IMG/VR virus record: IMGVR_UViG_2663762857_000014 | Length of the DNA stretch: 7,051 nt | Source: a virus | Lineage: Duplodnaviria > Heunggongvirae > Uroviricota > Caudoviricetes | Strand: one strand, 5' to 3' | Shown here: positions 1 to 7,051 of the stretch, piece by piece | Numbering within the stretch: position 1 is the stretch's first letter | Layout of the letters: the number at the start of each line of letters is the position of its first letter | Position numbers and translations under genes: made by a program | Notes under the pieces: generated by a model | What the model saw: only the letters and a program-made list of their open reading frames with translations | What the model was told of the DNA's origin: nothing | Database searches by the model: none

Positions 1-1
1 G

Positions 2-127
2 GCATTAACAAGGTTCATGGGGACTTTTATTGTGGCGGCATATCCACATGATGTTGCCAGCTCCCTTGCAATAGCAGCAAGACTTTTACGGTTCATAAAA
101 CCCTCATTAATTATTTTAACAGACTGA
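2..127 (+). CDS. Possible 3' end of an upstream gene (41 codons to a TGA at 125-127); by synteny it could be the lambda I-like tail assembly protein, but this is unverified
   Basis: Only + frame open from the window edge; translation ALTRFMGTFIVAAYPHDVASSLAIAARLLRFIKPSLIILTD then stop. Sits about 105 bp upstream of the J start. An open run of 41 codons can occur by chance and I do not recognise the peptide. Confidence 0.35.
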   Translation, partial: ALTRFMGTFIVAAYPHDVASSLAIAARLLRFIKPSLIILTD

Positions 128-231
128 GTTTACTGACTGCAGGAGTACAAACAGCGTTCTGATGATATCGCGCAATAGTTATTGAATGTGACTATTGCTT
201 CGATTGATCATATCAATTAACAGGAGTTATC

Positions 232-3200
232 ATGGGTAAAGGTGGCGGCAAGGCGCACACACCTCGTGAGGCGAAGGATAATCTCAAATCCACGCAGATG
301 ATGAGCGTGATTGATGCGATTGGTGAGGGACCGATAGAAGGTCCGGTGAAGGGACTGCAGAGTATCCTGGTGAACAAAACCCCGCTGACGGACACGGACG
401 GTAATCCCGTGATACACGGTGTGACGGCGGTCTGGCGCGCCGGGGAGCAGGAGCAGACACCACCGGAAGGCTTTGAGTCCTCCGGAGCTGAAACTGTACT
501 GGGCGTGGAAGTGACGAAGGCAAAACCGGTGACGCGCACCATTACGTCCGCGAACATTGACCGCCTGCGGGTTACCTTCGGGGTGCAGTCACTGGTGCAG
601 ACCACGTCAAAGGGTGACCGAAACCCGACATCCGTCCGCCTGCTGATTCAGTTACAGCGTAACGGTAACTGGGTGACAGAAAAGGATGTCACCATTAACG
701 GCAAGACCACCTCGCAGTTTCTGGCGTCGGTGATTCTGGATAATCTGCCTCCCCGTCCTTTTAACATCCGGATGGTCCGGGAGACGGCGGACAGCACCAC
801 GGACCAGTTGCAGAACAGAACACTCTGGTCATCGTACACCGAAATCATCGATGTGAAACAGTGCTACCCGAACACGGCGATTGTGGGGCTGCAGGTGGAT
901 GCGGAGCAGTTCGGTGGTCAGCAGATGACGGTGAACTACCATATCCGCGGTCGCATCATCCAGGTGCCGTCAAACTATGACCCGGAAAAACGCACCTACA
1001 GCGGTATCTGGGACGGCAGTCTGAAACCGGCATACAGCAACAACCCGGCCTGGTGCCTGTGGGACATGCTGACTCACCCGCGCTACGGGATGGGAAAACG
1101 CCTGGGGGCGGCGGATGTGGACAAGTGGGCGCTGTATGCCATCGGGCAGTACTGCGACCAGACGGTCCCGGATGGTTTCGGGGGCACAGAGCCGCGGATG
1201 ACCTTTAATGCGTACCTGGCACAACAGCGTAAGGCGTGGGACGTTCTCAGTGATTTCTGCTCGGCGATGCGCTGTATGCCGGTATGGAACGGCCAGACGC
1301 TGACGTTCGTTCAGGACCGCCAGTCGGATGTGGTGTGGCCGTACACGAACAGCGATGTGGTGGTGGATGATAACGGCGTGGGGTTCCGCTACAGCTTCAG
1401 TGCCCTGAAGGACCGGCACACGGCGGTGGAGGTGAATTACACCGACCCGCAGAACGGCTGGCAGACCTCCACGGAACTGGTGGAAGACCCGGAAGCCATA
1501 CTGCGCTACGGACGCAACCTGCTGAAGATGGATGCGTTCGGCTGCACCAGTCGCGGTCAGGCCCACCGTGCCGGGCTGTGGGTGATAAAGACAGAACTGC
1601 TGGAAACGCAGACGGTGGATTTCACACTCGGGTCACAGGGGCTGCGTCACACACCGGGTGACATTATTGAAATCTGTGATAACGACTATGCCGGGACTAT
1701 GACCGGCGGACGTATCCTGTCCATTGATGCTGCCACCCGCACCCTGACGCTGGACCGTGAGGTTACCCTGCCGGAGACAGGTACATCGGCGGTGAACCTG
1801 ATTAACGGCAGCGGTAAGCCGGTGAGTGTGGACATCACCGCACACCCCGCGCCGGACCGGATACAGGTCAGTACCCTGCCTGATGGTGTGGAGACATACG
1901 GGGTGTGGGGACTCTCCCTGCCGTCACTGCGCCGTCGCCTGTTCCGCTGTGTCTCCATCCGGGAAAACACGGACGGCACCTTTGCCATCACGGCAGTGCA
2001 GCACGTACCGGAAAAAGAAGCCATTGTGGATAACGGAGCCCGCTTTGAGCCGCAGTCAGGCACCCTGAACAGCGTTATCCCACCGGCAGTGCAGCACCTG
2101 ACGGTGGAGGTGAGCGCAGCTGACGGCCAGTATCTGGCGCTGGCGAAATGGGACACGCCGCGGGTGGTGAAGGGCGTGCGCTTCAGTCTGCGCCTGACCA
2201 GTGGAAGCGGTGAGAACAGCCGCCTGCTGACCACCGCCATCACTGCCGATACGGAGCACCGTTTCAGTGGCCTGCCTCTCGGGGAATACACCCTGACGGT
2301 CAGGGCGATTAACAGCTATGGCCAGCAGGGCGAACCCGCCACCACCACGTTCCGGATTAACGCACCGGCAGCGCCTGCCGGTGTTGAACTGACGCCGGGG
2401 TATTTTCAGATAACGGCGGTACCGCGTCTTGCGGTGTATGACCCGACGGTGCAGTTTGAGTTCTGGTTTTCGGAGGCAAAAATTGCAGACGCCGCACAGG
2501 TGGAAACCTCTGCCCGTTATCTGGGGACCGGCAGTCAGTGGAGTGTCTCCGGCCCGCACATTAAGCCCGGAAAGGATTTCTGGTTTTATGTGCGCAGCGT
2601 CAACCTGGTGGGTAAATCTGCTTTTGTGGAAGCCAGTGGACGGGCGAGCAATGATGCTGCGGGCTATCTGGAACTTTTCCGGGAAAAGATAGGAAAAACG
2701 CATCTGGCAGAGGCGCTGTGGGCAGAGATTGACAACAGTCAGCTGAAGGACGAGATGGCGGAAATGCAGACCACCATCACAGAAACCCGCAATGAAATCA
2801 CACAGACGGTCAGTAAAACGCTGGAGGACCAGAGCGCCACCATACAGCAGATACAGCGCGTGCAGAAGGACACAAATGATGACCTTGCTGCACTTTACAT
2901 GCTGAAGGTACAGAAAACAAAAAATGGCATACCCTATGTTGCCGGTATTGGAGCGGGGATTGAGGATACTGATGGCCAGCCCCTGAGCAACATACTGCTG
3001 CTGGCTGACCGTATTGCGATGATTAACCCGGAGGACGGCAACACCACGCCGTTATTTGTGGCGCAGGGGAATCAGTTGTTCATGAACGATGTGTTCCTGA
3101 AGCGGCTGTTTGCGGTGAGTATCACCTCGTCCGGCAATCCCCCTACGTTCTCCCTGACGCCGGAAGGCAGGCTGACGGCCCGTAATGCGGATATCAGCGG

Positions 3201-3762
3201 ACATATCAGTGCGAACTCGGGCACGCTGAATAATGTCGTGATAGCGGAGAACTGTACCATCAAAGGTACTCTGAGAGCGGAAAATATCATTGGCGATGTG
3301 GTGAAAACGCACAATGTCAGTCTTCCTGATCTCAGGGCTGCAGGGGAGCACAGACACGCGACAGAACGAACGGTTACTGTCATTGATGATCAGTCGTTTG
3401 ACCGGAATATTGTTATCCCGCCGGTTTTTTATTCCGGTATTATCTACAAAGGAAGTGATGGTGACGGTGCGACCTCAATCTGTACGCTGACGGTGAGTGT
3501 GAATGATCGGGTGGTGTTCAGCAAAACCTCATCCATCGGTACCAGGCGTACGTCAGGGGGATACCCCGTTCAGGAAGACACCATATATCCCGGGTCATCC
3601 ACTCCGTTCAGCTATTTCATGAGGATGGCGTCAGGGGGAGGTGATGTCAGGATCAAGTTCCGGATTGAGGTCATCTATTATGGAACTGCACCGGGTTTTA
3701 TGACCACAGGGATACAGATCACAACGATGAAGGCGTCAGCTTCAGGATTTGTGGAAAGTTAA
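232..3762 (+). CDS. J: Lambda J-like central tail fibre / host specificity protein (tail tip), 1176 aa
   Basis: 3531-nt ORF with ATG at 232 and Shine-Dalgarno AGGAG at 223-227 (5-nt spacer). The N-terminus [39 protein letters not shown] and internal stretches ([39 protein letters not shown]; [30 protein letters not shown]; [29 protein letters not shown]; [18 protein letters not shown]) match what I recall of phage lambda gpJ (about 1130 aa). Antisense ORFs across it are explained by its length and GC richness. Confidence 0.95.
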
Positions 3763-4082
3763 TCCCGGACGATCGTGATTGCCGGAAGGAGACAAAAACC
3801 GCACAGTATGCGCGGGTGCCTTTGGCTGATGGCCGGAGGGAACACCTGAAAGCCTGATGTGAAAAGGCCCCGAGTCAACTTCAATGTTAACCCGAGGCCC
3901 TGATCCGTCTATCTTAAGCAAGTGGCAGGTTAGCGCCTCTCCGTAATAAGGAGCAAGTGCTGTGTCGCAAAAACCACCGTGATTTGTATCACTGTAGTGC
4001 TCATTATCTGGATCACCCACCGTTCACTGTGTGAATTCCGGTTCCGGATAGCACCTTTTTAATCCTGTAAACCACGATTTTT

Positions 4083-4118
4083 ACCGCAGACCGGGAAACC
4101 GGCACTGCGGTTTTTTTT
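4083..4118 (+). terminator. Rho-independent terminator: interrupted stem (ACCGCAG / CTGCGGT outer, CCGG / CCGG inner, GAAA tetraloop) followed by T8
   Basis: Read directly: accgcag-a-ccgg-GAAA-ccgg-cact-ctgcggt-tttttttt. The outer arms 4083-4089 and 4105-4111 are exact reverse complements, and the T8 run is 4111-4118. On the opposite strand the hairpin is followed by A-rich sequence, so it is unidirectional. It ends 13 nt before the Stf start codon. Confidence 0.6.
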
Positions 4119-4131
4119 ATGGGGAAAATCT

Positions 4132-5583
4132 ATGACAGTCAGAATATCGGGCGTGCTGAAGGACGGCACCGGGAAGCCGGTACCGGGATGCACCATTGAA
4201 CTGAAAGCCCTGCGCACCACGGAGACAGTGATTGTCACCACGGTGGCGCAGGGGCAGCCGGGGGAAACCGGCAGTTACAGTTTTGATGTGGAGCCGGGGT
4301 GGTACCGGGTGACGCTGAACACGGAAGGGTACGCCCCGTCGTATGTGGGTGACATTCTGGTGAAGGCGGATTCTGAGCCGGGAACGCTGAATAAATTTCT
4401 GATGGAACAGGATGAGGCGCAGTATTACCCGAAAGCGCTTGCAGAGCTGGAAGTGGTGGCAGCGGAAATCCTGAAGCGTGCTGAAGCGTCGGCGGCGAGT
4501 GCAGAGGAAGCGAAGAAACGGGCAGAGAATGCCCGGGGACCGGCGGGCGAGAAGGGGGACACAGGTCCACAGGGTGCCACAGGGGCACAGGGACCAGCCG
4601 GGGCAACGGGGGCGGTCGGACCAAAAGGTGAGCCGGGGCCAAAGGGAGAACGGGGAGAAACAGGTCCACAGGGACCGAAGGGCGATAAAGGTGACCCGGG
4701 CGGACCGCCGGGGCCGAAAGGTGACACCGGCCCACGTGGAGAGGCCGGACCACCCGGACCACAGGGTCCGGCAGGGCAAAGCGGCCCTAAAGGGGATAAA
4801 GGTGAACCCGGCGCAACAGGTCCGGCAGGTCCCGCAGGCCCTCGGGGAGAAACCGGCCCTGCAGGTCCTGCGGGTCCCGCAGGCAGTGTCGCCAGTGTTC
4901 CGGATGCCAGCACATTACAGAAAGGTGTTGTACAGCTGAGCAGCGATACCAACAGCGATGATGAAACAAAAGCGGCAACCCCAAAGGCTGTGAAAGCGGT
5001 AATGGCAGAAGTGCAGGCAGCAAAAACGAAGGCAGAAGAGGCAGCAACCCGGGCAGCAGTCCCCGGACCGAAGGGGGACAGGGGGGAACCTGGCGCACCT
5101 GGTGCAGTGGGGCCCGCAGGCCCACGGGGACCGGCTGGTGCAGCTGGTCCCAAAGGTGATGCAGGCCCGGCCGGACCCCGGGGTCAAAAAGGTGATACAG
5201 GACCTGCAGGTCCGCAGGGACCAGCTGGCCCGGCAGGCCCACAGGGGGTTGCCGGAAGGGACGGCAATGTTTCCACCGGGAAATATGCGGTTGGTTCTTA
5301 TGTTTTTGGCGTGTCCTCTGTCTATGCTGACGGCGAAGGCTTATTTTCATCAGGGATATATGAAAACATTCAGGGTAGCTCCATTGATCTGATTTCAATA
5401 CAGACAACACAAACAGGCGCATCAACACCAAATCAAATCTGGTTTTTGAAACTGGAGGAGGACATTCCGGGGGTGTGGCGGGCATTTAAACCCGCCGCAT
5501 ATATTGATCTGATGCCAGAAGGAATGCAAGGAGGAAAGAACTCGATGTTTAACTTTATTACTCTTTTCCAGCGGATAGCGTAA
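4132..5583 (+). CDS. stf: Side tail fibre protein (lambda Stf-like N-terminus) with collagen-like Gly-X-Y shaft, 483 aa
   Basis: ATG at 4132 with GGGGA 7-8 nt upstream. The N-terminus [26 protein letters not shown] closely resembles the lambda Stf N-terminus as I recall it ([26 protein letters not shown]). The motif [28 protein letters not shown] (aa 264-291) matches the conserved tail-fibre motif KGIVQLSSATNS...AATPKAVK. Two long G-X-Y runs occupy aa 136-251 and 311-377. A non-repetitive C-terminal domain of about 105 aa follows. Confidence 0.9.
4537..4884 (+). repeat. Collagen-like Gly-X-Y coding repeat block 1 within stf (about 38 triplets, one register break at [12 protein letters not shown])
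   Basis: Translation [116 protein letters not shown]. The DNA is a GC-rich 9-bp-periodic repeat, which explains the long stop-free antisense and out-of-frame ORFs in the track. Confidence 0.9.
5065..5262 (+). repeat. Collagen-like Gly-X-Y coding repeat block 2 within stf (about 22 triplets)
   Basis: Translation [68 protein letters not shown], immediately after the conserved KGVVQLSS...TPKAVK motif and an Ala/Lys-rich linker. Confidence 0.9.
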
Positions 5584-5594
5584 CGAGGTACGGC

Positions 5595-6188
5595 ATGATA
5601 ATAGCGATCAGTGCGGTTAAGGATCCGGTATATACCAGGCAGGGATGTATCAACTGTCTGGTGAAACTCACCGGAGTTGACGAGGAGGAGACGGACTGGC
5701 TTCCGTTTACGGCGACACCAACGGACGAAGCCCCTCATGGAAAAGAACTCTGGCAGGCACTGAACTCAGGTCAATATGGTCAAATCGCGCCGTATACTCA
5801 ACCGGAAGATGCGGTGGAAAAAGCCAGACAACAGAAAATTAATGAGATCAACGCCTGGCGTAATTCGATGGAAGCGGCGAACTACACGTTTGAGCACAAT
5901 GGGCGTAAATGGGACTACGGGAAGTCAACGCAGACGCGTCTTGAGCCGTCGGTGGCGGCAGCGAAAGCGGGGAAACTGCCGGAGGCGTTTTTCTGGACGG
6001 ATGCGGACAATAATGACGTACCGATGGACGCTGAAACACTGATTGCTCTGAGTGCTGCTGCAGAGCAGGCGATGTTTACCAAAGGTCTGGAAATTCATGT
6101 CAGACAGCGCACGATGAAAAAAGAGATTGAAGCGCTGGATGATGCGGAAGCTATACTGGCGTATAAGGTCGGCATGGCTGACAGGTGA
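5595..6188 (+). CDS. Putative tail fibre assembly protein / chaperone (Tfa-like by position), 197 aa
   Basis: ATG at 5595 with GAGG at 5586-5589 (5-nt spacer), 11 nt after the stf stop. Its size and position directly downstream of the side tail fibre gene match lambda tfa and other tail fibre assembly chaperones. I cannot confirm family membership by eye, so the function rests on synteny. Confidence 0.75.
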   Translation: MIIAISAVKDPVYTRQGCINCLVKLTGVDEEETDWLPFTATPTDEAPHGKELWQALNSGQYGQIAPYTQPEDAVEKARQQKINEINAWRNSMEAANYTFEHNGRKWDYGKSTQTRLEPSVAAAKAGKLPEAFFWTDADNNDVPMDAETLIALSAAAEQAMFTKGLEIHVRQRTMKKEIEALDDAEAILAYKVGMADR

Positions 6189-6213
6189 AAAAAAGAGGGG
6201 CGCTCCAGCCCCT
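6188..6213 (-). terminator. Intrinsic terminator-like hairpin abutting the tfa stop; canonical for leftward (minus-strand) transcription, possibly a weak bidirectional terminator
   Basis: Plus strand reads A7 (6188-6194), g, AGGGGC (6196-6201), 6-nt loop, GCCCCT (6208-6213). On the minus strand this is a 6-bp GC-rich stem followed by cTTTTTTT. On the plus strand the hairpin is followed by ttgctac, a poor U-tract. Confidence 0.5.
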
Positions 6214-6415
6214 TGCTACAAAGCTATGGCTAAATAAAGAATACTCAGGTCGAGGAAATAATCTGGCAATGATAATTAAAGGAGATGCAACGGCCTCCTT
6301 CACCCCTGTCAAAGATAAAAAACTGGGGAGTGCGTGCTCACCGAGAGCATGATACTTGTGGTTGATAGTTATTTTTATCCGGCGACAAAGATATTGAGAT
6401 GAGGGCGCGGATGCA

Positions 6416-6431
6416 ATACAGAATTTTCGTA
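6416..6431. repeat. Copy 1 of an exact 16-bp direct repeat ATACAGAATTTTCGTA, lying inside the 8-bp-arm inverted repeat ATGCAATA / TATTGCAT (6411-6437)
   Basis: Read directly; the second copy is at 6593-6608. Flanks differ immediately outside the 16 bp. Confidence 0.85.
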
Positions 6432-6484
6432 TTGCATGGTAACTGCTGATTCCTGAAACTGAAAGTCGTCATGAAACTGTAAGC

Positions 6485-6512
6485 GAAAAAACGGGGAGAC
6501 GGCACGCTCCCC
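6485..6512 (-). terminator. Intrinsic terminator oriented for minus-strand transcription
   Basis: Plus strand reads A6 (6486-6491), c, GGGGAG (6493-6498), 8-nt loop acggcacg, CTCCCC (6507-6512). The minus-strand transcript would be GGGGAG-loop-CUCCCC-G-UUUUUU. No U-tract follows the hairpin on the plus strand. Confidence 0.5.
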
Positions 6513-6592
6513 AAGGTCATACATGAGATAGTGGTGTTTTTATAGTCGAAAGAATAATTGCATAAAAAGAGTGTAAATTAAACATTCAGGGG

Positions 6593-6608
6593 ATACAGAA
6601 TTTTCGTA
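6593..6608. repeat. Copy 2 of the exact 16-bp direct repeat ATACAGAATTTTCGTA
   Basis: Identical to 6416-6431, 177 bp downstream. A weakly similar attgc..ctgaaa stretch follows both copies. Confidence 0.85.
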
Positions 6609-6644
6609 GGCTGAGGGATTGCTGAAAATAATTTAGTGCGTCCT

Positions 6645-6666
6645 TCAATGGTCATTCAATGGTCAT
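6645..6666. repeat. Perfect tandem duplication of an 11-bp unit (TCAATGGTCAT x2)
   Basis: Read directly: tcaatggtcat at 6645-6655 and again at 6656-6666. An 8-bp-arm inverted repeat ATTGTGCT / AGCACAAT (6670-6699, 14-nt spacer) follows. Confidence 0.85.
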
Positions 6667-6854
6667 CAGATTGTGCTGATGTAAACAGTTAAGCACAATT
6701 TGATTATTTGACTTTCTTCTTTTTGTGACTAACTTCACAATTAAAGATGTAACCGTATACAAATTGTTGATGAATAAAGAGACAGCATAAGTGGCAGGCC
6801 AGTCGTAATGCGGATATCCCTTCGCGAACGTGATATCACCGACGTTATAGTAAG

Positions 6855-6892
6855 GAAATTCCGAAAAACTTCATATTAAAATTCGGAATTTC
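6855..6892. promoter_or_regulatory. Perfect 11-bp inverted repeat GAAATTCCGAA-N16-TTCGGAATTTC directly upstream of an RBS; candidate operator or 5'-UTR hairpin
   Basis: Arms 6855-6865 and 6882-6892 are exact reverse complements. AGGAG at 6896-6900 and ATG at 6908 follow. A perfect 10-bp palindrome GTGATATCAC lies at 6830-6839, and a possible -10 TATAGT at 6846-6851. Confidence 0.4.
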
Positions 6893-6907
6893 TTCAGGAG
6901 TAAGCTC

Positions 6908-6985
6908 ATGAGAGCGGCGAGACATCAGATTTTCTTTATATATCCGATGTTGAGTTGTTTTATTTGTATACAGATAATTTTATAG
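6908..6985 (+). CDS. Hypothetical small ORF, 25 aa, hydrophobic (MRAARHQIFFIYPMLSCFICIQIIL); possible small membrane peptide or leader peptide
   Basis: ATG at 6908 preceded by AGGAG at 6896-6900 (7-nt spacer); TAG stop at 6983-6985. Ends 10 nt before the next ATG. The call rests on the strong RBS alone; the ORF is too short for composition statistics. Confidence 0.2.
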   Translation: MRAARHQIFFIYPMLSCFICIQIIL

Positions 6986-6995
6986 GGTATACCAC

Positions 6996-7051
6996 ATGAG
7001 CAAGAAATTTGCAAATACTATTCTTTCTTCTGCTGTTGCCGGATTGATGTT
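6996..7051 (+). CDS. Possible 5' end of a gene running off the window; the N-terminus MSKKFANTILSSAVAGLM looks like a signal peptide (secreted, fimbrial or outer-membrane protein?)
   Basis: ATG at 6996 followed by two lysines and a hydrophobic stretch, the typical n-region and h-region of a Sec signal peptide. No classic SD directly upstream, so it may be translationally coupled to the small ORF. Only 18 codons are visible. Confidence 0.3.
   Translation, partial: MSKKFANTILSSAVAGLM

Follow-up and report, generated by a model that had tools for sequence, protein, structure and literature searches.

The J gene of this tailed phage, an E. coli prophage (IMG/VR record IMGVR_UViG_2663762857_000014) encodes a protein whose body follows that of phage lambda and whose end does not, which raises the question of what kind of domain the divergent end is and which bacterial receptor it would recognise. 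That the J C-terminus determines receptor specificity in lambdoid phages, a premise of the earlier note on this DNA, is established knowledge (PMC6646904, PMC11338833). It behaves as an exchangeable specificity module (PMC6646904), and lambda switches from LamB to OmpC when its J C-terminus is exchanged at aa 964 (PMC11338833).

In the window, by which we mean the whole 7,051-nt stretch of DNA analysed, J is a single open reading frame with its stop codon ending at 3762. The earlier note had placed the divergent end at 3304–3762, and these positions are accurate: the K1025 codon at nt 3304 opens the last 152 aa, and the peptides quoted in that note are present. In Pfam the translated protein shows a complete series of J domains (FNIII-A_GpJ, Phage-tail_3, Ig_J, Ig_J_second, Phage_Tail_Tip and Ig_GpJ_C); it matches the lambda J structure in the PDB (8iyk, E 0), and shares 63% identity with lambda J over its whole length. 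Its layout is as follows.

232–3762, plus strand: J, tail tip attachment (central tail fibre) protein; intact ORF of 1176 aa, from the ORF list and translation
232–2721, plus strand: lambda-like body with hub domains and two FNIII/Ig domains (aa 1–830); 74% identity to lambda, 97% to PhiR5_1; Pfam
2722–2916, plus strand: helical segment (aa 831–895), counterpart of the lambda alpha-helical shaft; 11% identity to lambda, 28-aa insertion
2917–3291, plus strand: central straight fibre, a conserved beta-prism (aa 896–1020) and left recombination flank of the tip module; 70% identity to lambda, PF09327 at aa 871–998
3292–3759, plus strand: receptor-binding domain (aa 1021–1176), a beta-sandwich of the PF12421/lambda J tip family

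Identity calculated segment by segment confirms a lambda-like body with a sharply bounded divergent end. The beta-prism fibre region has tblastn matches in 486 phage records, and in the tip (aa 1021–1176) identity to lambda falls to 24%, with 33% in the N-terminal half and 15% in the C-terminal half, a drop that is abrupt and far past chance. The segment that the earlier note described as coiled-coil-like (around nt 2670–2930) and different from lambda corresponds to aa 831–895 and does differ by the 28-residue insertion, which faces a gap in both lambda and Fels-1 and makes the shaft about one third longer than that of lambda. It is 100% identical in PhiR5_1. The long form is present in 798 of the 5426 complete E. 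coli genomes (median, four copies) and is thus a widespread allele and no peculiarity of this locus. The names of the shaft and domains are taken from the structural work on lambda, in which the shaft flips and partly refolds upon receptor binding (PMC11101478).

Homology and predicted fold of the J tip

Over their whole length, the last 152 aa can be aligned with lambda J aa 999–1129 (BLASTP to lambda aa 990–1132, E 1e-9, 24% identity). Pfam places PF12421 on the tip with E 1.2e-11 and 45.3 bits, above the curated cut-off of 26.2, the match covering only profile positions 15–77 of 135. This family (Ig_GpJ_C, DUF3672) bears the description [quoted passage not shown]. The match begins at aa 1039 and the ORF ends at aa 1176, which places it at the extreme C-terminus, after the PF09327 fibre (aa 871–998). 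Tip residues 1–153 also align with positions 629–766 of the 769-position profile phrog_496 (E 2.5e-11).

In a multiple alignment, motifs shared with the tips of lambda, Fels-1, mEp460, cdtI, Perceval and PhiR5_1 run along the entire domain (DDxxFDRxI, N-G/D, M-x-x-G-x-G and a C-terminal K...G). The tip holds a 17-residue stretch and the peptide MKASASG, both conserved family motifs, and retains the invariant columns F36, R38, I40, G49, V68, N71, M112, G115, G117, F123, K147 and G152; it departs slightly from the family consensus in having D in place of G after N71 and A in place of P113. The best marked of the motifs is located as follows.

3382–3402, plus strand: conserved motif DDQSFDR (aa 1051–1057); D32, D33, F36, D37 and R38 near-invariant in 109 sequences, conservation 0.70

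A monomeric AlphaFold2 model of the tip, built from 109 family sequences, reached a pLDDT of 85.2 and a pTM of 0.81. Its four best Foldseek matches in the PDB are the J tip structures 9wca, 8xck, 8xcj and 9wcb (E 1.6e-10 to 3.9e-9, TM 0.62–0.68), and the next-best match lies at E 4.5e-5 and TM 0.35. The window tip is thus predicted to have the same beta-sandwich fold as the solved tips of lambda, which binds LamB, and of A8, which binds OmpC. A search of viral folds in BFVD returned generic jelly-roll and collagen-tip matches alone (TM ≤0.55) and was uninformative.

These results contradict the claim of no resemblance between the lambda C-terminus and the last 150 aa: BLASTP, Pfam, PHROG and fold evidence together reject an unrelated, non-homologous C-terminus, and structure prediction of the C-terminal ~150 aa gave a lambda-type tip fold and nothing unrelated. 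Homology to the LamB-binding domain of lambda, which the earlier note had named as the result that would refute its reading, is formally present in the alignment at 24% identity. Taken as a test of the receptor it asks too much, since the A8 tip, which binds OmpC, resembles the window tip to the same degree. Tip homology tells the identity of the domain and not which receptor it binds, and 24% identity does not imply the use of LamB.

Rarity of the tip and the module that carries it

The tip is rare. A blastn search with nt 3256–3762 gave zero matches among 50,697 phage records, the best tblastn identities for the tip in phage records are 32–38%, and the attempt to assign a receptor by similarity to a characterised phage failed on these grounds. 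The tip occurs in three of the 5426 complete E. coli genomes (NCTC9112 and LZSFT34 at 100%, FHI_NMBU_10 at 95%) and in three IMG/VR contigs, and is absent from the GTDB species representatives. Among 1.84 billion representative proteins, whole-tip matches form two clusters, one from E. coli and one a Salmonella fragment, and the remaining matches reach only the N-terminal half of the tip. Two further matches from this search (P0123 and P0124) were set aside because they match a short G/D-rich segment in several stretches; they are no tip relatives. The E. coli tip fragments (29 and 98 member sequences) all carry generic names or none. In pairwise comparison, the other sampled tip types share 38–79% identity among themselves, and the window type 28–37% with every one of them; judged by its sequence, the window tip is the outlier of the family among the types sampled.

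The boundaries of the divergent region are those of an exchanged segment.

3256–3777, plus strand: exchanged mosaic module of ~520 bp carrying the receptor-binding domain; left breakpoint at 3237–3256, right breakpoint at ~3778

The closest phage record, PhiR5_1, is 95.7% identical across J; its similarity ends at nt 3255 and resumes at 4105, and between these points it has another tip and lom. Similarity to a prophage of E. coli M18 ends at 3236 and is picked up again at 3778, while DNA similarity to lambda ends at 3296 and that to Fels-1 at 3309. To the left of the module lies the region that codes for the fibre and to its right a hok/sok remnant, and homologous recombination in these flanks would have brought the module in. 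When the tip is compared with the FHI_NMBU_10 allele (95% identity), dS is 0.11 in the tip and 0.27–0.48 in the J body, and the lower value in the tip fits transfer of the module between J backbones. The dN/dS for the same pair is 0.28 in the tip and 0.09–0.11 in the body, and the value of 0.28 indicates that the tip domain is maintained by purifying selection. The J specificity region has been described as an independent evolutionary module (PMC6646904), and the tip replacement is an ordinary kind of module swap in lambdoid phages.

Low G+C was considered as a mark of a foreign module and rejected as non-specific, as all five J genes checked have a lower GC3 in the tip than in the body. In the J genes of lambda, PhiR5_1, Fels-1, M18 and FHI_NMBU_10, GC3 is 0.50–0.63 over the last 150 codons and 0.67–0.73 in the body; in composition, the tip modules as a group seem to have had a history apart from the rest of J.

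To the right of the module lies a decayed locus.

3763–4120, plus strand: decayed hok/sok-type toxin-antitoxin locus, flanking the module on the right; in many E. coli genomes, similar DNA is annotated with Hok/Gef genes

This remnant occupies the place of lom, which is found there in lambda, PhiR5_1, mEp460 and cdtI, and about 1750 of the 5426 E. coli genomes have related DNA downstream of J. At gathering thresholds Rfam finds nothing in the window; below the gathering score, sok (RF01794) is matched at 3814–3973 on the plus strand (32.5 bits, E 1e-5). Compared with the 46-aa Hok of FHI_NMBU_10, the Hok frame has a frameshift near its start and is truncated by a ~95-nt deletion, and a minus-strand terminator at 3815–3799 would fit Sok. 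A minus-strand ORF of 92 aa at 3742–4020 was considered as a receptor-linked exclusion gene that would move along with the module and rejected, because it has no Pfam match and a weak PHROG match (E 0.002), and also because the decayed hok/sok locus on the plus strand explains the region.

Several other accessory features were observed in the window. Its left end (1 to ~96 on the minus strand, followed by a spacer to 231) lies inside a prophage sodC gene for a Cu/Zn superoxide dismutase, between tail genes I and J. This segment matches annotated sodC in six complete E. coli genomes at 99%, sits at the same position as the minus-strand STM0924 of Salmonella phage Fels-1, and has a G+C content of 39% compared with 59% in J. 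The side-tail-fibre gene at 4132–5583 has a lambda Stf N-terminal domain, four collagen-repeat stretches and a Phage_fiber_2 repeat, and its C-terminal ~80 aa gave no family match. It is followed at 5595–6188 by a DUF4376 protein, where a tail-fibre assembly protein would be expected. Because similarity to related prophages breaks at 5178–5816, the side-fibre tip and the start of its partner gene look like a second swapped specificity module. Alignment with PhiR5_1 (L010, from 8257) places the start of a YadA-like adhesin/invasin gene near the window's right end (~6984–7051); the region has a G+C content of 39% and suggests another moron.

Variable loops and the receptor question

Conservation in the tip, calculated as the mean over 16 non-redundant tip types, alternates loop by loop between high (0.70–0.97) and low (0.11–0.38) values, given here by residues of the domain.

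Residues 10–20: 0.38
Residues 31–37: 0.70
Residues 50–60: 0.34
Residues 71–72: 0.97
Residues 84–105: 0.11
Residues 113–118: 0.72
Residues 131–135: 0.31

Because of this alternation and the up-and-down strand order of the model, the conserved loops, including DDQSFDR, are inferred to face the fibre, and the four variable loops to be the distal, receptor-contacting loops L1–L4. In lambda, the four bottom loops of the tip insert into LamB (PMC11101478). The predicted counterparts in the window are the following.

3319–3351, plus strand: variable loop region 1 (aa 1030–1040), putative distal L1, with G1038 aligned to lambda S1012; conservation 0.38; three of the 11 aa differences from FHI_NMBU_10
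3439–3471, plus strand: variable loop region 2 (aa 1070–1080), putative L2, at the lambda 1048–1049 indel hotspot; conservation 0.34; 9 to 24 residues long in the family; I1071V and K1073Q between alleles
3541–3606, plus strand: expanded loop (aa 1104–1125), putative L3, at the lambda 1077–1078 indel hotspot and the hallmark of this tip type; conservation 0.11, pLDDT 62–66; three aa differences between alleles
3682–3696, plus strand: variable loop region 4 (aa 1151–1155), putative L4, with a 2-aa deletion opposite lambda D1107–I1108; BLASTP; conservation 0.31

Nine of the 11 amino acid changes that separate the tip from the FHI_NMBU_10 allele fall in these predicted variable loops. Four indel hotspots in J have been tied to lineage splitting, and positions 1012 and 1107 are critical for the switch of lambda to OmpF (Maddamsetti et al. 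2018, PMC6646904). The window tip has indels at three of the four (1012, 1048–49, 1077–78 and 1107): a 1-aa insertion in the 1048–49 loop, a 19-aa insertion at lambda V1077/Q1078, and the deletion at 1107. Neither the residues nor the loop lengths at the four hotspots are lambda-like; over lambda aa 995–1132, including the bottom loops, identity is 24–28%, which is not a close similarity, and all four variable loops differ from those of lambda. The most conspicuous is the expanded loop, modelled with low confidence (pLDDT about 62–66). The span between the anchors VVFSK and FSYFMRM measures 27 residues in the window tip; the Salmonella fragment has 22 residues there, and 104 of 108 relatives have 7–9.

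The differences in all four loops, the 19-aa insertion at 1077–1078 and the loss of D1107, a residue critical in lambda receptor switching (PMC6646904), make another receptor or another mode of binding likely. The earlier note had proposed just this alternative, and it stands on the loop differences; the domain on which it was based is nevertheless a homologue of the LamB-binding domain and not an unrelated one. By analogy with characterised tips, the receptor of the window tip is probably not LamB. Among characterised phages, LamB serves lambda, and OmpC serves 434, A8, 1A2 and phi330, the J trimer docking on a trimeric porin in each case. The J proteins of phi330 and 434 use OmpC, and OmpC is also implicated for that of Gifsy-1 (PMC12502783, PMC12312913), which is only 18% identical to lambda in the tip region. 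Since every characterised tip of the family binds a trimeric porin, such a porin, of the OmpC/OmpF type, is our candidate for the receptor, at about even chances.

The best explanation of the locus is that J ends, over its last ~156 aa, in an uncommon allele of the usual receptor-binding domain of lambdoid J proteins (PF12421), carried on a swapped module, with distal variable loops and a receptor that is probably not LamB and perhaps a trimeric porin; in this joint form we hold it to be somewhat more probable than the remaining readings combined. The tip would dock as a trimer on an outer-membrane protein of E. coli, and receptor binding would most likely trigger the lambda-type twist of the fibre and flip of the shaft that open the tail, the same opening mechanism being likely because the fibre, the helical shaft and the proximal motifs of the tip are conserved.

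The enlarged loop invites a further proposal, namely that its 27 residues at 1077–78 give specificity for an outer-membrane receptor new to lambdoid J proteins. The candidates would then be a variant porin or some protein other than a porin, closed to the A8, 1A2 and lambda tips. A loop of this type is found only in the E. coli clade of the window and, at 22 residues, in one Salmonella fragment; we regard the proposal as tentative and rather doubtful.

An alternative that goes beyond porins altogether is that the loop retargets the tip to an undocumented receptor class, either a monomeric outer-membrane protein of the FhuA, BtuB, TolC or OmpA type or a surface glycan. The uniqueness of the long loop speaks for it, but the lectin-like matches of the model are generic for the fold and far weaker than the matches to J, the family members characterised so far all bind, as trimers, to trimeric porins, and no accessory receptor-binding gene adjoins J, so that we consider a receptor of this class unlikely.

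The tip might instead still bind LamB through other loop chemistry, that is, the same receptor in a different binding mode. LamB is ubiquitous in E. coli, and the window tip shares its fold with a LamB-binding tip. Phage 21 also bears on this reading: its deposited J tip (OL657228, 1786–2286) is 47% identical to that of lambda, yet LamB has been reported as its native receptor (PMC11336670), and divergence alone is accordingly no proof of a receptor change. The "Phi21" paper itself gives its J 94% nucleotide identity with lambda, compared with only 47% for the deposited J tip, which leaves two explanations: a laboratory strain unlike the deposited genome, or continued use of LamB by a tip of 47% identity. 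The window tip, however, is 24–28% identical to the lambda tip and 35% to the phage 21 tip, differs in all four loops, lacks the counterparts of D1107–I1108 and carries 19 additional residues at 1077–1078. A few point changes in the lambda J loops already alter receptor use (PMC6646904), and the equally similar A8 tip binds OmpC. Continued use of LamB is, on this balance, quite improbable.

It is highly improbable that the tip is decaying in a cryptic prophage and has no current function: the adjoining hok locus has decayed, the downstream side-tail-fibre genes are pseudogenes in FHI_NMBU_10 and no isolated phage among the 50,697 phage records carries the tip, but the 1176-aa ORF is intact, the changes at a dN/dS of 0.28 are concentrated in the loops, the fold is predicted with confidence, an identical tip occurs in several unrelated strains and three viral contigs, and the upstream tail gene cluster is complete in E. 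coli NCTC9112.

Significance and comparison with characterised J tips

The range of E. coli strains open to a lambdoid phage, or to a lambda particle engineered for delivery, is set by the J tip. Few tips have been characterised in published retargeting work (lambda, 434, A8, 1A2, phi330 and Gifsy-1), all of them LamB or OmpC binders. As an outlier in sequence with a long loop at a known specificity hotspot, the window allele is a reasonable candidate in the search for new receptor specificity, and, if the proposal of a new receptor were true, engineered lambda particles would gain a further module by which to retarget them. The allele also illustrates clearly how a specificity module of ~0.5 kb moves from one J backbone to another. 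Both the modular nature of J tips and the indel hotspots in them are already on record, and the understanding of these phages is unchanged; what is new here is a rare, uncharacterised member of the well-known family of exchangeable J tips.

Apart from the E. coli cluster, the one whole-tip match among the 1.84 billion representatives is a partial J protein from Salmonella enterica (WP_366545345.1; P0003), with 57% identity (E 1e-32). The two share the long loop, of 22 residues in the Salmonella protein, and the motifs FSYF, GGGD and GIQITT. Unlike the window tip, the Salmonella sequence comes from another genus and is a 119-aa fragment on a 653-bp contig without context; it is likewise uncharacterised.

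Among the solved structures, the lambda gpJ tip (aa ~995–1132; 8XCK closed, 8XCJ bound to LamB) occupies the same site after the beta-prism fibre, belongs to PF12421 and has the shared motifs, and its fold matches the window model with a Foldseek E of 4e-10 and a TM of 0.66. It differs in its sequence (24% identity), in the 19-aa insertion at 1077–1078 and the deletion of D1107–I1108 in the window tip, and in variable loops that are unrelated in sequence. The tip of the A8 gpJ chimera (9WCA closed, 9WCB on E. coli OmpC; Brodel et al., Nature 2024) lacks the long loop, and its sequence match to the window tip is limited to the N-terminal half (residues 22–76, phmmer E 9e-4).

The J lineages described by Maddamsetti et al. 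(2018; PMC6646904) show the same pattern as the window tip, with insertions at 1048–49 and 1077–78 and a deletion at 1107, and like them the window tip recombines as a module apart from the J body. It departs from them in the much greater length of its 1077–78 insertion (a loop of 27 residues, against 7–9 in 104 of 108 relatives) and in belonging to a very rare lineage.

Follow-up and report, generated by a model that had tools for sequence, protein, structure and literature searches.

What occupies the interval between the tail tip gene J and the side tail fibre gene stf of this virus, a spacer that appears empty and closes on a terminator just before stf? In the window, by which we mean the whole stretch of 7,051 nucleotides that was analysed, the tail tip/host-specificity protein J (1176 aa, positions 232–3762, plus strand) is encoded upstream of the spacer; E. 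coli NCTC9112 carries an identical stretch, in which it is annotated as gpJ. The TAA stop codon of J is at 3760–3762 and the stf ATG is at 4132, leaving a J–stf interval of 370 bp (3763–4131). The stf gene with its ribosome-binding site GGGGA at 4121–4125 (4121–5583, plus strand) encodes a protein of 483 aa with collagen-like repeats, which matched Pfam PF08400 (phage_tail_N, 141.9 bits), Collagen and Phage_fiber_2. The corresponding protein of NCTC9112 has 517 aa, so identity with that genome does not extend over the entire window. Downstream of stf, a gene in the tail-fibre-assembly (tfa) position (5595–6188, plus strand) encodes an annotated DUF4376 protein (PF14301, 76.8 bits).

Open reading frames on the plus strand between J and stf were at most 27 aa long, and 3763–4131 contained no intact ORF, as the earlier note on this DNA had claimed. 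The sole long ORF of the spacer is located on the minus strand (3742–4020, 92 aa); it showed a marginal match to a PHROG of unknown function (E = 0.0019) and no match in a Pfam search, and its frame is not preserved among relatives. This ORF and the other small ORFs were rejected as genes because they had no credible family matches in Pfam or PHROG. We consider the J–stf spacer, with a probability of about 0.9, to be a degraded hok/sok-family type I toxin–antitoxin cassette. No new type of element is involved; the spacer holds the remains of an ordinary gene.

The toxin part of this cassette was recognised from one frame of the spacer that holds ...KTTVICITVVLIIWITHRSLCEFRFRIAPF, which is Hok/Gef-like. 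Positions 3979–4062 (plus strand, frame +1) encode MICITVVLIIWITHRSLCEFRFRIAPF, an out-of-frame remnant of 27 codons that begins at an internal GTG, contains the Hok transmembrane region and the SLCEFRFR motif, and ends in a foreign tail, APF. The remnant scored 25.9 bits against Pfam HOK_GEF (PF01848; cut-off 22) while covering only positions 9–30 of the 42 in the profile, and intact relatives scored 41 bits over positions 8–42. It also matched PHROG 251, of the "moron" category, with an E value of 2.8e-10. The description of the interval as ORF-free thus stands as far as intact genes are concerned, but it overlooks a frame whose Hok remnant lies above the Pfam cut-off. The Shine–Dalgarno sequence of hok, AAGGAG, is found at 3948–3953 (plus strand) and is conserved in relatives, where it stands 8–9 nt upstream of the Hok ATG. 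A GTG ORF at 3957–4034 (stop codon to 4037) is present behind the same AAGGAG, and the earlier note was right to doubt that it is a gene. The true hok start position is 3962, which is ATG in relatives.

When 5426 complete E. coli genomes were searched by blastn with positions 3700–4200, 1762 of them gave a match, and a single genome had up to 11; NCTC9112 and LZSFT34 were 99.6–100% identical over this stretch. In 123 E. coli genomes the match covered at least 80% of the query, and there the matching gene sits between gpJ and a "prophage tail fiber N-terminal domain" protein and is annotated as a "Hok/Gef family protein". An intact version occupies this J–stf position in about 120 E. coli genomes and about 40 viral contigs, and about 200 Stx phages match at approximately 80% identity directly downstream of lom. 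No specific description of a hok at the J–stf site emerged from the literature that was searched. The hok/sok family is already known and its relatives are annotated automatically, and the window copy is filed as a new, degenerate member.

The homology has sharp boundaries. Its left edge is at the −35 element (about 3776–3779), whether the upstream sequence is a J allele (39–100% identity) or lom, and its right edge in the J–stf class is the terminator. Sharp edges together with an own promoter, presumably an active one, and an own terminator between phage genes are the signature of a moron.

The putative hok promoter (3779–3807, plus strand) consists of a −35 element TTGCCG (3779–3784), a 17-nt spacer and a −10 element CACAGT (3802–3807); it is located where the homology starts and fits an mRNA 5′ end at 3814. 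The hok leader (3814–3973, plus strand) matched Rfam RF01794 ("sok") over the full length of the model (1–157) with 32.5 bits and an E value of 1.7e-4, below the gathering score of 59, and this was the only meaningful match of a permissive Rfam scan. Intact relatives reached 35–51 bits against RF01794, also under the gathering score (51.1 bits and E = 2.8e-9 for locus L003). The NCBIfam Hok models were likewise matched well under their cut-offs, indicating a divergent subfamily. From the Rfam start, the terminator and the alignments, the remnant hok mRNA would extend over 3814–4118 (plus strand), 305 nt as compared with 416–419 nt in intact relatives.

Closure of the mRNA by pairing of its 5′ and 3′ regions is typical of hok mRNAs, as in the system of plasmid R1. 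The intact mRNA of strain 317 (416 nt, beginning with GGGUGCC and ending in the U-run) had a folding energy of −187 kcal/mol (z = −8.8), and its nucleotides 1–21 were predicted to pair with GGUGGUCAGCCGGAUGGCACC near the 3′ end. This closure was retained when 29 distinct intact sequences were folded jointly with RNAalifold. No covariation was found in the closure helices of these 29 relatives, in which the helices are nearly invariant, so that the support for closure is thermodynamic and by analogy. In the 305-nt RNA of the window the closure was lost (z = −2.8) because the 103-bp deletion described below removes the pairing partner. A mok-like frame crossing the hok start was absent from the window and from 23 of the 29 intact relatives, and in this respect the subfamily departs from the R1 paradigm; we took mok to be typical of the hok/sok family but not to define it.

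Within the leader, the minus strand carries a Sok-like antisense RNA gene of about 60 nt (3861–3921) with a 5′ tail, a 16-bp hairpin (3901–3864) and a U4 tract at 3865–3862. It folds with −29.1 kcal/mol (z = −4.3) and is homologous to the 80-nt precursor of 24B_1, an RNA of phage phi24B. Its putative promoter (3927–3956, minus strand) has a −35 element TTGCTC (3956–3951), an 18-nt spacer and a −10 element TAACCT (3932–3927), a weak match to the consensus (6 of 12). A promoter scan called neither this promoter nor that of hok, both of which match the sigma-70 consensus poorly. The promoter block AGGTTAGCGCCTCTC(C/T)GTAA was invariant in 29 distinct relatives, all loci having been retrieved with that motif, and the Sok-like promoter may be active. 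Opposite the Sok-like 5′ tail, the leader forms a hypervariable hairpin (3900–3929, plus strand) with the loop CUUAAGCAA. All four counted stem pairs of this hairpin were changed on both sides among the 29 relatives (35 cells; none of 500 shuffles reached that), and the hairpin is presumably the recognition site of the antisense RNA. Its lower stem is imperfect in the window copy. Judging from the sequence, both the antisense RNA gene and the terminator of the window appear structurally intact.

The state of the antisense gene bears on a reading that we regard as unlikely but deserving of consideration, namely that the toxin was lost and that the locus persists as an orphan gene for a Sok-like, 24B_1-like small RNA with a terminator, acting in trans. 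The targets of such an RNA would be either related hok mRNAs from co-resident prophages or other molecules. The antisense promoter block, the 16-bp hairpin and the U-tract are intact, and the query gave matches at 8 places in NCTC9112 and at up to 11 in other genomes. Phage phi24B expresses the homologous RNA, and 24B_1 has been reported to have effects in trans (PMC4426718, PMC10732415). However, nothing indicated that the antisense gene was under selection once the toxin had been lost, a point for which only two decayed lineages were available, and the stem of the target-side hairpin is degraded in the window copy. Moreover, the segment comprising the Sok tail and hairpin is only 70% identical between the window and other J–stf copies, and such hypervariability of the tail argues for specificity and against cross-reaction.

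The spacer ends in an intrinsic terminator (4083–4118, plus strand), with the sequence ACCGCAG-A-CCGG-GAAA-CCGG-CA-CTGCGGT followed by a T-run. Its stem of 7 + 4 bp is formed by 4083–4089 with 4105–4111 and by 4091–4094 with 4099–4102, around a GAAA loop at 4095–4098. The T8 tract occupies 4111–4118, of which T4111 pairs with A4083 and closes the stem, and 13 nt (4119–4131) separate it from the stf ATG. Positions 4070–4125 (56 nt) folded with −22.8 kcal/mol, compared with −11.4 ± 2.4 kcal/mol for shuffled sequences (z = −4.8; none of 200 as good). The hairpin and T-run are kept in essentially all J–hok–stf relatives, 13–14 nt before the stf start. The coordinates and the fold agree with the GAAA-looped, T8 terminator proposed in the earlier note. 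A simple terminator scan missed this plus-strand terminator because a 1 × 2 internal loop breaks its stem rule, and the call rests on folding and conservation, the result of the scanner being negative. The terminator would mark where the transcript of the cassette itself ends. It would also stop unmodified transcription entering stf and so insulate stf in the lysogen, while late Q-modified transcription would be expected to pass it, by analogy with lambda.

The position of the terminator could also suggest that regulation of stf is the main role of this spacer, with the hairpin and T-run controlling tail-fibre expression and the hok homology being incidental, a reading that we consider improbable. 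The terminator and the stf N-terminus always occur together in the J–hok–stf class, with 86–100% protein identity, and the lom-type hok loci are without this terminator. Nevertheless, the hairpin sits where the hok mRNA needs its 3′ end, and the resulting mRNA length of about 416 nt is near that of the hok mRNA of plasmid R1, which is roughly 400 nt. The cassette accounts in full for the remainder of the spacer, and no covarying or alternative structure ties the hairpin to the stf ribosome-binding site.

For the toxin–antitoxin cassette, the intact form would begin immediately after J with a promoter of its own, end immediately before stf with its own terminator, and yield an mRNA of about 416 nt that codes for a Hok/Gef-family membrane toxin of 46 aa. 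Following the standard logic of hok/sok systems, this mRNA would be stable, folded back and translationally inert, and would end at the intrinsic terminator. A short antisense RNA made from within the leader would block expression of the toxin, and the toxin would be made once the antisense RNA is lost.

The window copy was compared with the intact copies of strain 317, strain FHI_NMBU_10 and phage 1720a-02, which served as references for the lesions and encode MSQKPLKTTVICITVVLIIWITHSSLCEFRFRIAGAEIAAFLQCKQ (46 aa). The residual start of hok (3962–3982, plus strand) is a GTG in the window, whereas 51 of 52 intact copies have ATG, and it is followed by the remainder of MSQKPP (translated as VSQKPP) and a stop codon. 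A deletion of 10 bp (AAAAACCGTT) between two AAAAACC repeats, at 3969–3975, causes a frameshift. A second deletion, of 103 bp, has its junction at 4044–4052 (plus strand) between the repeats CCGGATAGC and CCGGATGGC (CCGGAT(A/G)GC), as placed by the alignments and by folds of the intact and window mRNAs. It removed the last 15 Hok codons, a hairpin of the 3′ UTR and most of the 3′ fold-back partner, of which GCACC at 4051–4055 survives. In addition, the putative −10 element of hok is CACAGT (3802) in the window and TACAGT in all relatives, and one base of the terminator stem is altered from G to A at 4090 relative to the intact copies. No intact toxin frame of about 46–52 codons was present behind the Shine–Dalgarno sequence in the window. 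With an early stop codon, a 10-bp frameshift and the last 15 codons lost, the window copy is a pseudogene and not a working member of the family.

A conserved 20-mer retrieved 62 viral contigs, among which 59 loci had complete coverage. Full-length Hok was encoded in 52 of the 59; the other 7 were decayed, all in the J–stf context, and 4 of these 7, the window included, share this exact double deletion. The long form occurs in these 52 loci, recurs in the divergent lom-type subfamily and spans the whole Pfam domain, so the gaps in the window are deletions and not insertions elsewhere. Sequence comparison thus makes the long form the ancestral one. Strain M1 has the 103-bp gap without the 10-bp gap, which indicates that decay was stepwise. 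Both deletions probably arose by replication slippage between short direct repeats. Together with the ATG-to-GTG change and the −10 substitution, they have taken away most of the fold-back partner and would have disabled the toxin. The full toxin could then not be made from the window copy, the mRNA would be without closure, and toxicity was probably lost.

That a shortened toxin is still made from this copy, termination and reinitiation yielding the 27-aa product with its membrane helix, is very unlikely. The 6-codon leader (GTG at 3962 to TGA at 3980–3982) does overlap the GTG at 3979 as GTGA, the peptide retains the hydrophobic segment and the SLCEF motif, and PGAP names the 27-aa product of strain M1 a "Hok/Gef family protein"; other type I toxins are equally short. 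Against this, GTG 3979 is the ancestral Val-10 codon, and the conserved C-terminal third of the domain (profile positions 31–42) is absent. For Gef, toxicity has reportedly been assigned to the periplasmic C-terminal portion of the protein. The start codon, the −10 element and the fold-back element are also damaged, which is a pattern of decay and not of remodelling.

Lambda carries lom between J and stf, and in Stx phages lom lies directly upstream of the homologous hok-like locus, so that lom and the cassette can adjoin; nevertheless, the proposal that deletion of a lom-like moron left the spacer as a scar, with only the terminator remaining, is almost certainly wrong, because only 16 nt separate the J stop codon from the −35 element of the cassette, tblastn with Lom (the phage phi346 protein, 99–100% identical to the Lom of most lom-type loci searched) gave no match in the window while detecting lom in 22 other loci, every part of 3776–4131 aligns to hok/sok-type loci, and the terminator follows the hok fold-back element in about 40 loci without lom. 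What holds of the relic proposed in the earlier note is that a moron was degraded and that its terminator survives; the moron is of the hok/sok type and not lom. It was also not reduced to its terminator, as the promoter, the leader, the antisense gene, the Shine–Dalgarno sequence and most of the toxin ORF are still present. The earlier note had set a conserved regulatory region against a deletion remnant, and both hold, since a conserved cassette is damaged by deletions in the window copy.

The cassette was compared with known systems. Like the hok/sok system of plasmid R1 and the hok loci on E. coli chromosomes, it has a small membrane toxin that carries the conserved SLCE motif and a long structured leader containing the antisense gene, the −35 element of which overlaps the Shine–Dalgarno region of the toxin. 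An mRNA of about 400 nt with pairing between its 5′ and 3′ regions and a terminal hairpin terminator is also shared, as is the frequent decay of chromosomal copies. It differs in its shorter toxin (46 aa), which scores under the NCBIfam Hok cut-offs, in a leader under the Rfam gathering score and in having no conserved mok frame; the window itself has in addition suffered deletions of the toxin ORF and the fold-back partner. The intact J–hok–stf cassettes of strain 317, FHI_NMBU_10 and phage 1720a-02 agree with the window in position, promoter, leader, Shine–Dalgarno sequence, terminator and stf junction, with 84–96% identity per segment outside the antisense region, but they keep the ATG and the 10 bp and 103 bp that the window lost. 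With the lom and bor morons of lambda the cassette has in common that an additional gene, equipped with a promoter and a terminator to itself, lies between conserved late genes and would be expressed independently of the late operon. In contrast to those morons, its cargo is a toxin–antitoxin pair and not an outer-membrane protein, and it has no sequence relation to lom.

The locus between lom and vb_24B_43 in Stx phages (phi24B, 933W and Sp5/VT2-Sakai) is about 80% identical to the window at the DNA level from the −10 element to the deletion junction. It shares the antisense promoter and hairpin and encodes an intact 46-aa Hok-family ORF, but it is located after lom in short-tailed Stx phages and is without the terminator–stf junction. 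The phi24B and 933W records annotate no gene there, and the literature describes the locus only as one for a microRNA-like small RNA. No second annotated hok was found in the first 22 kb of 933W, and a motif scan gave only the lom-adjacent one. In the hokW–sokW system of Sakai prophage 5, induction leads to loss of the antitoxin RNA, and phage release is aided by the system (Takada et al. 2021, PMC8621323). Identity of our locus with hokW–sokW was rejected, because the latter is a different paralogue: HokW, with 51 aa, starts with MKQQKAM (primer YO-357), the hokW leader opens with GCGGGTGCTTGAGG, and hokW is not the locus adjacent to lom (PMC8621323). The label "MokW-like" stems only from PHROG 251.

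A separate observation concerns 24B_1, a 20-nt RNA of "microRNA size" from phage phi24B, which falls within the Sok-like hairpin of the homologous locus, where no gene is annotated. It corresponds to residues 45711–45692 of HM208303 and reads UAACGUUAAGUUGACUCGGG (PMC4426718), a sequence that makes up the loop and 3′ arm of this hairpin in the lom-adjacent homologue. Its counterpart in the window is the 21-mer UAACAUUGAAGUUGACUCGGG (3869–3889, minus strand), which differs in the alignment by one substitution and one inserted base. The 80-nt precursor was detected in phi24B by RT-PCR and small-RNA sequencing, and a promoter, p24B_1, was predicted with a −10 element CGCTAACCT and a −35 element TTGACT (PMC4426718). 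This promoter is the same element as the Sok-like antisense promoter. An intact but unannotated 46-aa Hok-family ORF lies 73 nt from 24B_1 on the opposite strand of phi24B, and the 189-bp deletion of 24B_1 in that phage takes out the hok promoter and leader as well. Hok is not mentioned in the research papers on 24B_1 that were consulted, and the single review containing both terms deals with hok and 24B_1 in separate sections.

For the window, an empty spacer with a stray terminator receives an ordinary explanation as a decayed toxin–antitoxin moron. More generally, the J–stf junction of lambdoid prophages is a common home of a divergent hok/sok subfamily, which annotation pipelines often miss or label "hypothetical". 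The position of the much-cited "bacterial microRNA" 24B_1 in the antisense hairpin of an unannotated member of this subfamily also offers a simpler framework for its origin. If the locus does act as an orphan small RNA gene, 24B_1 would be a fragment of a type I antitoxin RNA, and the phenotypes of the phi24B deletion mutant would need to be read again, because the deletion also removes the promoter and leader of hok.

The 24B_1 RNA of phage phi24B was published as a 20-nt 'microRNA-size' RNA with an 80-nt precursor (PMC4426718). Sequence comparison placed 24B_1 and its precursor at the position of the Sok-like antisense hairpin and promoter in a hok-family locus downstream of lom, which is unannotated in phi24B (L072; HM208303 45553-45980). 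Within this locus, 24B_1 lies at 159..140 on the minus strand and the Hok ORF at 232-372, and the homologue of 24B_1 in the window lies at 3889..3869, also on the minus strand. No mention of hok was found in the research papers on 24B_1 that were consulted. The phi24B 24B_1 deletion mutant had 189 bp removed (PMC4426718). The hok promoter and leader were also lost in this published mutant.

The antisense segment of the window (3860-3926) was compared with the intact relative L003 and the Stx-phage locus L005. This segment showed 81% identity to the lom-type Stx-phage loci versus 70% to other J-stf copies, whereas all other segments of the window cassette were nearest to J-stf copies (84-96% identity), which suggests recombination inside the cassette. 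A terminator-like hairpin, CCGCGCATACTGTGCGG followed by TTTTT, was located on the minus strand at 3815..3799, about 45 nt past the Sok-like U-run, where it overlaps the putative hok -10 and +1. Its 7-bp stem was free of mismatches only in the window, owing to the T-to-C change that also weakens the hok -10; in relatives the stem carried a mismatch.

In the lom-type Stx-phage loci (L005, L069 and L072), no hairpin-plus-T-run terminator was found downstream of the fold-back element, which argues that the 3' end of the predicted hok mRNA must be formed there by other means than in the J-stf class. An ORF (L0129 in 933W) begins about 20 nt after the fold-back element in lom-type loci, and the terminator-like GACGCCTGCCTTAAAAAGCAGGCGTTTTGTTTTG sits within it.

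A 10-bp deletion in the window hok produced a 6-codon mini-ORF (3962-3982), the TGA stop of which overlaps, as GTGA, the internal GTG (3979-3981) heading the 27-codon Hok remnant. This overlap could permit reinitiation on the remnant; it is probably an accident. In the plasmid R1 paradigm a mok frame overlaps hok, whereas no conserved mok reading frame overlapping hok was found among 29 intact sequences of this hok subfamily, L003 included. The putative antisense RNA would pair on the 5' side of the hok SD, at a distance of about 27 nt or greater.

E. coli NCTC9112 was identical to the window across the J-stf spacer. However, the side tail fibre has 483 aa in the window (4132-5583) versus 517 aa in NCTC9112 (L071 6884-8437), and on this sequence difference the window derives from another prophage copy, though a close relative. 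The length polymorphism is probably in collagen-like Gly-X-Y repeats.

The leader hairpin opposite the 5' tail of the Sok-like antisense RNA (window 3900-3929; columns 100-117 of alignment A4) was hypervariable from copy to copy. All four counted stem pairs showed compensatory changes in this alignment, and the loop start C/U-U-N-A was kept. Up to 11 places per genome matched the cassette. The variation of the leader hairpin looks like antisense-target specificity diversifying among co-resident copies.

What the first reader, a model, noticed from the sequence alone, without database searches (positions are those of the whole stretch)
4537..5262. Side tail fibre whose shaft is built from collagen-like Gly-X-Y triplets
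The Stf homologue keeps a lambda-like N-terminal anchor and the conserved KGVVQLSS...AATPKAVK motif, but its shaft is two collagen-like blocks (about 38 and about 22 triplets). Collagen-like triplet shafts are known in some prophage tail fibres and are prone to length change through recombination between triplets. The single register break ([12 protein letters not shown]) could be a hinge, or a scar of such an event.
Basis: partly seen in the sequence, partly recalled or inferred. Interest (0 to 1): 0.5.

Follow-up and report, generated by a model that had tools for sequence, protein, structure and literature searches.

The report
Collagen-shafted prophage side tail fibre
This is an intact E. 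coli prophage side tail fibre gene whose shaft is built from collagen-like Gly-X-Y repeats; the protein type, including its single conserved register break, was published in 2000 and 2012, so the finding is real but ordinary.

Summary
The 483-aa ORF (4132-5583, +) has 19 + 19-20 Gly-X-Y triplets (aa 136-253), split by one extra residue inside GDPGGPPG. A second block has 22-23 triplets (aa 312-380). The blocks are flanked by a lambda-Stf-like N-terminal domain (PF08400), a Phage_fiber_2 repeat and a small C-terminal tip.

The exact protein is RefSeq WP_250543018.1. It is 84% identical to ORF-401 of prophage P-EibA, the type example of the "EPclC" architecture of Ghosh et al. 2012 (PMC3368898). 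[quoted passage not shown]

Three small additions from this work:
- Relatives vary from 11-26 triplets in distal block 1 and 18-72 in block 2.
- The break sits exactly at a module junction. G-x-P-G-G-P ends a conserved 19-triplet module in 116 of 120 relatives. It is followed either by the Pf2 repeat or by a new collagen run that starts P-GPKGD. I read it as an old, inherited fusion scar; a hinge role is untested.
- The receptor-binding tip is swapped as a cassette whose left junction lies inside collagen block 2.

No trimer could be modelled with these tools. Interest is low.

The parts
232..3762 (+). Tip attachment / host specificity protein J (1176 aa), the central tail fibre. It is the upstream neighbour that places the finding in a lambdoid tail module.
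   Evidence: Pfam GpJ domains PF24801, PF24421, PF13550, PF24489 and PF09327, with E from 1e-22 to 1e-41. Annotated gpJ in relatives.
4085..4120 (+). G+C-rich hairpin followed by a run of T (ccgcag...ctgcgg TTTTTTTT), ending about 10 nt upstream of the stf start codon. It looks like a terminator; its function was not tested.
   Evidence: Read directly from the sequence. The pattern scan did not list it on the + strand.
4132..5583 (+). Side tail fibre gene (483 aa + stop), EPclC-type collagen-like Stf.
   Evidence: ORF list. Pfam PF08400, PF01391 and PF03406. phrog_366 'tail fiber protein', E 3.5e-106. Exact match to WP_250543018.1.
4132..4404 (+). PfN / StfN collar domain (aa 1-91). By homology it is the virion attachment domain.
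   Evidence: PDB 9e7m Ur-lambda Stf residues 1-91, E 3.5e-28. 52% identity to lambda orf-401. Collar role from PMC12617516.
4414..4536 (+). Ala/Glu/Lys-rich helical segment (aa ~95-135) directly N-terminal of collagen block 1. It is probably a short trimeric coiled coil that sets the chain register.
   Evidence: Helix 95-134 in the low-confidence AF2 monomer. It lies within the PF08400 match 1-134. The lambda Stf equivalent is a trimeric bundle. The coiled-coil role is inferred.
4537..4707 (+). Collagen block 1a: 19 Gly-X-Y triplets (aa 136-192) ending GDP-GGP. This module has a conserved length.
   Evidence: The G-x-P-G-G-P motif occurs in 116 of 120 relatives, 109 of them at the same offset.
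4690..4713 (+). Register break GDPGGPPG (aa 187-194). One extra residue, P193 (nt 4708-4710), shifts the Gly register by +1.
   Evidence: [quoted passage not shown]
4711..4890 (+). Collagen block 1b: 19-20 triplets (aa 194-253), variable in length among relatives (11-26 triplets).
4891..5064 (+). Non-collagen linker (aa 254-311): a Phage_fiber_2 repeat (aa 260-301, KGVVQLSS...AATPKAVK) overlapping an Ala-rich helix (aa ~282-308).
   Evidence: PF03406, E 1.2e-15. Weak match to Mu tail fibre S, PDB 5yvq / 8ju3, residues 106-154. 56% identity to the lambda orf-401 Pf2. Helix 282-308 in the AF2 monomer.
5065..5271 (+). Collagen block 2: 22-23 triplets (aa 312-380). It contains the left junction of the tip cassette at about nt 5158-5188.
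   Evidence: DNA identity to relatives drops from 96-100% to 30-55% at gene nt ~1020-1060.
5272..5580 (+). C-terminal tip (aa 381-483), predicted all-beta, ending LFQRIA. Presumed receptor-binding domain. This subtype is rare.
   Evidence: No hit in Pfam, NCBIfam or PDB. It aligns at 22-42% identity with other tip subtypes that share PG-x-W and LFQR. Only 1 of 5426 complete E. coli genomes carries it. The receptor-binding role is inferred.
5595..6188 (+). DUF4376 protein (197 aa) immediately downstream. It is a candidate tip-specific assembly or accessory protein. Its N-terminal ~75 aa is swapped together with the tip.
   Evidence: PF14301, E 2.1e-21. phrog_1141. Mosaic junction at window ~5816-5844 and co-variation with tip type. 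No similarity to lambda Tfa.
6996..7051 (+). First 18 codons of an Eib-like (YadA-C family) trimeric autotransporter gene, MSKKFANTILSSAVAGLM. This is the cargo gene typical of P-Eib prophages.
   Evidence: Sequence. Relatives are annotated 'YadA C-terminal domain-containing protein' or eibA at the same position.

Best explanation
The gene encodes the side tail fibre (Stf) of a P-Eib-type lambdoid prophage of E. coli, of the published collagen-like architecture EPclC.

How it most likely works: three chains form one fibre.
1. The N-terminal beta domain (aa 1-91) docks on the tail, as in Ur-lambda. There, twelve StfN copies form a collar at the gpV/gpM junction that carries four trimeric fibres.
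2. A short helical bundle (aa ~95-135) brings the three chains into register.
3. The shaft follows, in this order: 19 collagen triplets; a one-residue register break; about 19 more triplets; a Phage_fiber_2 repeat with a short helix; and about 22 more triplets. At the published 0.288 nm rise per residue, the roughly 185 collagen residues would span about 53 nm.
4. A ~100-aa beta-rich C-terminal tip binds a so far unknown cell-surface receptor and speeds adsorption.
5. The downstream DUF4376 protein probably helps fold or complete that tip.

Because the shaft is encoded by imperfect 9-nt repeats, unequal or illegitimate recombination adds or removes whole triplets without harming the fold. The same repeats also provide in-frame crossover points at which the tip cassette is exchanged.

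The register break is the inherited junction between a conserved proximal collagen module (ending G-x-P-G-G-P) and a second collagen module (starting P-GPKGD). It may also give local flexibility.

What is shown here: domain content, homology, triplet-number variation, and the positions of the junctions. What is inferred: trimer and triple helix for this particular protein, the receptor-binding role of the tip, the helper role of the DUF4376 protein, and hinge behaviour of the break.
For: Gene order: J, then stf, then the DUF4376 gene, then eib, as in P-EibA.

N-terminal domain: PF08400 E 1.6e-41; PDB 9e7m E 3.5e-28; 52% identity to lambda orf-401. The collar role comes from PMC12617516.

Collagen blocks: PF01391 E 1.8e-27. 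There are 60-62 triplets, with X = Pro 52% and Asp/Glu 27%, and Y = Ala 30%, Lys/Arg 28%, Thr 13%, Gln 10%. This is close to the EPclP profile of Ghosh et al., Table 4.

Published precedent:
- 84% identity to P-EibA ORF-401, about 98% over aa 1-340, which is listed as EPclC with collagen lengths of 117 and 75 aa.
- Ghosh et al. showed a trimer and a collagen triple helix experimentally for EPclA.

Triplet variation:
- Among 120 homologues, block 1b has 11-26 triplets and block 2 has 18-72.
- The 20 length classes from 580 to 688 aa all differ by multiples of 3 aa.
- Specific deletions are flanked by short GP / TGP / GPAG repeats.
- The DNA holds 17 imperfect copies of a 39-nt unit, nearly all spaced in multiples of 9 nt.

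Break as a module junction:
- G-x-P-G-G-P is present in 116 of 120 relatives, 109 of them at the same offset. It is followed by the Pf2 repeat (DA...) in 97 and by a new collagen run in 19.
- DNA similarity between the window gene and the P0028-type gene ends exactly after GGA CCG of the break.
- Collagen runs that follow a non-collagen linker start x-P|GPKGD, as does the run after the break.

Tip cassette: junctions lie at window ~5158-5188 (inside block 2) and ~5816-5844 (inside the DUF4376 gene).
Against: No direct evidence for a triple helix in this protein or in any EPclC member. The experiments in Ghosh et al. were on EPclA and EPclB.

The available predictor models monomers only. It gave low confidence (mean pLDDT 41.9 for the full length, 48.5 for the tip), so it neither supports nor refutes the model.

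Whether this prophage is inducible, or the fibre is made, is unknown. The window is a 7-kb contig.

A terminator-like hairpin sits just upstream of the start codon, although late-operon antitermination would read through it.

The receptor is unknown, and the tip has no detectable characterised homologue.

The direction of the event that created the break cannot be told: it could be deletion of a Pf2 linker or insertion of one.

Break-less relatives P0018 and P0019 exist. If those proteins work, the break is not required for function.
Confidence: 0.85

Rival explanations
1. The Gly-X-Y region is an artefact: a frameshifted, misassembled or non-coding low-complexity GC-rich repeat that merely happens to be open in this frame.
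For: GC-rich triplet repeats leave several frames open. The ORF listing shows overlapping ORFs of 153-242 aa on both strands across 4425-5153. Many database relatives are partial proteins at contig ends. One relative, P0014, is frameshifted within block 2.
Against: - Only the Gly-X-Y frame is continuous with the PF08400, PF03406 and tip domains. The other forward frames have 3 and 11 stops.
- The identical protein is found in independent assemblies.
- A 99.1% identical CDS of the same length is in a complete genome.
- More than 100 full-length homologues keep the frame and differ by whole triplets.
Confidence: 0.01
2. The protein is a bacterial cell-surface collagen-like adhesin (Scl / Lcl / BclA-like) carried as prophage cargo, not a virion component.
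For: NCBIfam gives sub-threshold matches to SclB, SclA and Lcl collagen-like adhesins: 121, 93 and 92 bits. The neighbouring eib gene is a cargo adhesin.
Against: - Those matches are far below the curated cut-offs (325-500 bits) and cover only the collagen repeats.
- The N-terminus is the Stf collar domain, not a signal peptide.
- The gene sits between J and a tail-fibre-associated gene, in the stf position of lambda.
- PHROG tail-fibre families match at E 1e-106.
Confidence: 0.03
3. The register break is a functional hinge kept by selection, for example to let the fibre bend towards the cell surface, and is not merely a neutral recombination scar.
For: - The motif is conserved in sequence and position across 116 of 120 relatives, and in the EPclB, C and D types according to Ghosh et al..
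- Lambda Stf has a pronounced hinge between its proximal and distal parts.
- From my own knowledge, not tested here: interruptions in collagen triple helices are known to cause local kinks or flexibility.
Against: - Conservation is equally explained by common descent of the whole 19-triplet proximal module, whose DNA is 96-100% identical among near relatives.
- In 97 relatives the same motif simply ends the collagen run.
- Break-less variants produced by deletion exist.
- No structural or EM data exist for EPclC. The hinge seen by EM in EPclA lies at the coiled-coil / collagen junction, not at such a break.
Confidence: 0.3
4. The gene is an intact-looking remnant in a defective prophage and no longer has a virion function. 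The collagen blocks then drift in length neutrally.
For: - Many E. coli lambdoid prophages are defective.
- The window lacks lom between J and stf.
- Frameshifted relatives exist: P0014 and the EPclA* entries of Ghosh et al..
Against: - The ORF is intact, and so are J and the DUF4376 gene.
- The frame is kept through about 62 triplets despite frequent indels in relatives.
- Length changes among relatives are almost always in-frame, which points to purifying selection on the reading frame.
Confidence: 0.15

Closest known systems
ORF-401-like protein of prophage P-EibA (AAF63232, E. coli ECOR-9; GenBank AF151091), the type example of architecture 'EPclC' in Ghosh et al. 2012, PLoS One 7:e37872
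   Same: 84% identity overall and about 98% over aa 1-340. Same domain order: PfN, Col, break, Col, Pf2, Col, non-PfC tip. Same GDPGGPPG break at aa 187. Same gene neighbourhood: J, stf, a 191-197-aa DUF4376 gene, then eib.
   Different: The distal part of collagen block 2 and the tip diverge, with about 42% identity in the tip. Block 2 has 22-23 triplets here against 25 in P-EibA. P-EibA has lom between J and stf; the window does not.
EPclA / EPclB collagen-like prophage tail fibre proteins of E. coli O157:H7 (e.g. ECs2717, Z1483), and phi24B gp61
   Same: PfN domain, collagen shaft, and the same X/Y residue preferences. EPclB also has two Col blocks separated by Pf2, with the same interruption. 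A trimer and a collagen triple helix were shown experimentally for EPclA.
   Different: EPclA and EPclB carry a 109-116-aa PCoil coiled coil and a PfC (PF06820) C-terminal domain. This protein has only a ~40-aa helix, and its tip has no PF06820 match.
Bacteriophage lambda side tail fibre Stf (orf-401 / orf-314 in lambda PaPa; Ur-lambda structure PDB 9e7m)
   Same: The N-terminal collar domain is 52% identical, one Pf2 repeat is 56% identical, and the gene position downstream of J is the same.
   Different: The lambda shaft is not collagenous and its distal part is gp37-like, binding OmpC. Lambda's helper is Tfa, which shows no similarity to the DUF4376 protein here.
Collagen-like fibre proteins of Gram-positive phages (e.g. 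the S. aureus phage 80alpha upper fibre gp68, PDB 6v8i)
   Same: A Gly-X-Y segment within a trimeric phage fibre. The sequence match is weak: E 6e-5 over 42 aa.
   Different: The flanking domains, virion position and host are unrelated. The resemblance is limited to the repeat.

Membership tests
EPclC collagen-like prophage tail fibre (Ghosh et al. 2012) | N-terminal PfN domain (PF08400) | tested here: met
   PF08400 over aa 1-134, E 1.6e-41, 141.9 bits against a cut-off of 26.6.
EPclC collagen-like prophage tail fibre (Ghosh et al. 2012) | One or more (Gly-X-Y)n collagen domains, typically two separated by a Pf2 repeat (PF03406) | tested here: met
   Runs at aa 136-253 and aa 312-380, with PF03406 at aa 260-301 between them.
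EPclC collagen-like prophage tail fibre (Ghosh et al. 2012) | C-terminal region without homology to PfC (PF06820); long PCoil usually absent | tested here: met
   No PF06820 hit even at E <= 1. Only ~40 helical residues lie between PfN and Col.
EPclC collagen-like prophage tail fibre (Ghosh et al. 2012) | [quoted passage not shown] | tested here: met
   GDPGGPPG at aa 187-194. The motif as published is quoted.
EPclC collagen-like prophage tail fibre (Ghosh et al. 2012) | Sequence homology to the type member, P-EibA ORF-401 | tested here: met
   84% identity over the full length.
EPclC collagen-like prophage tail fibre (Ghosh et al. 2012) | Homotrimer with a collagen triple helix | not testable with these tools
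   Only monomer AF2 is available, and it gave pLDDT 41.9. The feature was shown experimentally for EPclA only.
Lambda Stf side tail fibre family | StfN collar domain that docks on the tail at the tube / tip junction | tested here: met
   Sequence homology only: 9e7m residues 1-91 at E 3.5e-28, and 52% identity to lambda. Docking itself was not tested.
Lambda Stf side tail fibre family | gp37-like distal shaft and tip, with a Tfa chaperone gene downstream | tested here: not met
   There is no similarity beyond the Pf2 repeat. The downstream protein is DUF4376 and is unrelated to lambda Tfa. The protein is therefore an Stf homologue only in its proximal part.
Bacterial surface collagen-like adhesins (Scl1 / Scl2, Lcl) | Score above the NCBIfam curated cut-off; signal peptide and cell-wall or outer-membrane anchor | tested here: not met
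   121, 93 and 92 bits against cut-offs of 325, 400 and 500. The matches cover the repeats only. The N-terminus is the phage collar domain.

The most novel reading that the evidence does not exclude
The conserved one-residue interruption is the footprint of a modular 'collagen splice site'. In this reading, a fixed proximal module (PfN, helix, 19 triplets ending G-x-P-G-G-P) can be joined in frame either to a Pf2-containing linker or directly to another collagen module that begins P-GPKGD. The collagen-coding repeats in general would then serve as the in-frame recombination linkers through which these prophages swap a three-part cassette (distal shaft, tip, and the N-terminal part of the DUF4376 helper) to change host range. 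That would make Gly-X-Y repeats a dedicated evolvability device and not only a structural spacer.
Probability: 0.35. Interest if true: 0.35.

Novelty: already known. Interest (0 to 1): 0.15.

Why it matters
The finding adds little. Collagen-like side tail fibres of E. coli prophages are documented, and this exact protein is already in RefSeq under a generic name.

The practical value is in annotation: the gene can be named a collagen-like side tail fibre of the EPclC / P-EibA ORF-401 type.

The locus is also a clean illustration of how repeat-encoded shafts allow two things: fibre length changes in whole triplets, and exchange of receptor-binding tips together with the front part of their helper gene. 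That is relevant to predicting the host range of prophages that carry virulence cargo such as Eib adhesins. The tip subtype found here is rare and uncharacterised.

Tried and rejected
- Tip structure. I ran AF2 on aa 375-483 with a 6-sequence alignment. Mean pLDDT was 48.5, too low to use, so I ran no fold search.
- Full-length AF2 monomer with 25 homologues. Mean pLDDT was 41.9. Only the coarse secondary-structure pattern is usable, and it cannot test a triple helix.
- Homologues of the tip:
  - The word-index search with the tip alone found 1 protein.
  - The exhaustive phmmer search against 1.84 billion representatives gave 5 weak multi-stretch hits to long unrelated proteins, and none at E <= 1e-10.
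  - The profile search found only E. coli fragments of five tip subtypes.
  - There was no Pfam, NCBIfam or PDB match.
- tblastn against phage genomes covered only aa 1-141, because BLAST's low-complexity filter is on and apparently masks the collagen region.
- DUF4376 protein. I found no PDB relative and no similarity to lambda Tfa, so its helper role remains an inference from position and co-variation.
- Overlapping ORFs on either strand across the repeat. I considered and rejected these as real genes. They are the expected by-product of GGN-CCN-rich repeats and have no supporting homology.
- The break as a sequencing error. Rejected: it is conserved in relatives and is reported in the literature.
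Full report
**What is in the window**

The 7051-nt window is an entire contig of an E. coli draft assembly; the exact Stf protein is recorded on a contig of that length. It carries the distal end of a lambdoid prophage tail module:
- J, the host specificity protein (232-3762, 1176 aa; GpJ Pfam domains).
- A 369-nt spacer without lom.
- The 483-aa ORF of the finding (4132-5583).
- A 197-aa DUF4376 gene (5595-6188).
- An AT-rich spacer.
- The first 18 codons of an Eib-like YadA-family adhesin gene (6996-7051).

Complete E. coli genomes and the GenBank record of prophage P-EibA show the same order, with or without lom.

**Check of the observation**

Translation of 4132-5583 gives three runs with Gly at every third residue:
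- aa 136-192: 19 triplets.
- aa 194-250/253: 19-20 triplets.
- aa 312-377/380: 22-23 triplets.

The first two runs are separated by a single extra residue, ...[16 protein letters not shown]..., which is the reported [20 protein letters not shown]...AATPKAVK lies at aa 264-288.

Pfam calls PF08400 (aa 1-134, E 1.6e-41), Collagen PF01391 (E 1.8e-27) and Phage_fiber_2 PF03406 (aa 260-301, E 1.2e-15).

Chance is excluded. In 2000 shuffles of the protein the longest Gly-X-Y run never exceeded 9 triplets, against 23 observed. Only this frame is free of stops across the region.

An artefact is excluded too. The identical protein is WP_250543018.1, seen in several assemblies. A 99.1% identical CDS of equal length lies in the complete genome NZ_CP049845.

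**What it is**

The N-terminal 129 residues are 52% identical to lambda orf-401, the N-terminal part of Stf. Residues 1-91 match the Stf chain of the Ur-lambda cryo-EM structure 9e7m at E 3.5e-28. In that structure twelve StfN domains form a collar at the gpV/gpM junction, and each of the four side fibres is a trimer (PMC12617516).

The whole protein is 84% identical to the ORF-401-like protein of prophage P-EibA, and about 98% over aa 1-340. Ghosh et al. 2012 (PMC3368898) classify collagen-like prophage tail fibre proteins of E. coli into EPclA to EPclD. They list P-EibA ORF-401 (479 aa; collagen lengths 117 and 75 aa) as EPclC: PfN, two Col domains separated by Pf2, usually no long PCoil, and a C-terminal region unrelated to PfC. 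[quoted passage not shown] The window protein meets every sequence-level criterion (see the membership table).

Its X/Y composition is close to their EPclP profile:
- X position: Pro 52%, Asp/Glu 27%, Ala 13%.
- Y position: Ala 30%, Lys/Arg 28%, Thr 13%, Pro 12%, Gln 10%.

For EPclA they showed experimentally a trimer, a collagen triple helix of high thermal stability, and a dumbbell shape with a hinged stalk. [quoted passage not shown]

The finding is therefore a correct rediscovery of a published protein type.

**Length variation**

Among the 120 best database homologues, block 1a is almost always 19 triplets. Block 1b ranges from 11 to 26 triplets and block 2 from 18 to 72. In the commonest related architecture, 20 length classes between 580 and 688 aa all differ by multiples of 3 aa.

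Individual differences from the window protein can be read as deletions between short repeats:
- 7 triplets between two GPAG in P0007.
- 3 triplets between two GP in strain SW071611.
- Deletions of 55 and 85 aa that span and remove the break in P0018 and P0019.

At the DNA level the region holds 17 imperfect copies of a 39-nt unit, nearly all spaced in multiples of 9 nt. One relative, P0014, is frameshifted inside block 2.

**The register break**

G-x-P-G-G-P is present in 116 of 120 relatives, and in 109 of them at the same offset, as triplets 18-19 of the first run. In 97 relatives it is followed directly by the Pf2 repeat (DATTAQKG...). In 19 it is followed by a further collagen run.

A DNA alignment of the window gene with a gene of the first kind (P0028 type, locus L007) stays collinear through all 19 triplets. 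The similarity ends exactly after GGA CCG of the break.

Collagen runs in these proteins that follow a non-collagen linker begin x-P|GPKGD (AVP|GPKGDR, GVP|GPKGDK, SIP|GPKGDR). The run after the break begins the same way, GGP-P|GPKGDT. The extra residue is thus the Pro that normally precedes the first Gly of a collagen module.

I read the break as an old, inherited junction between two collagen modules. It is equivalent to removal, or non-insertion, of the Pf2 linker. It is not a recent private scar and not an error. Whether it also acts as a hinge is untested.

DNA identity to most E. coli relatives is 96-100% up to gene nt ~1020-1060, which is aa ~343-352 inside collagen block 2. It then falls to 30-55% and recovers only at window ~5816-5844, inside the DUF4376 gene.

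The exchanged unit is the distal part of block 2, the ~100-aa tip, and the N-terminal ~75 aa of the DUF4376 protein. Tip subtype and DUF4376 N-terminus co-vary in the six loci compared. A relative with a third tip subtype has no DUF4376 gene at all.

The window's tip is found in only 1 of 5426 complete E. coli genomes. It has no Pfam, NCBIfam or PDB match. It aligns at 22-42% identity with four other subtypes that share a PG-x-W motif and a C-terminal LFQR.

**Limits**

The structure tool models monomers only. The tip (pLDDT 48.5) and the full length (41.9) were both low-confidence, so I ran no fold search. The only usable output is the coarse pattern: beta 3-77, helix 95-134, no regular structure through the collagen blocks, helix 282-308, and beta 388-482. 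This agrees with the domain boundaries but does not test a triple helix.

Trimerisation, the receptor, the role of the DUF4376 protein and expression of the prophage all remain inferences.

**Verdict**

The feature is already known: P-EibA ORF-401 was deposited under AF151091, and the EPclC architecture and its conserved interruption were described in 2012. Interest is low (0.15). The junction analysis and the tip-cassette boundaries are small additions, not a new kind of feature.

Noticed in passing
window 5158-5844: Mosaic cassette. Identity to most E. coli relatives collapses inside collagen block 2 (about 5158-5188) and resumes inside the DUF4376 gene (about 5816-5844). The distal shaft, the tip and the first ~75 aa of the downstream protein are therefore exchanged as one unit. 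Tip subtype and DUF4376 N-terminus co-vary in six loci.
   Followed up: partly
window 5272-5580: The C-terminal tip subtype (ending LFQRIA) is rare: 1 of 5426 complete E. coli genomes carries it. It has no Pfam, NCBIfam or PDB match. An exhaustive phmmer search of 1.84 billion representatives gave only 5 weak hits.
   Followed up: partly
window 6996-7051: The window ends with the start of an Eib-like (YadA C-terminal family) immunoglobulin-binding adhesin gene, MSKKFANTILSSAVAGLM. This marks the element as a P-Eib-type prophage.
   Followed up: partly
window 3763-4131: There is no lom gene between J and stf, as in strain NCTC9112. P-EibA and strain UPEC-245U have a 600-nt lom there. A G+C-rich hairpin with a T8 run (4085-4120) ends about 10 nt before the stf start codon.
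   Followed up: partly
L007 4001-6690 (relative, P0028-type Stf): The commonest related architecture (580-717 aa) carries a ~185-aa non-collagen insert between two Pf2 repeats, and up to 72 triplets in its second collagen block. It has no DUF4376 gene downstream; the next gene is dinI on the other strand.
   Followed up: no
L004 5001-6554 (NCTC9112 relative): This relative has Cys in place of a Gly at triplet 18 (GDK CDP GGP), right at the interruption motif. It may be a real Gly substitution or a sequencing error.
   Followed up: no
window 4425-5153 (-) and 4478-4939 (+): Long overlapping ORFs of 153-242 aa lie in other frames across the collagen-coding repeat. They are most likely by-products of the GGN-CCN-rich sequence, and none has supporting homology.
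   Followed up: no
whole window: The window is a complete 7051-nt contig, and many database relatives of this gene are partial proteins at contig ends. This suggests that short-read assemblies tend to break in or near these multi-copy, repeat-rich tail fibre genes.
   Followed up: no

Follow-up and report, generated by a model that had tools for sequence, protein, structure and literature searches.

The two exact copies of the 16-mer ATACAGAATTTTCGTA located upstream of the eib gene in the stretch of viral DNA analysed here (the window, 7,051 bp) are best explained, with a probability of roughly 0.6, as paralogous remnants of one old, decaying tandem duplication of a non-coding unit of ~171-177 bp. 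The evidence includes the collinear alignment of the DNA flanking the two copies, which persists when the 16-mers themselves are left out of the comparison. Overall, the 16-mer pair is a previously undescribed example of a commonplace type of feature.

Genomic context of the repeat

The window corresponds to the tail end of a lambda-like prophage and comprises, from left to right, the lambda-like prophage gene for the tip-attachment protein J (232-3762), the gene for a side tail fibre with collagen repeats (4132-5583), a tail-fibre assembly gene with a DUF4376 domain (tfa, 5595-6188, plus strand; Pfam PF14301, E 2e-21, and RefSeq annotation), an intergenic region of 809 bp and the start of eib (6998-7051, plus strand). 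The eib gene begins with the ATG at 6998, is cut by the window end and was identified from the annotation of eibA in AF151091 and of the RefSeq relatives, in which the product is an immunoglobulin-binding, YadA-like trimeric autotransporter. With the J, side tail fibre and tfa genes on the left and eib on the right, the repeat therefore sits in the 809-bp non-coding tfa-eib region. The location in non-coding DNA given in the preliminary description was borne out, since no credible open reading frame was found in the intergenic region on either strand; the longest, of 49-60 aa, overlap a hairpin and are unlike a real protein. Two annotated 49-aa open reading frames of phage PhiR5_2 overlap the hairpins as well.

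The nearest relatives of the locus are RefSeq prophages of E. coli, the induced phages PhiR5 and PhiR12, and P-EibA of strain ECOR-9 (AF151091). Of 5426 complete E. coli genomes, 27 contained the locus, mostly in several places each (70-71 places in all), and it was always flanked by a DUF4376 tfa gene on one side and a YadA-like gene on the other. The window is without lom between the J and side tail fibre genes, unlike P-EibA (AF151091). The corresponding gap of 369 bp (3763-4131) is non-coding and has a terminator-like hairpin, ACCGCAG...CTGCGGTTTTTTTT, at its end (~4085-4120). A second YadA-like gene was observed in the same prophage region of strain 2015C-3121 (L002, 14464-16148), with a Hok/Gef family toxin gene before it and a different upstream region that does not contain the 16-mer.

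Extent and uniqueness of the 16-mer pair

Copy 1 (6416-6431) and copy 2 (6593-6608) match exactly on the plus strand, are 177 bp apart from start to start and sit 567 and 390 bp upstream of the eib ATG, respectively. The bases outside the 16-mer differ, with a before and t after copy 1 and g before and g after copy 2, so that the exact repeat is 16 bp long. No more than these two matches were found in the window when up to three mismatches were allowed. The expected count was 0.01 and two matches were obtained in none of 200 dinucleotide shuffles, results placing the exact direct repeat of the preliminary description beyond chance; an independent repeat finder also recovered the pair. The possibility that the 16-mer is a common genome- or phage-wide repeat did not hold, as no further copy with up to three mismatches was detected in the 61.5-kb genome of PhiR5_2. 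Matches with four mismatches were near chance in that genome, numbering 9 against 4.4 ± 2.7 expected. A scan of 596 Gb of genomes was uninformative, returning scattered single matches in unrelated taxa in roughly the number expected by chance for 16 bases.

Tandem organization of the repeat units

Collinear alignment revealed two repeat units, unit 1 at 6306-6431 and unit 2 at 6477-6608, each ending in its copy of the 16-mer. The elements occur in the same order in both: CTGT, an A-run, a GGGGAG-loop-CTCCCC hairpin (T1 in unit 1), CATGATAC or TCATACATG, GATAGT..TTTTTAT, AAAG.AT.ATTG and the 16-mer, which is found ~75-90 bp to the right of the hairpin. The period is 171 bp when measured between unit starts and 177 bp when measured between the 16-mers. 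Local alignment of unit 1 with unit 2 including the 16-mer gave a score of 65, compared with 28.8 ± 5.0 for shuffles. When the flanks were aligned without the 16-mer the alignment was still collinear, with a score of 52 against 20.9 ± 4.1 for shuffles, a value reached in none of 500. Alignment with unit 2 of haplotype B, the second natural version of this DNA described below, gave scores of 38-42, reached by one of 500 shuffles. An independent repeat finder returned a second direct repeat in the same register, AAGATAAAAAACTGGG and AAGCGAAAAAACGGGG, at the A-run and start of the hairpin with a spacing of 169, and the sequence TGCTGA occurs 12 bp after copy 1 and 11 bp after copy 2. The collinear flanks, taken together with the second repeat and TGCTGA, indicate that the 16-mers are the least decayed portion of a tandem duplication whose units have diverged. 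The units have the same orientation, are adjacent and show collinear homology extending beyond the exact repeat, as is characteristic of tandem duplications. Thus, the duplication scar that had been suggested for the pair stands as an old internal tandem duplication and falls as a scar made on integration.

The conservation of the 16-mer within these units was evaluated by simulation. A perfect island of 16 bp in units that are ~50-65% identical had a P of 0.005-0.14, according to the identity assumed. Such an island is somewhat unexpected under neutral decay and keeps in play selection or gene conversion, either of which may have acted on the 16-mer. Two further observations speak against a simple relic, namely that the spacing of the copies has been held at 176-180 bp in both haplotypes and that the divergence between the haplotypes ends at copy 2.

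Palindrome and leftward hairpins

Copy 1 had been described as lying in the loop of a palindrome with an 11-nt spacer. The palindrome is real and, as read from the sequence, consists of 9-bp arms around copy 1 (ATGCAATAC-N9-GTATTGCAT, 6411-6437) that fold as a stem of 9-10 bp. However, the spacer is N9 rather than N11, and copy 1 covers the inner four and three bases of the arms as well as the loop. Copy 2 has no equivalent palindrome.

The minus-strand terminator reported between the two copies was recovered. This hairpin (T2, 6486-6513, minus strand) was detected by the terminator scan as intrinsic-terminator-like, with 7 pairs of which 5 are G-C and the tail TTTTTTCGCT. The hairpin proper, GGGGAG-ACGGCACG-CTCCCC, occupies 6493-6512 and is followed on the minus strand by a T-run to ~6486; it is degraded in haplotype B. 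The homologous hairpin of unit 1 (T1, 6317-6342, minus strand) was read from the sequence as GGGGAG-N6-CTC(A)CC with a T-run. The T1 stem has one mismatch in the window, where it was missed by the terminator scan. The stem sequence at 6337-6342 is CTCACC in the window and in variants L134, L158, L164 and L165, and CTCCCC in the other relatives, the former being a change that weakens T1 as a leftward terminator. A further terminator-like hairpin identified by the scan (T0, 6189-6213, minus strand) directly follows the tfa stop codon, and an equivalent of T0 is present in a distant eib-like locus. In all, four leftward terminator-like calls were obtained for 6100-7051, all of them on the minus strand, compared with 0.5 ± 0.7 expected. 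The calls correspond to T0, a hairpin at 6277-6302 and two overlapping calls of T2. Since this excess is real, leftward transcription from the AT-rich eib upstream DNA would probably be stopped at the hairpins before antisense entry into the tail-fibre genes.

Natural variants of the region

Nineteen distinct versions of the region were collected from RefSeq genomes, GenBank phages and IMG/VR, with one place per genome. Copy 2 was exact in 18 of the 19, the exception carrying a single A3G change, and its conservation was no more than that of the following 400 bp. Copy 1 was deleted in four of the variants and mutated (A7G) in three, from which it follows that copy 1 and its palindrome are dispensable and decaying. 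The three versions with A7G are long versions that also carry a change from C to A in the right arm of the palindrome (L134, L164 and L165), with no compensating change. The spacing between the copies was 176, 177 or 180 bp.

The DNA preceding copy 2 forms a variable cassette (6454-6592) between conserved flanks. It was found in the 19 variants as haplotype A, that of the window, or haplotype B, the two being ~75-78% identical. The A/B divergence stops at 6592/6593, the base before copy 2, with GGGG in one haplotype and TCAA in the other. The coincidence of this boundary with the first base of copy 2 may reflect an importance of the 16-mer, whether as a site or as an anchor for recombination.

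The short forms of the region (P-EibA, L147, L157 and L158) are missing the segment 6413-6529, a loss which takes out copy 1 and T2. The 117-bp indel has GAT at both junctions, as in microhomology-mediated deletion. Both GATAGT..TTTTTAT motifs are retained in the short forms, indicating that they were derived from a two-unit ancestor by deletion. Inspection of the indel for an origin as a MITE or IS element made such an origin unlikely, as there are no terminal inverted repeats and only the 3-bp GAT microhomology.

DNA upstream of eib

A near-invariant AT-rich block (6593-6997, plus strand; 405 bp, GC ~0.35), of which copy 2 forms the left edge, precedes eib with 95-99% identity in all loci that bear the 16-mer. 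The block is nearly identical although the downstream eib coding sequences differ strongly. For the plus strand of the block, a more stable fold than in shuffles was predicted (z = -3.4), and the block includes a T-rich tract preceded by a long hairpin (6665-6704). An 11-bp tandem duplication (GTCCTTCAATG GTCATTCAATG, 6640-6661) was observed inside this otherwise invariant block. Among the 19 variants the duplication was present or absent independently of haplotype A or B and of long or short form, a distribution which points to a recurrent slippage indel or to recombination, with a length of about one helical turn.

Sampling of eib-like loci via the protein, and not via the repeat, yielded a more distant group, whose members likewise come after a DUF4376 gene. 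The distant loci share with the window only the ~150-165 bp next to the ATG (window ~6832-6997) and are without the 16-mer and without the whole distal 640 bp. Judged from the loci compared, the distal 640-bp segment with the 16-mers is peculiar to one eib subfamily. The shared proximal stretch holds the stem-loop annotated in AF151091 (6855-6892), a promoter-like site (6950-6978) and two strongly conserved footprints. No other footprint is as strongly conserved across the eib-like loci, distant ones included, as the palindrome TTTGTATACAAA with a -10-like GATAAT (6960-6983), which precedes the eib ATG by 15-35 bp and is probably the core promoter or an operator. In published work, a deletion was complemented by eibG carried with 168 bp of its upstream DNA (PMC13534694).

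Static growth, oxygen and temperature all influence Eib expression (PMC4352079). The consensus of the RcsAB box is TaAGaa|tatTCctA, in which T, AG, TC and A are strongly conserved (PMC3950696). The sequence TAAGGAAATTCCGA at 6851-6864 (2356-2369 of L171) agrees with this consensus at 11 of 14 positions, including all six strong positions, with an expectation of 0.18 per window. It is located in the left arm of the eib-proximal stem-loop and is kept as TAAGAnAAATCCTA in the distant eib-like loci, which share little else. This candidate RcsB-type site could fit the static-growth regulation of EibG.

Other candidate sites were rejected. A sigma-54 promoter abutting copy 2 (AGGCTG-N5-TTGCT, 6608-6623) has three mismatches to TGGCAC-N5-TTGCW, and matches of that quality occur in the window at chance level (28 versus 34.8 ± 6.0 expected). 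No convincing match to sites for IHF, Fis, CRP, Fur, NarL, OmpR, Lrp or H-NS, or to 434/P22-type operators, was seen by eye against the consensus sequences. In the literature, no description of the cis-regulatory DNA of eib, no mapped eib transcription start and no transcription or binding data for the region were found.

Alternative explanations for the repeat

It is extremely improbable that the 16-mers serve an integrase or resolvase as crossover sites, or that they arose on integration as attL/attR-type duplicates. The repeat is direct and exact with a length typical of att cores, and the haplotype homology breaks exactly at copy 2, but both copies are interior to packaged phage genomes, lying 177 bp apart between tail genes and far from the integrase, which excludes an att core or a duplication on integration. 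In PhiR5_2 (61,526 bp) the 16-mers are at 37,738 and 37,915 and the integrase gene is at 51-1214, rather than the copies being at the element ends with attP next to int. Recombination between the copies would leave a single-copy product with the junction GATGCA-16mer-GGCTGAGG; neither this 177-bp deletion nor an inversion was found in any of the 19 distinct variants or in the IMG/VR loci, and the sole large indel ends elsewhere, at 6413 and 6529. Furthermore, the flanks of the copies are homologous to each other, which a duplicated target site would not give, and the far end of the eib module has no 16-mer. This evidence led to rejection of the attachment or recombination core proposed in the preliminary description. 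A different explanation, also quite improbable, is that the units are two tandem leftward small-RNA genes ending at T1 and T2 in which the reverse complement of the 16-mer, UACGAAAAUUCUGUAU, is the 5' end or the seed. On the minus strand the 16-mer is ~75-90 nt upstream of a hairpin and T-run in each unit; T2 has the G+C-rich hairpin and T-run of a small-RNA terminator (6513-6492, minus strand) and T1 is similar apart from its stem mismatch, in line with the excess of leftward terminator-like calls. A promoter-like site on the minus strand (6731-6703) could feed the units, unit 1 folds better than shuffles (z = -3.25), and an inverted copy of the 16-mer matching at 12 of 16 positions is present in the eib-proximal stem-loop (6874-6889). 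Against these points, the folding of unit 1 is due to the palindrome, no improvement over shuffles was seen for unit 2 (z = -1.2), and the inverted match is near chance, as found for such matches in the 61.5-kb genome. No family was found in Rfam 15, in which the best matches had E values of 4-6, far below gathering scores, and RNAalifold on the units and haplotypes gave a consensus of -4.8 kcal/mol with a covariation term of -0.12 and thus no conserved structure. No convincing promoter at a conserved position beside the 16-mers was evident on inspection, and none was returned by the promoter scan. Finally, T2 is degraded in haplotype B and T1 is mismatched in the window.

An unlikely regulatory explanation, in line with the regulator binding sites suggested in the preliminary description, is that the two quasi-palindromic 16-mers are paired operator or auxiliary sites ~17 helical turns apart and bound by a dimeric DNA-binding protein. 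The protein could be a LuxR/RcsB-type regulator, the co-activator pair IbrA/IbrB of the prophage, or some other factor of the phage or host, and its binding would alter transcription of eib or of a leftward transcript, possibly by looping. Consistent with such sites, identity at all 16 positions was held while the rest of the units decayed, the 15-bp core read from the sequence (TACAGAA-T-TTTCGTA) is a 5/7 quasi-palindrome, the copy spacing varies little in either haplotype, copy 2 is present in every locus with the near-invariant upstream block, and ibrA/ibrB are on the same phage as eib in PhiR5_2. The loss or mutation of copy 1 in variants argues against a paired site, as does the position of both copies, which lie beyond the terminator-like stem-loop at 6855-6892 and outside both the 168 bp used for eibG expression and the ~150-165 bp conserved in distant eib-like loci. 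Conservation of the 16-mer among the orthologues of the 19 variants is also indistinguishable from that of its flanks. There are two copies only, with none elsewhere at up to three mismatches in the window or in the 61.5-kb phage, in contrast to an operator or iteron array, and a phage-wide operator family is excluded. In our comparison the 16-mer agreed with the RcsAB consensus at 10 of 14 positions and 5 of 6 strong positions, but the resemblance is at chance level, a search allowing up to three mismatches having returned the better box at 6851-6864 and not the 16-mers. Any present-day role of the 16-mer would probably be carried by copy 2 alone, which may be a distal protein-binding site, most plausibly for a dimeric DNA-binding protein because of the quasi-palindrome. 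There is a slim chance that the 16-mer is an uncharacterised regulator site of the eib module, or that the units are a leftward prophage small-RNA pair with a 16-nt seed. Were it a regulator site, IbrA/IbrB would be the most interesting candidate, and the two sites would organise the AT-rich upstream DNA and switch eib on.

The genes ibrA/ibrB ('co-activator of prophage gene expression') were located at 57,883-59,696 of PV340546.1 (L160/L161), an inducible phage that carries eib. In ECOR-9, ibrA/ibrB are described on a separate island. IbrB is ParB-like, and the DNA target of IbrA/IbrB is not known to have been defined.

Proposed origin and significance

In the tandem duplication proposed here, the duplicated unit would lie in the distal part of the tfa-eib intergenic region in Eib-encoding prophages, and the duplication probably arose by replication slippage or unequal crossing-over. 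The copies would then have decayed to ~50-65% identity except for the hairpin stem and the 16-mer. The retention of copy 2 is probably explained by its 16 bp being the start of the near-invariant AT-rich block, which accompanies eib. Copy 1 appears to be a redundant duplicate in the course of being lost, being absent from the P-EibA type and altered in other variants.

In LEE-negative STEC and other E. coli, the prophage-borne Eib proteins act as adhesins and bind immunoglobulins. Copy 2 might conceivably act in regulation and, if the 16-mer were a regulator site, it would provide a handle on the control of Eib expression. The main value of the results is negative, in that the repeat is neither an att site nor a recombination core and forms part of distal DNA that is dispensable. 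Regulatory information shared across the wider eib family is confined to the proximal ~150-165 bp.

Comparison with known systems

P-EibA of ECOR-9 (AF151091) has the same order of J, side tail fibre, tfa (orf-191A), intergenic region and eib, with 92-97% identity to the window on either side of the indel, and it contains copy 2 and the annotated upstream stem-loop. It differs in having lom between J and the tail fibre and in being a short form without window positions 6413-6529, so that it has one 16-mer and no T2. The repeat is unannotated in the record.

In lambdoid phages, a moron is a supernumerary gene that sits within the late operon and is equipped with a promoter and terminator of its own. 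The eib gene with its upstream block resembles morons in forming a unit found beside different sets of tail genes, the neighbours being a lambda-like J in the window and those of an N4-gp56-capsid, 933W-like phage in L002/PhiR5_2, with homology boundaries near 6293 and at the cassette edges. It differs in that the 16-mer units lie in a 640-bp distal non-coding leader, which other eib-like morons do not have, and in that the hairpins of these units point against the moron gene eib. With operators of the RcsAB/LuxR/FixJ type the 16-mer shares the AGAA...TTC core and an approximate dyad symmetry, but it has four mismatches to the RcsAB box, one of them at a strongly conserved position.

A further comparison is with the short direct repeats that arise by tandem duplication or slippage in intergenic DNA, which are alike in orientation, adjacency of the units, collinear decayed flanks and nearby microhomology-bounded indels. 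Nothing essential differs between these and the pair described here, the unusual property of which is that a 16-bp island is still perfect.

Follow-up and report, generated by a model that had tools for sequence, protein, structure and literature searches.

The hairpin at positions 6493 to 6512 of the viral DNA analyzed here (7,051 nucleotides [nt], the window), which we call T3, is a genuine leftward Rho-independent terminator signal. It lies in the spacer between a tail-fiber assembly gene and an eib-type adhesin gene, and it is a previously unannotated example of a known element class. The explanation that we favor, tentatively and with slightly less than even confidence, is that T3 is a redundant, allele-specific terminator of leftward noncoding transcription at the boundary between the tail genes and eib. 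T3 is an ordinary feature and not a conserved small-RNA (sRNA) gene.

The T3 hairpin and its genomic setting

The window represents the tail end of a lambdoid Escherichia coli prophage. The features that frame T3 are as follows:

232-3762, J tip-attachment protein
4132-5583, collagen-repeat tail fiber
5595-6188, plus strand, tail-fiber assembly gene (tfa, DUF4376; PF14301, E=2e-21)
6189-6997, AT-rich noncoding spacer of 809 nt from tfa to eib (GC content, 35 to 47%)
6486-6491, minus strand, U6 tract following the T3 stem (read as A6 on the plus strand), where the RNA is predicted to end
6493-6512, minus strand, T3 hairpin, GGGGAG/8-nt loop/CUCCCC (ΔG of about -11 kcal/mol; terminator score d=16.4)
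6998-7051, plus strand, start of an eib-type gene (first 18 codons; YadA C-terminal domain/immunoglobulin-binding adhesin), truncated by the end of the window

The assignment to the eib family was based on evidence that includes eibA in AF151091. Of 5,426 complete E. coli genomes, 27 contained the spacer, at 71 places in total (median, 3 per genome). In all copies it lay between a tail-fiber assembly gene and an eib-type gene (P-Eib-type lambdoid prophages), and nowhere else. The induced phages PhiR5 and PhiR12 also have it, as does the original record of P-EibA, in which the sole annotated feature of the spacer is a stem-loop approximately 105 to 140 nt upstream of eibA. RefSeq carries no annotation of the spacer region in any genome, and an invariant 25-mer of the spacer had no exact match in GTDB (one genome per species).

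The 400 nt of noncoding sequence upstream of eib (6600-6997) showed a diversity (π) of 0.004 to 0.017, versus 0.03 to 0.05 in tfa coding sequence (5900-6100), and were far better conserved than the eib body, which beyond the signal peptide is 73 to 84% identical or unalignable. This low diversity suggests either constraint or homogenization among coresident prophages. In one genome (NZ_CP027340.1, 1-8039; copy L001), a near-identical spacer and eib cassette stand behind a different phage backbone, with an N4-gp56-type major capsid and a different tail fiber in place of the J/stf backbone of the window, and the conserved block starts within the last ~340 nt of tfa. Since the block is shared between different backbones, the cassette moves between phage types. 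Complementation of a deletion was achieved by eibG carrying no more than 168 bp of its upstream sequence (PMC13534694); the T3 region, ~485 nt upstream, is therefore outside the minimal eib promoter. The eibG mRNA has been reported to respond to static versus shaken growth (PMC4352079).

Elsewhere in the window, a hok/sok-like locus at 3800-4110 replaces lom between J and the tail fiber. It comprises an Rfam sok match at 3814-3973(+) whose 32.5 bits fall short of the gathering score (59), and a 27-amino-acid (aa) open reading frame (ORF) at 3979-4062(+) that matches positions 9 to 30 of the 42-position Pfam HOK_GEF profile with 25.9 bits; this ORF is without an in-frame ATG, which suggests a decayed hok-like toxin gene. 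On the plus strand, a strong terminator (d=40.9) was located at 4084-4110, and minus-strand terminators were located at 3815..3799 and 3899..3866. The tail-fiber protein contains collagen triple-helix repeats (Pfam Collagen, 4 stretches), as reported for collagen-like proteins from prophages of pathogenic E. coli (PMC3368898).

Read on the minus strand from 6512 to 6486, T3 is 5'-GGGGAG CGUGCCGU CUCCCC G UUUUUU-3'; on the plus strand, 6486-6491 are A6, 6492 is C, and 6493-6512 are GGGGAGACGGCACGCTCCCC. The stem is formed by 6 bp (five G-C and one A-U), or 7 if a U·G pair is counted, and two inner pairs are added within the 8-nt loop in the minimum-free-energy fold. The consensus scan recorded the site at minus 6513..6492 with 7 pairs, 5 of them GC, a loop of 8, and the tail TTTTTTCGCT. 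The hairpin energy of about -11 kcal/mol is accompanied by a local fold of -13.5 to -14 kcal/mol. T3 thus has the GC-rich stem (at least 5 bp, with a 3- to 8-nt loop) by which Rho-independent terminators are recognized, and a U-tract (G and then U6) lies directly 3' of the stem on the minus strand and not on the plus strand.

We computed a terminator score, d, position by position along both strands of the entire window using our own scheme of the d'Aubenton-Carafa type, in which a weighted U-tract term is combined with hairpin energy normalized per nucleotide. T3 scored 16.4 (nT=4.41) and was among just six sites with a d of at least 0 on either strand of the 7-kb window. When the spacer was shuffled 300 times with dinucleotide composition preserved, any site with a d of at least 10 appeared in 1% of shuffles and a d of 16.4 was reached in 0.3%, which places T3 above chance expectation. 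On the plus strand, the hairpin is followed by AAGGTCATAC, without a U-tract, and T3 is therefore not a bidirectional or plus-strand terminator; no plus-strand terminator with a d of at least 0 was found when the whole spacer was scored. An earlier reading of the sequence alone had proposed a leftward intrinsic terminator with a 6-bp stem, an 8-nt loop, and U6, and this is confirmed by the sequence, the fold, the score, and the shuffles.

The same reading had seen no sizeable gene upstream of T3 on the minus strand, and this was borne out by our analysis, which found no coding gene there. The surrounding 809 nt are noncoding; as it had claimed, there is no minus-strand ORF of at least 60 aa in the spacer to the right of 6513, and the minus-strand ORF 6338..6520 contains the hairpin within its first codons and is not preceded by a Shine-Dalgarno sequence. 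The small ORFs of the spacer lose their start codon or are frame shifted between alleles. For example, the 26-aa minus-strand ORF 6845..6925 has lost its ATG in a divergent copy (L005), and its substitutions are all nonsynonymous.

T3 is similar to the intrinsic terminators of E. coli, including those arranged serially such as rrnB T1-T2, in its GC stem, short loop, and 3' U-tract, in a score within the range of real terminators, and in being one of several in series on one strand. It differs from them in that it is predicted only, with no gene or mapped transcript upstream, and is carried by only some of the homologous copies.

A terminator series and a duplicated module

The sequence-only reading had described T3 as the second minus-strand terminator. 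The terminator itself stands, but the reading missed that it is one of three in tandem and a duplicate of the middle one. The elements concerned are as follows:

6196-6213, minus strand, T1 hairpin, AGGGGC-UGGAGC-GCCCCU, then C and U7 (6194..6188); d=28.4
6277-6302, minus strand, weaker leftward hairpin with 9 pairs, 3 of them GC (consensus scan, alignment)
6325-6342, minus strand, T2 hairpin, paralogue of T3; consensus GGGGAG-CACGCA-CUCCCC, then A and U6 (6322..6317)
6295-6438, minus strand, module M2, composed of a 16-mer, ~70 nt, and T2; tandem paralogue of M1
6416-6431, 16-mer ATACAGAATTTTCGTA, copy 1, inside an 8- to 9-bp hairpin, TGCAATAC...GTATTGCA
6470-6615, minus strand, module M1, composed of a 16-mer, ~80 nt, and T3 (local alignment with M2)
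6593-6608, 16-mer ATACAGAATTTTCGTA, copy 2

T1, T2, T3, and the weaker hairpin are all on the same strand within ~330 nt. T1 begins 8 nt past the tfa stop codon, and in L005 its loop is changed while the stem is preserved; in the same copy the hairpin at 6277..6302 is stronger and has a U-rich run after it. In the window, an A at plus-strand position 6340, where nearly all homologues have C, breaks one pair of T2, such that the consensus folds at -12 kcal/mol and the window version at -6.8 kcal/mol with no hairpin.

We scored the terminators across 45 full spacers. T1 reached a d of at least 20 in 39 of these and T2 in 34 (d of 27 to 33), and T3 reached a d of at least 10 in 17, making it the least conserved of the three strong leftward terminators in the spacer. 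All three scored poorly in a few divergent copies of the L005 type. The combination found in the window, with T1 and T3 present and T2 absent, was shared by only one other of the 45. Retention of T1 and T2 with loss of T3 is the pattern expected of redundant elements in series.

Alignment of M1 with M2 gave a local score of 50, compared to 18.6 ± 3.2 in shuffles, and a score of 41 without the 16-mer, compared to 17.2 ± 3.0. Because these scores far exceed those of the shuffles even without the 16-mer, we conclude that T3 is a tandem duplicate of T2. The homologous stretch that ends in the T3 hairpin is ~145 nt long and the duplication period is ~175 nt, with the D2 and D3 repeats of the two modules spaced at 177 and 169 nt; the two perfect matches of the 16-mer ATACAGAATTTTCGTA compare with 0.01 expected. 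T1 was considered as a third paralogue, which was unsupported since it has no detectable relation to the modules, and a fourth module to the right of M1 was likewise unsupported, the sequence further right being not detectably related.

The core of the 16-mer, CRGAATTT(T)C, is also common to the arms of an 11-bp perfect palindrome, GAAATTCCGAA...TTCGGAATTTC (6855-6892), which lies ~105 to 140 nt upstream of the eib ATG and corresponds to the stem_loop annotation in AF151091. This shared core could be a protein-binding motif.

Allelic variation of the T3 region

We compared 54 copies of the T3 region drawn from complete genomes, phage records, IMG/VR, and gut metagenomes. The hairpin was intact in 21 copies (allele A), and one further allele A copy (L007) had a stem-breaking C-to-A change. 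Allele B, with a diverged 5' arm and two small indels, was unfoldable in 12 copies, its homologous site folding at only -3.3 kcal/mol, no better than shuffles. In the remaining 20 copies (allele C), a deletion of 114 to 117 bp had removed T3 and one 16-mer. Examples are strain 2015C-3121 and PhiR5_2 for allele A, 2012EL-2448 and PhiR5_1 for allele B, and ECOR-9 P-EibA and 2013C-3033 for allele C. Two intervals describe this variation:

6413-6529, segment missing in allele C (117 nt by window numbering, 114 nt when measured against allele B), flanked by GAT microhomology; its removal takes out T3 and 16-mer copy 1
6463-6592, hypervariable cassette, found as haplotype A, which has the hairpin, haplotype B, which lacks it, and recombinant forms

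Throughout the 5,426 E. coli genomes, the segment 6413..6529 was confined to the spacer, where 52 of the 71 places had it, and so it is not a mobile element; insertion of a MITE-like element was rejected on the grounds of no dispersed copies, no terminal inverted repeats, and microhomology of 3 nt only. Diversity reached 0.09 to 0.13 in 6450-6600. In the rest of the spacer it was mostly 0.002 to 0.03, with one bin at 0.044 (6300-6349), and in the adjoining coding sequence it was 0.01 to 0.05, so that T3 falls in the ~130 bp with the highest diversity in a spacer that is highly conserved elsewhere. No compensatory pairs were found at the T3 hairpin across alleles, at a diversity too low for this to be a strong negative, and the hairpin was missing from the RNAalifold consensus across alleles.

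As T3 is missing or unfoldable in 32 of the 54 copies, its role is not essential, and its dispensability in most relatives disfavors an important conserved function.

Two other origins of the hairpin were rejected. Fossil tfa 3' ends left by tail-fiber cassette swaps were sought by tblastn with eleven DUF4376 proteins against the spacer alleles, and the best match had an E value of 0.7. Membership of a hairpin family found in other phage contexts was also dismissed; the pattern GGGGAGC-N5-7-CTCCCC-N0-1-GTTTTTT occurred in 37 IMG/VR stretches, and similarity of the flanks was confined to Eib spacers.

Leftward transcription and competing explanations

Three same-strand terminators at the junction of the tail operon and accessory region are best explained by leftward transcription that needs a stop. 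From the sequence, we infer that such transcription is present and ends at T3. It would start in the AT-rich region upstream of eib, at one of the two promoter-like pairs listed here, or enter from the right:

6703-6731, minus strand, TAGTCA-17-AATAAT (PWM score of 6.5, weak); start at ~6696, ~210-nt RNA to T3
6630-6659, minus strand, TTGAAT-18-TAAATT (score of 10.2); start at ~6623, ~138-nt RNA to T3

RNA polymerase would then pause on U6 as the GC hairpin forms and release the transcript at about 6486-6490, which in allele A prophages would yield a noncoding RNA of roughly 140 to 210 nt and keep antisense transcription off the tail genes. In prophages with a degenerate or missing T3, this transcription would instead be stopped by T2 or T1. 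T3 is the newest and most dispensable member of the series, having arisen, along with the rest of its ~175-nt module, by tandem duplication of the T2 module, and it would be free to decay because T1 and T2 in series make it redundant. In the window, T3 and T1 would be the working pair, because a point change cripples T2.

Minus-strand promoter prediction, suggested earlier as a check, did not bring out a good candidate: the sigma-70-like sites are weak or polymorphic, and none is convincing or conserved. A score of at least 10, as at 6659..6630, was shared by 16 sites in the window, and the scores of the candidate minus-strand promoters were matched by roughly 16 to 150 other sites. The pair at 6659..6630 exists only with at least two copies of an 11-nt repeat. 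The intramodule TATAAA/GATAAA common to M1 and M2 has no acceptable -35 element (2 to 3 of 6 matches by reading).

The 11-nt tandem repeat, GTCATTCAATG at 6640-6666, has 2.5 copies in the window and 1, 2, or 3 copies among homologous spacers, and its unit length is approximately one helical turn. Next to it is a 13-bp inverted repeat (6665-6677/6692-6704) with a T-rich run after it on the plus strand; the inverted repeat overlaps promoter-like hexamers that are face to face, plus-strand TTGACT-16-TAACTT at 6708-6735 and minus-strand TAGTCA-17-AATAAT at 6731-6703.

An alternative, which we regard as unlikely, is that T3 is a functionless relic, a decaying T2 duplicate that no RNA polymerase reaches and that is kept in allele A because the duplication or import was recent. 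The location of T3 inside the hypervariable cassette, its degeneration or deletion in 59% of copies, the stem already broken in L007, and the finding of neither covariation nor a convincing promoter are all consistent with such decay. However, the stem and U6 are perfect in 21 copies from different prophages and metagenomes, and the clustering of T3 on the same strand as the conserved T1 and T2 argues that leftward transcription matters at this boundary.

It is less probable that T3 ends an independent trans-acting Hfq-type sRNA gene, with each ~175-nt module a gene with its own promoter (for example, TATAAA at 6545..6540, giving an RNA of ~50 nt, or 6659..6630, giving ~138 nt) and the cassette supplying allele-specific seeds; we consider this quite unlikely. 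An orphan terminator with a U6 tail would suit such a gene, as would the retention of ATAAAAA, ACTAT, CATG, the hairpin, and the perfectly conserved upstream 16-mer in the duplicated module, and intergenic sRNAs that bind Hfq have been documented in lambdoid prophages of pathogenic E. coli (PMC4104026; bioRxiv 10.64898/2026.05.13.724894). Yet the -10 elements within the modules are paired with poor -35 elements, the corresponding position in allele B lacks a terminator, and the alleles give no comparative support for a structure. A trans-acting sRNA gene is expected to conserve its sequence and terminator, and the T3 locus does not do so (21, 1, 12, and 20 of 54 copies in the classes described above). 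A search of 6189-6997 against Rfam with permissive filters (E of 1 or less) returned no match, with AgvB, AsxR, Esr41, DicF, IpeX, and sok included; no tRNA or transfer-messenger RNA was found; and the fold of a 223-nt candidate RNA was no stabler than shuffles (z-score of -0.2). The Eib literature that we searched describes no transcripts from the spacer upstream of eib. The earlier suggestion of a short noncoding RNA is thus not sustained in the sense of a defined, conserved sRNA gene, given no Rfam match, annotation, covariation, or conserved promoter and an intact hairpin in only 21 of 54 copies. T3 may terminate a short noncoding RNA; an independent sRNA gene at T3 is possible but unsupported.

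Compared with the Hfq-bound sRNAs of prophages (AgvB, AsxR, Esr41, PasA-D, DicF, and IpeX), T3 is alike in its intergenic position beside a moron gene and in its terminator with a U-tail, and differs in having no sequence or covariance-model similarity to them and no conserved promoter; its spacer also differs in occurring in only 27 of 5,426 complete genomes. Identity with the known sRNAs AgvB, AsxR, and Pas was rejected, as these are described in other contexts and with a far wider distribution in the literature. E2348/69, Sakai, and EDL933 are presumably among the 5,426 genomes, and if so, their sRNAs have no spacer homologue detectable by blastn. Terminators of Sok-type antisense RNAs are, like T3, short, leftward, located in a prophage, and without an ORF upstream. 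In contrast, Sok overlaps the leader of a toxin mRNA, whereas T3 has no toxin ORF, no overlapping plus-strand gene, and no Rfam match.

More doubtful still is an extended version of the sRNA proposal, in which the eib cassette carries tandem leftward sRNA genes, the A/B cassette encodes allele-specific RNA, and the 11-nt repeat toggles a promoter. Were it true, coresident P-Eib prophages (median of 3 per genome) would make distinct RNAs that tune eib or host genes.

Rightward late transcription, which in lambdoid phages is Q antiterminated, must cross the spacer, and the hairpin is equally stable in plus-strand RNA. T3 might on these grounds be an element of the rightward late-operon/eib transcript, such as a barrier to 3' exonucleases or a processing site, with A6 incidental. 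We consider this improbable, since three hairpins each have 6 to 7 A on their plus-strand 5' side, a run that serves as a U-tract for the minus strand only and whose repetition could hardly be incidental, since no terminator signal is found on the plus strand, and since T3 is dispensable in most copies. Finally, the idea that T3 marks the start of a small minus-strand protein gene (ORF 6375..6524, 49 aa, or ORF 6338..6520, 60 aa, which start 4 to 12 nt upstream of the hairpin) is hardly credible and was rejected: the 49-aa ORF is open in alleles A and B, the indels summing to 3 nt by reading of the alignment, but neither ORF has a Shine-Dalgarno sequence, the frame differs between the two indels such that alleles A and B have unrelated sequences over the first 20 residues, allele C lacks the start, and the terminator hairpin falls inside the first codons.

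The favored explanation, a redundant and allele-specific terminator of leftward noncoding transcription, can be set against what is known of morons, which Juhala, Hendrix, and colleagues reportedly conceived as cassettes of promoter, gene, and terminator inserted between conserved genes of lambdoid phages. The T3 spacer resembles such boundaries in lying exactly where the late tail operon meets eib and in traveling with the eib cassette, but its terminators point away from the moron gene. Because they face away from eib, they are not the moron's own; that role belongs to the stem-loop after eibA (AF151091).

For now, T3 amounts to a routine prediction of an orphan terminator. Should leftward transcription end there, P-Eib prophages would make an unannotated noncoding RNA beside a virulence-associated adhesin gene, and the tandem terminators would form a transcriptional insulator between the tail operon and the accessory cassette.

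Follow-up and report, generated by a model that had tools for sequence, protein, structure and literature searches.

The stretch of DNA analysed here, called the window below, comprises 7,051 nucleotides of the IMG/VR virus record IMGVR_UViG_2663762857_000014 and spans the distal tail region in a lambdoid prophage of E. coli. Its genes, and the gap with which this report is concerned, are arranged as follows:

232-3762: homologue of tip attachment protein J.
4132-5583: tail fibre gene with collagen repeats.
5595-6188: gene for a DUF4376 protein.
Between the DUF4376 gene and the eib-type gene: gap of about 800 nt without an annotated gene (the 807-nt intergenic stretch).
6996-7051, plus strand: first 18 codons of an eib-type, YadA-like trimeric autotransporter gene, truncated by the end of the window and beginning with the signal peptide MSKKFANTILSSAVAGLM...

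A full-length homologue of this last gene has a YadA_anchor domain. Over its last 650 nt the window matches a prophage of E. coli 2015C-3121 at 99.7% identity, and the same region occurs in 27 of 5,426 complete E. coli genomes, in one to five copies each and invariably with a YadA-family gene downstream. It is also 92-97% identical to the region 5' of eibA in prophage P-EibA of strain ECOR-9 (GenBank AF151091), where the gene order J, lom, tail fibre, orf-191A (DUF4376) and eibA matches that of the window. The two leaders share 97% identity, and the downstream allele in the window (MSKKFANTIL...) differs from eibA (MSKKFTKAVL...). Within the collections that were searched, the leader turned up in E. 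coli genomes, in phages isolated on E. coli and in viral contigs without assigned origin from gut metagenomes and IMG/VR, and nowhere else. Species-representative genomes, scanned with the protein as guide, yielded no more than distant YadA-anchor proteins (Neisseria, Proteus, Edwardsiella and others), and the anchor motif of the leader is missing from all of these.

The comparison draws on 41 distinct versions of the 155 nt before the adhesin ATG, taken from E. coli genomes, phage records, IMG/VR and metagenomes. They fall into five leader lineages at about 70% identity, namely A (the window and eibA), B, C, D and E (divided into E1 and E2, with eibG of JNEC-KY208 in E2). The sample consists of closely related E. 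coli prophage copies, and its effective sequence number is 2.2.

Several observations concern the surroundings of the leader. The collagen-like triple-helix repeats of the tail fibre gene (4250-5250) bring local G+C to about 65%, with a strong AT skew. In L001, a second YadA-like gene (15214-16898) of the same prophage region follows a Hok/Gef toxin gene, and the sequence upstream of it is unrelated. The upstream region specific to lineage A contains a tandem 11-nt repeat at 6640-6661 (GTCCTTCAATG/GTCATTCAATG), followed at 6665-6704 by a 13-nt inverted repeat (ATCAGATTGTGCT / AGCACAATTTGAT, 92% complementary). On the minus strand of the intergenic region, four terminator-like hairpins with T-runs were found by scanning against 0.4 expected (6513-6492, 6302-6277 and 6213-6196 are examples), an indication of transcription units on that strand between the tail genes and eib. 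One candidate minus-strand small RNA (6700-6485) has a terminator-like end, yet its structure is ordinary (z = -0.2), and it was set aside.

Within the final stretch before the adhesin gene, the following elements can be distinguished:

6830-6839, no strand: 10-bp perfect palindrome GTGATATCAC, 6 nt 5' of the -10-like hexamer.
6846-6851, plus strand: -10-like hexamer TATAGT, candidate leader promoter, without a recognisable -35.
6853-6894, plus strand: hairpin H1, a 13-bp stem (6853-6865 with 6882-6894) around a 16-nt A/U-rich loop (6866-6881); it includes the 11-bp repeat.
6896-6900, plus strand: Shine-Dalgarno sequence AGGAG serving the upstream ORF, 7 nt ahead of its ATG at 6908 and situated in the single-stranded linker that follows H1.
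6904-6910, plus strand: 5' strand of helix P0, GCUCAUG, containing the AUG of the upstream ORF and pairing with 6995-7001 in minimum-energy and ensemble folds.
6908-6985, plus strand: 25-codon upstream ORF (MRAARHQIFFIYPMLSCFICIQIIL), which traverses H2 and stops 10 nt before the eib ATG.
6912-6960, plus strand: hairpin H2, with an outer stem (6912-6918/6954-6960) and an inner stem (6921-6930/6942-6951), followed by a U-rich tract.
6962-6975, no strand: palindrome ATTTGTATACAGAT (core TTTGTATACA, 6963-6972), candidate mini-hairpin P3 or protein site.
6995-7001, plus strand: 3' strand of helix P0, CAUGAGC, containing the eib AUG, which is predicted to be unpaired at only 0.01-0.02.

An earlier note on this DNA, made from the letters alone, had drawn attention to the palindrome, to the 11-bp inverted repeat at 6855-6892 (GAAATTCCGAA at 6855-6865 and TTCGGAATTTC at 6882-6892, with 16 nt between), to TATAGT as a candidate -10 and to a strong Shine-Dalgarno sequence at 6896. 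All four were read and placed correctly. Both dyads had been described as lying between TATAGT and the Shine-Dalgarno sequence; this holds for the inverted repeat, but the palindrome lies upstream of the hexamer. The "downstream ORFs" of that description are the 25-codon upstream ORF and the eib-type adhesin gene starting at 6996.

The inverted repeat is non-random. The whole window holds one perfect 11-bp inverted repeat with a loop of 3-30 nt against 0.043 expected (any such repeat occurs in 3% of shuffles), and for the intergenic stretch alone the expectation falls to 0.0075 (any in 0.45% of shuffles). As RNA the repeat extends to 13 pairs including one G.U, and folding in silico, a step that the earlier note had recommended, yields a stable stem-loop of -17.8 kcal/mol in a 66-nt context (z = -3.7), a stability reached by none of 200 shuffles. 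Nor is the repeat new, since it is exactly the 38-nt 'stem_loop' feature annotated upstream of eibA in the GenBank record of 2000. The Eib papers that were searched contain nothing on a promoter, leader or stem-loop.

Comparison across lineages gives this hairpin a more complicated character. In a MAFFT alignment of the 41 leaders, the 13 H1 pairs are paired in 76.9% of cases, and sliding the partner one column along brings this down to 56-61%, a high background that reflects the A/U-rich arms; five of the 13 pairs have changed on both sides, and the covariation score is 0.194 compared with at most 0.111 in the slid controls. A covariance-model alignment, which leans towards the structure supplied to it, gives the same picture. 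Roughly half of the sequences have a disrupted G-C core. The 5' arms of lineages A and E1 differ at four positions, three of which are compensated in the 3' arm (G-C to A-U, A-U to U-A and U-A to A-U). Predicted stabilities differ widely among lineages:

H1, lineage A: -13.8 kcal/mol, z about -4.5.
H1, lineage E1: -12 to -13.6 kcal/mol; the E1 version is followed by a U-run.
H1, two C variants: -10.2 kcal/mol, with different arm sequences.
H1, lineage D: -7.3 kcal/mol, the stem having moved onto the GGA of the upstream ribosome site, which it covers.
H1, lineages B, E2 and most of C: weak or essentially absent.

In lineages A, E1 and D and in C-L165, stable hairpins with differing arms are built around one conserved loop, and this A/U-rich loop is better conserved than the arms, so that a simple stabiliser hairpin does not account for the pattern. 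As far as the aligned sequences can tell, H1 is an element whose arms vary while their complementarity appears to be repeatedly kept or re-created, in some lineages only.

It is unlikely, on balance, that the inverted repeat is a lineage-specific accident without function (a small local inverted duplication in A/T-rich DNA, for example) that has simply been carried along with the eib module. Such an accident would suit the absence of H1 from several lineages with functional eib genes, the high pairing of the A/U-rich arms even in slid controls, and polymorphism within lineage A, where one of 26 arm sites and three of 16 loop sites vary, a difference that is not significant (p = 0.15). It would sit poorly with the rarity of a perfect 11-bp repeat in an intergenic stretch of this length, with the recurrence of stable but differently built hairpins flanking the same loop, and with the three compensated changes between A and E1.

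Whatever H1 contributes, it is not indispensable. The eibG leader (L267 1855-2005, JNEC-KY208) is without H1, without the 10-bp palindrome and without the AUG of the upstream ORF; it has the long-range helix, H2 and the invariant palindrome. EibG is reportedly regulated much like the Eib proteins of ECOR-9 (PMC5450701), responding to static growth, temperature and medium much as they do (PMC5450701, PMC4352079). Because a leader that dispenses with H1 thus serves a protein regulated alike, H1 is not the main regulatory element and is at most an accessory one.

The more widely shared part of the leader lies further downstream. In the minimum-energy fold of every lineage, helix P0 closes a domain containing H2 and the invariant palindrome by pairing a segment 5' of H2 with the ribosome-binding site or start codon of eib. 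For the window, these predictions make P0 (6904-6910 with 6995-7001), and not H1, the element that would occlude start codons. The pairing strands differ from lineage to lineage:

P0, lineage A: GCUCAUG:CAUGAGC, joining both AUGs.
P0, lineage B: the region of the H1 5' arm pairs with AGGA..UAUC.
P0, lineage C: AUACCCU.UAUGAAA:UUUCAUAGGGUAU.
P0, lineage D: CCUCAUG:CAUGAGG.
P0, lineage E: UGGA.AUAUCCUG:CAGGAUAU.CCA.

Equivalents of P0 are found in L004, L005, L006, L173 and L178. When the strands of different lineages are paired with one another in a duplex matrix, the cognate pair gives the stablest duplex of its row in five cases out of six, and against shuffled sequences P0 reaches p <= 0.004 in C, D and E, 0.04 in B, and 0.10 in A taken alone. 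In the predicted folds, then, it is P0 that would occlude the ribosome-binding site, and it does so with lineage-specific covariation. Folding and sequence comparison together indicate that this compensation shows structural selection acting on an RNA of at least about 6895-7001 as one molecule; if so, the transcript starts upstream of about 6895. In the ensemble predicted for the window both AUGs are 97-99% paired at 23-42 C, whichever 5' end is assumed. The predicted ensembles at 23, 37 and 42 C leave both AUGs at most 0.03 unpaired and show no melting of the kind expected of an RNA thermometer between about 25 and 42 C, a result that belongs to the thermodynamic model; at 23 C the level of EibG protein is reportedly far lower (PMC4352079).

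Inside the domain closed by P0, H2 is predicted to be stable in all lineages with differing sequences (CCGAAAUACAUCAGAU/AUCUGAUGUAUUUCGG in D, GGCAACG..GUGUCAG/CUGACAC.CGUUGC in C), and its inner helix is 86% paired in the covariance-model alignment, with four pairs changed on both sides. The palindrome core TTTGTATACA is invariant in 41 of 41 leaders at a fixed position, -33 from the adhesin ATG, and is the most conserved element of the region. A half copy of it, GTATACAAAT, stands at 6755-6764 in lineage A only. A degenerate DNA pattern drawn around the palindrome and scanned over viral contigs was rejected as far too unspecific, with at least 120 matches of which just three were related to the window. 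The spacer between Shine-Dalgarno and ATG of the adhesin gene (6987-6994) carries a lineage-specific 8-bp palindrome of its own: GGTATACC in A and C, GATATATC in B and GGATATCC in E; L006 and L173 carry the equivalents.

RNAalifold on the plain MAFFT alignment recovered none of H1, H2 and P0, because the register shifts between lineages, and its sole output was a 5-bp mini-hairpin in the palindrome; the evidence for structure comes instead from the per-lineage folds, the cross-lineage duplex matrix and the covariance-model alignment. Rfam 15 gives nothing better than E = 4 for 6100-7051 and nothing at E <= 1 for five loci of the other lineages.

The same structures could in principle belong to a separate small RNA or an attenuated leader. 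The TATAGT transcript would then mostly end at H2 and its U-tract (about 6960), giving an RNA of about 100 nt with H1 as its 5' hairpin, and eib would depend on read-through or on a weak promoter that overlaps the palindrome. Hfq-dependent small RNAs combine a 5' hairpin, a single-stranded A/U-rich segment and a terminal hairpin with a U-tail, an architecture that the leader resembles; H2 is found in all lineages with U-rich sequence after it (T8 in lineage B), and a promoter-like site, TTGAGT-17-GATAAT, was picked up by scanning at 6950-6978. Even so, an arrangement of this sort seems improbable. H2 was not called in the terminator scan of the plus strand, on account of its 11-nt loop and G.U-rich outer stem; the tract after it is poor in U in lineages C and E; neither the -35 nor the -10 of the internal promoter is conserved; and the covariation of P0 needs the region 5' of H2 and the eib ribosome-binding site to be on one RNA.

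At the other end of the leader, the palindrome GTGATATCAC has little to distinguish it. The window has 11 perfect 10-bp palindromes where dinucleotide shuffles give 6.5, and the intergenic stretch holds one, where 1.0 is expected. The sequence is partly retained in lineage B (cGGATATCAC) and in E (GTGACTACAC, with its symmetry lost), and has no counterpart in C or D. It reflects either chance or a detail of the promoter spacer that is peculiar to certain lineages. Readings as a CRP, FNR, IHF, LexA or MerR-type site failed on spacing or consensus. Another palindrome, GGATATCC, occurs at 6812-6819, 19 bp upstream of GTGATATCAC, and the segment 6755-6992, within 240 nt before the eib ATG, gathers three of the four GTATAC sites and two of the four GATATC sites of the window.

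The -10-like hexamer has fared better in evolution. Its T1, A2 and T6 are constant in all five lineages (TATAGT, TACAGT, TACACT, TAATGT), at -147 to -160 from the adhesin ATG, and on sequence grounds TATAGT would be the best candidate promoter; a consensus promoter scan did not call it, the -35 being missing. A boundary of homology at the promoter was also sought, but upstream identity (0.43-0.70) against that of the leader (0.67-0.74) stands on a high background and does not discriminate. The 168-bp upstream fragment used for eibG complementation (PMC13534694) begins only about 20 nt 5' of the -10-like TAATGT.

It is against this background that one of the earlier note's two possibilities, an operator for a dimeric regulator, has to be judged. 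In its broader form the palindrome, the inverted repeat or both would bind a dimeric or tetrameric regulator at the eib promoter, perhaps as a target of IbrAB. Sandt and co-workers reportedly found in 2002 that eib expression in lysogens requires IbrAB acting in trans, and dyads flanking a conserved -10-like hexamer that has no -35 do suggest dependence on a factor; the first 8 bases of GATATCACCGAC are, moreover, common to lineages A and B at equal distance from the -10. Operators of dimeric helix-turn-helix proteins, however, consist of two short half-sites about one helical turn apart and conserved among homologous promoters. Here the palindrome occurs at chance frequency and its symmetry is missing in other lineages, while the arms of the inverted repeat lie 27 bp apart, centre to centre, and change in sequence with their complementarity retained, where the half-sites of one protein should be conserved. 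The eibG leader is without either dyad, and the only invariant palindrome of the region is TTTGTATACA at -33, which from its conservation would appear a much better candidate for an operator, or for recognition as RNA, than GTGATATCAC. An operator at the two dyads is accordingly quite improbable. Arms that vary yet stay complementary, their spacing of 27 bp, and a G.U pair at the base of H1 (G6854.U6893) that is compatible with RNA of the plus strand only, together favour a nucleic-acid structure over a protein operator.

That H1 is the intrinsic terminator of the upstream late (tail fibre) operon is scarcely credible: it does lie downstream of the last tail gene, and its E1 version has a U-run, but in the window 665 nt separate it from the DUF4376 stop. 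Where an intrinsic terminator has a G+C-rich stem, a loop of 3-8 nt and U residues immediately behind the stem, H1 has an A/U-rich stem, 16 nt in its loop and then UUCAGGAG in place of a U-tract, and the scan does not list it on the plus strand.

What remains is a reading, to which we attach moderate confidence, of H1 as an accessory, 5'-proximal stem-loop in the leader RNA of a putative prophage moron, the eib-type adhesin gene, ahead of the domain formed by P0 and H2. The leader would probably start just downstream of TATAGT, near 6858, which would put H1 at the 5' end or within a few nucleotides of it; with such a start, eight of the 13 pairs lie within the RNA and the stem is still predicted to form. 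There would follow the exposed AGGAG, the 25-codon upstream ORF and a closed domain in which P0 pairs the AUG of the upstream ORF with that of eib, enclosing H2 and the invariant palindrome. The lack of a -35 at TATAGT weighs against this reading in its detail, and a start inside or downstream of H1 is also compatible with the observations.

The earlier note had offered, as an alternative to its operator, a 5'-UTR hairpin that gates translation. The hairpin half of that suggestion holds up better than the operator, given the compensatory changes between A and E1; the gating half does not, since the hairpin leaves the ribosome-binding site uncovered, with AGGAG about 55% unpaired in the predicted ensemble. 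The effect of H1 on this site may be indirect. Disrupting the 3' arm in silico, which frees the UUCC of the 5' arm, lowers the accessibility of the upstream-ORF Shine-Dalgarno sequence from 0.55 to 0.22, and disrupting the 5' arm raises it to 0.73. Taken with the predicted position at the 5' end, these changes suggest an accessory role for H1 as a 5' stabiliser or folding insulator, which would sequester the UUCC 'anti-SD' and so leave the ribosome site of the upstream ORF open.

Translation of the upstream ORF, or some other signal, could then open P0 and H2 and allow eib to be translated. For this window, opening coupled to translation is plausible. Comparable upstream ORFs run through H2 in lineages C (25 codons) and D (22 codons); in B and E, eibG included, the ORF is absent or has three codons, and for that reason coupled opening is not a general mechanism. 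The peptide is no more conserved than nucleotide constraints explain, and the Shine-Dalgarno sequence is AAGAG in two of 16 lineage-A variants. In the variants L161 and L234 of lineage A, a 1-nt insertion (column 155, alignment A3) makes the TGA of the upstream ORF overlap the adhesin ATG as ATGA; such a stop/start overlap is the classic arrangement for translational coupling.

Considered as a whole, the leader with its P0, H2 and invariant palindrome is a candidate, on the evidence of the predicted folds, for an undescribed but conventional cis element that occludes a ribosome-binding site, in which H1 itself is an ordinary and minor, lineage-specific part. A wider proposal can be put forward only tentatively. 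The roughly 150 nt from the -10-like hexamer to the eib ATG, with H1, the start of the upstream ORF, P0, H2 and the invariant UUUGUAUACA, might represent an undescribed family of cis-regulatory leader RNAs of prophage genes for Eib/YadA-like adhesins, keeping the adhesin untranslated until a signal opens P0 and bearing H1 as a lineage-variable 5' module. Translation of the upstream ORF could act as that signal, as could a protein or small RNA recognising the invariant palindrome, possibly as part of activation by IbrAB. A 3.2-fold change in mRNA is reported alongside a much larger change in protein (PMC4352079), a disparity that is compatible with a post-transcriptional layer of control, although this interpretation is ours and not that of the cited study.

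The attraction of such a leader lies in the biology of the proteins it precedes. If it controls translation, P0, the upstream ORF and the invariant palindrome would offer a concrete, mutable target for explaining the control of Eib. The Eib adhesins, which prophages encode, bind the Fc part of immunoglobulin, make their hosts serum-resistant and underlie the chain-like adherence of Shiga-toxin-producing E. coli. They are expressed under narrow conditions: levels are high when cultures are static, at 37 C or in stationary phase, and lysogens need IbrAB for expression; we know of no cis element defined for this control.

Among known systems, phage morons supply the frame of genome organisation. 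The term covers non-essential genes for lysogenic conversion, such as lom and bor of lambda, that have been inserted after tail genes and are expressed autonomously from flanking signals of their own. The adhesin gene shares with them its place after the tail fibre genes, its own upstream non-coding region and a downstream stem-loop (annotated in AF151091); the concept is one of genome organisation and is uninformative on the mechanism of a hairpin. Closer to mechanism are the rpoS leader, which is opened by DsrA, RprA and ArcZ, and attenuation of the ermC type. There too, an upstream segment pairs with the Shine-Dalgarno or AUG of the main gene across an intervening hairpin, and in lineages A, C and D an upstream ORF passes through the structure. 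The differences are that this ORF is missing in B and E, that the sequences are unrelated and have no Rfam match, and that the trigger is here only hypothetical.

For H1, the stem-loop of the ompA 5' UTR, which protects against RNase E, offers a comparison, since in either case a stable stem-loop, for H1 a predicted one, lies close to the 5' end of the leader or at it and leaves free the ribosome site downstream. Compared with stabilisers of the ompA type, H1 has an unusually large loop (16 nt) that is better conserved than its stem, is dispensable in some lineages and has a 5' end that is predicted only. The remaining likeness is one of identity. The 'stem_loop' entry at 3777-3814 of AF151091 (P-EibA, ECOR-9; Sandt and Hill, 2000) was deposited with no function given and ahead of another eib allele than that of the window, and it consists of the same 38 nt, GAAATTCCGAA-N16-TTCGGAATTTC, at the same distance from eib and in the same prophage context.

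Follow-up and report, generated by a model that had tools for sequence, protein, structure and literature searches.

A structured leader before an Eib-family adhesin gene downstream of a lambdoid tail module probably hides the gene's start site, and the 25-codon frame within it is most likely no gene

Lambdoid phages carry morons (lom, bor and others), genes that sit in the late region as insertions and bring along expression signals of their own (Hendrix and colleagues). Start sites that are masked and then opened by translating an upstream frame are known from MS2 coat-replicase and from uof-fur. The described locus with which ours is best compared is the eibA locus of prophage P-EibA, which reportedly goes back to Sandt and Hill in 2000 and in which J, a tail fibre gene, orf-191 (DUF4376), a spacer, eib, orf-156 and orf-60 follow one another (AF151091). 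The order J, (lom), fibre, DUF4376, eib, orf-156 and orf-60 is deposited for P-EibA, C, D and E and recurs in RefSeq prophages. In AF151091, in AF151674-6 and in nearly all RefSeq loci compared, eib comes directly after the DUF4376 gene, the exceptions being one locus without an adjacent DUF4376 gene (L012) and one with an IS21 element between the two (L008). The cassette sits in dozens of E. coli prophages, lambdoid and other. Eib, Cla and Yal are E. coli lineages of YadA-like adhesins (PMC13534694), and Eib, Cla and their relatives confer serum resistance and chain-like adherence on LEE-negative STEC. Eib-type adhesins are strongly regulated, being high in static, stationary-phase cultures at 37 °C, and they depend on ibrAB. 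In the literature searched, which did not include the founding eib papers, we found neither a mechanism for the regulation by static growth or ibrAB nor a description of a folded eib leader.

The stretch of DNA that we analysed (7,051 nt; hereafter the window) follows P-EibA in gene order. A J-like protein gene (232-3762) and a collagen-like fibre gene (4132-5583), both belonging to a lambdoid tail module, are followed on the plus strand by a tail fibre assembly-like gene of the DUF4376 type (5595-6188; Pfam PF14301, E = 2.1e-21), which is the counterpart of orf-191A in P-EibA and the final phage structural gene ahead of the cargo cassette. No lom gene was found between J and fibre in the window, whereas one is present in P-EibA. 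After a spacer of 807 nt, an ATG at 6996 on the plus strand opens an ORF that reads MSKKFANTILSSAVAGLM and stays open to the window end (18 codons, 6996-7051), and an SD-like AGGG (6984-6987, plus strand) lies 8 nt before this ATG. Upstream of it on the same strand is a tiny ORF of 25 codons (6908-6985; ATG at 6908, stop TAG at 6983-6985; peptide MRAARHQIFFIYPMLSCFICIQIIL), which is preceded by an SD-like AGGAG (6896-6900, plus strand) with a spacer of 7 nt. A gap of 10 nt (6986-6995) separates the two frames, and the AGGG of the second overlaps the TAG of the first. Both ORFs and the canonical RBS, as given in the initial annotation of this DNA, can be read directly from the sequence.

On sequence comparison, the ORF at 6996 is the start of a gene of the Eib family, whose E. 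coli members encode immunoglobulin-binding, YadA-like trimeric autotransporter adhesins. Of 5426 complete E. coli genomes, 27 contain matches to positions 6200-7051 (90-99.6% identity, several copies per genome), and the CDS over them is always named 'YadA C-terminal domain-containing protein'. The same segment matches eight phage records, including that of P-EibA (AF151091), in which the CDS is annotated as eibA, 'immunoglobulin-binding protein EibA'. The ATG at 6996 coincides with the annotated start of a YadA-family/Eib CDS in every related RefSeq or GenBank record compared. A stop shortly after the window end, which had been named as the observation that would speak against a cargo gene, is not seen in the nearest relatives (leaders 99.3-99.6% identical), where the ORF runs for 360-426 codons. 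The two homologues that were tested (371 and 360 aa) end in a YadA anchor (PF03895; E = 4e-16 and 5e-16), the leaders of these loci being 99.6% and 97.4% identical to that of the window, and the 371-aa protein (locus L001) also matches the solved structures of the YadA anchor (2lme) and of EibD (2xzr). As in other YadA-like adhesins (PF03895), there is an N-terminal signal peptide, the homologues carry a C-terminal YadA anchor, and several prophage copies occur per genome.

The visible residues MSKKFANTILSSAVAGLM have a basic n-region (KK) leading into a hydrophobic core, and the 18 codons are the putative n- and h-regions of a Sec signal peptide. Sixteen of the 18 residues are identical to those of WP_001368540.1, which continues ...FVSFSSLSA/KPT. 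SignalP-predicted signal peptides were removed from EibG-like proteins before their analysis (PMC13534694). The proposal that a moron, a cargo gene whose product is secreted or goes to the outer membrane and has a signal-peptide-like start, lies downstream of the tail-fibre module is therefore borne out, since the start at 6996 belongs to an eib-family adhesin gene and the visible codons are the beginning of its signal peptide. It is the first gene of an eib/orf-156/orf-60 cargo cassette after the tail-fibre assembly gene. The idea was right and also already known: eib genes at such a position have been known since 2000, and the gene belongs to a known family, Eib/YadA-like, that was surveyed again in 2026, at its usual place in a prophage. 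Like lambdoid morons, it is a host-fitness gene after tail-fibre genes with a leader of its own, and the annotation of P-EibA places a terminator stem-loop behind the gene; unlike them, it has an unusually long and structured leader.

The window shares its leader class with P-EibA (93.8% identity over 82% of 6200-7051), and the tiny ORF is present there with two residues changed. The proteins differ more: the window ORF begins MSKKFANT, whereas EibA begins MSKKFTKAVLSAAMAG, and the proteins behind leaders 99.3-99.6% identical are shorter YadA-anchor proteins (360-371 aa) that resemble EibA in no more than their last 166 residues (59% identity). Among complete genomes, the best match has two mismatches in 272 nt; two bases differ from it within the first eight codons (FTKT there, FANT in the window), and the first 38 nt of the ORF have no exact match in viral or metagenome contigs. 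With only 18 codons in the window, the candidate lineages are Eib proper, Cla and Yal. Eib proper binds IgG Fc or IgA non-immunely through conserved stalk residues. Since the related Cla proteins do not bind IgG (PMC13534694), such binding should not be assumed for the product of the window gene, whose passenger domain would lie beyond the window end.

The approximately 150 nt before eib are probably a structured 5' leader of the gene, the predicted fold of 6845-7010 having an energy of -43.6 kcal/mol (z = -5.0). A search of Rfam with the leader gave nothing at E up to 10. For comparison, eib-like loci were collected from E. coli genomes, phage records and IMG/VR and the 300 nt before each start were extracted; these leaders fall into at least seven sequence classes (A-G), with the window and eibA in class A, and eibC, eibD and eibE of ECOR-9 in class C. 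The useful loci came from a viral scan and from an anchor-based scan. A scan of genome contigs with the palindrome (see below) and start motif returned 117 loci, none encoding an Eib anchor, and these were set aside as chance AT-rich matches. MAFFT with RNAalifold on 16 leaders misaligned the stems and missed the hairpin described next, and we used arm-swap permutations instead, in which 5' and 3' halves are swapped between the seven leader classes and predicted energies are compared in an alignment-free way.

Two hairpins are predicted in the window. The first, HP1 (6853-6894, plus strand), has a 13-bp stem (AGGAAAUUCCGAA / UUCGGAAUUUCUU) and a 16-nt AU-rich loop, is part of the minimum-free-energy fold of 6845-7010 and corresponds to the stem_loop annotated at 3777-3814 in AF151091. 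As a conserved RNA structure it was rejected, 2221 of 5040 arm-swap permutations being as good as the native pairing; since there is no covariation between leader classes, HP1 is strong in class A only. The second, HP2 (6911-6961, plus strand), lies under the tiny ORF and has an apical loop, UUUCUUUAUAU in the window, whose sequence is conserved across classes (CAGAUUUUCUUUAU). In the window its predicted energy is -16.7 kcal/mol (z = -2.4), and a hairpin is found at this place in all seven classes (z from -1.0 to -8.6) with stem sequences that differ between them: CCGAAAUACAUCAGA / UCUGAUGUAUUUCGG in class E, GCAACG..GUGUCAG / CUGACAC.CGUUGC in class F, and AGCCGUAA / UUACGGCU in eibC versus AGCCGUAAU / GUUGCGGCU in eibD. 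Only two of the 5040 permutations fold as well as the native arms. Class A is the least convincing member of the set, its HP2 being degenerate and its native arms no better than chimeric ones.

The 3' side of HP2 enters a U-rich tract that is joined to a palindrome (6962-6975, plus strand; ATTTGTATACAGAT in the window, TTTGTATACAAA in most classes), and nowhere is the leader alignment better conserved than in these columns. The palindrome motif is present in classes A-C and E-G, and the U-rich tract follows the stem in six of the seven classes. This arrangement raises the possibility that HP2 and its tail are mainly an intrinsic terminator or attenuator against read-through from the phage late operon or from a leader promoter, the tiny ORF being either irrelevant or an attenuator leader. 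The hairpin is followed directly by the U-rich sequence (GGGUUGCUUUUUUU in class B, GGUUGCUUGUUUUU in G, UUUCGGUUUGUUU in E), its stem covaries, and the attenuators trpL, hisL and pheL likewise have a short ORF with its own SD ahead of a gene, overlapping a hairpin with U residues behind it. However, simple terminators do not usually have loops like these, of 11-15 nt and conserved in sequence; in class D the U-tract is missing, the outer stem of HP2 in the window is weak and rich in G-U pairs, and a scan for consensus terminators found nothing on the plus strand at HP2. Nor is there a conserved promoter between the hairpin and the ATG: the candidate TTGAGT-17-GATAAT is unconserved and within chance (2 found vs 2.9 expected). 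Unlike in the attenuators, no alternative antiterminator pairing was found in the eib leader, and its tiny ORF is unconserved among homologous leaders, lacks a run of regulatory codons and covers the whole hairpin instead of ending before it. We regard termination as the main role of HP2 as possible but somewhat unlikely. A subsidiary role is another matter, since HP2 and the U-rich tail may also terminate or attenuate transcription in a leader that masks the start site, the two being compatible.

It is the masking of the start site to which the remaining pairings of the leader point. In the minimum-free-energy and centroid folds of the window, GCUCAUG (6904-6910, plus strand), which contains the AUG of the tiny ORF, pairs with CAUGAGC (6995-7001, plus strand), which covers the start codon of eib, forming helix P0 with a predicted duplex energy of -11.7 kcal/mol. 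The corresponding 5' motif of the other classes is complementary to their own RBS region: UCCUCAUGGGU pairs with AUUCAUGAGGA in class E, UACCCUUAUGAAA with UUUCAUAGGGUA in F, AUAUCCUG with CAGGAUAU in C, and AAUCCUG with CAGGAU in B, while in classes A and G (G)CUCAUG pairs with CAUGAG(C), over the AUG itself. The 5' motifs match their own RBS region better than those of other classes, with only five of 5040 permutations being as good. On predicted energies over seven related leader classes, we count the covariation both of HP2 and of the anti-RBS/RBS pairing as shown.

In a comparison with shuffled 5' strands, the pairing is individually significant for classes C, F, E and B but not for A, D and G (p ~0.13); the 7-bp helix of the window taken alone is within chance, being equalled in 13% of shuffles. 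Every leader class has an AGGG, AGGA or GAGGA between -13 and -8, and the predicted unpaired probability is at most 0.12 for the SD (five classes) or for the AUG (A and G). RBS accessibility is below the median for shuffled upstream sequence in seven of seven classes. For the window, the occlusion of the RBS is matched by 6% of shuffles, and the eib AUG has a predicted unpaired probability of 0.01-0.02 from 20 to 42 °C. Class A stands somewhat apart here too: its masking helix is only 7 bp long and pairs with the AUG instead of the SD, and it carries an extra segment with the AGGAG between HP1 and the helix.

We consider it likely that the window ends in the start of an eib gene whose structured leader hides the start site, and that the tiny ORF is a frame left open by chance of which no peptide is needed. 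For the covarying 5' strand to be part of the RNA, the transcript would have to start upstream of 6904. GCUCAUG at 6904-6910 would then pair with CAUGAGC at 6995-7001 and cover the eib start codon, and with the ribosome-binding site paired, translation would be low by default until some factor opened the leader. The body of the tiny ORF would simply span HP2, the U-rich tract and the palindrome, with its stop overlapping the eib SD. The conserved loop and the palindrome suggest a trans-acting partner. The leader resembles the RBS-masking leaders ROSE, fourU and rpoS in that an upstream strand pairs with the eib SD or AUG, and does so with covariation between classes; it differs from them in having no sequence or Rfam relationship and in that no melting is predicted from 20 to 42 °C. 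A simple RNA thermometer was considered and rejected in silico, the predicted accessibility barely changing from 20 to 42 °C; since the pairing is not predicted to melt over this range, such a device is unlikely, although EibG levels are higher at 37 °C (PMC4352079). The comparison thus exposes a conserved folded leader that is predicted to mask an Eib-type start site and that offers a testable place to look for regulation. It is a reasonable lead for adhesin regulation, and one that would not surprise a specialist.

The tiny ORF and its SD-ATG pair are expected by chance. The arrangement AGGAG-N5-9-ATG occurs twice in the window, the other copy being the real start of J, where shuffling leads one to expect 1.14, and two or more copies turn up in 64 of 200 shuffles. 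The stretch of approximately 860 nt from 6189 to 7051 contains 17 ORFs of at least 20 aa, and another frame through the 88 nt of the tiny ORF is stop-free throughout. Across the leader classes, the frame from the conserved ATG has 25 codons in A and F, 22 in E and 17 in D; class B has no ATG, class C has ATA or AAA, or else ATG-AAG-CCG-TAA (a 3-codon frame), and class G has ATG-TAA. A long frame is thus kept in four of the seven classes and absent from three (B, C and G). Where it is long it stops at differing places (-11, -11, -19 and -33 in A, F, E and D), and the peptides (MRAARHQIFFIY..., MKGNEVSVFLMY..., MGAEIHQIFFIH... and MPAKTNQIFFMN...) are unrelated except for stretches forced by conserved nucleotides. 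That four of the five classes keeping the ATG have frames of 17-25 codons is mildly above a guess at chance, at a rough p of ~0.03-0.09 for classes that are not independent.

Within class A, four changes alter the product (R2I, P13L, S16N and a loss of the stop) vs two that are synonymous. P13L (CCG to CTG) converts an A-C mismatch in HP2 into an A-U pair, and the same toggle is seen in class E. The AGGAG is a class-specific variant that aligns with a conserved GGAAT/GGAGT of the other classes, and it is AAGAG in class-A locus L004, whose eib gene is intact. In the records compared, no annotator (PGAP, the P-EibA authors or the PhiR phage records) called the tiny ORF. Its peptides have no PHROG match and no exact counterpart among approximately 15 billion predicted proteins, the latter being a weak result given that gene callers seldom report ORFs this short. 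In ECOR-9, all four proteins EibA, C, D and E are expressed and show 'very similar regulation' (PMC5450701); since eibC, eibD and eibE are without the frame and yet are expressed and regulated like eibA, the upstream frame is unnecessary for eib expression or its known regulation.

Judged from these comparisons, the 25-codon ORF is most likely no gene, but a frame that happens to stay open across a structured leader. It fails the tests of a leader peptide, namely conservation of the frame among homologous leaders and selection on the product, and the conserved CATG is explained by base pairing. Of the initial suggestion of a leader peptide plus a secreted protein, the secreted protein therefore stands, whereas the leader peptide has to be given up: the frame is lost in three of seven classes, including that of the expressed eibC, eibD and eibE, the peptide is unconserved, and the RBS is class-specific. 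More generally, a good SD is not enough to annotate a small ORF in front of a prophage cargo gene as a leader peptide; comparative support is needed, and here the comparison argues against it.

The peptide might have a function of its own, as a small hydrophobic membrane peptide of, for example, the type I toxin kind, for it has 25 aa, is largely hydrophobic, and Hok/Gef genes occur in the same prophages. But its hydrophobic character comes from the U-rich loop, the tail and the palindrome, the peptides of other classes are unrelated and that of class F (MKGNEVSVFLMYSDTRCSVCIQIIS) is not membrane-like, and neither the database searches nor the three classes that have lost the frame give any sign of such a product. 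The type I toxin idea was rejected, a conserved hydrophobic peptide not being found across the classes, and we hold any function of this sort to be highly improbable.

A more elaborate role would be that of a translated, regulatory upstream ORF in class A. A ribosome on the tiny ORF would melt P0 and HP2 and stop at the UAG (6983-6985) on the eib SD, and eib would be translated either by unmasking or by re-initiation 10 nt downstream. The geometry is suggestive, since the eib AUG is masked by the very strand in which the tiny ORF starts, and the tiny ORF stops 10 nt short of that AUG. Some active opener would be needed, given that the predicted pairing of the eib RBS persists from 20 to 42 °C. 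The SD of the tiny ORF is strong, ideally spaced and predicted to be single-stranded; class A having the best SD among the classes, exposed in the predicted fold, the tiny ORF may have gained a role there, and in four classes the same ATG opens a frame of 17-25 codons. Weighing against this, the frame is absent from classes B, C and G, although eibC, eibD and eibE are regulated like eibA, the SD is degraded to AAGAG in L004, and with stops at differing positions (-11, -19, -33) no coupling geometry is conserved. Nothing points to purifying selection, an SD-ATG pair of this kind is to be expected by chance, and the ATG is accounted for by base pairing. The leader also differs from MS2 coat-replicase and uof-fur in that the upstream frame exists in only some classes. 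We consider translation of the tiny ORF as the regulatory step to be quite unlikely, and the wider proposal, that the eib leader is an undescribed cis-regulatory RNA of prophage adhesin genes which is switched on in the eibA-type class by translating the 25-codon ORF, to be similarly doubtful. If it were true, the leader would act as a translational gate, and this gate might lie behind the control of Eib by static growth and IbrAB.

The leader also carries candidate DNA-level signals. A conserved DNA motif on the plus strand (6846-6864) consists of a -10-like hexamer, TATAGT (6846-6851), running into TAAGGAAATTCCGA (6851-6864), and TAnnnT followed by AAGAnnnnTCC is found at the same place in all leader classes. 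We infer that this could be a promoter or a regulator site. The conserved sequence in the HP1 region (TAnnnT, AAGAnnnnTCC) is more likely a DNA-level signal than a trace of RNA structure. Candidate -10 hexamers lie at 6846-6851 and 6901-6906. The window has no exact match anywhere to the RcsB-box pattern TN(G/A)GAN4TC(T/C)NA (PMC7913699), its copy having one mismatch; the pattern is exact in classes C, E and F. In the related eibG, expression was obtained from a plasmid with 168 bp of upstream sequence (PMC13534694).

Among the otherwise diverged leaders found upstream of eib, the prophage cargo gene for a YadA-like trimeric autotransporter adhesin, the most highly conserved element is a perfect 12-nt palindrome, TTTGTATACAAA (window form ATTTGTATACAGAT, 6962-6975). 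It sits 3' of the leader hairpin and 5' of the eib Shine-Dalgarno sequence, and was found in every leader class except D and H (for example in the eib-like loci L009, L007, L011 and L179). No known site was matched by the palindrome, which has the look of an operator bound by a protein dimer.

A second conserved element, TAAGAnnnnTCC(T/C)nA, lies further upstream, at 6851-6864 in the window and at the homologous position of about -150 in loci L009, L188, L007 and L195. Compared with the pattern of the RcsB box, TN(G/A)GAN4TC(T/C)NA (PMC7913699), the element is an exact match in the leaders of classes C, E and F. The copies of class A (window: TAAGGAAATTCCGA), class B and class D each depart from the pattern at a single position, and the motif of the class G leader falls outside it. 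If the element is a functional RcsB box, the Rcs envelope-stress system would fit a regulation of Eib linked to the surface or to static growth.

Leaders unrelated to those of eib precede two YadA-anchor genes that are more distant, in L202 (IMGVR_UViG_2606217112_000002, 2428-2609) and L181 (2599-2780). Here too the predicted fold pairs the Shine-Dalgarno region with an upstream strand, each fold being a prediction from a single sequence, and this hints that masking of the start site may be common among prophage trimeric autotransporter genes.

The stretch that runs from the 3' half of the DUF4376 fibre assembly gene through the eib leader and its cassette is common to lambdoid prophages and to prophages whose major capsid protein is of the N4-gp56 type (L001, NZ_CP027340, 8797-9912; L004; L005), and a recombination boundary lies inside the fibre assembly gene at query position 417. 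Since the same cassette is found in both types of prophage, the eib module is one that moves among unrelated phage backbones. Two small genes, orf-156 and orf-60, are always located 3' of eib (L204, 13432-14083; L002, 5187-5839), and because this linkage is constant it is suggested that they are functional partners of eib. Neither has a Pfam domain, and the PHROG families that they fall into, phrog_6585 (E = 2.7e-96) and phrog_9340 (E = 5e-24), have no assigned function.

The tail fibre gene of the window (4132-5583) has long collagen-like Gly-X-Y tracts, like the collagen-like prophage proteins described in pathogenic E. coli (PMC3368898). In the eibA-carrying prophage P-EibA and several related prophages lom is found between J and the fibre gene, whereas the window lacks it.

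In the spacer that separates the fibre assembly gene from eib, the minus strand of 6190-6740 carries hairpins followed by T-runs that resemble terminators. There are four of them, at 6196-6213, at 6277-6302 and, as an overlapping pair, at 6492-6513, compared with 0.4 expected by chance; the same strand has a promoter-like site at 6731-6703. ORFs of the putative minus-strand transcript had no PHROG match; the annotation of phage PhiR5_2 places two 49-aa minus-strand ORFs in the equivalent region. A small convergent transcript may be encoded here.
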